Below, piece after piece: positions 1 through 61,017 of a stretch of DNA of 61,017 bases (position 1 is its first letter; every line of letters begins with the position of its first letter). The DNA is taken from IMG/VR virus record IMGVR_UViG_3300047586_000114, positions 1 to 61,017 of that record; one strand, written 5' to 3'. Source of the DNA: a virus. Taxonomy: Duplodnaviria; Caudoviricetes. The translations under genes and the position numbers were made by a program. The notes under the pieces are model-generated. The model was not told the origin of the DNA. It saw only the letters and a list, made by a program, of their open reading frames with translations, and did no database searches.

Positions 1-488
1 CATGGAATAAAATCAGCTTCTAGGTTAGGTAACCTTATAAAATAACATTTGGGTATTTTATTGATAACTTTATCCATGACTTCATAATTCTTGTTTAAAA
101 TAGTATTAAATAGTTCCTGAGTAGCAACATCTAAATTAAAAAAATTATTTAAATGTCTTTTTGCTTTATATTCTTTATGTATATTAGTATGGTAATAAGA
201 TTCTCCTTGTTCAAGAAAAATGTAGAAATTAAATTCAACTTTTCTCTTTTTAGCATACAACATATGATAAGATATAAATTGAAGTAAAGAATAAAAATAG
301 GAACAATCTACTTGTCTACAACGCCTAGATTGTTCCAATAACATCATCACAGCCCACTCTTGAAATAAAGATTGAGCACAACCTTTTAAATCTACAAAAA
401 TATTAAATTTATTTTTACAACTAGTAGAAACAATGTAATCTAAATCTTCATACTTGGGGTAATAGTTAACTAACTGTTCGATAGACAT
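1..488 (-). CDS. 5'-3' exonuclease / T4 RNase H-like (FEN/PIN fold), partial (runs off window start)
   Basis: Not in ORF track. ATG at 488 reads MSIEQLVNYYPK...IFVDLKG...HKEYKAKR...LEADFIP, open to the window edge. FVD, YKxxR and EAD motifs of 5' nucleases; lies in the replication cluster. Confidence 0.6.
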   Translation of the reverse strand, partial: MSIEQLVNYYPKYEDLDYIVSTSCKNKFNIFVDLKGCAQSLFQEWAVMMLLEQSRRCRQVDCSYFYSLLQFISYHMLYAKKRKVEFNFYIFLEQGESYYHTNIHKEYKAKRHLNNFFNLDVATQELFNTILNKNYEVMDKVINKIPKCYFIRLPNLEADFIP

Positions 489-489
489 T

Positions 490-978
490 TTAAATATTTA
501 CGAAATCTTTAAATAAAGAAAACATATCATAAGGATAATTTTTATATTCATTACTTACTTTTTTAATATGTGCATCCATTTCAGTTTTACTTTTCTTTTC
601 AAAATCAATTAGTGTTTCAAATAATTTTTTAGTATCATATCCAGAATTAAAATTTTTAGCTAAAGAAAGAGGTATAAGTTTTTTACATTTTTTACAATAA
701 AGAGATTTGTAACCATAAAAATGATTTAAAGATAAATACATTAATACTGTTAAATTATTTATCTGTATATTATAATTATTTAACCACATTTTAGCTTCTT
801 CCACCGGAATTAAATTTACAATATTTTCTGGTTTACATTTTACATAAGGTATTTTAATTTTTGGTTGTTTCTTTCTACCAAATAAAATATCATTAGTATC
901 ACCTATATCAGGACACAAACCTACTTTATATTTTGTATTTCCATTTTCATCAAATAGAGATTCTGTTTTCATTTTCAT
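490..978 (-). CDS. hypothetical protein
   Basis: 162-aa ORF with AAGGA SD, packed between neighbours; one CKKC motif. Confidence 0.6.
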   Translation of the reverse strand: MKMKTESLFDENGNTKYKVGLCPDIGDTNDILFGRKKQPKIKIPYVKCKPENIVNLIPVEEAKMWLNNYNIQINNLTVLMYLSLNHFYGYKSLYCKKCKKLIPLSLAKNFNSGYDTKKLFETLIDFEKKSKTEMDAHIKKVSNEYKNYPYDMFSLFKDFVNI

Positions 979-989
979 TTTTCCTTTTG

Positions 990-1808
990 TTAAATATTCA
1001 AATTCATTGCTGTTTTCTTTTCTGGTTCTGAAACTGCTTCAACTTTTTTAATAGGTTGAACATCACTTCTTCCAGATATAATCACTGGAATATTAAAAAT
1101 AGTTTGATAGAACTTCCAAAGTAAAACTTTTCCTTTCCTATAAACTTTTAGTTTAATATCTCCACTTTCAAGAGTAAATGCAAACGATTGAATGTTAAAA
1201 TCATAATCATCAGATTCTACTTTATTTAAAACAATACCTTTAACAACATCTGAATATTGTTCATTATTGGTAGTTGCTATATAAAATCCAGCTTGACTAT
1301 TTCTAACTTTACAACAAATAACATCATTAAAAAATCCTTCACAAACATTCTTAATTCTCTTTCCTACATTGGCACTAATAGTATGTTCAAAAAGAAGATC
1401 TTCATCTGATGCATTTAATTTTTTAACTATTTCATTATCATCAATATATACATTATCAAGAAATTTCTTTAACGGTTTGCGGAAAGTAATTTCAGAAATA
1501 TTATCAGCAATGATATAAGTTGTATCATTATCCTTATACAAGACATTATCATCTTGTCCGCCTTGACCAGCTGCATCATCTTTTTCAAAAATTTTTAATA
1601 GATTAATTTTTTGTTTTAATTGAGAAATTGTAAAATTACAATTTGCTGTAAAAATATCATTTAAATCCATTTCAATAATACAGTGTCCTGAATTTGTTTT
1701 TTGTCTAACTTTACCATTAACTATATCACAATCAGTACATGCATTTTCCATAATTTTGATTGAACGTAAAAAGTTGTTAAATTTCTCTCTAGTGATTGTT
1801 AAGTCCAT
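990..1808 (-). CDS. probable DNA sliding clamp (gp45/PCNA-like)
   Basis: 272 aa, alternating beta/alpha pattern and size typical of clamps; near clamp loader and primase. Call is mostly contextual. Confidence 0.45.
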   Translation of the reverse strand: MDLTITREKFNNFLRSIKIMENACTDCDIVNGKVRQKTNSGHCIIEMDLNDIFTANCNFTISQLKQKINLLKIFEKDDAAGQGGQDDNVLYKDNDTTYIIADNISEITFRKPLKKFLDNVYIDDNEIVKKLNASDEDLLFEHTISANVGKRIKNVCEGFFNDVICCKVRNSQAGFYIATTNNEQYSDVVKGIVLNKVESDDYDFNIQSFAFTLESGDIKLKVYRKGKVLLWKFYQTIFNIPVIISGRSDVQPIKKVEAVSEPEKKTAMNLNI

Positions 1809-1872
1809 TTGTTTAATTCCTTCTATTTGTTTTATTTATACATTTTGTTCTTATATTTTAAAAACACTTCCA

Positions 1873-2286
1873 TTAACTCAATTCCTCATCCAAATCTCGA
1901 TATAAGTCCATATAATAGAAGTTATCTTCCGTGCTTATATGTCTTTTGTCTAAATAAAAATAAAGGTTTTCTACTTCTTGTAGAAAGTCTCTTATCACTT
2001 TAATTAACTTAGTTTTCTTTTTCTTTTTATACTTAAATAAGACAGCGATTCTTAAAGTATGATTTTGAACGAATGCACAAGCTATAGTTATATCTATATC
2101 ATGACAGAAGTTTTTTATTTGAACACAATCATCAAAAACTTCTGTTACAAATTTAGGAGTACTTAATTTATCATCTAAATAAACTGGATGACTAATGATC
2201 TTCTCTTTCATTTTAGCTAATTGTTTTCTAATCACATCTATTTCATTAACCTTTTTTAACTCCTTGTCGCATTCGATTATTTTCAT
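1873..2286 (-). CDS. hypothetical protein
   Basis: ORF 1873..2346; in-frame ATG at 2286 (MKIIE) reduces the overlap with primase. Confidence 0.55.
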   Translation of the reverse strand: MKIIECDKELKKVNEIDVIRKQLAKMKEKIISHPVYLDDKLSTPKFVTEVFDDCVQIKNFCHDIDITIACAFVQNHTLRIAVLFKYKKKKKTKLIKVIRDFLQEVENLYFYLDKRHISTEDNFYYMDLYRDLDEELS

Positions 2287-3307
2287 TGTAGTAAGCCTTT
2301 TTAATTTTATGATCGTATAATATCGGACAAATAGGAAATGTACCAAAATCTTTCTTGTTTTTGTTATAATACAATTTTAAATTTTCAACTATATGTTGAG
2401 TATTATTGATGAACTTATTATAACAATAAAACTCTTTATCTAAATCACTTAAAATTACAACATTTACTTTATATAAAGATTCATCAAAACAAATGGATTT
2501 TAATGCTGATTCATAAGAGAATGATTGACAAGATGCAAATAAATATGATTCATTATTTAAGTTTAATATATTATGAGTTATACAAGCAAGAATATTAAAT
2601 ATACCTTCAGATAAAACAATTGTGTTACTTTTTGTATTATTAGTTTTAAATGAAACATAATCTAATAGATTATAGTTATTATTTTGTATCTCATATTTAA
2701 AGAATTTAAAGTTATCGTTACGGTTTATATTTCTAAAAAATATCTTTGATTTATTGTGGCTGATAAAACCCACAAATTGTTCTTGTAGTTTGTTGATTAA
2801 TGATGTTTTTTCATTAAATAGTATTCCGGGATTGAGATTAATTAGTTCTCTAATATTGAAAATTAAATTATTTTTAAGTAGATTGAAAGTATAGTTATCT
2901 ATATTTTCTGTACATAACCTATTTTTAATATATTCTAGTTTTGAAGGAAACGAATCTAAATCTGGTTCTAATTCCGGAATTTTAATATCTTTAAATTTTA
3001 ATTGTTTTGATTTGATTATTTTGAGATTATCTGATAGTTGTTTTAACTCAGATTTAGGAAGAACTTGTTCTGCAATTTCATCAGAATGAGTTAAATAATA
3101 AATAAGTTCTCTGATAGAATTACTTTTATTACACAGGAAACAATGGTATATGGGGAGTTCTGGATTTTTTGAAATCCTAAGATGATCTTGCTTAGAAATT
3201 GTTTTGTGTTCCTGGCAAAAAACACATTTGCAAAATATATTCTTATCATTTTCCTTTACATAAATATCTTTTTCTTTAACTATTTCTCTGATAAGATCTA
3301 CATTCAT
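2246..3307 (-). CDS. DNA primase (Zn-binding + TOPRIM; T4 gp61-like)
   Basis: N-terminal CVFC...HCFLC zinc motif; TOPRIM motifs IVLSEGIFN and ILSDLD. Confidence 0.75.
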   Translation of the reverse strand: MNVDLIREIVKEKDIYVKENDKNIFCKCVFCQEHKTISKQDHLRISKNPELPIYHCFLCNKSNSIRELIYYLTHSDEIAEQVLPKSELKQLSDNLKIIKSKQLKFKDIKIPELEPDLDSFPSKLEYIKNRLCTENIDNYTFNLLKNNLIFNIRELINLNPGILFNEKTSLINKLQEQFVGFISHNKSKIFFRNINRNDNFKFFKYEIQNNNYNLLDYVSFKTNNTKSNTIVLSEGIFNILACITHNILNLNNESYLFASCQSFSYESALKSICFDESLYKVNVVILSDLDKEFYCYNKFINNTQHIVENLKLYYNKNKKDFGTFPICPILYDHKIKKAYYNENNRMRQGVKKG

Positions 3308-3966
3308 TATGTAGTATAAGTATAACCAATTAAATTTTGTAAAGTTGGAGATGTATTATTCACTATATTCTCCATTTTATAATCTTTTAAAATTTCTTGA
3401 GCTTTATTTATAGTCTCAATTTTTAAATCACAAACATCTAAATCCTTTTTAACAGCATTAAGTTTTCCTTCAATAACTTTATCTAAAATGTTTCTATTGT
3501 CATCTTTTTTATATTTTATTTTTGGTCTCAATTTTTCTAAAGAATCAGAAACTTTAATTATGGTATTTTTATTCATTTTAGTTGTTTTAATTTCTGATGA
3601 AAAATTACTTACTAAACGACTTATAATATCATCCAATACTAATTTATTTATCATAAAATTTGAGCCACTTAAATTAATTTGGATATATTCATTTAACGAC
3701 TTATCAAACGCCACAACAATATATTCAATTGCTTTCAATTCCACATTATAAGGTATATGTTCATCATAAGATCCTGTTTCATCATATTTTTTTCTTTTTT
3801 CTAAATCTGATAAAACTTCATAAGCTAGTTGAATTTTAACGAATGTTTCTCGATTCCCATTTTTCATATCTGGATGGTAAAGTTTAGCTTTATCTCTATA
3901 TGCTTTTTTAATTTCATCATCAGAAGCATCTTTTGATATTCCTAATATTACATAAAGATTTTCCAT
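3307..3966 (-). CDS. DnaJ (J-domain) protein
   Basis: LYVILGI...IKKAYR...YHPD...AYEVLSD..KRKKYD: canonical J domain with HPD. Confidence 0.92.
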
Positions 3967-3968
3967 TA

Positions 3969-4199
3969 TTATATATCCTTAATTTCTCTTTTACAAAATG
4001 GACAAATTTTTGTATCTGTTGTTAAACTGCTAACTCCACATCCTAATGATTTAAGTATAAAAGGAATTTTATAATAAGTTAATTGTTTAATAAGCCACTG
4101 AATACAGATTTTAAATTCACTAGTATATTCAATTTTTTGACTAGTTCTTATTTTTTCTTCCATTTCATTAATCCATTTTGGATTTAATTTCATGTTCAT
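3969..4199 (-). CDS. hypothetical protein
   Basis: 76-aa ORF with C-terminal CPFC, GAGG SD. Confidence 0.6.
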
Positions 4200-4325
4200 T
4201 TATTCATCCTCGTTATGGTGTTTATTTTTACTAAATAAAAGAAGATAAAGTACTATAGGAATAGACATTATAATAAGACATTTATGGATGAATTCTTTGT
4301 AGATATATTTTAATAACTTATTCAT
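4200..4325 (-). CDS. small single-TM protein (41 aa)
   Basis: Below track cut-off: MNKLLKYIYKEFIHKCLIIMSIPIVLYLLLFSKNKHHNEDE*; fills the gap exactly and overlaps the clamp-loader stop. Confidence 0.5.
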   Translation of the reverse strand: MNKLLKYIYKEFIHKCLIIMSIPIVLYLLLFSKNKHHNEDE

Positions 4326-5292
4326 TTTTCTTGAAGACTTTATTATAGTTTAAACCATTTTGTATGATAGAATAAACCATGCTACAAAAATGAATTGAAG
4401 GAATAGCGCACTGATTAAATTGATTACAATAACGATTCACTTCTATTTTTCCCCAGAGCGGGATTGAAGAATTAAATAATTGTTCAAATAAATTTAAATA
4501 ATCTATAACTTCTGAATTTTTAACCATTTCATCTTGTATATCAGCAACATTTCTATTGATTAAAGAATCACTATTTATATTTTCTGTAATCTGGATAATA
4601 AGACCAATTATCTTTTTTTCTATTCCAATAAGATCATTCATATCCAAATGCTTCAATTCACTATTAGAAACACTCTGATTTAAAATATTCACACATTTGC
4701 GTACATCAGGGCTTAAACTTTGAACTAATAATTTAACTTCATCAAGATTATATTTAATGTTTTCGGATCTTAAAATTTTTTCACAATATTGAATAATAAA
4801 TTCATCTGGTAAACGCTTAAATTCGAGAATCTGAAATCTTGACAACAAAGCATTGTCGATTTTAGACTTATGATTAGTACAACAAAGAAATCTTCCGTTT
4901 GAAGAATATTTTTCAAATATATCCTTTAAAGCAGATTGAGCTTGGGGGGAAACTCTTTCAAACTCTTCTATATAAATTATTTTTTTCACTTCTCCATAAC
5001 AAGGAGTCTTTAAGAAGCCTTCTACGTTTTCTCTTACTGTATTAATACTCGTTTCACTAGAACCATTATAACACATCAAATCTAGTTGATTAGTAATTAA
5101 TTTATCTACTAAAATTCTTGCAATTGTTGATTTTCCGGAACCCTGGACCCCACATAATAGCAACTGTGGGATCTCTTTTTTTTCTAAACACTTCTCTAGT
5201 AAGTCCTTGTGCTTATCAATCAAAACCACATCACTTAATTCTTTTGGACGATATTTTTCTACCCATAACATATCGAGAATATCATCAGACAT
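4318..5292 (-). CDS. clamp loader AAA+ subunit (RFC small / T4 gp44-like)
   Basis: LWVEKYRP, Walker A GVQGSGKS, AQSAL, LLSRF arginine finger, DVRK sensor 2. Confidence 0.92.
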   Translation of the reverse strand: MSDDILDMLWVEKYRPKELSDVVLIDKHKDLLEKCLEKKEIPQLLLCGVQGSGKSTIARILVDKLITNQLDLMCYNGSSETSINTVRENVEGFLKTPCYGEVKKIIYIEEFERVSPQAQSALKDIFEKYSSNGRFLCCTNHKSKIDNALLSRFQILEFKRLPDEFIIQYCEKILRSENIKYNLDEVKLLVQSLSPDVRKCVNILNQSVSNSELKHLDMNDLIGIEKKIIGLIIQITENINSDSLINRNVADIQDEMVKNSEVIDYLNLFEQLFNSSIPLWGKIEVNRYCNQFNQCAIPSIHFCSMVYSIIQNGLNYNKVFKKNE

Positions 5293-6799
5293 TAATAACT
5301 CTCCTTTTAAAATGTTACATTTTTCAATTCTAAAAAGACCAAAGCTTATCTAGTTACTCAGAATACCGATTCGAATGTATATTTAAATACATTAAAATGA
5401 GCTCCTATACTGACAAGCAACTAATTGCCCCTACAAATATAAATACTTGTAAGCGGCTAATAAAGGGAAACATATAATTATATTTAATTTATTCCAAATA
5501 CATTTAAATCTCTTCTATTGTTTAAAAATTTTGTTAAATAATTTGTTCTTACAGTGCGGCGGAAAAGTTGTTCTTTCTCTAATTTAAATTTACACCTACA
5601 ATGTCTTTTAATTGTCTAAAGTGTTTCGAAAAGAATTTCTAATCTGTTACTAGAATAACATTAGACAAATAATCCGTAAGGATAATAGTGAGTAGGAAAT
5701 TAAAAGAATTATTAAGAAGGACTCTCCCGATGAATCGGAGAAGAGAGATGTCCCATTTAATCTGGGCGACGAAGGAGCCGCCTCTCTTTAGGGAAGGTAT
5801 ATAGAAGATGTGAGGAAGTTAATTGACGGGAAAATAAATCCTTACTTATAAAAGTTCTTAAACCCATTTATGTACGGAACTAGTTTGTTATTCATCCCAA
5901 CAGGAAACGCTAATTAGTGGGAGTAGTAAACTAAACTGAAAAATTTCCGGTGTAGTATTAATTTGATTGATTGTTTGTTCCCCCCTTGTATTTGTTCCTT
6001 TTTATAATTGTATAATCTTTTTAATACTTAGTAGTACTTAATCTCATTCATTTTAATTGTTATTTTCATACAACTTTTAGTTGTACATACTAATCCTGTT
6101 AACTTCTAAATTCCTACTTAACCTTTATATAAGTAGATAATTATTGTTTTACTACCGTCTATATGATTTAAAGTTATCCAGTTCCTTCCTTACGGACCAC
6201 TTGATAACTTTTCTTAATAGTAGTGATTAAGTTCTTAGCTTTTGATGATGTTACTTAGTGAATACTTTCTATTAAATATCTTATTAATAGATTATATTGG
6301 ATTTATCTAATATTCATTAAATAAATTTATTCTACTTTACAAAGATTGTTTCTATTGTTAGGTTGTGTACAGTTTCTTCTTGTTTTTATTTTTAAGAGTA
6401 GAAGAATGCTACAAAATCTTTTGTAGAAACTGGGACAGTCCTCCAAACCATAACTATCTATATTATGGTTCAGTTTTTGGTATCTTTATTAATTACTGAT
6501 CGCTTCGCTCAGATAATCTTACCTACATGTTCCTGTTTTCCGCGAGCGGAACATACAGTAACACTATACTTTTCAACCTACCCACTTCCAACCCTTAACC
6601 TTCCCACTTCCTACCAGTTAATGAAGGTCTATATCTATAGCATAAAAATTAACTATCTATATTTAGAACAATACATATATTGTTCTCTTTTTGTAGATTT
6701 GTTTCTATTGTGTAAATAGTGGATAAATTTGCCGTTATTTTCCCATGTTATAAAAAAATTTCTAAAAAAAGAATAATCTCCTGTTACGAATCTAAAGTA
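5293..6799. other. 1.5-kb non-coding hairpin-rich region (candidate replication origin or large ncRNA)
   Basis: No credible long ORF; many inverted repeats; purine/pyrimidine skew flips near 5950. Confidence 0.45.
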
Positions 6800-7141
6800 T
6801 CACTCAATCTTAATCAAATTATGTTTAGATAAAGTTTCAGCTATTTCTCTTTTAATTTGTTTAGTTGTAATAGAACCTTCATGTCTATGTAACTCTTTAC
6901 CTTCATGAAATATAATCATAGTAGGAGTTGCATTAATATTAAGTTCTTCAGATAGTAAAGAATTAGCATCAGTATCTAAATCAACAAATTCAAGTACATC
7001 TTTTTGAATCAGTTTATTCTCTACATAATTAACTGCATTCTTCATCAATCCACAAGGAAAACAACCTTTAGCTGTAAAAAGGGCAACAACTGTCTTGTTA
7101 TTATAATCGTTTTCAAACTGTGATTCTGTAATAACTTTCAT
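6800..7141 (-). CDS. thioredoxin
   Basis: VVALFTAKGCFPC active site, INATPTMIIF cis-Pro motif. Confidence 0.88.
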   Translation of the reverse strand: MKVITESQFENDYNNKTVVALFTAKGCFPCGLMKNAVNYVENKLIQKDVLEFVDLDTDANSLLSEELNINATPTMIIFHEGKELHRHEGSITTKQIKREIAETLSKHNLIKIE

Positions 7142-7144
7142 TAA

Positions 7145-7336
7145 CTACTTCCCTTTCTTTTCAAACTTTGACATATCTAAATCTTCTAACCATTCTTGCA
7201 TTATTTCATTAATTAATTTACTAGGAGTTATTTTTCTTTTGTTACATAACTTGTTTAATTCAAATTCTATATCTTCATTTATTTCAACTCTAATTGTTAA
7301 TCCGGGTTTGTAATTCTTTTTCTTTTGTTGATTCAT
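7145..7336 (-). CDS. ribbon-helix-helix-like DNA-binding protein
   Basis: LTIRVEI strand followed by two helices (ELNKLC...PSKLINEIMQEWL). Confidence 0.55.
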   Translation of the reverse strand: MNQQKKKNYKPGLTIRVEINEDIEFELNKLCNKRKITPSKLINEIMQEWLEDLDMSKFEKKGK

Positions 7337-7876
7337 TTGATTTCCTTTTTCAATTATTTATATATTAGTCCACCGGTATCTGGTTTGAAATTTTTAAGTA
7401 ATTTTTGATCTTCTGGATTCCCCGCTAAGAAAACTGGTTGATGTTCTGGTTGAAAACACCTTAACTCCTTGGCGGAGTTGTCAAGTTGTTTTTTTCTTAA
7501 AGCTAATTGTATTTGATCTTTAACACTTAATAATGGTTGTTCTTCTTGTGGAATTTGAATTGTTTCTTTTATATATGTTTGTATATTTTCAGGATTTATT
7601 TCATTTACTATTTTAACAATTGGTTTAATAGTTTTCGAAGGTTGTTCTAATATTTCTTTTATTTCAATAATTTCTTTAGGTTTAGTTCTAATAGTTGGTG
7701 TTATTGTAGATATATTTTGAATTGATTTATTTAATTCAACAATCGAATTTTTAATTTCTAAATTATCATTATGAATAGTTTCTAATACCTTTTCTATATC
7801 TTCATTTATTTCAACTCTAATTGTTAATCCGGGTTTGTAATTCTTTTTCTTTTGTTGATTCATTTGATTTCCTTTT
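7265..7876. repeat. 85-bp identical direct repeat (7265-7349 and 7792-7876) within a larger diverged tandem duplication
   Basis: Both copies encode MNQQKKKNYKPGLTIRVEINEDIE plus the upstream RBS. Confidence 0.9.
7354..7863 (-). CDS. chimeric hypothetical protein (N-term of 7145 ORF + body paralogous to 7888 ORF)
   Basis: First 24 aa identical to the 7145 ORF; IHNDNLEIKNSIVELNKSIQN and KDQIQLALRKKQLDNS shared with the 7888 ORF. Confidence 0.75.
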   Translation of the reverse strand: MNQQKKKNYKPGLTIRVEINEDIEKVLETIHNDNLEIKNSIVELNKSIQNISTITPTIRTKPKEIIEIKEILEQPSKTIKPIVKIVNEINPENIQTYIKETIQIPQEEQPLLSVKDQIQLALRKKQLDNSAKELRCFQPEHQPVFLAGNPEDQKLLKNFKPDTGGLIYK

Positions 7877-7887
7877 CAATTATTATT

Positions 7888-8430
7888 TTAAACTAATCCA
7901 CTAGTATCTGGTTTTAAATTTTTCAAGATTTTATCTGAATCTGGATCAGTTCCTAACCAAGCTGGTTGATGTTGAGGTTGAAAACATCTTAACTCCTTGG
8001 TGGAGTTGTCTAGTTGTTTTTTTCTTAAAGCTAATTGTATTTGATCTTTAATACTTAATAATGGTTGTTCTTCTGGTAATTGTGTCGGTGGAGTTTGAAC
8101 AAGTGATTTTCCAGGTTGTGTTGTAATTTCATTAACTACTTGTGGTTCTTTATTTGGGGTAATATAAGGTTGGGTTATTATAGGAATAGGTATTATTTCT
8201 TCTTGTTCAACTTCTTTTGGTATATCTTTAGGTTTAGTTTTAATAGTTGATGTTATTGTAAATAAATTTTGAATCGATTTATTTAATTCAACAATCGAAT
8301 TTTTAATTTCTAAATTATCATTATGAATAACGTCTAACATCTTATATATAGAGACTGTATTTTTACATAACTTACTCAAGTAATCAGTTATAGTTTCAGC
8401 TGTAATTTCAACATTTTCTTTACCAATCAT
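7888..8430 (-). CDS. hypothetical protein (coiled coil + P/Q/T-rich linker)
   Basis: 180-aa ORF, paralog of 7354..7863. Confidence 0.7.
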   Translation of the reverse strand: MIGKENVEITAETITDYLSKLCKNTVSIYKMLDVIHNDNLEIKNSIVELNKSIQNLFTITSTIKTKPKDIPKEVEQEEIIPIPIITQPYITPNKEPQVVNEITTQPGKSLVQTPPTQLPEEQPLLSIKDQIQLALRKKQLDNSTKELRCFQPQHQPAWLGTDPDSDKILKNLKPDTSGLV

Positions 8431-8443
8431 AAATTAAATCCCT

Positions 8444-8974
8444 TTATATGGAAGTAGTTTCCTTTTGTTCAGTTGATTTTTCCGGTTCTTTATCTGTAAG
8501 TTCTGTACTTTTTATTAATTTATTCTTGATTTTTGTTTTTGTTTCTTTATCTTCTTTAGCTACAGGAGGTACTTGTTCTTTTGTTGGTTTCCAATTGAAT
8601 TCTTTAAACAATGAACTAGCTGGTATAGTAACCAATACATACTTATCTACTATAAGATTCATTTCGAAAATATATTCATGGTGATTAAAGCTATCTTGCT
8701 TAACATCTTTTAAGGTAAAATGTTTAGTTCTAAGGTCCAAAGTAGGAAAATAATATCTCATATCTTCACAAAGAGAACTTCTAATATCACAATTTTTAAC
8801 TCTTTTTGCTATATAGGGAGTCCAATTTTCTTGTTGATCTTTAAAAATTAATTCTTCATCTTGGTTATTTTTAATAATGCACTTAATCTTATCTCCTGTT
8901 GGTAGAGAACGATTATAGAGGATTGGATTTGTCATTTTTGGTACACTAATTGATACTGTTCTGTCAGTTGTCAT
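8444..8974 (-). CDS. hypothetical protein
   Basis: 176-aa ORF, GGAG SD, GAACAAA motif upstream. Confidence 0.7.
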   Translation of the reverse strand: MTTDRTVSISVPKMTNPILYNRSLPTGDKIKCIIKNNQDEELIFKDQQENWTPYIAKRVKNCDIRSSLCEDMRYYFPTLDLRTKHFTLKDVKQDSFNHHEYIFEMNLIVDKYVLVTIPASSLFKEFNWKPTKEQVPPVAKEDKETKTKIKNKLIKSTELTDKEPEKSTEQKETTSI

Positions 8975-9040
8975 TGTTGGGCTCCAAATTATTAAAATTC
9001 ACTAGTTATTTTGTTCTCTTTTTAAATAGAGATAATGGTC

Positions 9041-9077
9041 AAATCACTTTGAATAGCTACATCATTCTATATATATT
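9041..9077 (+). promoter_or_regulatory. sigma70-like early promoter
   Basis: AAATCACTTTGAATAG 16-mer repeated at 45666; TTGAAT-N17-TATATT at the head of a plus-strand cluster. Confidence 0.6.
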
Positions 9078-9167
9078 AATACATGATTACGGAAGAATTG
9101 GTTCGAAAGAATTAATTCAGAAGTTTTCAAACGGTTGAAATAATAACTTAAATTAAAGGAGGTTGAT

Positions 9168-9356
9168 ATGAAAAAGACAATGTTTAAACACATGTGTTCT
9201 AATTGCAATTGTGCCCCTTGGTTATCAAAAGATGCAATTGATATGTGTCCAAAATGTGGAACAATTGATAACTGGCCTTACTGGGAACAACTTCAAGAAG
9301 AAGCAGAAAAGGAAATGGAATTAATCGATAGAATTCATGCGGAAATTTATGCTTAA
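9168..9356 (+). CDS. small zinc-ribbon protein
   Basis: CSNC...CPKCG; strong AAGGAGGT SD. Confidence 0.7.
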   Translation: MKKTMFKHMCSNCNCAPWLSKDAIDMCPKCGTIDNWPYWEQLQEEAEKEMELIDRIHAEIYA

Positions 9357-9503
9357 AACTAAAACAAGTTGGACGATCATGAGCTTATCGTGTGACTTTA
9401 GTTTCTTGTTTTAGTTTGTGGGTTTGACATATCCATAAAATTAAAGATTGGCCTCCGCCAAAGTGTCATTGGGTGTTGACATGAATAACGATAAGAACAC
9501 CCA
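9356..9503 (+). ncRNA. candidate structured RNA with loop-loop pairing
   Basis: 13-bp stem 9356-68/9405-17 and 8-bp stem 9470-77/9496-9503; loops carry complementary CTTATCGT/ACGATAAG. Confidence 0.45.
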
Positions 9504-9548
9504 TTTAGTTTAAAATTATTAGTAACTTAAAAATAAGGAATAAGTAAC

Positions 9549-10322
9549 ATGAATCGAGGATTTTACGGAAGTAAGTATTCGAGTGTTATCGTCGAAGTAC
9601 TCAAGAAACTTAACTGGTCACAACAACAATTAGCAGAAAGAAGTGGTGTTTCTTTACTGCGTGTTAATAGAATTATCAGTAAAAAAGTATTGAAGAAAGG
9701 CACAAAAAGTCATATTATTTCTTGCCTCCAAAAAATTCAAAATACGTTCGGGGGAATTGGTGTATTCATTCCTATCGAGGAAATGATACCAGAATTGTTT
9801 CCTGAATTGAAATCTTTTAAAGAAGTAGATTTCAATAATCAAACAATTATAAGGAGTAATTTTTATCTCTGTCCCAAACGTCAAGAAATGATAGAAGTGG
9901 TCTCTAATGTAGTAGAAAAGTTGGATCTTAAAGAAAGAGAAAACACTATCTTTAAGATGTGGTTCGAAGGGAAAAAACTCAGAGAAATTGGGAAGGAATT
10001 GAATTTAACACGTCAAAGAGTTCAACAACTTTTTGTTGATGTTTGTGAGAAAATAAGGGATGAAATTAAAAAGGAGGAACATCCTGAGATAGTAAGAGCT
10101 AAGACATTAATGGAATTGACACCGATTGAAAAACAATTTGCATCAATCCCAGGTGTCAAATATCCTGAAACTAGTAAAAGACAACAACGGTTAGAAAAAC
10201 AAGAAAGGAATCGGAAAAGAAAATTAGTAAAAAGGAATTCGTGGAAAAGTTTCAATCTCAAGTATAAAATAAATCAAAAAGGATTTATGGTACTGTTAAA
10301 GAAATTCTCCGAAACTATTTAA
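9549..10322 (+). CDS. XRE-HTH + sigma70 region-4-like transcription regulator
   Basis: WSQQQLAERSGVS HTH; LKERE...KLREIGKELNLTRQRVQQL region 4.2. Confidence 0.75.
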   Translation: MNRGFYGSKYSSVIVEVLKKLNWSQQQLAERSGVSLLRVNRIISKKVLKKGTKSHIISCLQKIQNTFGGIGVFIPIEEMIPELFPELKSFKEVDFNNQTIIRSNFYLCPKRQEMIEVVSNVVEKLDLKERENTIFKMWFEGKKLREIGKELNLTRQRVQQLFVDVCEKIRDEIKKEEHPEIVRAKTLMELTPIEKQFASIPGVKYPETSKRQQRLEKQERNRKRKLVKRNSWKSFNLKYKINQKGFMVLLKKFSETI

Positions 10323-10337
10323 AGAAAGGAGATTAAA

Positions 10338-10406
10338 GTGACTATACTTAGTATAGTCGGTGCTGGGTTAGTAATCGGTATTGTTTTAAAAGAGTTTAAA
10401 CTTTAA
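10338..10406 (+). CDS. 22-aa hydrophobic peptide
   Basis: AAAGGAG SD then GTG: MTILSIVGAGLVIGIVLKEFKL*. Confidence 0.45.
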   Translation: MTILSIVGAGLVIGIVLKEFKL

Positions 10407-10422
10407 CAAGAAAGGTGTCTAT

Positions 10423-10695
10423 ATGATCAACGGGTATGAGATGAGGTTCAATTCGGTATTGAATGGCAGAGACGAGAAACAACTAAAAATTCTTAACCGC
10501 GTGGAAACGGTTATGGATATACTGGATGTTTCAAAACGGTCTCGGATAATTTTGACCAAACGGAGCGAGGGTTTGACATATCGAGAGATTGGAGATATGT
10601 TAGGATTAACTACGGCTCGGATCTGTCAGATTTTTAACAGTGAATGTGAAAAAATAAGGAAAGGAGCAATGAGGGTCGGGTTAAGAAGTGCATAA
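10423..10695 (+). CDS. stand-alone sigma70 region-4-like protein
   Basis: GLTYREIGDMLGLTTARICQI; ...CEKIR shared with the 9549 ORF. Confidence 0.75.
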   Translation: MINGYEMRFNSVLNGRDEKQLKILNRVETVMDILDVSKRSRIILTKRSEGLTYREIGDMLGLTTARICQIFNSECEKIRKGAMRVGLRSA

Positions 10696-10705
10696 TTTTT
10701 CTTTT

Positions 10706-10834
10706 CAGGCGATGATAAGACGAGACTCTAACCCAGGGTTTTCTTATCATCGTCTGGATTGCCACTCATAAATACTATTTATTTGGGGTCTGTCTCCTGG
10801 GAAAATAAATAGTGTTTATTATAATCCAGACGGT
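10706..10834 (+). ncRNA. candidate structured/switching RNA
   Basis: 15-bp and 17-bp hairpins with G-U pairs on the + strand, complementary loops, alternative closing stem 10748-60/10823-34. Confidence 0.5.
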
Positions 10835-10866
10835 GAATTTTTTAACTACTTAACTAAAAGGAAGAT

Positions 10867-11052
10867 ATGCAAACATTAATGCACGGACAAGAATCGGATG
10901 AACAAGCATTGATACAACATAAAATTAGAGAAGGGTACAACAAAAAAGTTCGAGTTATGAGATTGAAGAAAAGAGAAAAGTTTGATATAAAAACTATTTC
11001 TTCTTTTTTGAATATGTACAACCAACAATTAACTAGGAACACATCATCATGA
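10867..11052 (+). CDS. hypothetical protein
   Basis: 61 aa, AAGGA SD. Confidence 0.5.
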   Translation: MQTLMHGQESDEQALIQHKIREGYNKKVRVMRLKKREKFDIKTISSFLNMYNQQLTRNTSS

Positions 11053-11201
11053 AAATCAAATGGAAAGAAACAACAATTGAGATTATCATAATTATTTTTA
11101 TTATGGTAACTCTCTTTATTGCTTTCTTATACGGGACCTCAAAGAGCGTCTGGTATTCAGCGGATTCGAATTATTCAACTCTGATGAAGAAAGGGAATTA
11201 A
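11049..11201 (+). CDS. small single-TM protein (50 aa)
   Basis: MKIKWKETTIEIIIIIFIMVTLFIAFLYG...; ATGA overlap with the upstream stop. Confidence 0.55.
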   Translation: MKIKWKETTIEIIIIIFIMVTLFIAFLYGTSKSVWYSADSNYSTLMKKGN

Positions 11202-11203
11202 CA

Positions 11204-11404
11204 ATGAAGAAGATAACTGAGTATCAACGTGGATTTTTGGCTGGACAGAAATCAAAAAATGAATGGTGGAAAAAAAGAATTGAACACTTTACAAAGTATA
11301 TCTATGATTTAGACATTGAGGAAAAAGTACAATTAGCTGAAAAAATTGCAAACTCACCTTTTCAAAATGCGATTATGAAATTATTGACAGAGAAAGGAAA
11401 GTAA
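11204..11404 (+). CDS. hypothetical protein
   Basis: 66 aa, operonic packing, SD present. Confidence 0.6.
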   Translation: MKKITEYQRGFLAGQKSKNEWWKKRIEHFTKYIYDLDIEEKVQLAEKIANSPFQNAIMKLLTEKGK

Positions 11405-11405
11405 G

Positions 11406-12041
11406 ATGATTACGTGCTGTGGTGGTATTCGTGTAAGAAACGGTCATTGTCCCATTTGTGGGGAAAGGTGGGATGATGAGGAAGAACAATACATTAATAA
11501 AGTTCAAGATCTCAAAAACAAACAAAACAACTATCATCGAGAAGTAAAAAATAAAAGGAAAACATCTATGAAAACGTCAATGTCAATGGTTCTGATATTA
11601 ATTATTGCAATCAGTGGATCGATTTCTATGGCTCTTGAATATGAAATTCCAACTGTGTTTGAATGGAATGTTCAAATGGCTAATGAAAAAATCACCAGTG
11701 TTAAAACAAACCAGTTCGGTACTATCAATGTTATCGAAACAAAATGTGATAATATTGATGCTACAATCATGTATATTTTAACTCGCACTACAAAAGGAAA
11801 AAAGACCACGCAAAATGAAACTCGCATAATGGGATATGAGTGTTTCATAATTATTACAAATACAGTATTTGTAATATATCCTAATGGATCATTCGATCAA
11901 GTTATTAATGGGAGTTTAAATAGAGGATCGTTTTCTATTGATATGACCAATTTGTCAAATTATGAATTTACAGATTCTGGTGTCGTATTGATGGATAAAG
12001 AAAACGGATCGGTTAAATTTTATAAAATAGAAAGGAAATAG
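11406..12041 (+). CDS. exported beta-rich protein with N-terminal Cys-rich extension (second start at 11568)
   Basis: Signal-like MKTSMSMVLILIIAISG from ATG 11568 with its own AAGGA SD; paralog of the 12132 ORF. Confidence 0.6.
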   Translation: MITCCGGIRVRNGHCPICGERWDDEEEQYINKVQDLKNKQNNYHREVKNKRKTSMKTSMSMVLILIIAISGSISMALEYEIPTVFEWNVQMANEKITSVKTNQFGTINVIETKCDNIDATIMYILTRTTKGKKTTQNETRIMGYECFIIITNTVFVIYPNGSFDQVINGSLNRGSFSIDMTNLSNYEFTDSGVVLMDKENGSVKFYKIERK

Positions 12042-12131
12042 ATTTCAAGATAAAAAAGAGACAGGTAAAATCGCAAAAATTTTTCGAAGTAAATTGTTAA
12101 AAAATAGAAAAAACACAAAGGAGATCTTTTT

Positions 12132-12590
12132 ATGAAAACGACGATAACAATGGTTCTAGTAGTGATCACCATGATTCTTGTGACGGGAATCAACAGTTTT
12201 GGGCAACAATCTAAAATGCCTACTGTCTTAGAGTGGAATCCGTCCCCGAATGAAACTATTACAAATGTAACGTACAATGATACCGGAACAATAATAGTAG
12301 TTGAATCTACTATTGACAACAAATCGATGTTAACAATATTAACTTATAATGAGAAAGGAAAAGCGAAGAATCAAATAGCAAGAATTAATAATCATGAACA
12401 ATTTAAATTGCTATCAAATTCCGTTTATGTTTTTTATGATGGTATCAAATCGTTTAGTAAAATAAACAAAGACGGTAAAATTTGGGCTAGTGGTGAATTT
12501 TCTCTTGATGGAAAAATCGACGATTATAAATTCACTGACAACGGATTCTTTAAAATAGATGGAGGAATTTCTTATTATTTAATCAGGTAA
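12132..12590 (+). CDS. exported protein, paralog of 11406..12041
   Basis: Signal peptide; PTVLEWN...NETITNV...GTIIVVE vs PTVFEWN...NEKITSV...GTINVIE. Confidence 0.7.
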   Translation: MKTTITMVLVVITMILVTGINSFGQQSKMPTVLEWNPSPNETITNVTYNDTGTIIVVESTIDNKSMLTILTYNEKGKAKNQIARINNHEQFKLLSNSVYVFYDGIKSFSKINKDGKIWASGEFSLDGKIDDYKFTDNGFFKIDGGISYYLIR

Positions 12591-12595
12591 ATAAT

Positions 12596-12634
12596 AAAAG
12601 AGTTGTAACTATATATGTTACAACTCTTTTTTTT
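12596..12634. terminator. bidirectional intrinsic terminator
   Basis: AAAAGAGTTGTAAC/GTTACAACTCTTTT stem with T-tract between convergent genes. Confidence 0.8.
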
Positions 12635-12644
12635 GTTTATTTTT

Positions 12645-15600
12645 TTAACTTAATTTTGTAAATTTAAATGTAACTTCCACTCCTATATCATTACCGGTAC
12701 CTTTGGCATATATTTCTAATAATTGATGAAGTTTGGTATCATAACAATCAGTATTTGTTATTTTTGAAGCACCACATAAAGAAACAAATCCATTTGTACC
12801 CCATAGAGGATCAATTATAGCAACTCCAAAATACGCATGATCTGTAGTTGTAAAAGAATTTAATCTAGCATATAAAGTATCAAAATTATTAGCGAGATTT
12901 TTAAAAAAATATACAAAAGTTTCCATTAAATATGTTCCAGTTGGCAAAGTAACTGTATCCGGACTTGATCCTATAGATATTCCACATTGATTTTTTAATG
13001 CTGTTAATGCAAAATTTAATGTATATGACCAATCCCCACCCCATGCAATACTATCATTTTTCCACCAAAAAACAGAAACCGGTAAAACAGAAGATACTGA
13101 TGCAAAATTACTAGCCAAATCACTAAACGCAACTTTTTTCTTACTATAACTTGTTAAACTATCTTCTATTAAAAATAAATCAGCATCACTTAATGTTGTT
13201 TTTGCTGACATTGAACCGTTCCATTCAGTAGCAACTTTTAAATAAGTTCCATCATGATTATGACTCACTGGAGCAAATCTTCCATCACAATCTCTAGTAG
13301 AAGCTATATTATATTGTCCATATGACCAACCACTCGTATAAAAGTTGATCATATTATTTGCTAATAATTTAGTTGTTGATGTTTCTCGCCATAATGGAAT
13401 TTTAAATGGATTAACAACTGAATCAAGAGCTGTATATGAAATATCTCCACCGCCTCCGCCACCTCCAGCTATCCAACCCACAGTACCATTAGTACTAGTT
13501 GCACCTAAAACATAACCCACTGTAGTACTAACAAAACCATAAGGTTGATATCTTATTGCTCTTTGAAATAAAGAAATATTTCCGCCTACTGTAGGACTTC
13601 CTTGTAGAGAAATATGACAAATTAAACCACCATTACCACCATCTCCTTCTGATACTGGCCAAATACCTTCCCAAGCATTTAAATTAAAAACATTAGTACC
13701 ATATACGGTACTGACATTAGCTGATGTTATACTTCCGTGTGGATAATATCCTTGATGAAGTGGAGCGGGATTATAAAACCAATTATTTAAACTTAAACTA
13801 CATGAATTAGTAGATTGTAATACTGTAGTACCATCTATTCTAAGTGCATCTCCTGTTGCTGGAACAAGAACCGCCACACCATTATATCCTCTAATGGATA
13901 ATTGACCACTATGATGATGCAAAATATAATTATCAGCATCGCAAAAATTAATTCCTCTTTCGCTGCCTGATGCCCATGTAGTACCTGTTGTTCTATAGGA
14001 TAATCCTGCTCCATTTTCATAAGCATCACTTATAGTTTGTCCACCATCAAACATTGCTAAATATGGACTACTTCCTGATCCAGTAATTAAACCGCTAAGT
14101 TGTGCAGATGTTAAATGGTAATAATCTGGACCAGATCCTTGTTTACTAGTTGTATCATTATGAGCATGAGTATGACCATCCATTGAAAATTTAGTCCATG
14201 TATTCCAAGTTGTTCCGTTTGATGAACGATAATAAATGTTACTACCATCATTATAATAAGCATATATTTGGGCGGAATAACCGGGTTGAGCTATATTATC
14301 GGAGTTTTGAAAATGAATAACATGTTTCCATGCTGCAATTGCATCAAGAGCTTGTATTGTTGTGTAAATACCGGTGTGTCCTGTATTAACATGCAATTCT
14401 GAACCTGAAGAAAGATAAGCATAAGCTAAATTACTATGTATATGATAACTACTTGCATCAGAACTTCCGCCACTTCTTAAAGCGGTCCATTCCGCAGATG
14501 TTAAATGATAATATTGTCCAGGAGTTCCTCCATCTAAACCAGTTAAACTGTTGTGATCTTTTGTATATAAACTACTATGATTATGATAAGCAGAAGCATC
14601 TTGAACAACAACTGTACAATCTGAACCTGTAACAACTTGCCAAGTCAATAACTTCATATGATAATATTGCGCAGGAGTTCCTCCATCTAATCCAAGTAAA
14701 TCATTGTGATAATATGAGAATAAAGATCCCATATCAACCCAATTAGCACCAGTATAAATATAAACTTTTCCGGGAGTTTCTACATAAACGCAAGCACCAT
14801 TAGTGGGAGGTTCAAATACCCATCCAGTTCCTGTGTATTGTGTGGTATTATTAGCATGACCAGTCCAATCTACTCCAGTAGGTGATGTTCCGATTAAATA
14901 TCTTTGACCGACAGAAGGACTTCCTGGTTGTGTATTTGTTATACTTAATACACTTTCTCTCCAGTCAATTTGTCTATTAACTAATAAACCACCAACTGTA
15001 ACTCCATCACCAATATAGAGTTGTTTAGTATCAGTTGAAAAAGCAAATTCTCCTTCTGCCAACACATAACTAACTCTAGCTGAATCTAATCCTCTTCTAG
15101 TTTCAAATAAACTAGTATCTGTTTGATATTTAGAAGCAAAAGATCCGCCACTAATTATTCTGTTTCTTGTTCTCCAAGGTAAGACATTTCCTATAGTAGC
15201 TGATTCAGCTTGAAAAATAATATTTTCATAATCATATGTAAAAGCAGTTACTCCACTAGCATCAATTAAAACACCAACTGTATTAGGAACATAAAATTTA
15301 CCAGGAGTTAAACCGGATAAATTTTCTATCTGACCGGCTAATGTAACCCAAAAATCATCAGAATCAACTACAGTACTTAAAATACCTATAGCTAATTTAG
15401 AAGAATTATTTCCATTTGCATATTCCCAACGACTATTTATAGAGCTATAAAATACAGCTTTACCCACATCACCAGGTACAAATCCCTCACTCGCTAATCC
15501 TCTTATAATAATAGCTTGAGCACCAGGTACACCATCATGAAATACACAAGAGATCCAATCAGTACCATTTGAAAATAGTACATCGCCGCCATCATGTGGA

Positions 15601-15701
15601 TCATAAACCAAACGACTAGTCCAACTAGATGCTGATTCTACTCCTGTATCAACTTGTTCAAGTAGGAGTTTCCCCAACATTTCTACTTTTGAATAAATCA
15701 T
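12645..15701 (-). CDS. tail fibre / receptor-binding protein
   Basis: RRG...LAEGEFAFSTDTKQLYIGDG (Mtd-N/hyaluronidase-like), DUF2793-like segment, repeated HNxLxGLDGGTPxQYYH and HxH motifs, Gly/Ser/Thr-rich. Confidence 0.8.
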   Translation of the reverse strand: MIYSKVEMLGKLLLEQVDTGVESASSWTSRLVYDPHDGGDVLFSNGTDWISCVFHDGVPGAQAIIIRGLASEGFVPGDVGKAVFYSSINSRWEYANGNNSSKLAIGILSTVVDSDDFWVTLAGQIENLSGLTPGKFYVPNTVGVLIDASGVTAFTYDYENIIFQAESATIGNVLPWRTRNRIISGGSFASKYQTDTSLFETRRGLDSARVSYVLAEGEFAFSTDTKQLYIGDGVTVGGLLVNRQIDWRESVLSITNTQPGSPSVGQRYLIGTSPTGVDWTGHANNTTQYTGTGWVFEPPTNGACVYVETPGKVYIYTGANWVDMGSLFSYYHNDLLGLDGGTPAQYYHMKLLTWQVVTGSDCTVVVQDASAYHNHSSLYTKDHNSLTGLDGGTPGQYYHLTSAEWTALRSGGSSDASSYHIHSNLAYAYLSSGSELHVNTGHTGIYTTIQALDAIAAWKHVIHFQNSDNIAQPGYSAQIYAYYNDGSNIYYRSSNGTTWNTWTKFSMDGHTHAHNDTTSKQGSGPDYYHLTSAQLSGLITGSGSSPYLAMFDGGQTISDAYENGAGLSYRTTGTTWASGSERGINFCDADNYILHHHSGQLSIRGYNGVAVLVPATGDALRIDGTTVLQSTNSCSLSLNNWFYNPAPLHQGYYPHGSITSANVSTVYGTNVFNLNAWEGIWPVSEGDGGNGGLICHISLQGSPTVGGNISLFQRAIRYQPYGFVSTTVGYVLGATSTNGTVGWIAGGGGGGGDISYTALDSVVNPFKIPLWRETSTTKLLANNMINFYTSGWSYGQYNIASTRDCDGRFAPVSHNHDGTYLKVATEWNGSMSAKTTLSDADLFLIEDSLTSYSKKKVAFSDLASNFASVSSVLPVSVFWWKNDSIAWGGDWSYTLNFALTALKNQCGISIGSSPDTVTLPTGTYLMETFVYFFKNLANNFDTLYARLNSFTTTDHAYFGVAIIDPLWGTNGFVSLCGASKITNTDCYDTKLHQLLEIYAKGTGNDIGVEVTFKFTKLS

Positions 15702-15720
15702 ATTGAAAAAGTTCCTTTAT

Positions 15721-15966
15721 TTACTTTCTTGACGCGATGACTTCTATTGTATAGCGTTTGTTAAATTTAAAACTAATGGTGTATACTATAGTCCTAATAG
15801 CTTGAATTACTTTTCCCATTTTTCCAATCATTTTTCCCTGATCTTCTTTTGCAACATGTATTTCAATGATAGAGGAAATATCTCCTTCAATTTCTTTAAC
15901 ATCAACTTCATCTGGTTTTTCACAAATTTCTTGTGCAATTGTTTTAATTAGTTGTGCGATTGTCAT
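15721..15966 (-). CDS. khpA: KH-domain RNA-binding protein (KhpA/UPF0109 family)
   Basis: 81 aa; KPDEVDV...IEIHVAKEDQGKMIGKMGKVIQAIRTIV with intact GxxG. Confidence 0.85.
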   Translation of the reverse strand: MTIAQLIKTIAQEICEKPDEVDVKEIEGDISSIIEIHVAKEDQGKMIGKMGKVIQAIRTIVYTISFKFNKRYTIEVIASRK

Positions 15967-15983
15967 TTTAATTAGTCCTTGTG

Positions 15984-16877
15984 TTAGATATATAATACAT
16001 GTACATCAGGAGTTCCACCATCTACAGCTGCATCAAAAGCTAAATCAAATTGATTAATACTATTATGTTTAATTTTAACTGGTTCAATAACTTCACTAAT
16101 ATCATCCCAAATAACTTGAACCATAGGATAGTGACCCAAATTATGTGTTATCCTTAATATATTATAGGGGGAACCAGCAATATAATCAGAAGCTATTTTA
16201 GCTACATTATGATAAAATCCAGCATCAGCTTTTGAAACTAAAGTAGGAACTCCAGAAGAATTTAATGTAACCACTGTATCAGTATTAGATAAATCTGTTA
16301 AATGATTTGTAATGGGATTTATACTATCAGCGGCTCTTGCTTTTGTATCATTATATGTTTCGTAAAGATTTAAAATTTGACGTTCTATAACACCATCTGT
16401 TTGTTCTACAGTATCGATAACAAAAGTACTAGAAAAATTAATTTTAGCTAAAAACAAATGATACATTGGATCAAAATCATCAATATGTTTTAACAATTTA
16501 ATATATGCTTGAGGAGGATCAGGAAGTTTTTGATACTGATAAGTTAAAACTAAATAAGCAACAGTTAATAACTCCATGTTTTTAGGTTCACCAACTGTTC
16601 TAATAATATAATTATCCTCATCTGTAATATCAAAAGTAACATCATTAACTATTTGAATTACTACAGGACAATCATCAGAACTTGTAATATCTCTATCTTT
16701 AGCGCAAAAACCTTTAGTAACAAATAATTCTGTATCAGATAATTTTGAAACAAACAACATACTATCAGCAGCGATGGCTCCGGCTTTACTGCCCAGAATA
16801 AGTCTCATTAACTTGTTAACGTTATTTGAGTGGTAAGATGAAAATGGATCAACAGCCCGTATTTGTGTAGGAATCAT
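15984..16877 (-). CDS. probable virion/tail-fibre-associated protein
   Basis: C-terminal ITHNLGHYPMVQV motif common in phage fibre proteins; context. Confidence 0.55.
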   Translation of the reverse strand: MIPTQIRAVDPFSSYHSNNVNKLMRLILGSKAGAIAADSMLFVSKLSDTELFVTKGFCAKDRDITSSDDCPVVIQIVNDVTFDITDEDNYIIRTVGEPKNMELLTVAYLVLTYQYQKLPDPPQAYIKLLKHIDDFDPMYHLFLAKINFSSTFVIDTVEQTDGVIERQILNLYETYNDTKARAADSINPITNHLTDLSNTDTVVTLNSSGVPTLVSKADAGFYHNVAKIASDYIAGSPYNILRITHNLGHYPMVQVIWDDISEVIEPVKIKHNSINQFDLAFDAAVDGGTPDVHVLYI

Positions 16878-16940
16878 AGATAAAAAGTTCCTTGTAGATA
16901 TGAATTAATTTCCCATTATTATTTTGTTCAAAGTTCGTCA

Positions 16941-17729
16941 CTAAATTATTTTGACAAAATTCGGATTCTTCCAAAACGGAAATTTAAAGTTGCATCTTGG
17001 TTGAAAAATATTATTACTGTCATACTTTTTATTTTTAAGATATTCAGAATCTATCTTAACTATTTCATTCCATTGGTCTTTACTATAACAATTAAATGTT
17101 CCAGTTTGATTATAATGATTAGTTAAGTTTCCCCCAATTAAACTTAAAGATTTATCTCCGAATACTAGTCTGATTCTATTATTAAATTCGCTATCTGTTC
17201 CATATTGTTTTAAATTCTCGTCATAGTACCCACACTTATCATATATTACCTTATTATATAAGGTGCAACCTGAGCCATGATCGCAAGTATCTATAATTTG
17301 AAATGTTTGTCTTCTATACTGAACTCTATTTTGACCGAAGTAACAAACTACTGTAGCACATGTTTTTTTATTTAAATGTTCCAAAGCATGTATCATATGA
17401 ACAAAAAATCTATCGTTGATAAATTCTATATCATCATCTATCATCCAAAAATAATCGTAATTTAATTCTTTAAAATAATCAATCAAATCATTAGTTCCTG
17501 TTGCTACTCCAATATTTTCTGAACAAAGAAATCCTGTAAAATTATCTCTTAATTGATTTTTTATTTTAATTAAATTATCTTCTTTAGCTCCTTTAGATCC
17601 TTGAGATAATACCACCCATTTCCATTGATACATACTTAATTGAGGTATAATACATTTTTGTATACTTTTATATAACCTTATTAAAGTATCATTTCCACCA
17701 CCGTTTAGAGTTCCGAGAAAGATTTTCAT
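16941..17729 (-). CDS. glycosyltransferase family 2
   Basis: SENIGVATGTN, YFWMIDDD (DxD), GYYDE..YGTDSEF..R. Confidence 0.8.
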   Translation of the reverse strand: MKIFLGTLNGGGNDTLIRLYKSIQKCIIPQLSMYQWKWVVLSQGSKGAKEDNLIKIKNQLRDNFTGFLCSENIGVATGTNDLIDYFKELNYDYFWMIDDDIEFINDRFFVHMIHALEHLNKKTCATVVCYFGQNRVQYRRQTFQIIDTCDHGSGCTLYNKVIYDKCGYYDENLKQYGTDSEFNNRIRLVFGDKSLSLIGGNLTNHYNQTGTFNCYSKDQWNEIVKIDSEYLKNKKYDSNNIFQPRCNFKFPFWKNPNFVKII

Positions 17730-17744
17730 TTTATTTGCTCCAGT

Positions 17745-17790
17745 TATAAATTTAAATTTTGTTCAGATTTTAGAACAAATTAAATAATTT
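17745..17790. promoter_or_regulatory. back-to-back GAACAAA promoter-like motifs between divergent genes
   Basis: TTTGTTC at 17758-64 and GAACAAA at 17773-79, each followed by an AT tract pointing into its gene. Confidence 0.55.
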
Positions 17791-17818
17791 TTGTGTATTT
17801 AAACAGGAAATTTTTACT

Positions 17819-19114
17819 ATGCCAACAAATGTTCAAAGATATAGAATTACTTTTCGAATAGGTCAAAATGATCTATCTCCTTTTCTAAAAAGAATTAAAA
17901 TTAATAATAACATTAAAAACACATACTGTAATGTAATTTTTGCTTTCGATATGGGAATTAGAGAATATTATATAGATAATGATTTTTATGGCAAGAGTGA
18001 GATAATTTTTAAAATAGACCACTTGGATATAGAAAAAAAAGTCATTGATACATATGGTTTTGTATTAGGAATAGTTTCATCTAATTTATCTTTAGTTACA
18101 CAACAAATAGGATCATTTGCAGATACAGATGCGACATATGAAAATGCGACACAAGAAATTATAGTTGTTTGTATTCCGTTATTAGCTGTAAATAAATTAG
18201 GAACACTGGTAAATTATGTTTCTTCTGATGATACAAAATTAACAGCACTGGAAACAGTTAGAAATGTAGCTAAAAATTTAGCTAAAATAAATATTGAAAA
18301 AATAGATATGAGGAATCAAAACACTCAACAACTAAGACAAGTTTGTATTCCTCCAATGTCAATTAATAAATTAGTACCATTTATGAATAGTAATTATGGA
18401 CTTTATAATGGTCCATTGTTTTACTATTGTGATCATTATGGTAATTTAATGATGTGGAATTTAAAAACTATTTACAATGATAATCCGGCTTTTGTTATTC
18501 ATCAACAAGCAATGGATAGACCAAAATCAAGTCCACCATTAGATGAAAAAATTAATAATCTGATAGCTGATTTTTCTAGAAAAGAAGGCAACTTTATGTC
18601 TATGATGCCGATAGATACTTTAAAGTTAGCCAACGCAACTGTAATTAAAAATAGTTATAGACACATGTATGTATATCATCCACCATATGATTTATATGGA
18701 ACAGGAATGATGTCAGCAGAAGAATTAGTTAAGCAATCTTGTTTTGTTGATGATAAAGATAAAAATAAACCAACAATGGTAAACAATCATGAATTGTTAA
18801 AAGTTTTAAAAAGATATACAACTAACACTACTGGTGATACAGTTTACTCGGAAACTCAAGGTGATGTTTTAATAAAAGCAAATGAATCTTTAGAGTATGC
18901 AACTATATCTCCTTTAAGAGTAAAAGTTAATGGGGTAGTTAGATTTTCTTTTTTCTTAACTGTTGGTACATGTTGTGATTTAATTACTTACGCACAAATT
19001 TATAAACAGTTCGAAGGCAAATATATTTTAGGACAAAGTTCAGTAGACTTAACAAGAGATCATACAAACGAATGGACTACAAACTGTAGATTATTATTAT
19101 ATCGGAGTTTATGA
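17819..19114 (+). CDS. probable tail/baseplate hub protein
   Basis: 431 aa; C-terminal F.GKYIL..S.....R..TNEW pattern of hub-like proteins; context. Confidence 0.4.
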   Translation: MPTNVQRYRITFRIGQNDLSPFLKRIKINNNIKNTYCNVIFAFDMGIREYYIDNDFYGKSEIIFKIDHLDIEKKVIDTYGFVLGIVSSNLSLVTQQIGSFADTDATYENATQEIIVVCIPLLAVNKLGTLVNYVSSDDTKLTALETVRNVAKNLAKINIEKIDMRNQNTQQLRQVCIPPMSINKLVPFMNSNYGLYNGPLFYYCDHYGNLMMWNLKTIYNDNPAFVIHQQAMDRPKSSPPLDEKINNLIADFSRKEGNFMSMMPIDTLKLANATVIKNSYRHMYVYHPPYDLYGTGMMSAEELVKQSCFVDDKDKNKPTMVNNHELLKVLKRYTTNTTGDTVYSETQGDVLIKANESLEYATISPLRVKVNGVVRFSFFLTVGTCCDLITYAQIYKQFEGKYILGQSSVDLTRDHTNEWTTNCRLLLYRSL

Positions 19115-20926
19115 TTGATGACTAAAGCGCAACAACTTCAAGAATTTTTAAAGTGTAAAAATAATCCAATTTATTTTATCGAAACTTATGTTCAATTAGA
19201 GTTAGCTGGTGCAAATGAATTGATGATATTATGTCAACCACAAAAAGATTTATTACTTTCAATTTTAAATGATCACCATACAATTGCATTAAAATCTAGA
19301 CAAATAGGAATTTCAACTATTGTTCAAGCATTTATTGCTTATACTTTCACTTTTTATGATAATATTGTTGCTGGTATAGTTAGTAAAGATCAAGCTGAAG
19401 CTACAGATTTTTGTAGAAAAGTAATGTCGATGATAGAATATTTACCCGAATGGATGAGACCTATATATATTAAACAAACAGAACAAACATTCATTTTAAA
19501 AAATGGGTGTAAATTTTATGCGCAAACTGTTAATCCAAAAAATCCTGGTAAATTATTTCGTGGTAAATCTATCACAATAGCTGTAATGGATGAAGCTGCA
19601 CATACTGATTATATTGAAAAAGCATGGGTAGGTTTTGGTCCAGCATTAATTAAATCTCAAACTGATGCGAAAAGACATAATGCCCCCTATGCAACTATTG
19701 TTTTAAGTACTCCAAATGGATGCACAGGAACTGGTAAATGGTATTATGAATCATGGAAAGAAGCAAACACAATTGGATCTATTTATAAACCCCATACAAT
19801 TCATTGGAAACAAGTTCCGTGGTGTTCAAATGATCCAAATTGGTATATTTTTCAATGTAAGTTACTTAAAAATAATCAACAATTAATTCGTCAAGAATTA
19901 GAATTGGAATTCATAGCTAAAGAAGGATCTTTCTTTCCAGCTGATACAGTTGAAAAACTCAATAAATGTAATATTACTCCAATTAAAATATTGACTATTG
20001 AAGGTTTTAGTTTAAAGATATGGGAAGATTATAACCCAACAAGATTTTATTTAATAGGAATTGATACTGCATCTTCCCACGGAGGAGATAATTCAACCAT
20101 TGAAGTATTTGATTATGAAACTATGAGACAAGTTTCTGAATATCAAGGAAAATTAAGAATAGATAATTTTTGTAAAGTGATAGAAAAAGTCAATGCACTT
20201 TATAAAAACAATATTATTGTACCAGAAAATAATTCATATGGAGAAGCAGTATGTGAACACTTGACCAAGAATGAATCTGCTTTTAAATACAATATATATT
20301 ACGACTATAAAAAGTTTAAATATGGGGACAATAAAAAGATAGTTTATGGTTTATCAACAACAGCAACAACGAGACCTTTATTGATTGATTCCTTATATAA
20401 TTACGTTACAGAAAATACAAGTATCATAAAATCAACTGGACTAGCACTTGAACTTATTGGATTAGAACAGAATATAAGAGGTCGGGTTGAAGCCGGTAAA
20501 GGAGAAAAAGATGACTTATGTTTAGCAACTTCTTTTTGTACTTATGTTAGATCTTATGAACCGGCTATTAAAAGTAGATTCGGATCTAAAACATTTGCAA
20601 ATGAAACAACATCTGAAGTATTATTATTAAATGAAGATTCTAATGAGGCTAATTTCAATTCAGAATTAGAGAAAATTACTCAATTTAATAAATATAAATT
20701 TGATACAGATGAAGAAGAAAGAAAAACTATATTAATGCAAAAAAACATAGCCTTAAAACGCAGTTTAAAAAAGGCAATAGATGAAAAAGATATTCATCTC
20801 AATTTATCAGAAATCATATATGGTAATTCAGAAGATCCTAAAGGTGATGGCGATTTTTTGTTTTTTGATGATGGTTCTGGGAACAAAAATAATAATGGTG
20901 ATATAGATCCAGACTTGGATATTTAG
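19115..20926 (+). CDS. terL: terminase large subunit (T4 gp17-like)
   Basis: LKSRQIGIST Walker A, VMDEAAH Walker B, LSTPNG coupling motif, IGIDTA and KDDL nuclease acids; ATG 19118 is the likely start. Confidence 0.92.
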   Translation: MMTKAQQLQEFLKCKNNPIYFIETYVQLELAGANELMILCQPQKDLLLSILNDHHTIALKSRQIGISTIVQAFIAYTFTFYDNIVAGIVSKDQAEATDFCRKVMSMIEYLPEWMRPIYIKQTEQTFILKNGCKFYAQTVNPKNPGKLFRGKSITIAVMDEAAHTDYIEKAWVGFGPALIKSQTDAKRHNAPYATIVLSTPNGCTGTGKWYYESWKEANTIGSIYKPHTIHWKQVPWCSNDPNWYIFQCKLLKNNQQLIRQELELEFIAKEGSFFPADTVEKLNKCNITPIKILTIEGFSLKIWEDYNPTRFYLIGIDTASSHGGDNSTIEVFDYETMRQVSEYQGKLRIDNFCKVIEKVNALYKNNIIVPENNSYGEAVCEHLTKNESAFKYNIYYDYKKFKYGDNKKIVYGLSTTATTRPLLIDSLYNYVTENTSIIKSTGLALELIGLEQNIRGRVEAGKGEKDDLCLATSFCTYVRSYEPAIKSRFGSKTFANETTSEVLLLNEDSNEANFNSELEKITQFNKYKFDTDEEERKTILMQKNIALKRSLKKAIDEKDIHLNLSEIIYGNSEDPKGDGDFLFFDDGSGNKNNNGDIDPDLDI

Positions 20927-20961
20927 TTTTATTTTTTTGTAGACAAAAAGGAAATTTTTAC

Positions 20962-23900
20962 ATGGCGGCAAAAGAAAGACCTGTTCCGGCAAGAAATATA
21001 CTACAGGAAGATACTGCGTCCAAATTAAATTCCAATATTACTGGTTTAATGGCTAGTGTTAAAGAACTAACTAAAACTAGTTTAGGTGTTGTTAAGAGGG
21101 CAGGAGGTATGGCTCTCGCTCCAGCTAAAGCAGTTGGAGGTACTGTATATGGTGAAACTTTTGGTTCTATGGATAAATCAAAAATAATTGGTTTGGGTGT
21201 TGCTAGAGCTATAAATCCAATATTAGGTCATTTAACAGAAAAACTTATTGAGAATAATAAAGAAGCTCTTAAGCAACATATAATTGAAACAGCAGGTGCA
21301 ACTAAAGAATTTATAGGTAGAAAGTTTGTTGATGCTAAACATGGTATTGCTAACTTTATAGAAAGAAGAAATGAAAGAAAAGGAAAAGGTGCTGTTGCTC
21401 CTCGAGAAACTACCAGAAGTGTTGGTAAAATGGGACCTGGTCAAAATAGATTGCAGTTAACCTCATACACAAGAAGTCATAAATCTGCAGATACAACAGA
21501 AGCTGTAGATTTACTTCGTATATCTAATGCTGAATGGTTGAAAGCATTGGGCACTATGTCCCCCGAAAGATTAAAATCTAAACCATTACCAAAAGCTGAA
21601 AGAGGTGGTGTTGTTACTAAAACTGGTCAGGCTATAGTTCATAAAGGTGAGGTAATTACACCTACTAAAGTTTTAGGAAAACAATTAGATTATCTCGGTA
21701 GTATAGCTCATGTTCTATCAAGAGGTATTCTTAGAGTTAGAATGGCAAAAACTAGTGATGCTTTGGAGACAAAATTAAAATTAGAAGAAGCTGGGCAAAT
21801 TAATAAGTTAGCATCATTCGGTGGAATGATGAAAAAACAAATTGAAGAACAACAAGAATTAAATAAAACTATTAAAAGATTAGTAGCTACAACCACAACA
21901 GGTCAAAAAGCTGGAAAATTAACTGGTGCTACCATATTTAGAAAAGTTGGTGCATTTATAGCTGATCCGTTTAGAGAAGAACGTAATGAAACATTTCAAG
22001 CTAGAACAGTTACAGCACTTGAACGTTTAGTTTTCTTCTTTGGTGCTATGCCTAATTTAGTTGGTATTTCAAAAGATGTTCCATTTAGTTATCGTCTTGA
22101 TATGATGTTAGGAAAAATGTTTCGTAAACATCCATTTTTTCAAGAAATGTATACTTTTATGAAAGAGTGGGTTTATGTCGGATCTGTATTAAGAGACTTT
22201 TCTATAGGATGGCTTTTTAAATCTAGAAATCCATTATTAAAAGGTAAGAATCATCAAGCAAGAATAGAAGCCGGAATGACTCTTCAAATTACGGAGAGTA
22301 GAGATTTTTATGATAAAGCTTTAGATATTTGGGAAGATTTAAAAGGATCTTTATCTGGAGAAGAAAAAAAGAAAAAAACTAGACCGGGAGAACAATACAC
22401 TTTATTTAATAAGTATATATCTGGTCCTTTAGGTAAAGTAATGTTTTTCGAATTTAATAAACCAAAAACAATAACTGAAAAAGCTAAAACTATTCAAGGA
22501 CAAATATATGATGAGACTGTTACACAAACTGGTTTAATAGAAAAATTAGTAAATCATTTTGTACCAAAGAAAGAAGAAGCTAAAGCTGGAAAAATAAAAT
22601 TAAGTAGTCTTTCTTCTACTGAAAAATTTGATGCTATATTTAAAAATATGGTTGGTGGGGAATTAACAGATATAGAAAAAAGATATGTGAATGTTTTCCA
22701 AAGAAAATTAGCAAAGAGAAAAGAAAAAATTAAAAAACCTTTTTTAGAAGCAGCATCTAAGACATATGGAAAAGCATCTTCGATATATCAACAAGGTCAA
22801 CATTTGTGGGGTGCTACTCAACCATCATTTTTATCGCCAACTCAAAAATATCAGGGAATGGAAGTAAGTAGACATAATGCTAGTTTAGAAGCTAAAAAAA
22901 CATTACCAGCATTTTTAAATAGTCCTCTTATAAAATTACTTAAAAAAATTGAAATTAAAACAGGAACACAAACATTAGCTACTATAGTTGCAATGAGAGA
23001 AGAAAGAATTTACAGAAAAACTCACATGGAATGGTTAAGAAAAAATGATGAGAGTAAAAAAGTTCCGTTTTGGAAAAGAATACTTGGTTTTTTAAGCATG
23101 TTTCTTATGAAATTTGGATGGGTTCAAAAATTAGCTGCAGCATTTAAAGCTGGTGGATTAAAAGGTTTATTTCAACATCTTTTTGGTTTAGAAAAAACTG
23201 CTGGTTGGGGAAAAATTATTCTTCATACTATATTATCACCATTTAAAGTTTTATGGAAAGGTGTTAAAGGTATTTTTGAAGGAATTACTAGTTTAAAAGA
23301 TATATTTAAAGCAAAAGGTATATTCGGCGGACTAAAAGAAATATTTGCTGGTGAAGGAAAATTTGCTGCAGGTATGAAAGGCGTGATTGCTTTTGCAAGG
23401 ATGATAATAAAAGGTGCTAAACCATTATTATCTCTTTCTAAATTAATAATGAGTTCTGCTGCATTTGGTCTATCTCCGTTTACTGCTTTACTTGGTGTGA
23501 TAGAAGGTATTTTTTCTTGGTTTACAGCTGAAAAAATATTTGGTAAAAAATTAGTAACAATTAGAGAAAGATTTGCTGCTAGTATAGCTGGTTTTATTAA
23601 TGGGGTTATTGTTGATATTGTTCAAGAATTAACATATTGGGTAGGTCGGGGTGCTATTTGGTTAACTAATACATTGTTCGGAACTAAATTTGATACAAAT
23701 CCTGCTTGGTTAAAAGCTATTGGTGATTTTAATTTTACTAAATGGGCTGCACCTTTTATAGATAGTATTCTTGGTTGGACAATGGGTTTAGTACAGGGTA
23801 TATGGGAACCTTTAAAATATATAGTAGCTGGTACAGATCAACCGTGGTATATTCGTATTATTAAAGGTCTTGGTGAAATGACAAGTAGATTATTAATTGG

Positions 23901-25734
23901 TAAGGGCGGATTGAATATGATATTTTCCTTACTTGGTTCAGATAAATTTAAAGATGCTGATCCAAATGATATTGGACTTTTAGGTGCTGTTTTTCAAATT
24001 TTATTTATAATACCCGGTAAAATTGGTCAGATAATAAAAAATTCTGGTTTTCTTTCTTCTATTACTGGTTGGATTCAGGGATTGTTTGATGCAATCTGGG
24101 AACCAATTTCAGATATATTTCAATCTGAAAGTTTTCTAGGTGCAATAGGAAATATTTTAAAAGCTGTACCTGAAATGGTAACAAGATTATTAATAGGCAA
24201 AGGTGGATTAAATACATTATTTTCTTTGTTTGGATCTGATAAGTTCGGAGACGCTGATCCAAATGATATTGGACTTTTAGGTGCTGTTTTAAAAATTGTA
24301 TGGCTTCCAATTTATTATACTGGAAAAGCATTAGTATGGATAACAAAAGGCGCATGGAAACTTATAAAAGGCGCTTTGTGGGATATACCATATACTATAG
24401 GTAATTGGTTAATGGAGGGAACACAAGAAATTGGCACATGGTTAGGTGATAAAGTTGGAGATCTATATGCATATATTTATGATCCAGTTCAAAGTATTTT
24501 TTCTTGGATTGGAAAAATAATTCAAAAATGTGAAACTGGAATTACAGATTTAGTTTATAAAATACCAGGTATGAAATATTTACTTGGTGAAAGAAAAGAA
24601 GAAACTAAGCCAGCAGTAGGTGTAGCTGATCACGATAGAAATAAAATAATATTTGAAGAGAAAAAAAGAAGAGAAAAGGCAACTAGTACAACTGCAGCTC
24701 TTGGTGAATTAAAAACAATGATTGGAGAAAAAGGTTTAGAAAAAGCAAATGTATCAGAAAAAGAAAAAGATAAATCTAGAAATGATTTAAGAAAATTTTA
24801 CGAAGAGTCACCATTAAATAATACAGATTTAGGTGAAGCATTATGGAAAGACTTAGCTGGAAAATATAGAATTGCTAGTATATTTGACGATGCACCAGTA
24901 TCGTTTATTGCTACAAGATTGAAAAAAGGTTTAGAAGAATATAAACAATTATCTGATGTTATAGCACAAGGTGGTTTTACCACAGCTGATATTAATAGTA
25001 TAATTAAAGGTAAAGATGTAAGACCTAAAACTTTTGATTTTATTCAAAGTAAATACGCGAAACAATTAGCGGAAACTGAAAAAACTAAAAATCAATCTTG
25101 GATTGGTAAAGCAATTGAAAAAGTAAAGAGTGAAGTAAATGGTGCACCAAAAACAACTGAAGATATAACTAAACAAGCTAAAGAAATTTATGCGAATAAA
25201 GTAACACCAACAGTTGTTACTGCAATTGAAAAATCTAAAGATATAATGGGAGAAACTAAAGACAAAGCAGTTTTAGCTGCTAATATAGCAAAACAAAAAG
25301 CAGAACCATATATTCAATCGGCAGTTACAACCGCTGCTCCTTATGTTGAAAAAGCTAAAACTAGTACAAGTGAAGTTTTAGAATCTTTAGCTAAAGAATA
25401 TGAAGCTAAAAAAGCACAAGCAACTCCTTATGTTGAAAAAGCTAAACAAGCAGCTATGCCAGCAATAACATATGCGGCAGATAAATCAAAAGAAATAGCA
25501 AAAGAAGCTGTTAAAGAAGCTCAACCAATGATGGAAATGACTAAAAATTTCAAAGCTCATGCGGCAGAATCAGCTGAAGGTTTAAAACAAGGTGTAAGTA
25601 AATTTGCACAATCAACAAGTAGTGCTATTGATAATAGTTCAAAATATGTAACAACTACAATTAATGATATGAAACAAAAAGAACATCCATTTTTCTTTGC
25701 TTTAGATTCTATAATTAATGGGGCTACTGTTTAA
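20962..25734 (+). CDS. tape-measure-like protein
   Basis: 1590 aa, helical A/K/G-rich with periodic W/F, LPKAERGGVV...VHKGEVITP motif, internal repeat. Confidence 0.7.
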   Translation: MAAKERPVPARNILQEDTASKLNSNITGLMASVKELTKTSLGVVKRAGGMALAPAKAVGGTVYGETFGSMDKSKIIGLGVARAINPILGHLTEKLIENNKEALKQHIIETAGATKEFIGRKFVDAKHGIANFIERRNERKGKGAVAPRETTRSVGKMGPGQNRLQLTSYTRSHKSADTTEAVDLLRISNAEWLKALGTMSPERLKSKPLPKAERGGVVTKTGQAIVHKGEVITPTKVLGKQLDYLGSIAHVLSRGILRVRMAKTSDALETKLKLEEAGQINKLASFGGMMKKQIEEQQELNKTIKRLVATTTTGQKAGKLTGATIFRKVGAFIADPFREERNETFQARTVTALERLVFFFGAMPNLVGISKDVPFSYRLDMMLGKMFRKHPFFQEMYTFMKEWVYVGSVLRDFSIGWLFKSRNPLLKGKNHQARIEAGMTLQITESRDFYDKALDIWEDLKGSLSGEEKKKKTRPGEQYTLFNKYISGPLGKVMFFEFNKPKTITEKAKTIQGQIYDETVTQTGLIEKLVNHFVPKKEEAKAGKIKLSSLSSTEKFDAIFKNMVGGELTDIEKRYVNVFQRKLAKRKEKIKKPFLEAASKTYGKASSIYQQGQHLWGATQPSFLSPTQKYQGMEVSRHNASLEAKKTLPAFLNSPLIKLLKKIEIKTGTQTLATIVAMREERIYRKTHMEWLRKNDESKKVPFWKRILGFLSMFLMKFGWVQKLAAAFKAGGLKGLFQHLFGLEKTAGWGKIILHTILSPFKVLWKGVKGIFEGITSLKDIFKAKGIFGGLKEIFAGEGKFAAGMKGVIAFARMIIKGAKPLLSLSKLIMSSAAFGLSPFTALLGVIEGIFSWFTAEKIFGKKLVTIRERFAASIAGFINGVIVDIVQELTYWVGRGAIWLTNTLFGTKFDTNPAWLKAIGDFNFTKWAAPFIDSILGWTMGLVQGIWEPLKYIVAGTDQPWYIRIIKGLGEMTSRLLIGKGGLNMIFSLLGSDKFKDADPNDIGLLGAVFQILFIIPGKIGQIIKNSGFLSSITGWIQGLFDAIWEPISDIFQSESFLGAIGNILKAVPEMVTRLLIGKGGLNTLFSLFGSDKFGDADPNDIGLLGAVLKIVWLPIYYTGKALVWITKGAWKLIKGALWDIPYTIGNWLMEGTQEIGTWLGDKVGDLYAYIYDPVQSIFSWIGKIIQKCETGITDLVYKIPGMKYLLGERKEETKPAVGVADHDRNKIIFEEKKRREKATSTTAALGELKTMIGEKGLEKANVSEKEKDKSRNDLRKFYEESPLNNTDLGEALWKDLAGKYRIASIFDDAPVSFIATRLKKGLEEYKQLSDVIAQGGFTTADINSIIKGKDVRPKTFDFIQSKYAKQLAETEKTKNQSWIGKAIEKVKSEVNGAPKTTEDITKQAKEIYANKVTPTVVTAIEKSKDIMGETKDKAVLAANIAKQKAEPYIQSAVTTAAPYVEKAKTSTSEVLESLAKEYEAKKAQATPYVEKAKQAAMPAITYAADKSKEIAKEAVKEAQPMMEMTKNFKAHAAESAEGLKQGVSKFAQSTSSAIDNSSKYVTTTINDMKQKEHPFFFALDSIINGATV
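23875..24289 (+). repeat. internal tandem repeat of tape measure (297-nt / 99-aa period)
   Basis: RLLIGKGGLN..FSL.GSDKF.DADPNDIGLLGAV occurs twice, starting 23875 and 24172. Confidence 0.8.
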
Positions 25735-25747
25735 TAAAAGGTAAAAT

Positions 25748-28519
25748 ATGGCAAATATAATAAATACACCAGATGCGCTAATAAATCAATTACCCCCCGG
25801 ACTTACAAGAGGATTTAATGTTGATCCAAGTAAGCCAATAGGAACTGGTCCGTTTACCCCTAATAGTATTCCATTTAATTTGGCTCAAGATGTAGTTAAA
25901 ATTTCTAGTGGTTCTGTTAATAATATTTTAACACAAGTTCCGGATGCTGCATTTTCTACAATAAATAATGTTATAGGCAGTACAGTAGGAACAGCTACAA
26001 ATTTAATTCAAACAGTACCTAATGCAGCTATAAGTACAATTTCAAATGCAGTTGGTGCAGCTACTGGATTAATTCAAGCTACTCCAGATATAATTAAAGG
26101 AACATTATCAGCAGTAGGAAATATAGGAGAAACTTTATTAAATACTGGTGAAGCTGTTGGTAAAGATTTATTAAATGCTGGAGAAGCTATTTATAATACT
26201 ATTGTACCAGAAGAACAGATACCAATTTATGGCCCACCTCTTCCTCCAGATTATGTACCGCCAGATAAAACAGCCGGTATAATATTTGATACAACTAAAG
26301 CACCATATACTTTAAAAGATAGAACAGTTAGTACATTACCTCCTGGTACACCACCAATACCAGTATCACCAAGCGGAAATCCCTTAACTAATATACAACA
26401 AATTATATCAACACTCGTTAATCCAGATAGTCAATTACAACCTTTTATACCATTAGTAGAAACAATAAGAGTTCCGGAAATTATTGGTTTGCCGCCATTA
26501 CCATCTTCTTTTTCAACAGATTCCCATAGCGGTACAATGGGTTCTAATTTTTTGGGTATGGAAAATGATATGATTATGGATACATTTCCTATACTTGAAA
26601 TTGAACCTTGCATATCTAGATTAGTAATAGGTTTAGATTTATATGAATTAGTTAATGCTTGGGATAGAACCAGAACAGTAGATTTAAGGGGAAGAATTCA
26701 GGAAATAGCACAAACAGATAGATCTTATATTGAAGATATGCTTCAATATTATGGTGTAGATCTTTCAGAATGTAAACGTAATAGATGTTTAAAAGCGGCT
26801 GTTATGGCAGAAGGACCAATTCAAGAATCATTTTCAAATGATTTTGGTGATAGTGTTTTTTCTGAAATATCTAAAGGAGTAGCAAGTAGTACAGTAGCAG
26901 ATATAGCATCAATATCTGGAATAACTAATAAAGAACAAATTGGAGATCTTGCTAAAAAAGGTATGGAGATGATGGGTTTAGGTAAAGAAGTAGAAAAAGG
27001 TAAAGAAGAAGCTGGTAAAGTTACATCTGGTATGTCTGAAAAAACTAAAAGTATTGCTGGTAATATATTAAATGCTGTAACTGAAGCAGCTCTTGGACAT
27101 GGTGTCGGTTATCCACAAGTTTGGAGATCAGCAGCATGGAATCCAAATTATAGTTTTACTATTAGACTCTATAATCCTTTACCCGGTAGTTATCCCCATA
27201 TCGAAAGATATATAATCGGACCATTAGCTTGTTTAATGTCGTTTGTTGTTCCAAGATCAAATGATGGTAAATTTTTCTTTGCGCCGTGGTATTGTAAATT
27301 TAGAGTTAGAGGTTTAATTCCCCAATATGCTGGTTATATAAAAAATATTTCAGTCATTAAAGGTGGAGATAATAACCAAATCGGATGGAATCAAAAAGCT
27401 AGTATTGTTGATGTTAAAATAGATTTTGGTATGCTTTATCAAACAATGGTTGGTGGAAAGTATGCTCCAAATTATAATACACCACAATTAGTTCCGTGGT
27501 TAAAAGAATTTGAAGAAAATAGAGGATATAATGATGGCGGACCAGATCAAATGATCCCCTCTTGGTATGTTACTTCTTATATGGATTATCAAAATAGAAA
27601 TCCATCTATATTTGATTTAGTAAAAAATGCTGCTAATGTTGTAGCTGGTGTTCTTAAAGTGAATGAAGGAAATGTTGCTCAAGCAAATGTAGCTAGAGAT
27701 ACTCAACCAAGAGAAGGCGGATTACTTAATCAATTAACTGGTATGGTTGTAGATCCACTTACTAAAGTTGTAAATGGCGTAGGAACTATCGCAAATGAAT
27801 TAGTTGGAGCAGCTGGAGATCTTACTAATTTTGCAGTTAATACAGCTGGCGGTATAGCTAATACTTTAGTTGGAACTGCTGGTCAAATATTAAATACAGC
27901 TGGTCAAATAATCGGACCATTAGCAAATACAGTGGCAGGAGTTGCTGGAAATGTTCTCGGAACCGCCAATGGATTAGTTAGTAATTTAACTAATGTTGCA
28001 GGAAATGTAACTGGTCAGGCTACTTCTTTAATTGGCGGTGTAACACAAAATGTAGCTGGAGGAATGGTTAAAGATCTAGGAAATTATTCTACTAGTCTTC
28101 TTAGTATCCCAGGAGGGTTATTAAATAATGCATCTACATTAACTGGAGTTGCTAATGATCCAACATGTCCAAGTGGAGTTGTTGGGCAGTTATTAGGTGA
28201 AGCAAGTTCTTTAACATCAACAGCTGGAACATTAACTAGTAGTTTGGGACCAATTGCAAATAATTTAGCAACAACAAGTATTAATATGGTAGGAAATATT
28301 GGATTACCAGCAACAGGAATATTACAAGGTGTGGCAACTGCATCCACAAACACTCTAACAAATGTAGCTGGATTTACCGCTGATACAGTTAAAACTATCA
28401 CTAATCATGTTCCAACTGGAGATCCAAAAAATCCAAATCCAAGACAAGTAAATCCTGTACTTCCTGTTACTAATTATAAAAGCACTAGCAATAAATCCGC
28501 TAAATATCAATATTCTTAA
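25748..28519 (+). CDS. tail-tube-initiator/baseplate-like protein with low-complexity N- and C-terminal repeats
   Basis: Central globular domain (YSFTIRLYNP...YIKNISV..G...VDVKIDF) of tube-fold type, flanked by G/N/T/A-rich amphipathic repeats. Confidence 0.5.
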   Translation: MANIINTPDALINQLPPGLTRGFNVDPSKPIGTGPFTPNSIPFNLAQDVVKISSGSVNNILTQVPDAAFSTINNVIGSTVGTATNLIQTVPNAAISTISNAVGAATGLIQATPDIIKGTLSAVGNIGETLLNTGEAVGKDLLNAGEAIYNTIVPEEQIPIYGPPLPPDYVPPDKTAGIIFDTTKAPYTLKDRTVSTLPPGTPPIPVSPSGNPLTNIQQIISTLVNPDSQLQPFIPLVETIRVPEIIGLPPLPSSFSTDSHSGTMGSNFLGMENDMIMDTFPILEIEPCISRLVIGLDLYELVNAWDRTRTVDLRGRIQEIAQTDRSYIEDMLQYYGVDLSECKRNRCLKAAVMAEGPIQESFSNDFGDSVFSEISKGVASSTVADIASISGITNKEQIGDLAKKGMEMMGLGKEVEKGKEEAGKVTSGMSEKTKSIAGNILNAVTEAALGHGVGYPQVWRSAAWNPNYSFTIRLYNPLPGSYPHIERYIIGPLACLMSFVVPRSNDGKFFFAPWYCKFRVRGLIPQYAGYIKNISVIKGGDNNQIGWNQKASIVDVKIDFGMLYQTMVGGKYAPNYNTPQLVPWLKEFEENRGYNDGGPDQMIPSWYVTSYMDYQNRNPSIFDLVKNAANVVAGVLKVNEGNVAQANVARDTQPREGGLLNQLTGMVVDPLTKVVNGVGTIANELVGAAGDLTNFAVNTAGGIANTLVGTAGQILNTAGQIIGPLANTVAGVAGNVLGTANGLVSNLTNVAGNVTGQATSLIGGVTQNVAGGMVKDLGNYSTSLLSIPGGLLNNASTLTGVANDPTCPSGVVGQLLGEASSLTSTAGTLTSSLGPIANNLATTSINMVGNIGLPATGILQGVATASTNTLTNVAGFTADTVKTITNHVPTGDPKNPNPRQVNPVLPVTNYKSTSNKSAKYQYS

Positions 28520-29622
28520 ATCTTGAATGAGAAATAATCAGCACAAACTAGTGCAATATAATAAGCTAAAAAACTCCTGCATGTTGCTTTAGATTGAACA
28601 GATAATTGATTGAACCATTTTTCTTCATGAATGTCTCTTATAATATCATCATGTATTTGAACCACAATTCCTTTAAAATAAACTGGTTTCTTTGTAACTT
28701 TAATCCCCATCAAACGCTTTGTATGTTCGATGTAATTAATTCTTTGTGATGTATCTATATTATTCAATACTAAACTTCTCAATAAAAGATTAACAGCTAA
28801 AGTTAAATTATCTGTATATTTGTGATTATTTAAAGTTGTAGTATATACTTGAGATAGTTTTTTATTGAATCTAGTTATATTTCTTGCTTCGTCTAGAGCT
28901 TTATTATCTATCTTTTGATATAATGTTAAATCTTTAGAAATTTTATCTGCGGTTATTTTTATTTTCTGTTCGACAGATGGTTGTAAATCAGGAGTTATTT
29001 CAGATGATGTTTCACTTTCACCTTTTTCATAAGTATCATAATACTGTTCCGCAAATGATCTAGCTGATTGAAATATTCTGGTTCTTATTTCATAAATTAA
29101 TAAATAGATTCTATCATGATTATCATTTTTAAGATCATTTTGATATTTATCAAGTATAACTTTAGCTAAATATAACAAACTATTTCCAATTGAATCTTTT
29201 TGATTATATAGATGATTTTTGGATAATTTTCTTAAAGCTATTTTAAAATAATCAGGGTTACAATGCTTAACAAATATAATCATTACGTTAGTGTAATATC
29301 TCATAGTTAAAGCATTAAGAGCAGCTAAAGCGGCAGCATAATCATTCTTTTTTAAAAAGTATCTAGCTATTAAAATAAATAAAATAGTTTTTGGATCGTG
29401 TAATAATTTCCATTTTGGATTCTTATAATGTTCTTTCGAATATTTAGTTATTATATCATCATTAGTACTAACCATATTAAGTAGTTCGGAATGTATTTTT
29501 GCGATAGTTGGATAGTAGCAATCTTTAACTAATTCAGATAATTCATGACTAATTTTTTCCAATATGAATTGATGTAACCTTATTGGATCTTTAATATCGA
29601 GAATATCTAAATGTTCACTCAT
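28516..29622 (-). CDS. hypothetical protein
   Basis: 368-aa helical ORF coupled (ATGA) to the baseplate gene. Confidence 0.65.
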   Translation of the reverse strand: MSEHLDILDIKDPIRLHQFILEKISHELSELVKDCYYPTIAKIHSELLNMVSTNDDIITKYSKEHYKNPKWKLLHDPKTILFILIARYFLKKNDYAAALAALNALTMRYYTNVMIIFVKHCNPDYFKIALRKLSKNHLYNQKDSIGNSLLYLAKVILDKYQNDLKNDNHDRIYLLIYEIRTRIFQSARSFAEQYYDTYEKGESETSSEITPDLQPSVEQKIKITADKISKDLTLYQKIDNKALDEARNITRFNKKLSQVYTTTLNNHKYTDNLTLAVNLLLRSLVLNNIDTSQRINYIEHTKRLMGIKVTKKPVYFKGIVVQIHDDIIRDIHEEKWFNQLSVQSKATCRSFLAYYIALVCADYFSFKI

Positions 29623-32462
29623 TGTTCGTATACTCTAATACTTATAGAGTTTCTTGTAAACATTACTAATTCTGGTGTATATTCAATTAATTGTTCATAT
29701 GCGAGTTTATAAATTTCATAATCAAATCTTAAATCAATTTCTGGTTTTATAACTTCTACATAAATACCACCAGAAACACCTCTAGCAACTTTAGAAATTT
29801 CAGATCTATCTATATTAACATCAAGTCCAAATTTATCTGTATAGTAAGAAATTAATGCATCTTTAATAGCTTCTATTAAAGCTTGAGATGTTTGAGTTAC
29901 AGTTTTATCTCTGACTACTTTTAATTCAATTTGTAATGGAATATTAAATATCGGTTCCATCCAATACTTACCATTAAAGGTTAAAGTTCTATTTTGATCA
30001 ATATCTAATGGATCATATTTATCATTAACTATAACAAGTTCTCCCATCTTTGGCTGAACAAATTCCCAATGATCATATGCCCAAATTGCAAATTTATGTA
30101 TCTGGTAGAGCCAGTTATTACCCTGTAAATCATACCCCTCACCACCGTTAACTATATAGGTATCATTAGGTTCTACATCCACAGGGAGGGGTGGATAAAC
30201 CAAGGAACGCGATATTATTGTTCTACTCTTACTATTATATTTCATGTTAATAAGGTAACCATATGTATCGCAAAATTTAATATTATTGAAATCTGTTAGC
30301 ATTCTTTGACTAGTTAAATTAATATTATTGATGTATTTTTGCAAAACATAAGTATCAAATTTAGCTCTATTAAAATAAGATTCATTTAAATAAGCAGAAA
30401 GAATAACCGGAGTATCATAAACTTTATAAATAGGTTCTCCATTTTCGGATGTTCCCAATGTAATATAACTATACATTAAATCTGACATATCTCTTCTTAT
30501 AATGGGTTGACAAGAATATTCTTTCAAAGAATAATATTGACTTGGATTTATTGCTTTAGCTGATTTACCTAATATGATAATATTAAAATCTACTTGGTCT
30601 AATGGTATTTGATTTACATATTCAAACGTTAAACCAAAACCTAAAATTTTATTATTTTGGTCTAATACTTTTTCTACAGTTATATGTGATCCGGAACTAT
30701 AATAAGTTTTATTGTCCCATCCTGTAGTTATTTCTATTTCATAATCTTGAATATCATCATTTTCATAAGCTACTTGACACAACATGTAAATTGATGGATA
30801 TTTGGGATCATCAGTAACAACTTTTGTAAAAACAACACTTATTATATTCATCGAAGCATAAAAATCATAATTATCTATAACACCAATATAACTAGCAGTT
30901 GAAGATAATTGTTTAGATATGTATTCATATTTTGCAGTTAATGTATCTGGATAAATTTGCATATTGAAAATAGTTTCAAATGTAGAATTTAAAGTATCAT
31001 CATATGAATTTGATCCAGAAGGAATATATAAATGTGTTTCCATATTAGCTGTACTATCTATAGTGTAAATTGCAGAAGAATCAACTGGCCATTGAAAAAT
31101 AATATTTCTGGTTGGGACAATTTCTTGTATTCCGTTTGGATCCTGATAAAATAATGCATTAAACATCATTATTTCATTTATCTTAAGATCACTTCTTTTT
31201 AAAATAGGTCTAGTATAAGATACTGGAAGATACGGTACTATTTCATTAATATCATCATAATCTACATCTGAAACTAAACGCTGTCTTGATCTTAGACCAG
31301 CAATAGCTTGTGATTTAATTTCTGCTAAAGTTGGTAGATCAGCACCGCCAGATGCCGCAGCTGGATTTGAAACAGAAAATGGTAAAGATTCATATTTTGT
31401 AGATGTTCCGGAAACAACAGGATATAATATTGGATCCCATTTAGAGATTGCATTTGGAACTATGATACCATTTGCACCTTTAGTTAAATATAATAAAGTT
31501 ACAACATGAGCTCCTCTATGTGGTTGTTGCCCAAAGATACCATTTCCAAAGAAAATATCTCCAGAACCATAAGTTGATGTCCAAATATATTTTTTATCAG
31601 TTTGAGATAGAGTATATAAACCAGATTCAGATGCTGTCCAATTTTCGTAAAAATATCTAGGAGGATTTGAACCAGGGGAAGCAGTTGGAGGATAATACCA
31701 TTCATCATATGTTCCTGGTAATGTTACTCCGACCGGAACTTCATCCCTTACATAAACTTCTAATCTGCTAACCTGGTTATCAGCAAATATTAAATTATTT
31801 GAATAAAATTGTAAAAATTCTAAATCATATGGTATACTAAAAGATTCATATAATAATTCTTCTTGTCTAAACGGCAAAATAAACATAACAGTATTATTTT
31901 GAGTATTTAATTCAACTGGATAATAATTTCCTTTTTGATCAGTAACTATAACTGATTCTTTATTGGCAATAGCAACAGTAACATTATAACTAGCCAATTG
32001 TTCAGCTTGTGATTTTAATTCTGAAACATTTAATTCAACTATTGTTTTTTCTGTTGAGTATAATGTAAAAGGAATATCTCCAGCATAAGCTTTAAATGTA
32101 CTTGGTATTGAAAGAGTTATATTGTTACTTAATAACTTATTTAAATAGACAGTAAACAATAAATCAACAGTAGCAGGAGTAGCATCTGGAGGATAATAAT
32201 CAATCCATTTACCGAGATTAATAACTGAATCTGGCATTTGGGCTTCAGTGAAGAAAAATTCTTTATATACATTTGCATTATAGAACATCATATTAGTTGT
32301 TAAAACAGAAAAGATATTAATGATGTAAGATACAAATGTAGTTTTATTTAAATCAACATCTTGTAAATCCAAATAATCTTGTGTCATCTCACATAAACTA
32401 TTTCTGATAGCTTCTCTTGAACCAAAAATGTTTGCTTGTTTATCTGTAAAAAGTGAAGGCAT
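29619..32462 (-). CDS. baseplate wedge protein (T4 gp6-like)
   Basis: EFFFTEAQMPDSV...Y.P...TPA, IFFGNGIFGQQP, T.GANG, ASGGAD...Q.RLVS..DY. Confidence 0.85.
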   Translation of the reverse strand: MPSLFTDKQANIFGSREAIRNSLCEMTQDYLDLQDVDLNKTTFVSYIINIFSVLTTNMMFYNANVYKEFFFTEAQMPDSVINLGKWIDYYPPDATPATVDLLFTVYLNKLLSNNITLSIPSTFKAYAGDIPFTLYSTEKTIVELNVSELKSQAEQLASYNVTVAIANKESVIVTDQKGNYYPVELNTQNNTVMFILPFRQEELLYESFSIPYDLEFLQFYSNNLIFADNQVSRLEVYVRDEVPVGVTLPGTYDEWYYPPTASPGSNPPRYFYENWTASESGLYTLSQTDKKYIWTSTYGSGDIFFGNGIFGQQPHRGAHVVTLLYLTKGANGIIVPNAISKWDPILYPVVSGTSTKYESLPFSVSNPAAASGGADLPTLAEIKSQAIAGLRSRQRLVSDVDYDDINEIVPYLPVSYTRPILKRSDLKINEIMMFNALFYQDPNGIQEIVPTRNIIFQWPVDSSAIYTIDSTANMETHLYIPSGSNSYDDTLNSTFETIFNMQIYPDTLTAKYEYISKQLSSTASYIGVIDNYDFYASMNIISVVFTKVVTDDPKYPSIYMLCQVAYENDDIQDYEIEITTGWDNKTYYSSGSHITVEKVLDQNNKILGFGLTFEYVNQIPLDQVDFNIIILGKSAKAINPSQYYSLKEYSCQPIIRRDMSDLMYSYITLGTSENGEPIYKVYDTPVILSAYLNESYFNRAKFDTYVLQKYINNINLTSQRMLTDFNNIKFCDTYGYLINMKYNSKSRTIISRSLVYPPLPVDVEPNDTYIVNGGEGYDLQGNNWLYQIHKFAIWAYDHWEFVQPKMGELVIVNDKYDPLDIDQNRTLTFNGKYWMEPIFNIPLQIELKVVRDKTVTQTSQALIEAIKDALISYYTDKFGLDVNIDRSEISKVARGVSGGIYVEVIKPEIDLRFDYEIYKLAYEQLIEYTPELVMFTRNSISIRVYEQ

Positions 32463-32515
32463 GTATCTTAAACTCCTGATTATTTAATTAAATATTTGTT
32501 CGGAGCTAACTGAAC

Positions 32516-33160
32516 TTAAACCCCCAAGTATAGACCGCTATTCTTACTGTAAAATTTGTTCAGAGTACTTTGATCATTTTCAAAAAGTAAATTGTATAAT
32601 AGTATAGCATCTTCAGCACTATAAATCTTTTTCTCATAATCAAAAAATGTATACGTTTCAATTGTTTGACTATCTAATCCACCTTTAGTTCTGTAAGATA
32701 CTTTCAATTGTTCTTTCCAAAATGAAATATCAGTATTGGTAGATTTTTCCATATTTGTAACTTGATAAGCTGTAAGTAAAGATTCGGTATTTTGTCTAAG
32801 AGGCAATGCATCAAATATAACATGATCCATCATTGTAGGAATTATGTTGTAAGATGTAGGAATATTAAAGGTTGTCATTTGATCCGATTTAGTCATACCT
32901 TTTTCATCTGCGGAAAATCTTGGTTGAATTCCTTCAAGATTATAGACTGGTAAAAAATTAATTTTTTGGAATTTAACACCAGTTAAATTTCCTATTAATT
33001 CATAATAACCAGCTTCTAATTTTGTATCTTCTAAAATACTATTATCGATATCTACATGATAATATGTACAAACAGAAGCCACACCATGAACAGCATAATA
33101 ATTATATACTAAATCTAAAAATTCGTTAGGGTAAAATTGATATCTTAACCAGTTTTGCAT
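32516..33160 (-). CDS. probable neck/head-closure-like structural protein
   Basis: Beta-rich 214 aa in the tail operon; contextual call. Confidence 0.4.
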   Translation of the reverse strand: MQNWLRYQFYPNEFLDLVYNYYAVHGVASVCTYYHVDIDNSILEDTKLEAGYYELIGNLTGVKFQKINFLPVYNLEGIQPRFSADEKGMTKSDQMTTFNIPTSYNIIPTMMDHVIFDALPLRQNTESLLTAYQVTNMEKSTNTDISFWKEQLKVSYRTKGGLDSQTIETYTFFDYEKKIYSAEDAILLYNLLFENDQSTLNKFYSKNSGLYLGV

Positions 33161-33163
33161 AGT

Positions 33164-33595
33164 TTATATGTCCTGTAGAGGCATAGTTAAATTATTATCT
33201 GTGAATACAACATCAATTTTTCCAGTTTGATCGTCGCGTTTTAAAGTAGCTGAAACATAAAATCCTTTTACATCTGAAAAGAAATTGACATTAATATTTT
33301 CAATAATAACTCTTGGATCATATAATTTAATTCTTTCTTTAACTTCATAAATAATATCTTCTTTTGTTATATCATCACATATTTCAAATATTTTTTTATA
33401 AAGAAGAGAACCATAAGTAGGATCGAAAATATAAGTTCCTAGTGGAGTCATTAACATATTTCTGTAGGATTTAACATAAACGTTAATTCCTGTTAATTTT
33501 TTAAAATCTCCTATTTTATCGATTAACTCGATAAAGTCAACAGCCGTATTACTTTTACCAGCAATTCTTTTATCTACTAAAGATATATTAGGCAT
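33164..33595 (-). CDS. baseplate wedge subunit gp25/GPW-like
   Basis: NMLMTPLGTYIFDPTYGSLL...FE...IKLYDPRV signature. Confidence 0.88.
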   Translation of the reverse strand: MPNISLVDKRIAGKSNTAVDFIELIDKIGDFKKLTGINVYVKSYRNMLMTPLGTYIFDPTYGSLLYKKIFEICDDITKEDIIYEVKERIKLYDPRVIIENINVNFFSDVKGFYVSATLKRDDQTGKIDVVFTDNNLTMPLQDI

Positions 33596-33609
33596 GGCCG
33601 CATCCTTTG

Positions 33610-33861
33610 CTATTTTTTATTATGGGCGTCTTTGAGCGCGGCCTCTCTTTGTTTAGCAACTTCTTCGTCGAATTTTTGTTTCCACTGAAAATATTTTTTT
33701 AATCTATCAACAGGCATATTTAAAATATCTAAATATGATTGTTTGCTTGTTTCCATAGCTAAAAAAATATTCTCTTGAATTTGTATTCTAAAGCGCTCTA
33801 CTGACTCTTCATTCGTATAATGCCCGAAAAAGATTCTGGATAATATCCATAGCATTTTCAT
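33610..33861 (-). CDS. gp51-like / tail-assembly-chaperone C-terminal module (possibly reached by frameshift)
   Basis: QENIF.AM....SYLDILNMPVDRL..Y motif; track start lacks an SD and overlaps the upstream gene. Confidence 0.5.
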   Translation of the reverse strand: MKMLWILSRIFFGHYTNEESVERFRIQIQENIFLAMETSKQSYLDILNMPVDRLKKYFQWKQKFDEEVAKQREAALKDAHNKK

Positions 33862-34624
33862 TATTATGTTTACATTTAGGACATACAGATAACATAGTTA
33901 ATTTTACTCTATAATTACCAAACTCTTCCATATACTTTTTATTTATAAGTTTTCTATCAGCAGCAGGTAATGATTTATAACCTACAAATATATTATCTCT
34001 TTCAGATATAGAAACAGATTTATCTGTATTTGGTTCGTATTGAATAAATTTAATTACTGGTAACATTTCAGAACCTATAGACATATTTTCTTGACTTTGA
34101 AATAATGCATCTGTTATAAATTGATCTTCAGTTTTTAAAGTGGGTTGTGTAATTTCCACCGATGTATTCTTAACAATTTTAAGTTCTATTTTAATAACTT
34201 TTTTAAGAATTTCTTCTGGTTTACCTTTATATGCTTGCATATTAAAAGCTTTAGAAATATCAAGAACCACCGAATATTTATTTCCACAATTTTCCCCGGC
34301 GCAAGGAACATCGAAATTCTGCATATCTTTATACGTTACATGATAAAGACCATAGAGTAAAGCGTCTCTATCTAATATTGTAACATTATTTAGAAAATCT
34401 TCATATGTTTTTATTGATGCTGGTTTCTTAACTAAACATGTCCATATAATTTTACTTATATGAGTTGGAACTGATTTTGGACTTATAAAACTACCTTTAA
34501 GAGTTTCTTCTTCCGCGACCGACATAGATCTAATTGTAAATTTGTTAAGTGTTTGTGGTGTGATGATTTCATACTCTGGATAAGAGATTTCGAACCCTTT
34601 GAAGACTTCTAATTTTTCTGACAT
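33809..34624 (-). CDS. baseplate hub assembly protein (T4 gp26-like)
   Basis: PEYEIITP...IRSMSVAEEE.L, D...LL, CAGENC and CPKC zinc motifs. Confidence 0.75.
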   Translation of the reverse strand: MSEKLEVFKGFEISYPEYEIITPQTLNKFTIRSMSVAEEETLKGSFISPKSVPTHISKIIWTCLVKKPASIKTYEDFLNNVTILDRDALLYGLYHVTYKDMQNFDVPCAGENCGNKYSVVLDISKAFNMQAYKGKPEEILKKVIKIELKIVKNTSVEITQPTLKTEDQFITDALFQSQENMSIGSEMLPVIKFIQYEPNTDKSVSISERDNIFVGYKSLPAADRKLINKKYMEEFGNYRVKLTMLSVCPKCKHNNENAMDIIQNLFRALYE

Positions 34625-34719
34625 TTTTGTGATTTCCTTTTTGTTGAGTTATAAATTTTCTTAATACTTGAAATTTAGTTGTAGTTAAAAAATGAATTCA
34701 ATTTCAGATATTAAAAAAC

Positions 34720-34745
34720 AAAGGGGTAATATTTCATACCCCTTT
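34720..34745 (-). terminator. intrinsic terminator after tail tube gene
   Basis: AAAGGGGTA/TACCCCTTT stem with T-rich tail on the minus strand. Confidence 0.65.
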
Positions 34746-34763
34746 ATTAATTAAAATAAATAC

Positions 34764-35522
34764 TTATGAAGGACTATCAGCACCCGCTGGAGCAGATTGC
34801 AATGCACCAGATTGAGCACCTCTAAATGCAAGACTATTATCATGAAGAATCTTAGCTTGTTCAGTAGCTTTAACTCTAACCCAATCTTCGTGCCAGATAA
34901 AATCAAGTGCGAATTCTACATCTGGTTCGAGTTTATCTACAGTAGCAACATCACTTGAAAAAAGATCTTGCGGATCTTTTGTAGGATAAATACCACTATA
35001 CATAGCAAAATATTCAACACTTAAACCATCTGGTTTGGTTGTCCAATAAAGAAGATTACAAGCATAAAGATTCTTTGTCTTATAATCTGATGGACCTTTA
35101 GCTTGAATACGGGAAATACCATTACGATATTCGCGAATCATTCTAACCCAACCATGCATAATAGCTAAAACAGGAAGTGCACTAAATTCAACAAACTTTA
35201 CAGTAATAGTATTACCATAATCTACGTTTGTCGGTACTCCCCATTTAATTCCACCAAGTCCAGTAAATTCAGCTCTACCAAGTGTTCCACCTGGAGGAGT
35301 TACTGATAAACAAGATGCTTGGAGAAATTGTGATATTTCAGCATTACTGCCAAAATTTGCATTACCTTGACCAGTTTTTACTGAATCAATTAAACCGGAA
35401 GGGAGATCATAAAATTTAATGAAATGTGTCCCGCTAAGATAAGGGTCAGCAGTACCTTTTAAGGTACCACCGAAGTTCCTATCATATAGGTTTTGTGCAA
35501 CTACATTGAAACTTGTGTTCAT
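34764..35522 (-). CDS. tail tube protein
   Basis: Immediately after the sheath; SVTPPG...ITVKFVE...W.....GIYPT...DVEFALD tube-fold pattern. Confidence 0.75.
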   Translation of the reverse strand: MNTSFNVVAQNLYDRNFGGTLKGTADPYLSGTHFIKFYDLPSGLIDSVKTGQGNANFGSNAEISQFLQASCLSVTPPGGTLGRAEFTGLGGIKWGVPTNVDYGNTITVKFVEFSALPVLAIMHGWVRMIREYRNGISRIQAKGPSDYKTKNLYACNLLYWTTKPDGLSVEYFAMYSGIYPTKDPQDLFSSDVATVDKLEPDVEFALDFIWHEDWVRVKATEQAKILHDNSLAFRGAQSGALQSAPAGADSPS

Positions 35523-35552
35523 ATTATATAGTTTCCTTTATATTAATATTAA

Positions 35553-37262
35553 TTATTGAACAAACAAGTTCAAGTAAATTCTCTCTATAATTCCAACAGG
35601 AACAAGAGTTACATTTACATGACATATTTTTTGTTTCTTTTCATATTCAGTTGCCCCAACTTCCACAGAATAACCTTCAAGTGCTCTAGCATCTTGTAGA
35701 GTTTGTAAGAATCCAGCAATTTCAGATGCAATTGCGGAATGAGTTTCGGAATCATTAAATTCAAATATATACCATTTACAGAACTGTTCAAGAGCTCTTT
35801 TAATATACAATACAGTTCTTACTGTAGAGATATTAGATAGCTTTGAAGGTCTTTTCTGAGTTGTAAGATTTCCCCAAACAGTATATCCAACACTAAATCT
35901 AACAATAGGATTAATCTGTGCAAGATACAACTGATCTCTTTGAGATAACTTGGGATTGAATCTCATTTCTTTAATAGTAGATAAGGTAGCTCTATTATAA
36001 CCAGCATTTGGCCACCAAACTTGATAAAGAGCATCATTCATCGGAACTATATGAGACATATGATAAATTGGAGATAACCATAAATTCTTACCAGTATGTA
36101 CATCATATACTTTATTAAATGGTTCGAAGATACCACAATAGAAAGTATTCATATCATTGTCATTATTTCTGGCATTGATAGAATCTTGAACTGTGGCATT
36201 ATCTCCATTATCAAGGAATGCAAAACAATCTCTACGAACATCTTGTGATAAGTACCTAATGGATTCTTTAATATCTGGTGTGTAACCAGCATCATAAACG
36301 ATATTAAAATAAATCCAATCAAGATCTATTGTATCTTCATCAAGAAGACCCATATAGGCACTGACAAGAAGCTGGTTAGCTACAACTGGATCAACAGTTC
36401 TGCGGCCAGTTGTTGAATCTATTGTAACTAATGATCCTTCAGATCCACCAGTAAAGTGAACAGCACTTGATTCAATTATAATACCACTACCCGGAGGATA
36501 TTCTTGAGTTTCAGAAGGAAGTTCAACGATAATAGGAAGATTTGTTTTCTTCCATTCATTAATACTTAACTCATTAACATAACAATCAATGAACTTAGAA
36601 AATCTATTAACAACTTCAGTGATAAAAATAGAATCCCCAGATTCATCAACTGCTTGTTCATCAAATGAAACTTCAAAAGATTCAATTAAATTATCAATAG
36701 GAGTACTAGCAGAAGTTTCAAAAATATTTAAAGTATAAATGCCTTGATCAGCAAGAGCTGGATTAGTATGAGGAACTAATGTGATGCCGAAATCATTATA
36801 ACTGTCTCCTCTACCAAGTGGGTAGAAAAGAACAATAGGCCAAATATTAGGATTATGTAACGGATTGTGTTCAACTTGTAAATCTTTTTCTGCAGTTGTT
36901 TTTAAAGCATAAATATTTGATTTACTTGATACAACAATTGATCCGGTACCATCCGAATTAAAATCTATTCTTAAATTGGCAAAGGTAGCATCATCTGGTA
37001 ATGCTCTGATACAATAAAGAGAACCAGACATTCCTAAATGGTTCCAAGCCATATAAGGACCTTGACCCCAAGCCTTACCATAATCATTGATATTGGGAGT
37101 ACCAAACATATCTTTAAAATCAGGTTGTCCCGCAGATAATGTTAGAGTATTATCTGGACCCCTACGAGAGAAAAATGAAACAAATCCAGTTGTGCCGGGG
37201 ACTTCTTGTAGATAATAGCTCAAATCAATGATCTTCGAATATACACCAGGTGATATAGGCAT
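35553..37262 (-). CDS. contractile tail sheath protein
   Basis: SPGVYSKIID, RGP, FGTP, PNAGYNR, RDQLY..QINPI...VWGNLT...R...FEFND. Confidence 0.95.
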   Translation of the reverse strand: MPISPGVYSKIIDLSYYLQEVPGTTGFVSFFSRRGPDNTLTLSAGQPDFKDMFGTPNINDYGKAWGQGPYMAWNHLGMSGSLYCIRALPDDATFANLRIDFNSDGTGSIVVSSKSNIYALKTTAEKDLQVEHNPLHNPNIWPIVLFYPLGRGDSYNDFGITLVPHTNPALADQGIYTLNIFETSASTPIDNLIESFEVSFDEQAVDESGDSIFITEVVNRFSKFIDCYVNELSINEWKKTNLPIIVELPSETQEYPPGSGIIIESSAVHFTGGSEGSLVTIDSTTGRRTVDPVVANQLLVSAYMGLLDEDTIDLDWIYFNIVYDAGYTPDIKESIRYLSQDVRRDCFAFLDNGDNATVQDSINARNNDNDMNTFYCGIFEPFNKVYDVHTGKNLWLSPIYHMSHIVPMNDALYQVWWPNAGYNRATLSTIKEMRFNPKLSQRDQLYLAQINPIVRFSVGYTVWGNLTTQKRPSKLSNISTVRTVLYIKRALEQFCKWYIFEFNDSETHSAIASEIAGFLQTLQDARALEGYSVEVGATEYEKKQKICHVNVTLVPVGIIERIYLNLFVQ

Positions 37263-37338
37263 GATCGTCTTTCCTTATTTAATATTGATCTACACTATAT
37301 AATATATTTTTGTTCCAAAAACGAATTCTAAGATTTTG

Positions 37339-38010
37339 TTAAAAATAGATATTCCACAGGAAGACTAGTTCTCGTCCACTGTCTTTTCGTATTGTACTAA
37401 ATGTGCATCTAGCAAAAATAGAAACAGGTATAGTAGATGTTTCGTCTTCTCCCCCCACATATAAACCGGCTTCATTTAAATCATAATATGTTTCCCCATT
37501 TGGACCATTTGCATCAGTTGAAACAATAGTTGTTTGACATTGAACTATTAAATATCTATTTTGGTTAACAATATCATTAATATATGTTTTTAATGCTATT
37601 GGTTTTACTTGATAATCATTTCCACTTACTGTTAAATCTTTATATGTTGATTCTGATGCATCTAATACAATAGGTGATAAAAGGTTAGTATCAGGTAAAG
37701 TAGGAGCTAAGGGGGTCAATATATCCCCAGGAGAAGCACCATTCACACCAACACCAAACCAATTAATATAGCCATCTTTAGCTTGAGAATCCCAAGCAGA
37801 CATTGTTTGATAAACAGCTCTTTGTGCTAACCATTCTCTTCCTTTGTAAAGAATAAGATTTGGTTTGGCAACTAATAATTTTTCTGTGGCTGAAATTTTA
37901 TCATATATTTCAACATATCCACCAATTAATTTATTTCCAATTTTAAGACGTAAATCATCATTAGTTTGATCTCTGTAAGAATCATTTAAAAATACTTTTC
38001 TCGATTCCAT
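37339..38010 (-). CDS. baseplate / tail-fibre attachment protein
   Basis: NLILYKGREWLA...LNEAGLY...FAR.TF..I.K......W.IYF, typical tail-collar-like signature. Confidence 0.65.
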   Translation of the reverse strand: MESRKVFLNDSYRDQTNDDLRLKIGNKLIGGYVEIYDKISATEKLLVAKPNLILYKGREWLAQRAVYQTMSAWDSQAKDGYINWFGVGVNGASPGDILTPLAPTLPDTNLLSPIVLDASESTYKDLTVSGNDYQVKPIALKTYINDIVNQNRYLIVQCQTTIVSTDANGPNGETYYDLNEAGLYVGGEDETSTIPVSIFARCTFSTIRKDSGRELVFLWNIYF

Positions 38011-38047
38011 GTTAGTTAATCCTTATATTATATAATATGTTGTTCTT

Positions 38048-41000
38048 TTAATACGTTACAGTACATCCAAAATCTTTTAAACCTTGACCTAGAAATTCTG
38101 ATAAACCTTCTATTTGACGAATAGCAATCGAAGTTAATCCATTGTTATTAGATACGTTAATAGCACAACTATTTGTTCCAAGATGATATCTCATTAACCA
38201 CATTTCATCAATATAAATTGACATTTGTGTTTGAGAAATATTATTATAGCTTAAATCGATATAATTTAAATTCAACAAATATAAAAAACTACCGATATCA
38301 GTTATCTGATTGTGATTTATATCTAAATGAACCAGACTATTACAATATGAAATATCTCCGATTGTCGTTAAACTATTATTTGAAACAACATATCTTTGAA
38401 TATAAGGAAAATAATCAATTGTTGTAGTTACTATTGCATTAATATTATCTGAGTCTAATGAAATTAATTTATTTTGTTTATCTAAAAAGTTAGCATATAT
38501 AAAATTACAACCACTAATATTTAAAGTTTCTAACAATGTTAATAATTCTATATGATATATTTGCTTGATTTTTGTGTTATTTGAAATATTTAAATTTGTA
38601 AGTTTTGGATAATATTTAACATCAATAAAATATTCATGTAAAGAACTATTATTGTCTGATAAATCAAGAACTTGTAATTCATTTAAATAAAATTCTGAAA
38701 GAGATTTGATTTTATTATTTGATAGATGAAGTTCAGTTAAAGTATCAAAATCATCACATAAAAGTTTAACTGTTTTTTCTCCACTTGTTGCATAAGTATG
38801 AGAAACATAATCGTTTGGTTCTAAAGTTCCATCTCCTAAATTCCACAAAACATTAGAAGTATGAACCGTTAATGGACTAAATACATCAGGTATCGTAGAT
38901 AAAGTTATGAAAGAAAATACGTTAGTACTAAAATCATAACTAATGGTACAACCTCCGCCCTTTATTGGTGTAGCAGAATAAGCTCCTAAACCTTCAATTT
39001 TTTCTACAGCTGTTGCAGATGATAACCCACAATTACCTTCTAATTTAATATCACAGGAGTTAGCTTTTAAATAAACTTCATTTGACCATAATTGATCTAC
39101 AAAGTTTGATAAAGTAGATTCATTGAATTCATTATTTTCTAAATAACAATTTGTTAAATTCGTTAAATTAATTAAACTTCCGACATCTGTTAAATTATTA
39201 TAAGAAATATCTAAAAATAATAAATCGGTAAGATTATCAATTTGACCGATATTTGTTAACTCATTATTTTTAAGATATAATCTTTGAAGATTAGTTAAGG
39301 ATGTAACTATCCCAATATTTAAAAATCCATTGTTTAACAATTCTAAACTTTGTAATTGTGTTAAATTAGTAACTAAACCGATATCTGTTAACGCATTATT
39401 ATTTAGATTTAGTGTTACAAGATTTATCATATTAGCGACATTACCTAATTGAACAAGATCATTATCTTCTAAATTTAAATATATTAAATCAGTAAGTCCA
39501 GAAATTATACCAATATATGTTATGGTATTATTGCTCAAATTTAAATAAGTTAAATCACTTAATCTTGCTATTTCTGAATACGGACCAGTTAATTGATTTG
39601 AACTTAAATCAAGATGTGTTAAATTTGTAAGAAGTTCTAAATGTCTCATTTCAGTTAATTGATCATTAGAAGCATTTAATTCAGTAATATATGTGTAATC
39701 ATCTATAACACTAAACATAACTGCTTTTTGAACAGTTGAAGTATATCCCGCATAATCAATGTTATTTACATTAGATATAATAGTTCCGTTTCCCATATCC
39801 CAAGAAACATTAGTTCCAGATTTTACAACAGAAGCTATAAAATGAGGAGTGCCGTTATTAATTGTAATAAATTGCAAATCAGTATGAATAGTTATGATAA
39901 AATCTCCATCATATACATCTCCTACATCAAATTTATTTGGTTCAACTAAAGATGTATAATGATAGGGATTAACTGTATCATAATTTCTTTGATCACTATC
40001 TCTAATATTCTCTCTTCTATCCCATTCTGCTTTTTGAAAAAATTTACCATTTAAGATATCTTGACCATTTAAAGAATCTTGCAATTTATCATCTAATCCA
40101 TAAATAGTTTCATAAGATAATAATCTAGCTCTTTTTGGTTTAATATCACCAATCAATAATTTAATTTTTTCAAATGATCCCAACAAAAGTTCTCTAAAAT
40201 TAGGAGCTGTAGTTTGAATATAAGTATGAATAAATACATTTAGATATGTAACAAGTGTTTCCGCTAAATTAAAATATACTTCATCGTTACCATTGGTATA
40301 TTCTATCATTAATGGAACTAAAGTATTATTAACGGCATAATTTAATTTCCATAAACCATTTTCATCATATTCCCATTGTTCATCTATAGTTCCAGTTATA
40401 GCTATACATTTATAAACTACGGGTAAATAACCTCTAGTTGAATCATTATTAACTAATTTTAAACTATCTAAAGTATTACCTATTGTAGGTAAATTATAAT
40501 AATCTTCAACCGACACCGGCATTGCTGTTCCATTTAATATTCTTTCTGGATCTTTTCTATTTCTTGCATAGTTTTTAGCAAATTTCCAAGTCCACATCTG
40601 CATATATTTATTATGTAAAAGTTTTTGATACAATCTGTGCCATTCTTCATAAATATCATTATCTACTTGTAATTCCCATTGTTCATCTATAGTTCCTGTT
40701 GTCGCAATGCATTTATAAATTCTTGGATTATATTGGGTTCTATCCACCCAATTAAATCTAACATCTGCAATAAAATCTGTTTCATCTTTAATAATTAAAG
40801 CAAGATCACCTATTTTATAATTAACACCATCTAAAGGTAAATGTGCTTTACTTTTTTTAATAGTGTAAATATCAGTTAGTATTTTAAATCTTTTAAATAA
40901 AACATCCCATTCTTGTTTAATTATAGATTCATACGTATCAGTATTATATTGATCAAAAACATTTTGTATAGTACATTCTCCGCTTATATTTCCGACATCT

Positions 41001-43009
41001 ATACAATTAACAGTAAAAGAAGTATCATCCACAACAGCTAATACAATATATCTTCCACTTGGTAATGTATCTAAATCTGTACTATCAGAAATAATTATTT
41101 CTTGACCTTTAACATATCCATGATTTTCAAAAAAGACTGTTATTAGTGCTATATTTTCATTTCTCGTCCAATAAGATAATGCATAAGTTGGACCACAAAA
41201 ATGACATTGATCTAAATAATAAGACCCCTGTGTGGGTATAATATAAGGATAATAATCTATGTCATGTATAGTTCCGTTTAAAACATATTTCCAGGATACA
41301 GTATTGTCTGTTGTTACATCATCAATATGAGAATGTATCCAACTTGGTTCTGTTGAATTTGAAGTTCCAGTTACTGTACATTTAAAATAACATGTAGCAT
41401 GATCTTCCGATGTTGGTTTTACTAAATCTCCAATACTATAACTATGATTAGGTAACCAATTACTTGGTATAGAATAGGGACCAGTTATATTATCATAATC
41501 AATATTTAACAATTCCCCTTGTCCAATATACTCTAAATCATAAAAAATTTCTACATCTTTTGGATAAAATTTAAATGATGGATGATGATGTTCTGAATCA
41601 CCAAACATTAAACTGACAAATAAATTAAGACCATGACTAGTAGTTTGAAATTTTGTCCAGTTGACTAATTTTTCATATCTAAATGGATAAACACCAATAA
41701 AAGGTGCTGTACTGTATGAATCTGAAATTATACCATATTCTGTAGATAAAAAATTATTAAGTTCTGTAAACTTTACATAATCATTATATCTATTGTATGC
41801 ATAATTTAAACATAAATATAATTCAAAAACTGACATTTTTTGGTTAAGTTCTTCAACGTAAATAATTCTATCGTTATTAATATACTCTGTATTTTGCTGA
41901 ATATATTTAACAAAAAGATCATTACACAATCTATTTAAAAACATAGCAGATTGAAGAACAGATGAAAAATGCAAATAATATGCAATGGAAAAATAAGGCA
42001 TTATTGATGGTAGAGATAAATTAGTTAATGTATCATCAACTGCTTTTATTTGTGCTTCTCTATAATACCAATGAGGTCCTGCCATTTTTTCAAATTCTGC
42101 ATAACTTAAATATCTATTAGTCCTTAACATTGATTCTAAATTAGCATTTTCTGATTTAGTAACTCTTTGACCTTGGAGATATAAATCTCCATCAACGGTA
42201 CCTCTTTGTCTATATAACCACCATTCGTATATTGAAATATCATCCAAACCTAAAAATTTTAAAATTTCAACTATTGAATCAGGAGATCCTTTTTTCTTAT
42301 ATATGTCTACTAAAGATAAAAGCAATCCAGCTTTTAAATCTTTTTCATTTATTGCATATATTTTACTAAAACCAAAACTTTTATTGGCAGTATCTAAAAG
42401 TTCTTTTGTCATTAAAAATGGATTTGTAGTTTGTTTTTGAAGTTTCAATAATGTTCTAAATGTTGAATACCAATCAATAATCATTCTTCTTAACTTATTA
42501 TAATCATCAGTATTGAATGCTGGTTGATCCATTACATTTTTGAAAAAACCAGTGACTTCATTTCTTGTTGTAATAGCTAAATTAATTATTGAAATATCTA
42601 TATCAGATACATAATCCGCCATTGTATTATCTTGTACAATGTAAACTGGGGGACTTGTCCATGTAATTATCGGTTTACTTGCTTCTAGTTCAGCTATATA
42701 TAAAGTCATTTCATTTGCAATAGATGGAATATCATAAAGATCTTTTATTCGATTATAAAGAATTTCTGAAGATTGTTCAACGAAATATTTTAATCTCTCT
42801 AATGTATAAAGTTGTTGGTTTAAAATATTTAAATATGACTGAACCATTTCTATACTATTATTAATGACATCTATTTGACGCTGTAATATGGTATTTCTTT
42901 CCATTTCATCAGAATTTAAATTATCATTTTGAACTTGATACAGAGATGTTTTATTTGGATGCTCGTTTAAATACTGAAAAATTTTGAAAAAATCTTGTTG
43001 TGAGTACAT
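38048..43009 (-). CDS. large baseplate wedge-like protein with C-terminal leucine-rich repeats
   Basis: IYKKKGSPDSI...IYEWW baseplate motif; W...Y..GD.V...YFKC...GT...EP.W module; two blocks of LxxLxLxxNxL 22-aa repeats. Confidence 0.7.
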   Translation of the reverse strand: MYSQQDFFKIFQYLNEHPNKTSLYQVQNDNLNSDEMERNTILQRQIDVINNSIEMVQSYLNILNQQLYTLERLKYFVEQSSEILYNRIKDLYDIPSIANEMTLYIAELEASKPIITWTSPPVYIVQDNTMADYVSDIDISIINLAITTRNEVTGFFKNVMDQPAFNTDDYNKLRRMIIDWYSTFRTLLKLQKQTTNPFLMTKELLDTANKSFGFSKIYAINEKDLKAGLLLSLVDIYKKKGSPDSIVEILKFLGLDDISIYEWWLYRQRGTVDGDLYLQGQRVTKSENANLESMLRTNRYLSYAEFEKMAGPHWYYREAQIKAVDDTLTNLSLPSIMPYFSIAYYLHFSSVLQSAMFLNRLCNDLFVKYIQQNTEYINNDRIIYVEELNQKMSVFELYLCLNYAYNRYNDYVKFTELNNFLSTEYGIISDSYSTAPFIGVYPFRYEKLVNWTKFQTTSHGLNLFVSLMFGDSEHHHPSFKFYPKDVEIFYDLEYIGQGELLNIDYDNITGPYSIPSNWLPNHSYSIGDLVKPTSEDHATCYFKCTVTGTSNSTEPSWIHSHIDDVTTDNTVSWKYVLNGTIHDIDYYPYIIPTQGSYYLDQCHFCGPTYALSYWTRNENIALITVFFENHGYVKGQEIIISDSTDLDTLPSGRYIVLAVVDDTSFTVNCIDVGNISGECTIQNVFDQYNTDTYESIIKQEWDVLFKRFKILTDIYTIKKSKAHLPLDGVNYKIGDLALIIKDETDFIADVRFNWVDRTQYNPRIYKCIATTGTIDEQWELQVDNDIYEEWHRLYQKLLHNKYMQMWTWKFAKNYARNRKDPERILNGTAMPVSVEDYYNLPTIGNTLDSLKLVNNDSTRGYLPVVYKCIAITGTIDEQWEYDENGLWKLNYAVNNTLVPLMIEYTNGNDEVYFNLAETLVTYLNVFIHTYIQTTAPNFRELLLGSFEKIKLLIGDIKPKRARLLSYETIYGLDDKLQDSLNGQDILNGKFFQKAEWDRRENIRDSDQRNYDTVNPYHYTSLVEPNKFDVGDVYDGDFIITIHTDLQFITINNGTPHFIASVVKSGTNVSWDMGNGTIISNVNNIDYAGYTSTVQKAVMFSVIDDYTYITELNASNDQLTEMRHLELLTNLTHLDLSSNQLTGPYSEIARLSDLTYLNLSNNTITYIGIISGLTDLIYLNLEDNDLVQLGNVANMINLVTLNLNNNALTDIGLVTNLTQLQSLELLNNGFLNIGIVTSLTNLQRLYLKNNELTNIGQIDNLTDLLFLDISYNNLTDVGSLINLTNLTNCYLENNEFNESTLSNFVDQLWSNEVYLKANSCDIKLEGNCGLSSATAVEKIEGLGAYSATPIKGGGCTISYDFSTNVFSFITLSTIPDVFSPLTVHTSNVLWNLGDGTLEPNDYVSHTYATSGEKTVKLLCDDFDTLTELHLSNNKIKSLSEFYLNELQVLDLSDNNSSLHEYFIDVKYYPKLTNLNISNNTKIKQIYHIELLTLLETLNISGCNFIYANFLDKQNKLISLDSDNINAIVTTTIDYFPYIQRYVVSNNSLTTIGDISYCNSLVHLDINHNQITDIGSFLYLLNLNYIDLSYNNISQTQMSIYIDEMWLMRYHLGTNSCAINVSNNNGLTSIAIRQIEGLSEFLGQGLKDFGCTVTY

Positions 43010-43010
43010 A

Positions 43011-43982
43011 TTAAATATTAACCTCTAATGGATATTGTATAAATGACCACGCTAAATACACTCTTTCTTCATTTTTCATTTCTTGAGTTAAAGCAGAATT
43101 CCAATAAAATCTAACCACATTATCCTCGGTCATTATATGATTACCAACAATAAGTGTATTTTTATAAAAGAATTTAGTATGTTCAACATTAATTGGTTCT
43201 TCTGGTAATTCTAAATATCCTCTAGAGATTATTTCATTAGTTAAAATAAAAATTTTGGAATTTGTATTTGGTATATAAAAATGAGTTTTTGCATTTAATT
43301 TTTGAACTTCCGTTAATTGTTTTTTTACATAAAAATAATTAACTAACCATTGTTGAAATAACCTATCTAAAATTCTATTATTATCTGGTGAAAGAGTAAA
43401 GATACTATTTGGATATTTATTTAAACATTCACATTCTAAATACTGATATATCATCTTAGATAAGTCACATCTTGGTTTAACTTCAAAATCTAAGAATCCG
43501 GTTGTATCATATCCTGATTTAATTTCTTTCATTCTTTCAAGAAAATAATATTCATCAAATGTAATATTAAATACATTAAATCCCATTTCATAAAATTCAT
43601 AAGATCTCGGATGTTGATAATTAAGAGGTATAATATCGATAGAAACTTCAGATGAAGAATCATATTTAATAGGTATATTTCTGTTTGCATCTTTATCTAA
43701 AAGATAGACTTTTATTGCATTTCCATAAATATTCATTCTGGTATATAGTGCCGGATCAGCATTAACTAAAGGATCTAAAATTTCGTAATAAATTCCAAAA
43801 TCGCTATAATCATAACTCCAACCAAAAAGAACTTTTTGAAATGAAATAGTGGACATAAAATCTTTATATTTGATTTCATCAAGTGGAGCATAATTTAGAT
43901 ATTTTTTATTGATATTAAACGATTCACGAAGAACTTTATTGGTATAAACGTTTAATTCAGGTACTAGAGTTGGGGGAATCAT
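43011..43982 (-). CDS. hypothetical (probable structural) protein
   Basis: 323 aa, first gene of the baseplate/sheath operon. Confidence 0.6.
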   Translation of the reverse strand: MIPPTLVPELNVYTNKVLRESFNINKKYLNYAPLDEIKYKDFMSTISFQKVLFGWSYDYSDFGIYYEILDPLVNADPALYTRMNIYGNAIKVYLLDKDANRNIPIKYDSSSEVSIDIIPLNYQHPRSYEFYEMGFNVFNITFDEYYFLERMKEIKSGYDTTGFLDFEVKPRCDLSKMIYQYLECECLNKYPNSIFTLSPDNNRILDRLFQQWLVNYFYVKKQLTEVQKLNAKTHFYIPNTNSKIFILTNEIISRGYLELPEEPINVEHTKFFYKNTLIVGNHIMTEDNVVRFYWNSALTQEMKNEERVYLAWSFIQYPLEVNI

Positions 43983-44086
43983 TTATAGTAAAAATCTCCT
44001 TGAAAAGCAATAAAAACTACTTTTTAATTTGTTCTCTTAGTGGTGTTTATTTTAAAAAGAGTTATCAGTGGTTAAAATAATTTTAT

Positions 44087-45457
44087 TTATATAAAACTGT
44101 ATTTTTGAATACAAGATTTGTATGAATAAAATCTTAAGAACTTTAGATTTTCATCTAAAGAGAACCTATATTTCAATTTAGATTCTTTTGACAAATTGAA
44201 TAATTCTTTCCAACTTAAAGAACTCCAATCTAAGTCTTTCTTCCATAGATTCTTTAGATTATTAACGTTCTTTTCAATTGAATAAAACCATCCTTTGTCG
44301 TACTTTTTAAAACCTCTTCTTGCTATTTCAATTGATGATGCAACTGGATCTGGTGTACTTTCATTTCCATATTGAATATTTCCTATAAAACTTGAATAAG
44401 CTGTATTAACTTTAACTAATTCAATACCATAAATATTACACCTTTTTGTTAAATTATTGATTAATAATGTTTTATTCCATATATTGTTACAAATATAATT
44501 TATTCTTTTTCCTATCTTTAGATCTGTATCAAAATTATTAAGATCTTCAACTATTATTTTTGAACATTTAAAGTGTTTAGCTTTTTCTGTAATATATTTT
44601 ACAATCTCTATTGTTTCAAATTTCTTTTTATTATTTATTATTCCTGTTTTATTTTTATAGTTATTGAACGATTTAAAATCGATTAATTCTTTATGAATAA
44701 TTTCAAAATTATTCTCTTTATTAAAATCTAAAATACTAAAACCAATATTCAACGGGTTTAAATCAATACCTAAAATTCTATTTTCTTTTAAATTTTTAAT
44801 TTTATATTCATCTATTTTATTTTCATCAAATATAAGAGTTATATTTGTTTTTGTTAATTTGACTGAATAAGATAATTCTTTTTCATCAGATAAACTTTCT
44901 AACTTATATAATTGTTTTTTAATATTATTTCTGAGTTTTGGAAGTTGAATTAGTATAGGTTTTTGGTTATATCTACCAGTTTTAAAAATTATACAGTTGT
45001 TTTGAATAATATCTAAATCAAATAATCTATTTTTAAATTTTTTTGCTTCACAATGAATTGTTATTGGTATTAATTTGTTTTCTTTATACTGTTGTTTATT
45101 AATTTTATTTTGAATATATCGCTTATAATTTTTTCTATTTCCAAAAATAATATGTTTTAGATGTATTAGATGTATTTTTAGTTTAGATATTTTATCTGGT
45201 TTATCACATTTTAATATCTCATCTTCTTTCTTTTTTATTTTAGTTTTATTTATTTTATATATTGTTTCTGCTTCTTTAACGCACGATACCATTATCCATG
45301 ATTTTAGTTTAAATTTATTTTTTGCTAGATTAAAAACTTGAGGAAATATTTTATTTTCTTTAAATCTATTAAAACAAAATCTAAAACAAGAAGAGTAAAT
45401 ACGTTGAATGTCATCTATATTTATTTCATTTTGGATTGGTAATTTAATTGAGATCAT
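44087..45457 (-). CDS. tnpB: TnpB-like RuvC nuclease (IS200/IS605/IS607 accessory family, zinc-finger-less type)
   Basis: RuvC-I LGIDLN, RuvC-II IIVEDL, VNTAYSSFIG, RuvC-III PDPVASSIEIARRG. Confidence 0.8.
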   Translation of the reverse strand: MISIKLPIQNEINIDDIQRIYSSCFRFCFNRFKENKIFPQVFNLAKNKFKLKSWIMVSCVKEAETIYKINKTKIKKKEDEILKCDKPDKISKLKIHLIHLKHIIFGNRKNYKRYIQNKINKQQYKENKLIPITIHCEAKKFKNRLFDLDIIQNNCIIFKTGRYNQKPILIQLPKLRNNIKKQLYKLESLSDEKELSYSVKLTKTNITLIFDENKIDEYKIKNLKENRILGIDLNPLNIGFSILDFNKENNFEIIHKELIDFKSFNNYKNKTGIINNKKKFETIEIVKYITEKAKHFKCSKIIVEDLNNFDTDLKIGKRINYICNNIWNKTLLINNLTKRCNIYGIELVKVNTAYSSFIGNIQYGNESTPDPVASSIEIARRGFKKYDKGWFYSIEKNVNNLKNLWKKDLDWSSLSWKELFNLSKESKLKYRFSLDENLKFLRFYSYKSCIQKYSFI

Positions 45458-45606
45458 TTTATTTCAATATTTTCTTTTTTATATTTCTTAAAAAGATCAT
45501 TTAAAGCTTCAATTAAAAGGTCTTTAATTGATTTTTCAGTTTCAGCAGACAATTTTTTAATTTCTTTATGAGATCCATTTTCAAGTAATGCAATTAACTG
45601 TTTCAT
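45454..45606 (-). CDS. ribbon-helix-helix protein (50 aa), coupled to tnpB
   Basis: Below track cut-off: MKQLIALLENGSHKEIKKLSAETEKSIKDLLIEALNDLFKKYKKENIEIK*; AAGGA SD; ATGA overlap with the tnpB start. Confidence 0.7.
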   Translation of the reverse strand: MKQLIALLENGSHKEIKKLSAETEKSIKDLLIEALNDLFKKYKKENIEIK

Positions 45607-45665
45607 CTATATTTTTCCTTTTTTATAGTTTTATTTTATTTGTTCTATTTAAATAAATAGTTAAT

Positions 45666-45702
45666 AAATCACTTTGAATAGATAGTAAAGTCTATATACA
45701 TA
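45666..45702 (+). promoter_or_regulatory. sigma70-like early promoter (copy of 9041 motif)
   Basis: AAATCACTTTGAATAG...TCTATATA shared with 9041. Confidence 0.6.
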
Positions 45703-45707
45703 TATAT

Positions 45708-45860
45708 TTGATAACATCTATCTACTTCGGTAGGAAGAAGTTATCAAAACACACATATAAGTATGACAAAGGAATTTAGGTAGGTCTAAATTCTACAAAT
45801 CATACGCTCAACCTACTGAGAAACCGGATGGATTAAGCTATCTATCGAGTGTGTTATTTT
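45708..45860 (+). ncRNA. candidate small RNA: multi-way junction with kissing loops
   Basis: 5' hairpin with cUUCGg; closing stem AACACAC/GTGTGTT; loops GTAGGT (45780-85) and ACCTAC (45811-16) exactly complementary; T-rich tail. Confidence 0.5.
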
Positions 45861-45933
45861 TATTATTATTTTTAAAGTAACTCTAAACTAACAGGAGGTT
45901 TTGATTTAATTGGACTAATAATCCATATGTGTA

Positions 45934-46046
45934 GGCTTAATTGAATTTCCACATCTCTCTTCTGAGCACAGATGTGGGGACTCAATATTTGGCAATTGTC
46001 AGTGAGGGTAAAAGCCACCCTGCTCAGACGCTGGCAAAGTTAAGTC
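45934..46046 (+). ncRNA. candidate pseudoknotted leader RNA
   Basis: Closing stem GGCTTAA/TTAAGTC, two hairpins, TCTGAGCA (45961-68) complementary to TGCTCAGA (46021-28). Confidence 0.5.
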
Positions 46047-46083
46047 CCCAATTTTTTAACAAAAAAAAAGAAAGATAATAACA

Positions 46084-46839
46084 ATGAATTTTCAGGATCA
46101 TGTTAGTGTCGGCGTTGCACAATTGCAAGCGGGTCGTCAGATATCAGAAAATATCATATCAACGGTCAATAATGTGGTTGATTCAATAATCAAACCTCCT
46201 GAATTTCTTCCTTTCTTTTTCGAACCTCGTTTATATCTCGAAGGAAATCAAATGGTGAAGAGTAAGTATATTGATAGCGGAGCAAAAATGGCTATTAATA
46301 TTTCCGATCCATTTGATGATTCAATTGAATTTCGAAGTGGGCATCCTGAAATTCTTTTCTTCGAGAAGAAAAAAGGAGAAGAAACAGCTACTATGTTTCA
46401 TGCCGATAAAAGAATCGGAAATGTTATACTAGGTTACAGTTCATGTGCGGCGGTAAAGGAAAGACAGTTGTCGCAACTTGTCAGAGAGTACAGTAAAAGT
46501 CAACAAAGAAACAAAGAAAAGTTTCTCAAAAATGGGTGGAATTGGGAAGACCGCCCACGAGATATGAAGTTTTACGATGATCCGAAAATGGATCCGGGTT
46601 TTGCAAGTTTCTTGACCAATTGTGAATCTGGATACAGTTATGAAAAAATTACCGGAGTAAAGACCAAAAATGGTTTACCGTGTGATTTTCAGCGATTGGC
46701 AAATATCGTAAAATTTTTCGTCTCAAGAGTTCTCGCCGAGAAGAAGTACATCGGATGTTCTTTCTCAGATATGATTTCATACACGAAGAAGGATCTTGAA
46801 TCACCTCGTGTATTTGAAAAAGGTTTTGTAGTTTCATAA
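46084..46839 (+). CDS. hypothetical protein
   Basis: 251-aa ORF. Confidence 0.7.
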   Translation: MNFQDHVSVGVAQLQAGRQISENIISTVNNVVDSIIKPPEFLPFFFEPRLYLEGNQMVKSKYIDSGAKMAINISDPFDDSIEFRSGHPEILFFEKKKGEETATMFHADKRIGNVILGYSSCAAVKERQLSQLVREYSKSQQRNKEKFLKNGWNWEDRPRDMKFYDDPKMDPGFASFLTNCESGYSYEKITGVKTKNGLPCDFQRLANIVKFFVSRVLAEKKYIGCSFSDMISYTKKDLESPRVFEKGFVVS

Positions 46840-46847
46840 TTCATTTT

Positions 46848-46900
46848 ATCTACTAAGTAGGAATTGTAATTTAAATATTATTGATTCCTACTTAGTAGAT
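46848..46900 (+). terminator. 17-bp inverted repeat, probable terminator
   Basis: ATCTACTAAGTAGGAAT/ATTCCTACTTAGTAGAT followed by TTGTTTT. Confidence 0.6.
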
Positions 46901-46942
46901 TTGTTTTATCAGAACAAATGTTAAAATTATTGGAGGTATTTT

Positions 46943-47650
46943 ATGGTTAAGAAAAAGTTAGTTATTATTTTGGTTGCCGCTATTATTTGTGTTTCTCCTT
47001 CTTATGCTGGTGGTGGGGGAGGTAATCGTGGAGGAGGTGGAGGTGGTTATGGATGTCACGGTGGAGGAGGTGGATATCGAGGAGGCGGGTGGGGTGGGCA
47101 TGGATGGTATGGATCGAGTGCTTGGGGCTGGACCAACTTTGGTCTGGCTTGCGGAGCATTGGCTCTTGGATCATATGCAGCAGCATTACCATATCCAGTA
47201 GCACCCATCTATTATGGTGGGATTCCCTACTATGGTTATGGTGGTTCTTATTACACTCCTTATGGCAACGGTTATGTTGTTGCTCAGCCACCAGTTGTAT
47301 ATCAACAGCCAGCTCCTGTTATGTATCAAGCACCAGTTGGAGGAATAGTTGGAGCTGTAACTAATACAGTAACTGGAGTATCCTCTAATGCGTTGGGTAC
47401 AGCAAATAACATTCTGACCGGTTATTCGCCTCAACCCCAGTCCATACAGCAACAATCTCAATCACAATCTCAACCAGTTTCAGATCAACAATCACAACCA
47501 TCAAATAATTTTAATGTTCATCTTCCAAATGACAACGGTACTTATACAGTTGTCCCACTCATTAAAACTAACAATGGTTTTATGGGTCCTCAAGGTGAAT
47601 TCTATCAAGATTATCCGACAGCTACTCAGTTGAGGAATCGTTACAAGTAA
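46943..47650 (+). CDS. exported Gly/Tyr/Pro/Gln-rich protein
   Basis: Signal peptide (..SPSYA), Gly-rich tract, YxxP repeats, C-terminal VHLPNDNGTYT...GPQGEFY domain; GC higher than flanks. Confidence 0.7.
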   Translation: MVKKKLVIILVAAIICVSPSYAGGGGGNRGGGGGGYGCHGGGGGYRGGGWGGHGWYGSSAWGWTNFGLACGALALGSYAAALPYPVAPIYYGGIPYYGYGGSYYTPYGNGYVVAQPPVVYQQPAPVMYQAPVGGIVGAVTNTVTGVSSNALGTANNILTGYSPQPQSIQQQSQSQSQPVSDQQSQPSNNFNVHLPNDNGTYTVVPLIKTNNGFMGPQGEFYQDYPTATQLRNRYK

Positions 47651-47657
47651 GTTTTTA

Positions 47658-47691
47658 AGGGGAACCTTAAATAAGTTCCCTCTATCTTTTT
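47658..47691 (+). terminator. intrinsic terminator
   Basis: GGGAAC/GTTCCC stem followed by T-rich tract. Confidence 0.55.
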
Positions 47692-47874
47692 AGTTAATCA
47701 TCATTTGTTAATTTATTATTTTAATTTTTCTAATACAAAAATTATATGATATTTTTAATAAAATGGTGGTTAATTAAAAAGATAGAAACAGTTCAGGAGA
47801 TAATTTAATTTTTATTCTTTATTTTTAACAAAATATTTTTTATTTCTTTATTTTGTTTTTTCAAAAAATAATTA

Positions 47875-49254
47875 ATGGAGGTTAGTGTGGATCCAAAAAC
47901 AAAATATAAAGATTGGTATGATAAATATGATAAGATAGAAGCGCATCTATTTCGAGATCCCATATTCAAACCTTTTGGTATTGCCTTAATGGGTTTTGAA
48001 GTTGAATTTGATAATTTTAGTGGGGTTCCAGATGCAGTTAATTTATTGAAAGAAAATAGGATATTAATCAATGTTAATTCTATTTTATTAAAAGAAAGAA
48101 CTGGATTAAATTTTATTGTTCTTCATGAAATTTGGCATCATATCAATATGTATATGGAAAGAGCTAATCATCGAGATCCAGAACTCTGGAATATATCTGA
48201 TGATTATTGTGGTAATCTTTTTATTCATGAATTAGAAAAATTATCTAAAGTAAAAAGTAATGGTCAAAAATTTGATCTTGATGTTATGGAAATAAAACAT
48301 AAATGCGGAGCACTTCTCCGTGATGAATTTCAAAATATGATTACTGAAGAAATATATGATAAACTGAAAAGTAAAGGACAATACTCTAAAAAAGAGTATA
48401 CAAAAAAATTAAAGGAAATTATTCCTTCTACAAACGGAACTCCTGATGGGGAAATTGATGCATTAATTAAAGAAATTCATTTTAAATATAAAGAGGATAG
48501 AATAGACAAAAAAGAAATTATTTTACCACAACCCACAAATGGTAAAGATGGTGAAAAAACTCCAGCTCAAAAATTAATTGAAAAAGCAATTAAAACATTC
48601 AGACATATGATGCTAGATATTGGAAAGCAATTATCTGATATCAATCATTTAATTGAAAGATTATTTGCAACTCAAATTCCTTGGAATGAAATTCTTAGAG
48701 ATTTAACTACATTATATATAAAGATAGAAAATGAAACTACTTGGTCAAGAGAACGTTTAAGTAGTTTTATAAATCCAGAACTTCCTATTTTACCAGGTTA
48801 TGATGATGAAGAAATCAGAAGTATTGTTTTCTTTGTTATAGACCAATCCGGATCGGTTAGTGATGAAGATATGGGTAAAGTTCTTAATATTATTTTACAA
48901 TCTAGAGAATTCTTTGAATTCATTTGGGTTATAAAACATGATATGACTTGTACTAATTTAGAAATTTATGAAGCAAAAAATATTGGTGAAAATGAGAAAA
49001 AAGAAATTTGTACAAGAAAAAAATGTGGAGGAACTTCTCATAAAGATGCATTTAAAATAATAAAAGAAAAATATGAAAAACAAGATATAAATCAACCCAT
49101 AAGTTGTGTAATATTTTGTACTGATCTTTGTTCTGATATTAATGAACATATTGATATTCTTCCAAAAGAACTTCCCTATATTTGGATAGTTCCGAAACAA
49201 CATCAACCGAATGTTAAATTAAAAGGAAAGAAAATTATTATCAACGATAATTAA
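47875..49254 (+). CDS. metallopeptidase-like + vWA domain protein (DUF2201-type)
   Basis: VLHEIWH (HExxH), WNIS.D, IDQSGS MIDAS, GGT, FCTD. Confidence 0.85.
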   Translation: MEVSVDPKTKYKDWYDKYDKIEAHLFRDPIFKPFGIALMGFEVEFDNFSGVPDAVNLLKENRILINVNSILLKERTGLNFIVLHEIWHHINMYMERANHRDPELWNISDDYCGNLFIHELEKLSKVKSNGQKFDLDVMEIKHKCGALLRDEFQNMITEEIYDKLKSKGQYSKKEYTKKLKEIIPSTNGTPDGEIDALIKEIHFKYKEDRIDKKEIILPQPTNGKDGEKTPAQKLIEKAIKTFRHMMLDIGKQLSDINHLIERLFATQIPWNEILRDLTTLYIKIENETTWSRERLSSFINPELPILPGYDDEEIRSIVFFVIDQSGSVSDEDMGKVLNIILQSREFFEFIWVIKHDMTCTNLEIYEAKNIGENEKKEICTRKKCGGTSHKDAFKIIKEKYEKQDINQPISCVIFCTDLCSDINEHIDILPKELPYIWIVPKQHQPNVKLKGKKIIINDN

Positions 49255-49269
49255 GAAAGGAAAACGCAA

Positions 49270-50502
49270 ATGGGGAAAAAACAATTTGAGGTAACATTTA
49301 AGGAGTTAGATAAACTTCTATTTACCTCTTTAACTTTACAATATAACAGTATCAAAAATAAACAATTCACTGCTATTCCATATATACAAGGCAGTCCCGG
49401 TATTGGTAAATCTGAATATATGAAAGAAGCCATTAAAACAATATTTCCTTCTTTTAAAATTCAAGGTAAAGAACTTAAATTTCTTTCTCTTGAAAATGTT
49501 ACTAAAATGGGAGCTAGTGAATGGGGTTCTGTTATTCAATATTTAGCTACATTTCCATTAGAGAAAATGACAGGACTTCCGTGTAAAACAAATGATGATA
49601 CAATATTTGCTAAATGGACTTGTCCCGATTTGTTTGATTTTACTTCTGCACAAATTAAACCAATAAATCTAGATAATTCAATTATTGTTCTTTTTCTTGA
49701 TGATTGTCATCTTGTGAAAAGCAATATGTCTCCTTATCTCTTTCAATTATTTTCTTATCGTTCTATTCATGGATATACTTTACCGGATAATGTTTTAATT
49801 ATTTGTGCCGGTAATGGTCCAGATGATAATGCTGGATATAATAAAATACCAACACCAATAATTAATCGTCATCTGTTTTTCTATGTCTATCCAGAAATAG
49901 ATGTCTGGATTGAGAGATATGCAATTAAGAAAAATATTCGTCCTGAAATTATTTCTTTCTTAAAACATGATGAAAGTTTCTTTTTTACAAAACCAATTAA
50001 TGAAGAACCATTTTGCACCCCTCGTTCTTGGGTTTCATTATCCAATCACATGTCATCATATTATGATCTTTTCCCCCAGGAAAAGGATACAGATTTTATT
50101 TATCAATTCGCAACCGGACTTCTTTCAACAGAAGCGGTTGGAAGATTTTCTGAATACATAGAACTTATTTATAAATGGGATGCAAAATCTTTATTAGATG
50201 GAAGTAAAAAATTAGATTCATCTCAACTAGATAAAATCAATGCTTATGCTTTATTATCTGGATGTTCTGGGGTTATGATTGATATAATCAAGAATATGAA
50301 AAATATGAAAAAAAATGATATTGAATTTTATGTAAGAAATTTCAAATCAATATTGGGAGTTATTACAAAATCATATAGAACTGTAGTGCCGATAGCTATT
50401 GCTTTGGTTGTTAGATATGAATTTAAAGAGACAGGTAAAATGGATTTTACTAAATCTTTAATATCTGATGAAGTATCTAACTTTGTTTATGAGTTAACAT
50501 AA
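49270..50502 (+). CDS. MoxR-like AAA+ ATPase
   Basis: GSPGIGKS, VLFLDD, ICAGN, INR, TPRSW. Confidence 0.85.
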   Translation: MGKKQFEVTFKELDKLLFTSLTLQYNSIKNKQFTAIPYIQGSPGIGKSEYMKEAIKTIFPSFKIQGKELKFLSLENVTKMGASEWGSVIQYLATFPLEKMTGLPCKTNDDTIFAKWTCPDLFDFTSAQIKPINLDNSIIVLFLDDCHLVKSNMSPYLFQLFSYRSIHGYTLPDNVLIICAGNGPDDNAGYNKIPTPIINRHLFFYVYPEIDVWIERYAIKKNIRPEIISFLKHDESFFFTKPINEEPFCTPRSWVSLSNHMSSYYDLFPQEKDTDFIYQFATGLLSTEAVGRFSEYIELIYKWDAKSLLDGSKKLDSSQLDKINAYALLSGCSGVMIDIIKNMKNMKKNDIEFYVRNFKSILGVITKSYRTVVPIAIALVVRYEFKETGKMDFTKSLISDEVSNFVYELT

Positions 50503-50503
50503 T

Positions 50504-51544
50504 ATGAATACTAATATATTATATGGAATTGCAACAGTAAGAGATAAACAAGTTAAATTACAATGCGGTACTAAATTTATAAGATTTGCAAAAAATGCTC
50601 CATATTTATGGACTGATAATAAAATTATTAAATATAAAGAGAAAACATTTTATCCTCTCTTTGATTCTGATTTAAGAAAAACTCAAATATTTATTTCATT
50701 TACTGAAAAAGATATAGTATTTGAAACAATGAAAATTATTGAAATAAAAAATTGTAAGATATTGAATAAGAAGCATATAAATAATATTAATGATCAAAAG
50801 TTTTATTTTGATAAATATATGAATCCTTTTCCTTATCTAAAACAAACAGATGAAGGTTCTGAAATAATTGGTGAAGATGAATATATATGTTTCAATAGAA
50901 TAAATGAAAGATCATCAGGATTTCCATTTAAAGAAGATTTTAATGTAGAAATAAAATGTGAATCAAATTTAAGTAAAGATGAAATCTGGTCAAAATTTTT
51001 AGATTATAGTAACATCAATTATAAAAATTCCATATTACAAATTTCTGAATTTTTTCCAGTATTTAGAAATTTTTATCTGAATAGAATCTTGTATAGTAGA
51101 TTTGCAGATAAGTATAAATTAGAAAAACCAAAACCTACTCCATCTGCATTTAATAATTTTGTTATGAATGAAGTAAATACAGAATTAGAAGTTATTGATT
51201 TAAATGAATTGGTTGATATTCAAATTATAGATAAAAATGGAGAAATAAATATCTTTAATAATTGTAAATTGTGGGATATTAAAAGAAATAATATCCTTAC
51301 ATATGAAATTGATGATATAAGAAATTTTAATTTCGTTACATATGATAAAATTTATTATTTGGTTCTTCCATTAACTGTATCTTATGAATGGAAACAAAAG
51401 AGATTAAAAGGTCATTATTACAGTTGTGAGGAGTATTATAAATATTTAATTTTAATTCAAGTAAATAAGCAGTCATTGGAAACGTTTAAAAGAAATAATA
51501 TAGTGGAGAAACTATCTGGGAGGGAGAGAATAAATAATATTTAA
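50504..51544 (+). CDS. hypothetical protein
   Basis: 346-aa ORF, 1 nt after the ATPase stop. Confidence 0.65.
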   Translation: MNTNILYGIATVRDKQVKLQCGTKFIRFAKNAPYLWTDNKIIKYKEKTFYPLFDSDLRKTQIFISFTEKDIVFETMKIIEIKNCKILNKKHINNINDQKFYFDKYMNPFPYLKQTDEGSEIIGEDEYICFNRINERSSGFPFKEDFNVEIKCESNLSKDEIWSKFLDYSNINYKNSILQISEFFPVFRNFYLNRILYSRFADKYKLEKPKPTPSAFNNFVMNEVNTELEVIDLNELVDIQIIDKNGEINIFNNCKLWDIKRNNILTYEIDDIRNFNFVTYDKIYYLVLPLTVSYEWKQKRLKGHYYSCEEYYKYLILIQVNKQSLETFKRNNIVEKLSGRERINNI

Positions 51545-51587
51545 AGGAAATAATTTTCATGCCCGGATGGCGTAATGGCAGCCGCAT

Positions 51588-51800
51588 CAAATTTTTTCTG
51601 GTGCGAGTATATGGTAACATATACAAAGATCGAGGCTAAATCGGTGAATCTCCTAACAGGTAAAGCTGAGGACAACGCCGTGCTAAGTGGGAAAATAAAT
51701 ATTCCCTAAATGTGTAGAGAAGCATATACCTCGCTCCTAACAGGTAAAGCTGAGGATGAAGACGTGCTCCATGCCATATAGTAATATATGGAAATAAGTG
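51588..51800 (+). ncRNA. group I intron 1 (213 nt, IC3-like) at tRNA position 27/28
   Basis: U before 5' splice site, terminal G; P1 CGCAU|CA with UGGUGCG (U-G at splice site); P10 UCUG/CAGA; AAAUCGGUGAA and AACGCCGUGCUAAG core; P3 CGAGG/CCUCG; P7 with UGCUCC. Confidence 0.88.
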
Positions 51801-51807
51801 CAGACTT

Positions 51808-52024
51808 AATTAATTTGAGTGCTCTAAGGGAAACCTTAGAAGTAGAAGTTCCCAAACTCGGTGAACGGTTTTAAATCCCAACGCCGAGCCAACCTCAATT
51901 AAAATTGAGAAGTGTGTAGAGAGCAGACGGGAACTACCTAAGTATCAAGAAATGATATATGGTAATGGCGTGCTCCAGACCACGAACATCTTTCTTAGAT
52001 GGCGTTGAAAAACGAAGTGGTAAG
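51808..52024 (+). ncRNA. group I intron 2 (217 nt, IC3-like) at tRNA position 34/35
   Basis: P1 ACUU/GAGU; P2 with GAAA loop and CCUAAG...UAUGG 11-nt receptor in P8; P3 AGUUCCC/GGGAACU; P7 GAGAGCA/UGCUCC; terminal G. Confidence 0.92.
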
Positions 52025-52110
52025 AAAATCTGATATCCGCAAGGGTGTGGGGGTTCAAGTCCCCCTCCGGGCATATCCTTTTTATCTAACAGGAAATTTT
52101 TTATTTTAAT

Positions 52111-52185
52111 GGGACAGTAATTCAACGGTCAGAATAGGTGACTCATAATCACTCAACGATGTTTCGACTACATCCTGTCCCACCA
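52111..52185 (+). tRNA. tRNA with CAU anticodon, probably Ile2 (lysidine) rather than Met
   Basis: GGGACAG/CTGTCCC acceptor + ACCA; anticodon arm GGTGA CTCATAA TCACT resembles the Ile2 type; no fMet hallmarks. Confidence 0.85.
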
Positions 52186-52259
52186 TTTTTATCTATTAGG
52201 AATTTTTTTAATCCACAAAACTAACTCAACAAAAAACACCACAAAAGGAGTACGTTAAA

Positions 52260-52736
52260 ATGAATAGAAGCAAATTGATTTTCGGAGTTGATTTCAACAA
52301 ATGTTTCAAAAACTTGAAGAAAGGTGATTTTATTCCCGCAGAAATATGTGAAAAGCATATTTCTTGCAGAAGAGATGATCCTAAATATACTAATTTTTTA
52401 ACAAGAATGAAAAAGAAAATTGAAAAAGAAATTCTTCCAAATACAGCAATTAAAGTTGAAGATAAAGGATTAAGAATTTTAACAGATCGAGAAGCAGTTA
52501 TTTATTACGATACAAGAATCAAAAGAGATGTGAAAAATGTCGTTAAAAATACTATCAAATCTCAAAATAATATAGACATTAAAAAATTAAATAAATCAGA
52601 AAAACAAGAATACACAAAATTATTAATGAAACAAAAGATGATAGCTTCTACCCTTCTTGCTACATCTCTTTCTCAAAAATATATTACTTCTGATGATATT
52701 ACATTTAAACCATTAATTAGAGAATTGAACGCATAA
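52260..52736 (+). CDS. hypothetical protein
   Basis: 158 aa, AAGGAG SD. Confidence 0.7.
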   Translation: MNRSKLIFGVDFNKCFKNLKKGDFIPAEICEKHISCRRDDPKYTNFLTRMKKKIEKEILPNTAIKVEDKGLRILTDREAVIYYDTRIKRDVKNVVKNTIKSQNNIDIKKLNKSEKQEYTKLLMKQKMIASTLLATSLSQKYITSDDITFKPLIRELNA

Positions 52737-52738
52737 AA

Positions 52739-53404
52739 ATGAGACCTGCGGTTGGTCTAAAAGAATGGATATTTATACATGGTCAAAAAATTAATAGTAT
52801 GTTTCTTCATGGTATAACTCATCAATCTTTAAAATCACTTCTTTCAAGTTTATATCTTCTCAATGATTCTGATGATGAAAAAAATTACAATTATAAAATC
52901 AGTCCTGAAAGAATAGAAAAACTAAAAAATCTTACTGGTTTAACATTTGAAGAATTTTTTAAACCATTATCGGATGAAAAATTAAAATCTTACCTAACAA
53001 TAGATAATATTAAAAGTGTCGAATATTATAATAAAAATTCAAGATGTTGGAATAATCCAACTATTGATTTTTTATATAAAAGATGTGTATCTTTAAATTT
53101 AAAGGAAGAATTTGATTTTATAACAGAAAAAATAAAAATGTCTCCTATTAAATTAATACCAATATCATCAAAAAGTCGTAAATTAATGAGTTTTCAAATC
53201 GAAGAAGATCAAGATAAAAAATCAGTATATTTAGAAGAAATAGATCAACCAAAAAATAGTTCTCAAAGAGAAACTATAATTTTTATGTTAAATAGAATAA
53301 ATGATATTAATGAATTTAGACAAACATTTTTAGAAATTTATGATAGTTCTGATGATGTTGGAAAAATTAATATATTTACAACAGTTGGAAGTAAAATGAT
53401 ATGA
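52739..53404 (+). CDS. hypothetical protein (possible degenerate HTH)
   Basis: 221 aa; ISPERIEKLKNLTGLTFEEFF is XRE-like. Confidence 0.6.
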   Translation: MRPAVGLKEWIFIHGQKINSMFLHGITHQSLKSLLSSLYLLNDSDDEKNYNYKISPERIEKLKNLTGLTFEEFFKPLSDEKLKSYLTIDNIKSVEYYNKNSRCWNNPTIDFLYKRCVSLNLKEEFDFITEKIKMSPIKLIPISSKSRKLMSFQIEEDQDKKSVYLEEIDQPKNSSQRETIIFMLNRINDINEFRQTFLEIYDSSDDVGKINIFTTVGSKMI

Positions 53405-53458
53405 AATATTTTAATCTTGTTTTTGAAAAATCAAAAACTTTAAAAGGAGATATTATCT

Positions 53459-54391
53459 ATGATTCTTGAAGAGTTCTTAAATGATATAGAAAAATTTAAA
53501 ATAGGAGATTTACAAAATCTTTTAAAGTTAAGTTCTGAAATATATAAAGATATTTTTATTGATAAAAAGGGAAATAGTCATTTATTAATAAAACAATTTA
53601 TTTTACATATTTTAAAATGTTTAAAAACTAAACCAGAAATTCCTCAAGAATTTTTTATTAAATATATTGATTTCAATGAAAAATATAAAGATGAAATAAT
53701 TGAAATTTTAATTAACAAAAATAATGATTTAGATACTTTTATAAGTGAAATACAAAATCATCCTATAACTAAATTTCATTTTTCAATTCTTTTTAGTGTC
53801 GGTAAAACCGGAAATGAAAAGAAAATAGAAAAAATAGCAAATGTTTTAAATATAAAACCTTCAAAATTACAAAAATATTTGAGACCAGACATAATTAAAA
53901 AAGATAACTATCCAGACAAAGAGATAGTTGAATATTTTAAATCATTGTTATTAGAAAAAGAAAACATTGCAGATGCAATTAATGAAACAATAGAAACAAC
54001 TAATTGTGGAATTTCAAAACTTTCAAAATTAACAGAAATATATCCTCATTGGATAAATCGTAATAATCATATTAGGATTAGTTCTCTTAATAAAGTTGCA
54101 CAAAAGTTAAATATGAATATTGAAGTTCTTTTAAAATTCAAGAGAAATAAACCAGAAAAAATAACCAATGAAACTTCTTTGAAAAATTTTACCTCGACTC
54201 CTGATGGGTCAATGATATTGGAAAAAGAAAACATTGTAAATGTCATTGAAAAAATTATTAATATAAATGATGAAGAATTACTTCTCGATTGTTATAGAAA
54301 TTTAAGTGAGAAACATAAATCGGAAGTTCTTTCAGTAGCACAAGGATTAAAAGTTCTTTCAGAATTACAAGAGAATAATAAAGATGCATAA
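53459..54391 (+). CDS. hypothetical protein with XRE-like HTH segments
   Basis: IEKIANVLNIKPSKL and ISKLSKLTEI...SLNKVAQKLNMNIEVL. Confidence 0.6.
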   Translation: MILEEFLNDIEKFKIGDLQNLLKLSSEIYKDIFIDKKGNSHLLIKQFILHILKCLKTKPEIPQEFFIKYIDFNEKYKDEIIEILINKNNDLDTFISEIQNHPITKFHFSILFSVGKTGNEKKIEKIANVLNIKPSKLQKYLRPDIIKKDNYPDKEIVEYFKSLLLEKENIADAINETIETTNCGISKLSKLTEIYPHWINRNNHIRISSLNKVAQKLNMNIEVLLKFKRNKPEKITNETSLKNFTSTPDGSMILEKENIVNVIEKIININDEELLLDCYRNLSEKHKSEVLSVAQGLKVLSELQENNKDA

Positions 54392-54515
54392 CCATCCCTA
54401 TACCCTTACAGAATTAATTATGTTAATTGTCGTTATAGGTATCATTTTATCTAGTCTCACAACATTTTGTTTTGGAATTTACGTAATAATTCATTTTCTT
54501 TTAAAGGTTTGGTAA
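54384..54515 (+). CDS. 43-aa prepilin-like membrane peptide
   Basis: MHNHPYTLTELIMLIVVIGIILSSLTTFCFGIYVIIHFLLKVW*; overlaps the upstream stop. Confidence 0.55.
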   Translation: MHNHPYTLTELIMLIVVIGIILSSLTTFCFGIYVIIHFLLKVW

Positions 54516-54524
54516 TCAACAAAA

Positions 54525-54738
54525 AAACTACTACCATTATTTCGGTGGTAGTTTAGAACTTAGTACATTTGGGAAACAAGACCTTTAGGTATTAATATTT
54601 GGGGGATATTAATACTGCGAACCAAAAAGCAATCATAGGAGTGCTCCCGTAAGTCGTGCCTTTTCTTTACGAAGATTCTTTTTGTGCTTTTCGACTTTCC
54701 TAGCCTTATATGTACTGGGTTCTAAACTGCTACCGAAA
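54525..54738 (+). ncRNA. candidate structured RNA closed by a 29-bp stem
   Basis: 54540-68 pairs with 54710-38 using only Watson-Crick and four G-U pairs; internal hairpins; alternative 5' hairpin 54525-54. Confidence 0.55.
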
Positions 54739-54753
54739 AGAAAGGAAACTTAA

Positions 54754-55002
54754 ATGGAAACAATTAAATTCCCAAGTGAAGAAATAATAGAGAAAAAAAG
54801 AATTGATTTTAATGAAGCAAATAAATTTGAAGTAAAATGTGAGAAATGTCAGTATTGGGTCAAAGTTAAAATAAATGAATTTGGTTGGGCTCCATGTGCA
54901 AATAAATTAAATATTTCAATTAATGAATATCATAGTACAGAATATGAAACTTTAACTTCTCAAGATTTTGGTTGTAATCAATTTAAAAGGAGATTAAATT
55001 GA
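54754..55002 (+). CDS. small Cys-rich hypothetical protein
   Basis: CEKCQYW...C...DFGCNQF. Confidence 0.65.
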   Translation: METIKFPSEEIIEKKRIDFNEANKFEVKCEKCQYWVKVKINEFGWAPCANKLNISINEYHSTEYETLTSQDFGCNQFKRRLN

Positions 55003-55217
55003 AAACGCATAAAGGGTTAATAGAAAAAGTTTCTAAAGTTTTGGGAAATGGTAACGTTATACACCATGAACCAACAGAAGAAAATCAAATTGGACAATCA
55101 GGAGTTCATACATTTGTTTCTGATATTATGGATGTTATAGAAGATATAAATGGTCCTTTAAAAGAACCATCTAGTACATGGAAGGAATTGATGAAATTTC
55201 TAATAACTAAAAATTAA
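54999..55217 (+). CDS. hypothetical protein
   Basis: TTG start with AAGGAG SD. Confidence 0.6.
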   Translation: MKTHKGLIEKVSKVLGNGNVIHHEPTEENQIGQSGVHTFVSDIMDVIEDINGPLKEPSSTWKELMKFLITKN

Positions 55218-55242
55218 CTAAAACAGAAAGGAGAAATATCAT

Positions 55243-55701
55243 ATGTCAGCAGACAACGGAATCTACATTTTAAAAACTTTAGCCCCCACCGGAAGAGGTT
55301 TTGAATTTAGAATAATTCATGCTCAAGCAATTGAAAATTTAACATATCAACACCCAACAGGTAATCCTTGTGAAATAATAAATTATTACTTAGATACTAA
55401 AGTTATGACGAATCAAAATAAAGCTTTAAAATCAGCTCATAATTTATATGAAGAATATACAAAAGATGGTGGGTATGTTGAATATGGAGTTAGTATTATT
55501 GAATTCGAAAAAACATTTGAAGAATTTATAATTTTAGCTATTCCTCAATTAAGACAAATGATTAAAGACACTATCAACGGAAAAATAAATACTAATTATG
55601 ATGAAGGTTCTAAATTATATGAAATTCAAAGTTGTTGTGAATTGTTAAGAAAATTATTACATATTCATCCTGAATTAAGAAAGGATAAATTTAATAAGTA
55701 A
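55243..55701 (+). CDS. hypothetical phage protein
   Basis: MSADNGIYIL...EYGV; strong SD. Confidence 0.7.
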   Translation: MSADNGIYILKTLAPTGRGFEFRIIHAQAIENLTYQHPTGNPCEIINYYLDTKVMTNQNKALKSAHNLYEEYTKDGGYVEYGVSIIEFEKTFEEFIILAIPQLRQMIKDTINGKINTNYDEGSKLYEIQSCCELLRKLLHIHPELRKDKFNK

Positions 55702-55749
55702 GTAGTATTTATAAACTAAAAAACAACAACGAAAAAAGGAAAAAAGAAA

Positions 55750-55971
55750 ATGAAGACTGTGAAGCTCACGGTGGGTGGAGTCGTTAGAAGACTAGATGAT
55801 GAAATGTCTCGAAAGTTAGTAAAGGAAGGAAAAGCGACTTTTTGTCAGAAAAGTGAGTGGAAGAAGTTACAACCTAAGAAGAAAACCTTTTTAGAAGAAG
55901 CTCAAGAAAATAAAAAGAAATTAAATGGTCAAATAATTCCAATAAAAGAATTTCCAGATGGTGAAATATGA
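55750..55971 (+). CDS. hypothetical basic protein
   Basis: 73 aa, SD present. Confidence 0.6.
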   Translation: MKTVKLTVGGVVRRLDDEMSRKLVKEGKATFCQKSEWKKLQPKKKTFLEEAQENKKKLNGQIIPIKEFPDGEI

Positions 55972-56732
55972 ATGATACAATCGGTGTATCTTGGCTTCAT
56001 ACTGATATAATTAATATAGATGAATCTTATCAAAGACCAATTACAAAATCTTCTTCATGTCATGAAATAATTAAAAATGGGTGGCATGACGAATCAGCTG
56101 GTATTTGCACTGTATCTTGTAGAATAACTGATAAATTATATTACATGATAGATGGAAGAAATAGATTATATGCAGCTGTTAGATTAGGAATACAAAAGTT
56201 GCGTTGTAAAATAATTCATTCGGATGGACCACATCATGAAGCATCTATATTTTATAACATGAATGCTATTAGACATAATCCATCAGTTCTTGAAAGATTT
56301 AATGCTAAAGTTATTTCTGGTGATGAATTTTGTATTGAATTAAATATTGCAATTAAAAATCTTAATATAATACTCGGTGGTAGAAATAAAAACGGTGCTG
56401 CTTATGCATCTGATATAATTAGTTCATATAAACAAAATAAAGAAGCAACAATAAATGCATTATCTTTAGCTAGAGACATTATTAGTGATGAAGATGTTAA
56501 TATGCATAATTATGTTTTTATTGGAATTTTTAATTGTTTGATTGAGGATATTAATAGATATCAATTAATACGAAAAGAGTTAAATAGTATAAAAAATAAA
56601 GGTGGTCAAGGGGCAATAATTCGTCGAGTAAAAACTTTACAGCAAATAGACAAAAGTCATAGAGTAGGTCCTCTTGCAACTCAAGCGTTTAAAGATATTT
56701 ATAATAAGAAGAAAACAATTAACAGAATTTAA
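55968..56732 (+). CDS. ParB/Srx-like domain protein
   Basis: IDESYQR...YMIDGRNRLYAA...EA.IF..MN. Confidence 0.7.
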   Translation: MNDTIGVSWLHTDIINIDESYQRPITKSSSCHEIIKNGWHDESAGICTVSCRITDKLYYMIDGRNRLYAAVRLGIQKLRCKIIHSDGPHHEASIFYNMNAIRHNPSVLERFNAKVISGDEFCIELNIAIKNLNIILGGRNKNGAAYASDIISSYKQNKEATINALSLARDIISDEDVNMHNYVFIGIFNCLIEDINRYQLIRKELNSIKNKGGQGAIIRRVKTLQQIDKSHRVGPLATQAFKDIYNKKKTINRI

Positions 56733-56754
56733 AAAAAATTTGAGAGGTAAAAAG

Positions 56755-56839
56755 GGGGTGTCAGAAAAGCTGGTTTAAATAACTTTATGAGGTTAGATAT
56801 AACCTTGTAATGCTTATAGTTAGACAGCTTCTGCACCCC
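56755..56839. terminator. long imperfect hairpin between convergent genes
   Basis: GGGGTG...CACCCC closing stem with nested AGCTG/CAGCT and GAGGTTA/TAACCTT. Confidence 0.5.
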
Positions 56840-56846
56840 TAAAATT

Positions 56847-57368
56847 TTACAAACTTCCTTGATTATTTTTTTTGTCTGTTTTTTCTATAAATGAATTAAT
56901 TTTCTTTTTCAACATATCATTATCTTTTTCAGACTTACTTAAATCTTCTCTAAGTTTTTTATTTTCTGTTCTTAACTCTTCTATTTGTTCTCTTAAACAA
57001 TCTAACTCTAAATTAAAATCGTATCGTATTCTTTTATTTTCTGATTGTAATTGTTCTATTTGTATTTTAAAATTAGCCATTAATGTTGAATACCCTTCTG
57101 ATATTTCTTTTATTGTGGGTTCTTTAATTGTATCTAATATTACATTTCTTGATTCTTCTTGAATTTTATCAGTTTGTTTTTCTGTTAACTTAACTTGTGC
57201 TTCTGTTAGTTTGACTTCTGCTTCTTCTTTTTTTCTTTGATTTTTTCTCACAAAAACAACCCCCATTATAGCTAAAATAATTGGCACGAGCAAACCGCCA
57301 ATTGCTGCAAATATTAAAGCAACTTTATATGCTAATTGAACTTTTGTAGTGATGTCCATAGTGTGCAT
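56847..57368 (-). CDS. single-TM protein with long coiled coil
   Basis: N-terminal hydrophobic helix, then heptad-rich C-terminus. Confidence 0.65.
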   Translation of the reverse strand: MHTMDITTKVQLAYKVALIFAAIGGLLVPIILAIMGVVFVRKNQRKKEEAEVKLTEAQVKLTEKQTDKIQEESRNVILDTIKEPTIKEISEGYSTLMANFKIQIEQLQSENKRIRYDFNLELDCLREQIEELRTENKKLREDLSKSEKDNDMLKKKINSFIEKTDKKNNQGSL

Positions 57369-58050
57369 TAATTATTTGACTTAAAGTACTACCATTAAAA
57401 ATACTAATTTTATACCAAACATATGATATACTAAATAAAACAAACCCATAAGAGATTATTTTAAAAACATGTCCTGTATAAAAAAATGGATCATATAAAT
57501 TAGTAGATAATGCAGAACAAACAGAATTTAATAAAACTCCTGCTATAGCCCATCTTAATATTTTTGCCCATTTAGAAACTATATCAACCAACCTACCAAA
57601 TACAATTCCAATAATAAGTAACTGAATAATTACAATATAGTTTTCTATTGGTCCATAAATAAAAGAATCAAATATTGTTTTTGGTAATAATGCAAATAAA
57701 AAAATAGAGTATATTGAAATGGCTATTAATAAATAAATCCAATTCTTTTTTTTCAAAAAGAGAAACTTCTCTTCTTTACTTGTTCCCGGATATACGCATA
57801 ACATTACTAAAAGTGTAAAAAGTATGCGTTCAAAAATTCCTGTTTTTGTAATAAAAATATCTGGCGATGTACAAAAAATACTAATGGTCGAATGTAGTAA
57901 TGATAAAACAGCCATCCATATTCCCCAACACACCATCCAAAATAAAGCATGAATATCTTTATTTTTTAAATATAATGGATAACTAAAAATAAGTGTAGTA
58001 ATAGCTAAACTAACACATATCATTTCTAAAAATAAATGAAGTTCCATCAA
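57325..58050 (-). CDS. multi-pass (about 7 TM) membrane protein, MASE-like sensor domain without output domain
   Basis: Seven hydrophobic stretches; GHVFKIISY motif near the C-terminus. Confidence 0.55.
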   Translation of the reverse strand: MMELHLFLEMICVSLAITTLIFSYPLYLKNKDIHALFWMVCWGIWMAVLSLLHSTISIFCTSPDIFITKTGIFERILFTLLVMLCVYPGTSKEEKFLFLKKKNWIYLLIAISIYSIFLFALLPKTIFDSFIYGPIENYIVIIQLLIIGIVFGRLVDIVSKWAKILRWAIAGVLLNSVCSALSTNLYDPFFYTGHVFKIISYGFVLFSISYVWYKISIFNGSTLSQIINAHYGHHYKSSISI

Positions 58051-58117
58051 ATAACTCCCCCCCCAATTTGTAAAACTACTTATATATTTTTGTTCCGCAA
58101 TTGGGGGAGTAATTTAA

Positions 58118-58510
58118 TTATTTCTTTTTAATTACTTTCCTAACTGGCAACCAAAACATTTGACATTTTTTTCTACCAATAATATCACAATGAAGATTGA
58201 AATCTTTTCCATCTTGATCCATAGTTCCGGACATTCTAGATGTGATCATAGGTATCCCGGGCATAAAAGGTCTGTTAGTTTGAACAGCTTCCAACGTTAC
58301 TGGTTTGACCGGTTTAAACATATAACAAGCACCAGAACTATGACCAGTTATTATTTTTCCTTTTAAACCATCTGGACGATCTTTTTCTGTTTGATAAACC
58401 GATCCACATTCGCATCTTGGTTGATGTTTACCTTCTGTTTCAAACCACAAAGCTCTATGTTCACATCTCCAACATAAACCAATTTGTTTTAAAGTTTTTG
58501 ATTTACCCAT
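58118..58510 (-). CDS. Cys-rich hypothetical protein
   Basis: CWRCEH...CEC...CYMF. Confidence 0.65.
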   Translation of the reverse strand: MGKSKTLKQIGLCWRCEHRALWFETEGKHQPRCECGSVYQTEKDRPDGLKGKIITGHSSGACYMFKPVKPVTLEAVQTNRPFMPGIPMITSRMSGTMDQDGKDFNLHCDIIGRKKCQMFWLPVRKVIKKK

Positions 58511-58519
58511 TCTAATTCC

Positions 58520-59395
58520 TTATTTATAATAGAACGATACGAATTCAGTCTTAAATATGTTATATTCATCAAGTATTTCTGCTTCTACAATCCAACCGCC
58601 CATCATAGCAGATAAACCTTTTCTTTTCATAAATGGAGTTTGTGATTGAAAAGTACCAGCTTGAAGACATGCCACATTACGATAATTAGGTAAAAATTCT
58701 GCTTTATGAAAATGACCAATTACTAACAGATGTGGTTTGGATCCACCTTCTAATTGTTCAATAATTTTTTGGGGTTTATAAGAAAGAGCATAAGCAGTTC
58801 CGCCATCAGGATGAATTAATGTAACTTTACATTGTTTGTCAGATCCCGGTACTTGAAAATAAACATCTCCAATATCTTCTCCTATAAATTCTAAATCTTC
58901 TCTAGCTGCTGCTAATTCTTTACCCACTTCAATATCAACTGTTTTGGTGAAAGATGAATCATGATTTCCTGTAATGAATTTTGTTTTAATATTTTGTCTA
59001 ACTGGAAATTGTTCAACAAACCAACTTTTTTGTTCTTTCCAACCTCTTTTATGTTGTTCAAATAATTGACCCTTATAAATATTCCAACCATCAATTAAAT
59101 CACCAGCACATAAAACTGTAGTGATTCCTCTTTCTTCTAACTCATTATAGTATATATTGAGGTAATCTATTTTTTCACATAAGGAACCAAGATGAGTATC
59201 TCCTATAACACCAAACTTTATTTTATCTGTTTTACTTTTTGATTTAATAATAATTTTCTTTTGATCTTGAACATGCTTTTTAACGATAGTTTTTAATTGT
59301 TTGTTTTCCTGTTCAAGTTGTGCAATCTTTTTCTGTCCATCTTTAGACTGTTCAAACAACTTTTTAAACTCACTCAATGGTTCTTTTTCTTTCAT
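58520..59395 (-). CDS. calcineurin-like metallophosphoesterase
   Basis: GDTHLG, GDLIDG, GNHD, H, GHFH motifs. Confidence 0.9.
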   Translation of the reverse strand: MKEKEPLSEFKKLFEQSKDGQKKIAQLEQENKQLKTIVKKHVQDQKKIIIKSKSKTDKIKFGVIGDTHLGSLCEKIDYLNIYYNELEERGITTVLCAGDLIDGWNIYKGQLFEQHKRGWKEQKSWFVEQFPVRQNIKTKFITGNHDSSFTKTVDIEVGKELAAAREDLEFIGEDIGDVYFQVPGSDKQCKVTLIHPDGGTAYALSYKPQKIIEQLEGGSKPHLLVIGHFHKAEFLPNYRNVACLQAGTFQSQTPFMKRKGLSAMMGGWIVEAEILDEYNIFKTEFVSFYYK

Positions 59396-59414
59396 ACATT
59401 AAAATCCTTTTTAA

Positions 59415-59969
59415 TTAATAAAGAGATGCATTACTCTCTATTATTTTTTTCATGTCTTTTATGATACTTCTATGACCCCAAATAGTTTGGTTATCAACTT
59501 TAATTTGCATATCCGGATATTGTTCTTTTATATATCTCCAATCAATTGAAGTAATACCACATAGTTGTTTAAATTCTGTATCAGGAATCCAACCTCTAAC
59601 CTTTAAATATTTATCAATACCATTTTTAACTTTTTCCAAATTAATAGTCTTTTTATGATATTGTTTTTTGAACATATCTAGTGCTTCTTTTTTGTTAAAT
59701 TCTTCTTTACTTTCTTCTATTTTTTCATGTTTAATATTATTTTTATCAATAACAATTTTTTTAGTATTTTTATTCTTCATCAAATTATTCATATCGTTAG
59801 TAAATGTCTTACCTCTAATATGATTCTCATTTAATCTTTTTACTAAAGATCGTTTACAATTATAAAGTTTCAATATTTCTTTGTTTGTTAATACATCTTT
59901 AAAAGTTAAATTCTTATTAACTTTAAACATGTCTATAACTAATTTTTTAAGTAGATCTGTCTTATTCAT
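59415..59969 (-). CDS. hypothetical protein
   Basis: 184 aa, AAGGAG SD, directly upstream of the phosphoesterase. Confidence 0.65.
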   Translation of the reverse strand: MNKTDLLKKLVIDMFKVNKNLTFKDVLTNKEILKLYNCKRSLVKRLNENHIRGKTFTNDMNNLMKNKNTKKIVIDKNNIKHEKIEESKEEFNKKEALDMFKKQYHKKTINLEKVKNGIDKYLKVRGWIPDTEFKQLCGITSIDWRYIKEQYPDMQIKVDNQTIWGHRSIIKDMKKIIESNASLY

Positions 59970-60061
59970 TTTTCATCTCCTTACATTTTTTTAATTTATA
60001 ATTTTGTTCTCGAGTACATTTATAATATCATAATTATCAAGTATTAAAAGAAATTTAACCA

Positions 60062-61017
60062 TCATAATAGTTCATAAAACTTCCTCCACAAATTATATTG
60101 ATCCATTCGTTCATAAATATTATTTACACTATTTTTATAAGTATTATAGTTATCTAATAAATACTTTTTAAGGTTATCATTGTACGGGTAACTAATATTA
60201 CCCAATCCCATACCCCAATAAGCATTTACTTCTAATATTATAGGTTTATCATCCTCTATAAGGAAATCAATACAACCGACTTGAATTCCTAAACATCTAA
60301 CACTATCTATTAGAAGTTGTTTATAATTATTTTCTATTATTTGAACTTTTCTATGTGATTCTATAAAATCTTCAAATGTTGCAATAGATCCGGTTAATTG
60401 ATCATAGTTATGCATCTTATGAACAAATGCATGAGTATTCAATATAGTATCATTTACAACATAACATCTACCAACATTAAGTATTAAATTCTCTTTATAC
60501 TTGATAGGCAGTATTTTTCTTGATATTATTATATCAGTATAATTAAAATTTGATTCAATTTGATTTTTATATTTCACTAGTGAGTCATAAAATGATTTTA
60601 TATCAGAATTTTTGTTAACTGAAAAAGTATTTTTTCCGCACCATCCATTATTAATTCTTAAAATACATCTTTCATATTTATCTATAAAATTGTAAATATC
60701 ATTTATATTGTTAACTATTTGATACTCTGAACATGGTATCTTATTTTTAGTCCAAATATCAAATGCAAAATTTTTTATTTTGTGGTTATATAGATAGTCT
60801 ATATTATTTATTATTTTAGCTTTTGAATGAAGTTTGATACTATTCAATTGAACTTGTATTCTTTTAAAAATATCTTTAGTAACTAATTCATCAACTGGTC
60901 TAACATAAACAATAGTATCATCGCTTACATTATCTACTATCTCTAAATAATCCAAAACATTTTTTTCACCTTTTCTCAAATAACCAAATTCTTTATAATT
61001 GGGTTCTGATATAAATA
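60062..61017 (-). CDS. ATP-grasp (RimK-like) protein, 5' end beyond window
   Basis: GCIDFL...ILEVN, G..G loop; frame stays open upstream of the track TTG (FISEPNYKEFGY) to the window end. Confidence 0.7.
   Translation of the reverse strand, partial: FISEPNYKEFGYLRKGEKNVLDYLEIVDNVSDDTIVYVRPVDELVTKDIFKRIQVQLNSIKLHSKAKIINNIDYLYNHKIKNFAFDIWTKNKIPCSEYQIVNNINDIYNFIDKYERCILRINNGWCGKNTFSVNKNSDIKSFYDSLVKYKNQIESNFNYTDIIISRKILPIKYKENLILNVGRCYVVNDTILNTHAFVHKMHNYDQLTGSIATFEDFIESHRKVQIIENNYKQLLIDSVRCLGIQVGCIDFLIEDDKPIILEVNAYWGMGLGNISYPYNDNLKKYLLDNYNTYKNSVNNIYERMDQYNLWRKFYELL

Follow-up and report, generated by a model that had tools for sequence, protein, structure and literature searches.

Group I introns in tRNAs have so far been treated as an anticodon-loop phenomenon, and the main catalogue tested only loop positions by design. 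With a loop intron, the exons are held together by the anticodon stem, which stays intact. Breaking the stem itself poses another structural problem: the ribozyme must unfold the D arm to form its P1 helix and mimic one strand of the stem to align the exons. The locus described here raises the question of whether such an intron occurs in nature, and of how a tRNA could be rebuilt around it. The window, by which we mean the whole stretch of DNA analyzed, is an entire IMG/VR virus record of 61 kb, with an estimated completeness of ~20%.

The catalogue, Williams 2020 (bioRxiv 10.1101/2020.01.27.920355), lists 5292 bacterial tRNA genes split by introns, which fall into 21 tRNA/site classes and were found by a pipeline that allowed only 8 candidate sites around the 7 anticodon-loop nucleotides; it also describes introns in the T loop of tmRNA. 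The accessible part of a 2014 review (PMC4033280) tabulates multiple-intron tRNAs for Archaea only, and has the bacterial introns adjoin the anticodon. A sequence-only reading of the window had stated that the described sites are loop positions, and this agrees with the Williams classes, for which only loop positions were tested, and with the accessible part of the review. As far as its accessible part goes, a second 2014 review (PMC3984707) placed every phage intron then known in protein genes, and the accessible part of a report on Jug huge phages gives ~18 small introns per genome (PMC12363816). The literature searched, which lay largely outside subscription journals, gave no description of a stem-site group I intron in a tRNA or of a pre-tRNA with two group I introns.

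Exon structure of the tRNA-Leu(UAA) gene

The tRNA-Leu(UAA) gene occupies 51561-52073 on the plus strand; its three exons measure 27, 7 and 49 nt, and the two introns between them 213 and 217 nt. Exon 1 (51561-51587), delimited by in silico splicing with ARAGORN, provides tRNA nucleotides 1-27, namely the 5' strand of the acceptor stem, the D arm, A26 and U27. Exon 2 (51801-51807, CAGACUU) consists of the 7 nucleotides 28-34, according to the sequence and the in silico splice. Exon 3 (52025-52073), as called by ARAGORN, extends from A35 to A73 and includes a long variable arm and the T arm; CCA is not encoded. The acceptor stem corresponds to a 12-nt inverted repeat (51559-51570 and 52063-52074). 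When 51588-51800 and 51808-52024 are both deleted in silico, ARAGORN returns an 83-nt tRNA-Leu(taa) with a five-base-pair Watson-Crick anticodon stem (UCAGA/UCUGA), a 7-nt loop (CUUAAAA) and a UAA anticodon; the long variable arm, A73 and the type II features of a tRNA-Leu are present. Deletion of 51588-51800 alone yields a tRNA-Leu with a 217-nt intron at position 35.

The gene escapes routine annotation. It is missed by ARAGORN without the intron option and by the Rfam tRNA model, and the default settings call only a tRNA-Met at 52111-52185. With introns allowed, ARAGORN misparses it, either as a 'tRNA-Stop(tta)' with a 428-nt intron or as a tRNA-Leu whose only intron is one of 430 nt in the loop. 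Failures of this kind may lead to an undercount of phage tRNAs.

The assertion that the 5' strand of the anticodon stem is broken after U27 is borne out by exon boundaries taken from uninterrupted tRNA-Leu genes, which the flanking exons match exactly as far as U27. BLAST against the window found five uninterrupted tRNA genes whose matches end at 51588-51594, just beyond U27. A 20-mer of exon 1 was found at 13 metagenome loci, nine of them tRNA genes; none of the nine is broken at 27/28, and one (L068) has a 34/35 intron. In genome contigs, the same 20-mer gave five loci, including two tRNA-Leu genes (in a Candidatus Taylorbacteria MAG and a Clostridia MAG), both uninterrupted. One of the metagenome tRNA genes, L073, agrees with the predicted ligated exons in all 39 of 39 nt, with both junctions continuous: it reads TGGCG...GCCGCAT-CAGACTT-AAAATCTGATAT unbroken, and its contig ends after these 39 nt. 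L073 has no flank homology to the window and is not kin of this phage; we take it as an uninterrupted homologous tRNA gene, not as an empty-site allele. Its junction 26-mer had no match in genome contigs. Among the few tRNA-Leu genes retrieved, the one closest to the window gene comes from a Candidatus Taylorbacteria MAG (L189, noted together with L062); its D arm is identical and its acceptor and T arms are nearly so. This likeness to the candidate phyla radiation is a very weak hint at the host lineage.

Of the eight neighboring ORFs compared with Pfam, a single one had matches, all to DUF2201 domains. This ORF (47875-50502) carries DUF2201 metallopeptidase-like and VWA-like domains and is followed by a 410-aa ORF lacking a Pfam match, the pair lying just upstream of the tRNA genes. 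A further ORF (46943-47650) encodes a 235-aa low-complexity protein rich in Gly, Tyr and Gln, with an N-terminal hydrophobic segment. A search for relatives of an upstream 346-aa protein found none, so no syntenic phage was available for comparison, and a scan for promoters and terminators gave nothing exceeding shuffles.

Guide sequence and group I core of the first intron

Intron 1 (51588-51800, plus strand), as delimited by a family covariance model (R1), a manual model and folding, is a 213-nt group I intron between tRNA nucleotides 27 and 28, with G 51800 as its terminal nucleotide. Its internal guide sequence, UCUGGUGCG (51597-51605), was identified from the sequence and a shuffle test. 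As the sequence-only reading had claimed, the UGGUGCG part (51599-51605) pairs with 51583-51589, which comprises the exon nucleotides CGCAU (51583-51587) and the intron nucleotides CA (51588-51589), to give P1. Within P1, the last exon nucleotide, U 51587, stands opposite guide G 51601 as the U·G wobble that is expected at the 5' splice site of group I introns. The proposed P10 was likewise found: the guide UCUG (51597-51600) pairs with the 3'-exon CAGA (51801-51804), and the terminal G 51800 lies directly before this exon strand. The postulated mimicry is close, as the guide UCUGG and the 3' anticodon-stem strand of the tRNA, UCUGA (52029-52033), differ in the last base alone.

The idea that the guide is fitted to this very site gained support from a test in which a 9-mer fitting both flanks was required in the first 40 nt of shuffled introns: just 3 of 20000 shuffles succeeded. 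The intron contains a single 9-mer that pairs fully with CGCAU and CAGA and puts G opposite U; the plus strand of the 61-kb window contains two. Since the intron and the 3' exon share the initial CA, the insertion point is ambiguous at the DNA level, from 27/28 to 29/30, and is set at 27/28 only because of the rule of U(-1) and a terminal G. The predicted absence of a homing endonuclease was confirmed, in that the ORFs wholly within intron 1 have at most 29 aa, and the longest one overlapping it, of 49 aa, extends beyond the intron 3' end. The group I core takes up all 213 nt.

The core can be followed helix by helix. P2 (51607-51624) is a hairpin of 7 bp with a GUAA loop, seen in the manual model and the fold, and R1 aligns it with the P2 of the family. 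The 5' strand of P3, CGAGG (51631-51635), pairs with CCUCG (51729-51733) in R1 and the manual model and covaries across the family. P4 and P5 (51642-51680), found by R1, the manual model and the fold, consist of CGGUG (51642-51646) paired with CGCCG (51676-51680) around the P5 hairpin (51650-51672), and the P6a hairpin (51689-51706, GGGAA/UUCCC) follows in the manual model and the fold. In the manual model, the 5' strand of P7, GAGAAGCA (51717-51724), pairs with UGCUCC (51765-51770) to form the pseudoknotted guanosine-binding helix. The P8 hairpin (51734-51756), identified through a direct repeat (D1) and the fold, is a copy of the P5 hairpin at 23 of 23 nt, and P9 (51774-51791; manual model and fold) is again a 7-bp hairpin with GUAA as its loop; the tail AAAUAAGUG comes after it.

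Every pair of the manual P1-P9 model is standard: P3, P4, P6, P7 in a pseudoknot with P3, P8 and P9 can all be drawn with standard pairs, and the joining segments align to those of the family. An unconstrained minimum-free-energy fold of 51583-51804 recovers P1, P2, P3, P4, P5, P6a, P8 and P9 (z = -3.13), and none of 200 shuffles was equally stable. In the columns of the model, intron 1 has standard pairs at 7/7 positions in P2, 5/5 in P3, 5/5 in P4 and 4/4 in P9. Its P8 adopts a different register, leaving 2/4 of the model P8 columns unpaired. Direct repeat D1, which contains the P5 and P8 hairpins, spans 35 nt at 89% identity. The identical GUAA loops L2 and L9 and the single 23-nt hairpin used as both P5 and P8 may represent two matched loop-receptor pairs.

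R1 was built from nine aligned 34/35 tRNA introns, with intron 1 excluded; the material came from huge-phage records with a tRNA-Leu 34/35 intron and from IMG/VR loci obtained by core-motif searches. In these nine introns, P2, P3, P4, P7, P8 and P9 pair and covary. Over the 61 kb it gave exactly two matches, namely intron 2 with 200.7 bits, a score that is not independent because intron 2 is a training row, and intron 1 with 79.4 bits (E 1.5e-20, a rough value from a shortened calibration). The group I identity that had been proposed for intron 1 is supported by this score against a model trained without it and by the presence of all core helices. The general Rfam model RF00028 (Intron_gpI) scored lower: in an 801-nt search it gave intron 1 20.1 bits (E 0.012) and intron 2 29.1 bits, under the gathering score of 50, and at E <= 0.1 across the whole window it reported neither intron. 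In a family alignment of 23 rows, 94.2% of the cells pair and both-side changes occur in 26 of 30 pairs, against 0 of 500 shuffles, with pair counts that lean towards the model to which the alignment was fitted. On this sequence evidence, intron 1 is a genuine group I intron, and its site in the tRNA is new to the literature searched. It is homologous to tRNA group I introns yet lies after U27, which supports the earlier proposal of an additional insertion site. By position, intron 2 belongs to the tRNA-Leu(UAA) 34/35 intron class, and intron 1, between nucleotides 27 and 28, does not.

Descent from group I introns could nevertheless be compatible with a loss of splicing, in which case the gene would be a dead tRNA-Leu copy on the phage. 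P7 of intron 1 has one extra A, bulged, beside the catalytic site and the guanosine-binding pair. Of the 21 family rows that show the motif, it is the only one with this A, the other 20 reading GAGA plus 3 nt; P6 proper has 2 bp and P9.0 is weak. The scans gave no second instance of the arrangement from which purifying selection could be read. On the other hand, single-nucleotide bulges do occur in P7 of active group I introns. We consider a dead copy unlikely, because decay would not be expected to spare all the other helices and joining segments, a guide that fits both flanks perfectly, exons that are undamaged and match L073 over both junctions, and an intact intron 2.

The 3' end of intron 1 suggests another possibility. 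Family introns end in ...UAAG directly before the 3' exon; the tail AAAUAAGUG departs from this ending and contains AAAUAAG, up to G 51798, and then UG. As this family-like UAAG ends 2 nt early, the tRNA would gain two nucleotides if G 51798 were used, or the element might merely block tRNA maturation. This seems very improbable, given that P10 (UCUG/CAGA) aligns the exon start at 51801, not 51799, and that only G 51800 restores a tRNA and the uninterrupted sequence of L073. The notion that the three-exon gene arose when the assembly fused two intron-bearing tRNA-Leu alleles is hardly credible, despite a depth of only ~6 and the short identical stretches shared by the introns (CGTGCTCCA, GTGTAGAGA and the P4 strands), since these stretches of 9-14 nt are below the assembly word size, a Logan contig of run X1 spans 51300-52066 with 0 differences and no joints, and a guide matched to the break after U27 would not be expected from a chimera. 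This contig counts as a second assembler, not a second sample, as run X1 is possibly the source sample; one sequencing run, of DNA, is listed for the locus. We favor, as the probable reading for this fragment of a large phage, a tRNA-Leu(UAA) in three exons with two independent small group I ribozyme introns, the first of which lies after U27.

Relatives of the introns and the search for further cases

Intron 2 (51808-52024, plus strand) is a group I intron of 217 nt that lies between U34 and A35, the classic site in tRNA-Leu(UAA). It is matched by R1 and, below the gathering score, by RF00028, and homologues of it were found in huge-phage records. The two introns have identical P4 strands and share CGUGCUCCA and the P7 3' strands. 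Their core identity is 55% over 169 well-occupied columns, so intron 1 is not a recent copy of intron 2, and an origin by duplication of intron 2 was rejected. Core identity of intron 1 reaches 64-67% with L009, L012 and L038, which are tRNA-Leu 34/35 introns, and with L026 and L037; L026 is an intron in a phage protein-like gene. These identities mark intron 1 as a change of site within a mobile family residing in tRNA loops and protein genes, not as a separate lineage, and we infer that it reached 27/28 by transposition of a family member, not by duplication of intron 2. The exact 23-nt P5/P8 hairpin had no match among viral contigs. A twintron was also ruled out, as the introns are adjacent, with the 7-nt exon 2 between them, and each has its own complete P1-P9.

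Some related introns carry ORFs. HNH-type endonuclease ORFs are located in the P1-P2 region of L012 (2946-3738) and L038 (282-1145), the L004 intron has an endonuclease remnant in P6, and L002 is also among the ORF-carrying relatives; both window introns are ORF-less. In L026 (11670-12864), and also in L033, L035, L036 and L095, three family introns interrupt a single phage protein-like gene (its exons read ...NYGA...) within ~1.2 kb, in agreement with the accessible part of the Jug phage report (PMC12363816).

How does intron 1 compare with known systems? With the U34/A35 intron of tRNA-Leu(UAA), which is present in cyanobacteria, plastids and many bacteria ('Leu.3Ug' of Williams 2020) and of which intron 2 is a member, intron 1 shares the small-intron core. 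The likeness includes J3/4-P4, J6/7 (GUGUAGAGA), J8/7-P7, the P9 layout, the type of host gene, the U(-1)·G pair and the terminal G; an ORF is often absent in this class, and the nearest tRNA relatives of intron 1 (L009, L012 and L038) occupy that site. The differences are that intron 1 sits in the stem, 7 nt upstream of that site, that its P1 is built on the D-stem 3' strand with A26 and U27 where the class uses the anticodon stem and loop, that its guide is unrelated (UGGUGCG versus GAGU), and that its P5/P8 hairpins are duplicated and its loops are GUAA instead of GAAA. The introns of tRNA-Arg, tRNA-fMet, tRNA-Ile2 and 17 further classes of Williams 2020 are self-splicing introns in tRNAs; all 21 classes have anticodon-loop sites, the only ones tested, and none has two introns in one tRNA. 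The tmRNA T-loop intron, in a tRNA-like host, demonstrates that such introns can also sit elsewhere than in the anticodon loop.

Archaeal multi-intron tRNA genes, as described in the accessible parts of PMC4033280 and PMC4090602, have several introns per gene, some in stems, and very short internal exons, as here. However, the archaeal introns are short bulge-helix-bulge elements processed by a protein endonuclease and ligase, whereas here we predict two ribozymes of ~215 nt. The protein genes of Jug huge phages (PMC12363816, accessible part) and L026, L033, L035, L036 and L095 contain the same family of ~200-nt ORF-less introns, several per gene, but their long exons, unlike the tRNA of the window, offer no RNA structure for an intron to disrupt and restore.

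The earlier reading had proposed that phage and metagenome contigs be searched for other tRNA genes broken after U27. When this was done, no second case appeared among the matches listed, which are a sample: of the ~130 other family introns or homologous tRNA genes among them, none has an intron at 27/28 and none has two introns. Phage-encoded tRNA group I introns as such are common, a single family pattern being found in at least 119 stretches (IMG/VR loci L075-L188). This family-wide scan gave at least 121 matches, in 121 loci besides the window. Among the matches listed, 89 of 121 fall within a tRNA that ARAGORN calls with an intron in the anticodon loop, and 32 do not. Four of the latter (L114, L145, L147 and L150) give a tRNA on brute-force joining, with the loop junction among the solutions. 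By eye, the other 28 are truncated or endonuclease-bearing tRNA-Leu genes, loop-intron tRNAs missed by ARAGORN, or protein-like or unclassified hosts. R1, applied to the 114 new loci, found no tRNA with two matches among the matches listed; in both L089 and L125, two matches belong to two distinct tRNA genes, each with its own intron. Joining the flanks by brute force with ARAGORN is very noisy, and the 'position 27' solutions in L097 were artefacts that arose from a 33/34 intron in a tRNA(CAU) gene.

Other patterns were scanned as well. The pattern GTGTAGAGA..CGTGCTCCA matched 22 loci, comprising nine tRNA genes with a 34/35 intron, three loci (L010, L018 and L019) with a different intron-like element and ten loci without an R1 match. 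The element of L010, L018 and L019 shares GTGTAGAGA...GCGTGCTCCA and has no R1 match. The pattern GAGGCTAAWTCGGYGAA matched 16 loci, none with a break at 27/28; the eight with R1 matches are two tRNA-Leu 34/35 introns, five protein-like genes and one unclassified host. A 'twin-intron' pattern matched 21 loci, all of which were by eye chance matches in coding-like sequence.

Two unusual tRNA-like genes emerged from these searches. At L022 (769-1036, minus strand, with flanks), a 34/35 intron interrupts the loop CUU/AAAA, with a UAA anticodon, in a gene with a short variable region, and the tRNA looks like a class I tRNA, not a normal type II tRNA-Leu. At L111 (~2681-2887, minus strand, with flanks), an intron-bearing tRNA-like gene has a T loop that is by eye off consensus, and its intron appears to split a CUG anticodon at 35/36.

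Proposed splicing of the two introns and its implications

The guide suggests how intron 1 might remove itself, with UCUGGUGCG standing in for the UCUGA strand of the tRNA. In the first step, the guide would pair with C23-U27 as P1, including the U27·G wobble, and an external guanosine would cleave after U27. As this P1 uses C23-U27, the D stem would have to be open during the first step. In the second step, the guide would pair with C28-A31 as P10, and the terminal G 51800 would be replaced so that exon 1 is joined to the 7-nt exon 2. Self-splicing of intron 1 is what the modelled core and guide lead us to infer.

Exon 2 would be used twice, with nucleotides 28-31 in P10 of intron 1 and nucleotides 31-34 in P1 of intron 2. 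It has three potential partners in all, these being P10 of intron 1 (C28-A31), P1 of intron 2 (A31-U34) and UCUG at 39-42 of the tRNA (C28-A31). Both introns would have to be removed before the anticodon arm could form, and either order of removal may be possible. If intron 1 left first, the product would be an ordinary 34/35 pre-tRNA-Leu with a full anticodon stem. If intron 2 left first, C28-A31 might become locked in the anticodon hairpin, and P10 of intron 1 would have to compete. We tentatively suggest that intron 1 leaves first, as this is the more natural order, given that its product is a standard 34/35 pre-tRNA-Leu with a complete anticodon stem. A minimum-free-energy fold of the full 513-nt precursor (z = -7.3) retains the P1 hairpin of each intron together with the acceptor stem and the T arm, but cross-pairs some core strands of introns 1 and 2; in this model, co-transcriptional folding probably matters for the two-intron precursor.

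It is an evenly balanced question whether this gene represents the first natural tRNA precursor that needs two group I self-splicings around a 7-nt exon and, at the same time, the first case of a group I intron within the stem of a tRNA, its guide taking the place of the 3' strand of the anticodon stem. If it does, group I introns would be able to colonize paired regions of tRNAs, and surveys that allow one anticodon-loop intron would miss or misannotate such genes. The shared mini-exon would make the two ribozymes compete or cooperate, and the pair would offer a compact natural system for splicing order, cross-misfolding and exon definition. For the phage, the supply of tRNA-Leu(UAA) during infection could then hinge on an ordered pair of RNA-catalyzed steps.

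Follow-up and report, generated by a model that had tools for sequence, protein, structure and literature searches.

The Azoarcus tRNA-Ile(CAU) intron is a compact, ORF-less IC3 intron with L2/L9 tetraloop-receptor contacts and a short P9 domain, and the Anabaena tRNA-Leu intron reportedly needs pairing of its exons in the anticodon stem. In the survey by Williams 2020 (bioRxiv 10.1101/2020.01.27.920355), all of 5292 bacterial tRNA group I introns were located in the anticodon loop, where they represented 21 tRNA/site types. The survey tools used there, ARAGORN together with a model, presuppose such sites; they covered 8 loop sites with one intron per gene and were therefore blind to a stem site or to two introns in the same gene. 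The premise of the original prediction for the locus described here, that bacterial tRNA group I introns are single and confined to the anticodon loop, agrees with this survey. Our literature search (for Williams 2020, its running text) found no tRNA with two group I introns and no group I intron in an anticodon stem. With respect to phages, the excerpted text of a review by Hausner et al. 2014 (PMC3984707) placed all introns then known in protein genes. Since intron-split tRNA-Leu genes were present in dozens of viral contigs in the present survey, that statement, as worded in the excerpt, is outdated.

The stretch of DNA analyzed here (the window) is a 61,017-b IMG/VR virus record with an estimated completeness of about 20% and a GC content of 24-33%. 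It is a piece of a large tailed phage genome, since its ORFs include those for a large terminase subunit, tail sheath, baseplate wedge, and tail-fibre-like proteins. The nearest sequencing run with window DNA was a peat metagenome. Among the leucine codons of the 17 long ORFs of the window, 641 of 1019 were TTA, and the phage therefore has use for a tRNA-Leu(UAA). The gene in question occupies 51561-52073 (this and all features below are on the + strand) and consists of three exons of 27, 7, and 49 nt with two inserts between them. Exon 1 (51561..51587, 27 nt) comprises the 5' strand of the acceptor stem, the D arm, and nt 26-27, the last of which is U27. The micro-exon CAGACUU (51801..51807) provides tRNA nt 28-34: four nucleotides of the anticodon stem, C32, U33, and the wobble nucleotide U34. 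Exon 3 (52025..52073, 49 nt) continues from A35 through the 3' strand of the anticodon stem, the long variable arm, and the T arm to the 3' strand of the acceptor stem and the discriminator A; CCA is not encoded. An intron-less tRNA-Met(CAU) gene (52111..52185), recognized by both ARAGORN and the Rfam tRNA model, follows 37 nt downstream of the tRNA-Leu gene.

Excision of 51588-51800 and 51808-52024 in silico resulted in an 83-nt sequence that ARAGORN identified as tRNA-Leu(taa). Its acceptor, D, and anticodon stems have 7, 3, and 5-6 bp, respectively; the anticodon stem carries the loop CUUAAAA, and the sequence also has a long variable arm, a T arm, and the discriminator A. According to ARAGORN and to a gap-free alignment, the doubly spliced form is a class II tRNA-Leu cloverleaf with anticodon UAA. 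When intron 1 alone was excised, ARAGORN recognized tRNA-Leu and placed an intron of 217 nt at position 35; when intron 1 was retained, or when the micro-exon was skipped by cutting 51588-52024 as one unit, the call was wrong, and in the latter case no proper tRNA was formed. In comparison with 36 phage tRNA-Leu(UAA) sequences, the spliced product had no gap at either junction, and its identity reached 72% with the best match (L066) and a median of 63%. Because of this gap-free alignment, intron 1 was placed between tRNA nt 27 and 28. The splice sites could slide without change of the product, by up to 2 nt for intron 1 and by a few nucleotides for intron 2, and only the boundaries given here provide a U at position -1 together with a terminal G at the intron end in both introns. 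No decay was visible in the exons or in intron 2. Several elements of the original prediction were thus confirmed, namely, the coordinates and letters of the three segments (27 + 7 + 49 nt) that join into a complete leucine cloverleaf, the claim that each insert follows a U and ends in G (U51587/G51800 and U51807/G52024), and the tRNA-Leu(UAA) call expected for the in silico-spliced sequence. The gene had also been suspected to escape standard tRNA callers, and in the raw window both ARAGORN and the Rfam tRNA model (gathering threshold) indeed missed the unspliced form and called only the tRNA-Met at 52111-52185.

Since a gene of this kind could also be produced in silico by joining two alleles or two intron-bearing tRNA genes, the assembly was inspected. 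The window is of metagenomic origin with a depth of about 6x, and its 3' exon is common to other tRNA-Leu genes of the sample, with contigs breaking at 52037-52073, as would be expected of such an artefact. However, a separate assembly of run X1 yielded a contig of 1201 nt that matches 50866-52066 with 0 differences and 0 gaps and crosses exon 1, both introns, the micro-exon, and 42 nt of exon 3 without any internal joint or loose end; moreover, the sequences of the micro-exon and of the two guides all match a single tRNA exactly. We therefore regard an artefact as extremely unlikely, and the check for mis-assembly that had been proposed along with the prediction ended in its favor. Run X1 may be the window's own sample, so the contig excludes an assembler-specific chimera, yet does not amount to independent biology. 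A further run (X2) contained short pieces of the upstream ORF, with about 99% and 91% identity, and nothing of the tRNA. At the DNA level, the arrangement of two introns around a 7-nt micro-exon is secure.

To identify the two inserts, we used covariance models. In a search of 751 nt, the Rfam group I model RF00028 aligned over its full length (model 1-253) with both of them, scoring 29.1 bits for intron 2 (51798-52017) and 20.1 bits for intron 1 (51578-51791). The gathering score of 50 bits was reached by neither insert, and there was no match at that threshold. Sub-threshold RF00028 scores are typical of bacterial tRNA introns: Williams 2020 (bioRxiv 10.1101/2020.01.27.920355) noted that the Rfam seeds are without any bacterial member and used 18-20 bits for tRNA introns, and no RF00028 match at E<=1 was obtained for two tRNA-Leu genes of huge phages (L001 and L002) that are clear single-intron cases. 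Because of these weak scores, we prepared an independent covariance model (R1) with 35 viral tRNA-Leu introns as input and nothing from the window. A degenerate pattern across the exon-intron 2 junction retrieved at least 120 IMG/VR loci; among the 120 listed, 50 had the core motif within 300 nt, and the 70 without it were set aside. These 50 loci comprised 47 tRNA-Leu(taa) genes whose single intron is at the classical position, 1 cut by the contig end, and 2 in coding sequence, for which no Rfam match was found. From the 36 distinct introns obtained, the R1 alignment included 34 short ones and the intron of the 735-kb phage LR756501 (L001). Compensatory changes were present in 31 of its 48 predicted pairs, in helices P2, P3, P5, P6, P8, and P9.

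In the 61,017-b window, R1 gave exactly two matches, both full length (model 1-219): intron 2 (51800-52032) with 156.6 bits and an E value of 4.6e-40, and intron 1 (51580-51798) with 28.0 bits and an E value of 5e-6, the lowest score among 78 matches. Minimum free energy (MFE) folds of each intron contained P1, P2, P3, P4, P5, P6, P8, and P9 in group I order, with z-scores of -2.66 (intron 1) and -4.68 (intron 2); the fold of the whole precursor, with a z-score of -7.32, had a closed acceptor stem and some pairing between introns 1 and 2. Over the 78 introns, the strands of P7 covary (ACUA/UAGU, ACUU/AAGU, AGCA/UGCU, and ACCA/UGGC), and both window introns fit this pattern. Both have the group I core P3-P4-P6-P7-P8 with the P3/P7 pseudoknot, intron 1 with one extra A in P7, and both have a U at -1 in a P1 U-G wobble (U51587-G51601 in intron 1 and U51807-G51817 in intron 2) as well as an omega G before the 3' splice site (G51800 and G52024). 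Of 55 columns that are at least 95% conserved in the 76 other introns, 54 are retained in intron 2 but just 41 in intron 1. The covariance-model comparison by which the group I assignment was to be judged therefore turned out positive for both inserts, at sub-threshold level with RF00028 (29.1/20.1 bits) and with R1 (156.6/28.0 bits). Likewise, the predicted P3, P4/P6, and P7 cores were recovered in both introns from full-length model alignments, folds, and the P7 strands, with the one additional A in P7 of intron 1. The separate P1/internal guide sequence helices with a U-G pair that had been proposed for each intron were present as well (CGCAU/GUGCG in intron 1 and ACUU/GAGU in intron 2). 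Within either intron (each ~215 nt), no ORF, and hence no homing endonuclease, was found.

Intron 2 (51808..52024, 217 nt, ending with G52024) is a group I intron by R1 and Rfam, and it is a typical representative of the tRNA-Leu 34/35 intron family. It shares with the classical tRNA-Leu(UAA) intron the site between U34 and A35, the guide, and the P1-P9 layout; the site had been recognized as the classical one in the original prediction, and intron 2 scores 156.6 bits against R1. Within the guide UUU-GAGU (51814..51820), GAGU pairs with ACUU of the micro-exon (P1, with the U51807-G51817 wobble) and UUU with AAA of exon 3 (P10). The same guide, AAUUUGAGU, was found in 35 of 35 family members. 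The P2 loop is GAAA. The 5' strand of P7 (GAGAGCA, 51919..51925) is paired with UGCUCC at 51971-51976, as supported by covariation over the 78 introns; compared with GACUA/UAGUC or GACUU/AAGUC in the 35 model introns, GAGCA/UGCUC of intron 2 differs by two compensated pairs, a variant that is common outside the 35 model introns. P8 (51936..51963) has an internal loop (CCUAAG...UAUGG), and the P9 domain (51979..52021) consists of an ACCAC/GUGGU stem around hairpins at 51988-52000 and 52003-52014, the latter with a GAAA loop. Intron 2 thus has two invariant elements of the R1 family, this ACCAC/GUGGU stem and the CAGAC that follows P7. It differs from the classical intron in that its host gene is a phage tRNA and in that a second intron lies 7 nt upstream, so that the 5' exon of intron 2 is only 7 nt long until intron 1 has been excised.

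Intron 1 (51588..51800, 213 nt, ending with G51800) is also a group I intron. Its site, within the 5' strand of the anticodon stem, separates tRNA nt 27 from nt 28; it follows the first pair of the stem and is seven nucleotides upstream of the site of intron 2; in contrast to intron 2, intron 1 is not at the U34/A35 site of the R1 family. Its guide (51597..51605) is composed of UCUG, which pairs with CAGA of the micro-exon (P10), followed by GUGCG, which pairs with CGCAU of exon 1 (P1). Together, this guide, UCUGGUGCG, is a gapless complement of the ligated exon ends CGCAU and CAGA, with the U51587-G51601 wobble at the splice site. By our estimate, a given 9-mer would occur by chance within the ~30 nt at the start of an intron with a probability of about 1e-4. 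The UCUG/CAGA pairing is the P10 that had been predicted for intron 1.

The core of intron 1 is complete. P2 (51607..51624; 7 bp with a GUAA loop) is supported by the sequence and the MFE fold. The 5' strand of P3 (CGAGG, 51631..51635) has its partner CCUCG at 51729-51733, and P4 (CGGUG/CGCCG, 51642..51680) encloses the P5 hairpin at 51650-51672, both according to R1 and the fold; P6 (GGGAA/UUCCC, 51689..51706) was found in the MFE fold. The 5' strand of P7, GAGAAGCA (51717..51724), is paired with UGCUCC at 51765-51770 and contains an extra A (51721 or 51720). The P8 hairpin (51734..51756) has the same 23 nt, letter for letter, as the P5 hairpin, and this repeat extends to 35 nt at 89% identity. 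P9 (51774..51791) is a 7-bp hairpin with a GUAA loop, followed by a 9-nt tail to the terminal G. All core letters of J3/4-P4-P6-J6/7-P7-P3-J8/7 are retained. Both the P2 and the P9 loop are GUAA, compared with GAAA and GUGA in relatives. These matched loops and the identical P5 and P8 hairpins would fit paired loop-receptor contacts and a maintained tertiary design.

The region after P7, by comparison, is reduced to CAUG, one 7-bp hairpin, and the 9-nt tail. Intron 1 misses 14 of the 55 conserved columns, 11 of them in the deleted part of P9, and it has neither AGAC after P7 nor the ACCAC/GUGGU stem, both of which are invariant in the 35-member family. The extra A within the 5' strand of P7 occurs in 1 of 78 aligned introns, i.e., in intron 1 only. 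With reference to solved group I structures, the G-C pair beside the bulged A, which we take to form the guanosine site, is retained, and the extra A would presumably bulge two pairs further in than the bulged A of that site. There is a real chance that the truncated P9 and the extra A in P7 have left intron 1 impaired. Moreover, intron 1 breaks the 5' strand of the anticodon stem after its first pair, against the requirement reported for the Anabaena intron.

Accordingly, the arrangement may be real in the DNA while intron 1 is splicing-dead, or was never efficient at this site, such that no mature tRNA-Leu is made and the gene is a recent pseudogene. Such a reading is favored by the 1-nt insertion in P7 that is unique to intron 1, by the 11 family-conserved positions lost from its P9 region, by a model score that is the lowest of 78, and by the lack of relatives showing that the arrangement is maintained; in addition, intron 1 splits a stem whose pairing the classical intron reportedly requires, judging from the title of Zaug et al. 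1993. On the other hand, the exons are flawless, 54 of the 55 conserved columns are retained in intron 2, and intron 1 has all core helices and a 9-nt guide matched to its site, along with intact P2, P5, P8, and P9 stems and matched GUAA loops. A short P9 domain is also known from small active tRNA introns such as that of Azoarcus. We therefore consider a dead gene the main alternative, though a somewhat unlikely one. Intact exons and intron 2, the complete core of intron 1, its site-matched guide, and the heavy use of TTA codons lead us to expect that both introns probably splice to give a working tRNA-Leu(UAA).

Although R1 detected intron 1, its score of only 28.0 bits and the 41 of 55 columns it keeps mark it as a distant relative outside the R1 subfamily. 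In the 78-intron alignment, its nearest relatives (L371, L236, L230, L252, L259, and L245) had 61-66% identity over aligned columns and came mostly from viral contigs of 130-214 kb. They belong to what we refer to as the 'GUGCUAA / AUGUGUAGAGAGCAUA' jumbo-phage subfamily (L230, L243, L245, L259, L371, L236, and L252, with the bacterial L377), which is the nearest kin of intron 1 and shares with it the letters of J3/4, P4', J6/7, and P7, namely, GGCUAAA in J3/4, CGCCGUGCUAA in P4'-J6, and AAAUGUGUAGAGA..GCAUA in J6/7-P7. The sites of this subfamily are in the anticodon loop, either 33/34 of a long-arm tRNA with the anticodon CUA or 34/35 of tRNA-Leu(UAA); unlike intron 1, its members keep an ACUAC/GUAGU P9 stem and are without the extra A in P7. 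Intron 1 belongs to this jumbo-phage tRNA intron subfamily and not to that of intron 2. An origin of intron 1 as a recent tandem copy of intron 2 was rejected: with respect to identity with intron 1, intron 2 took only the 27th place of 77, and in the reverse comparison, intron 1 ranked 74th of 77 in identity to intron 2. P4 (CGGUG/CGCCG) and the 3' strand of P7 (UGCUCC) are identical in the two introns, which invites cross-pairing.

Taken together, these features suggest a functional tRNA-Leu(UAA) gene of an AT-rich tailed jumbo phage that is split by two independent ORF-less group I introns, both of the compact bacterial tRNA-intron type. The precursor would need two guanosine-initiated self-splicing reactions, in each of which the guide of the intron would pair with the end of the upstream exon (P1, with the U-G pair at the cut) and with the start of the downstream exon (P10). 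As each guide pairs with the exon end upstream and the exon start downstream, the micro-exon is claimed three times: CAGA would be bound by the guide of intron 1, ACUU by the guide of intron 2, and CAGA finally by UCUG of exon 3 in the mature stem. By nucleotide, intron 1 claims 28-31, intron 2 claims 31-34, and exon 3 claims 28-31 with its nt 39-42. All three pairings of CAGACUU, in P10 of intron 1, P1 of intron 2, and the anticodon stem, had been anticipated, and all are found in the sequence. A31 is needed by both guides and cannot serve them at the same time, so the two reactions are unlikely to be fully independent, and some coupling or a preferred order of splicing is plausible.

UCUG, which recurs letter for letter as the 3' strand of the anticodon stem, is part of the guide of intron 1 and adds to this plausibility. 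In an obligatorily ordered relay of the two ribozymes, this UCUG would mimic the 3' strand of the stem and hold the micro-exon, which would then be handed on to the guide of intron 2 and, lastly, to exon 3. If so, a stem-located group I intron would be tolerated only because the neighboring intron keeps the stem unformed, and the resulting double lock would set when the phage's main leucine tRNA becomes available in the course of infection. We regard an obligatory order of this kind as doubtful. A further proposal, that splicing is interdependent or gated, with one intron going first or with helices shared between them, and that the supply of tRNA-Leu(UAA) is thereby timed or throttled during infection, would draw on the micro-exon A31 required for both P10 of intron 1 and P1 of intron 2, on CAGA being wanted by both the guide of intron 1 and exon 3, on the shared P4 and P7 3' strand, and on the pairing between the introns in the whole-precursor fold. 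However, P10 is commonly dispensable in group I splicing, and the default for ORF-less introns is a selfish insertion without benefit; interdependent or gated splicing with such a role is very unlikely in our estimation. The reading we prefer remains that of a split but working tRNA gene, whose two splicing reactions may be coupled to some degree.

We searched for other cases of this arrangement. Among the matches listed in the pattern searches, a second intron was found in 0 of 164 other intron-bearing tRNA genes (47 + 117). The 117 were from a search with the P7-variant pattern, which retrieved 28 viral and at least 119 metagenome loci; of those listed, 117 were single-intron tRNAs according to ARAGORN and 30 had no ARAGORN call. 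Fourteen of these 30 had an R1 match and 16 had none at E<=0.01; the 14 were contig-end truncations, single-intron tRNAs, a neighboring tRNA pair (L238), and multi-intron protein genes (L242 and L274). Two R1 matches less than 96 nt apart occurred in none of the 30 loci without an ARAGORN call. Four jumbo-phage records with intron-1-like introns contained 1, 1, 1, and 3 R1 matches, all well separated. Since the surveys were pattern-biased and rest on the matches listed, the absence of a second case is weak evidence. Relatives of the phage whose alleles of this gene contain 0, 1, or 2 introns were likewise not found, leaving a single instance: both flanking ORFs had no relative in IMG/VR, and a tail-sheath query returned 3 distant fragments (36-41% identity; 1-14% complete and therefore of little weight), none with an R1 match. 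Two exact-match probes were discarded. The 25-mer of the T arm and acceptor stem occurred at 11 loci, all of them unrelated intron-less tRNA-Leu genes or attachment-site fragments, and the 14-mer of J6/7-P7 from intron 1 occurred at 96 loci, of which 0 had three simple flanking motifs, and was treated as a chance match.

In this gene, then, a second intron occupies the anticodon stem, and the tRNA is predicted to require two ribozyme reactions. Because genes of this kind are invisible to standard tRNA callers, the tRNA sets of phages will be under-counted. Within ~510 nt, the locus also offers a natural test case for the folding of two similar ribozymes next to each other, for the use of one 7-nt exon by two guide sequences, and for the question of whether an intact anticodon stem is really required by the classical tRNA-Leu intron.

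Among known systems, the Azoarcus intron resembles the layout of intron 1, a likeness drawn from its general description, but it is single and lies in the anticodon loop, whereas intron 1 is one of two and lies in the stem. The tmRNA T-loop group I intron (Williams 2020, bioRxiv 10.1101/2020.01.27.920355) is, like intron 1, outside the anticodon loop of a tRNA-like fold; it differs in being the single intron of another molecule at another site. According to the excerpt of the pertinent report (PMC4090602), archaeal multi-intron tRNAs have more than one intron per gene and sites beyond the anticodon loop, as in the present gene, but their introns form a bulge-helix-bulge that is processed by a protein endonuclease and ligase with no ribozyme, unlike the introns of the window. 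A micro-exon of 1 bp between two group IB introns has been described in placozoan mitochondrial cox1 (PMC5436844), likewise far below the normal guide pairing, and in the excerpted account, both introns around it were spliced according to RNA-seq. That gene, as far as the same excerpt goes, is a protein-coding organellar one with another intron subgroup and a micro-exon without a structural role, in which it is unlike the window. Finally, side-by-side group I twintrons of fungal mitochondria, as outlined in the excerpt of PMC8393795, are two tandem group I introns, as in the window. Twintron introns abut or are nested, whereas those of the window are separated by 7 exon nucleotides required in the product; a twintron reading was therefore rejected, since the nucleotides between the introns are tRNA nt 28-34 and removal of 51588-52024 as one unit leaves no proper tRNA.

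A tRNA-Met(CAU) gene lies 37 nt downstream of the split tRNA-Leu gene (window positions 52111-52185), and its CCA end is encoded in the window, while that of the split tRNA-Leu is not. The 5' exon of intron 1 ends in CAU, the anticodon of this neighboring tRNA; the match may be a hint about the origin of intron 1. Intron 1 itself contains a 35-nt direct repeat (51650-51684 and 51734-51768; 89% identity, first 23 nt identical), because of which its P5 and P8 hairpins are identical. In a second DNA sequencing run, from freshwater sediment, 151-nt pieces matched window positions 50911-51061 and 51269-51419 with ∼99% and 91% identity, respectively. Both stretches belong to the ORF upstream of the split tRNA-Leu gene, and the matches therefore indicated that relatives of the window phage occur beyond the peat sample.

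In viral contigs, tRNA-Leu(UAA) genes with one group I intron at position 34/35 were common. Such one-intron genes made up 47 of 50 filtered pattern matches among those listed from IMG/VR (L014-L130), and the listed IMG/VR tRNA-Leu(UAA) matches comprised at least 36 distinct introns. The same arrangement was found in two "huge phage" records of 735 kb (LR756501, 189725-191093) and 595 kb (LR756511, 408575-409919), the latter with an HNH-type ORF inside the intron. A passage of a 2014 review (PMC3984707) gives protein genes as the sole known sites of phage introns.

Group I introns of the type described by R1, our covariance model of viral tRNA-Leu introns, also occurred in rows: loci L274 (500-1540) and L242 (1890-4361) each carried a series of 3 to 4 on one strand, inside apparent protein-coding genes, with short exons separating the introns. 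Three intron matches fell inside 1.8 kb at L254. At L238 (1190-1990), two adjacent phage tRNA genes had one group I intron apiece; one of these genes encodes a tRNA-Leu, and the product of the other has CUUAUAA as its anticodon loop, with UAU as the anticodon.

Viral contigs of 170 to 214 kb, one rated 100% complete, carried CUA-anticodon tRNAs with a long variable arm and a group I intron after U33 (L230, 2950-3183; L243; L245, 12900-13136; L259, 1543-1780). ARAGORN labeled them "tRNA-Pyl". They look like intron-split amber-suppressor tRNAs, and this resemblance hints at TAG recoding in the phages that bear them. At L230, L243, and L259, ARAGORN also called a "tRNA-SeC(tca)" and a "tRNA-Ile(tat)" with anticodon-loop inserts of 59 and 57 nt, respectively; in L230 and L243, the CUA tRNA follows ∼350 nt downstream. 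These inserts are far too small to be group I introns.

The P7 variant of intron 2, GAGCA/UGCUC, was widespread in metagenome contigs (L258-L376). Among the 147 pattern matches listed, 65 were intron-bearing tRNA-Leu(CAA) and 40 tRNA-Leu(UAA) genes. Many of the tRNA-Leu(CAA) genes seem to carry C instead of U ahead of the splice site, a feature of the type that Williams 2020 (bioRxiv 10.1101/2020.01.27.920355) names "Leu.3Cg".
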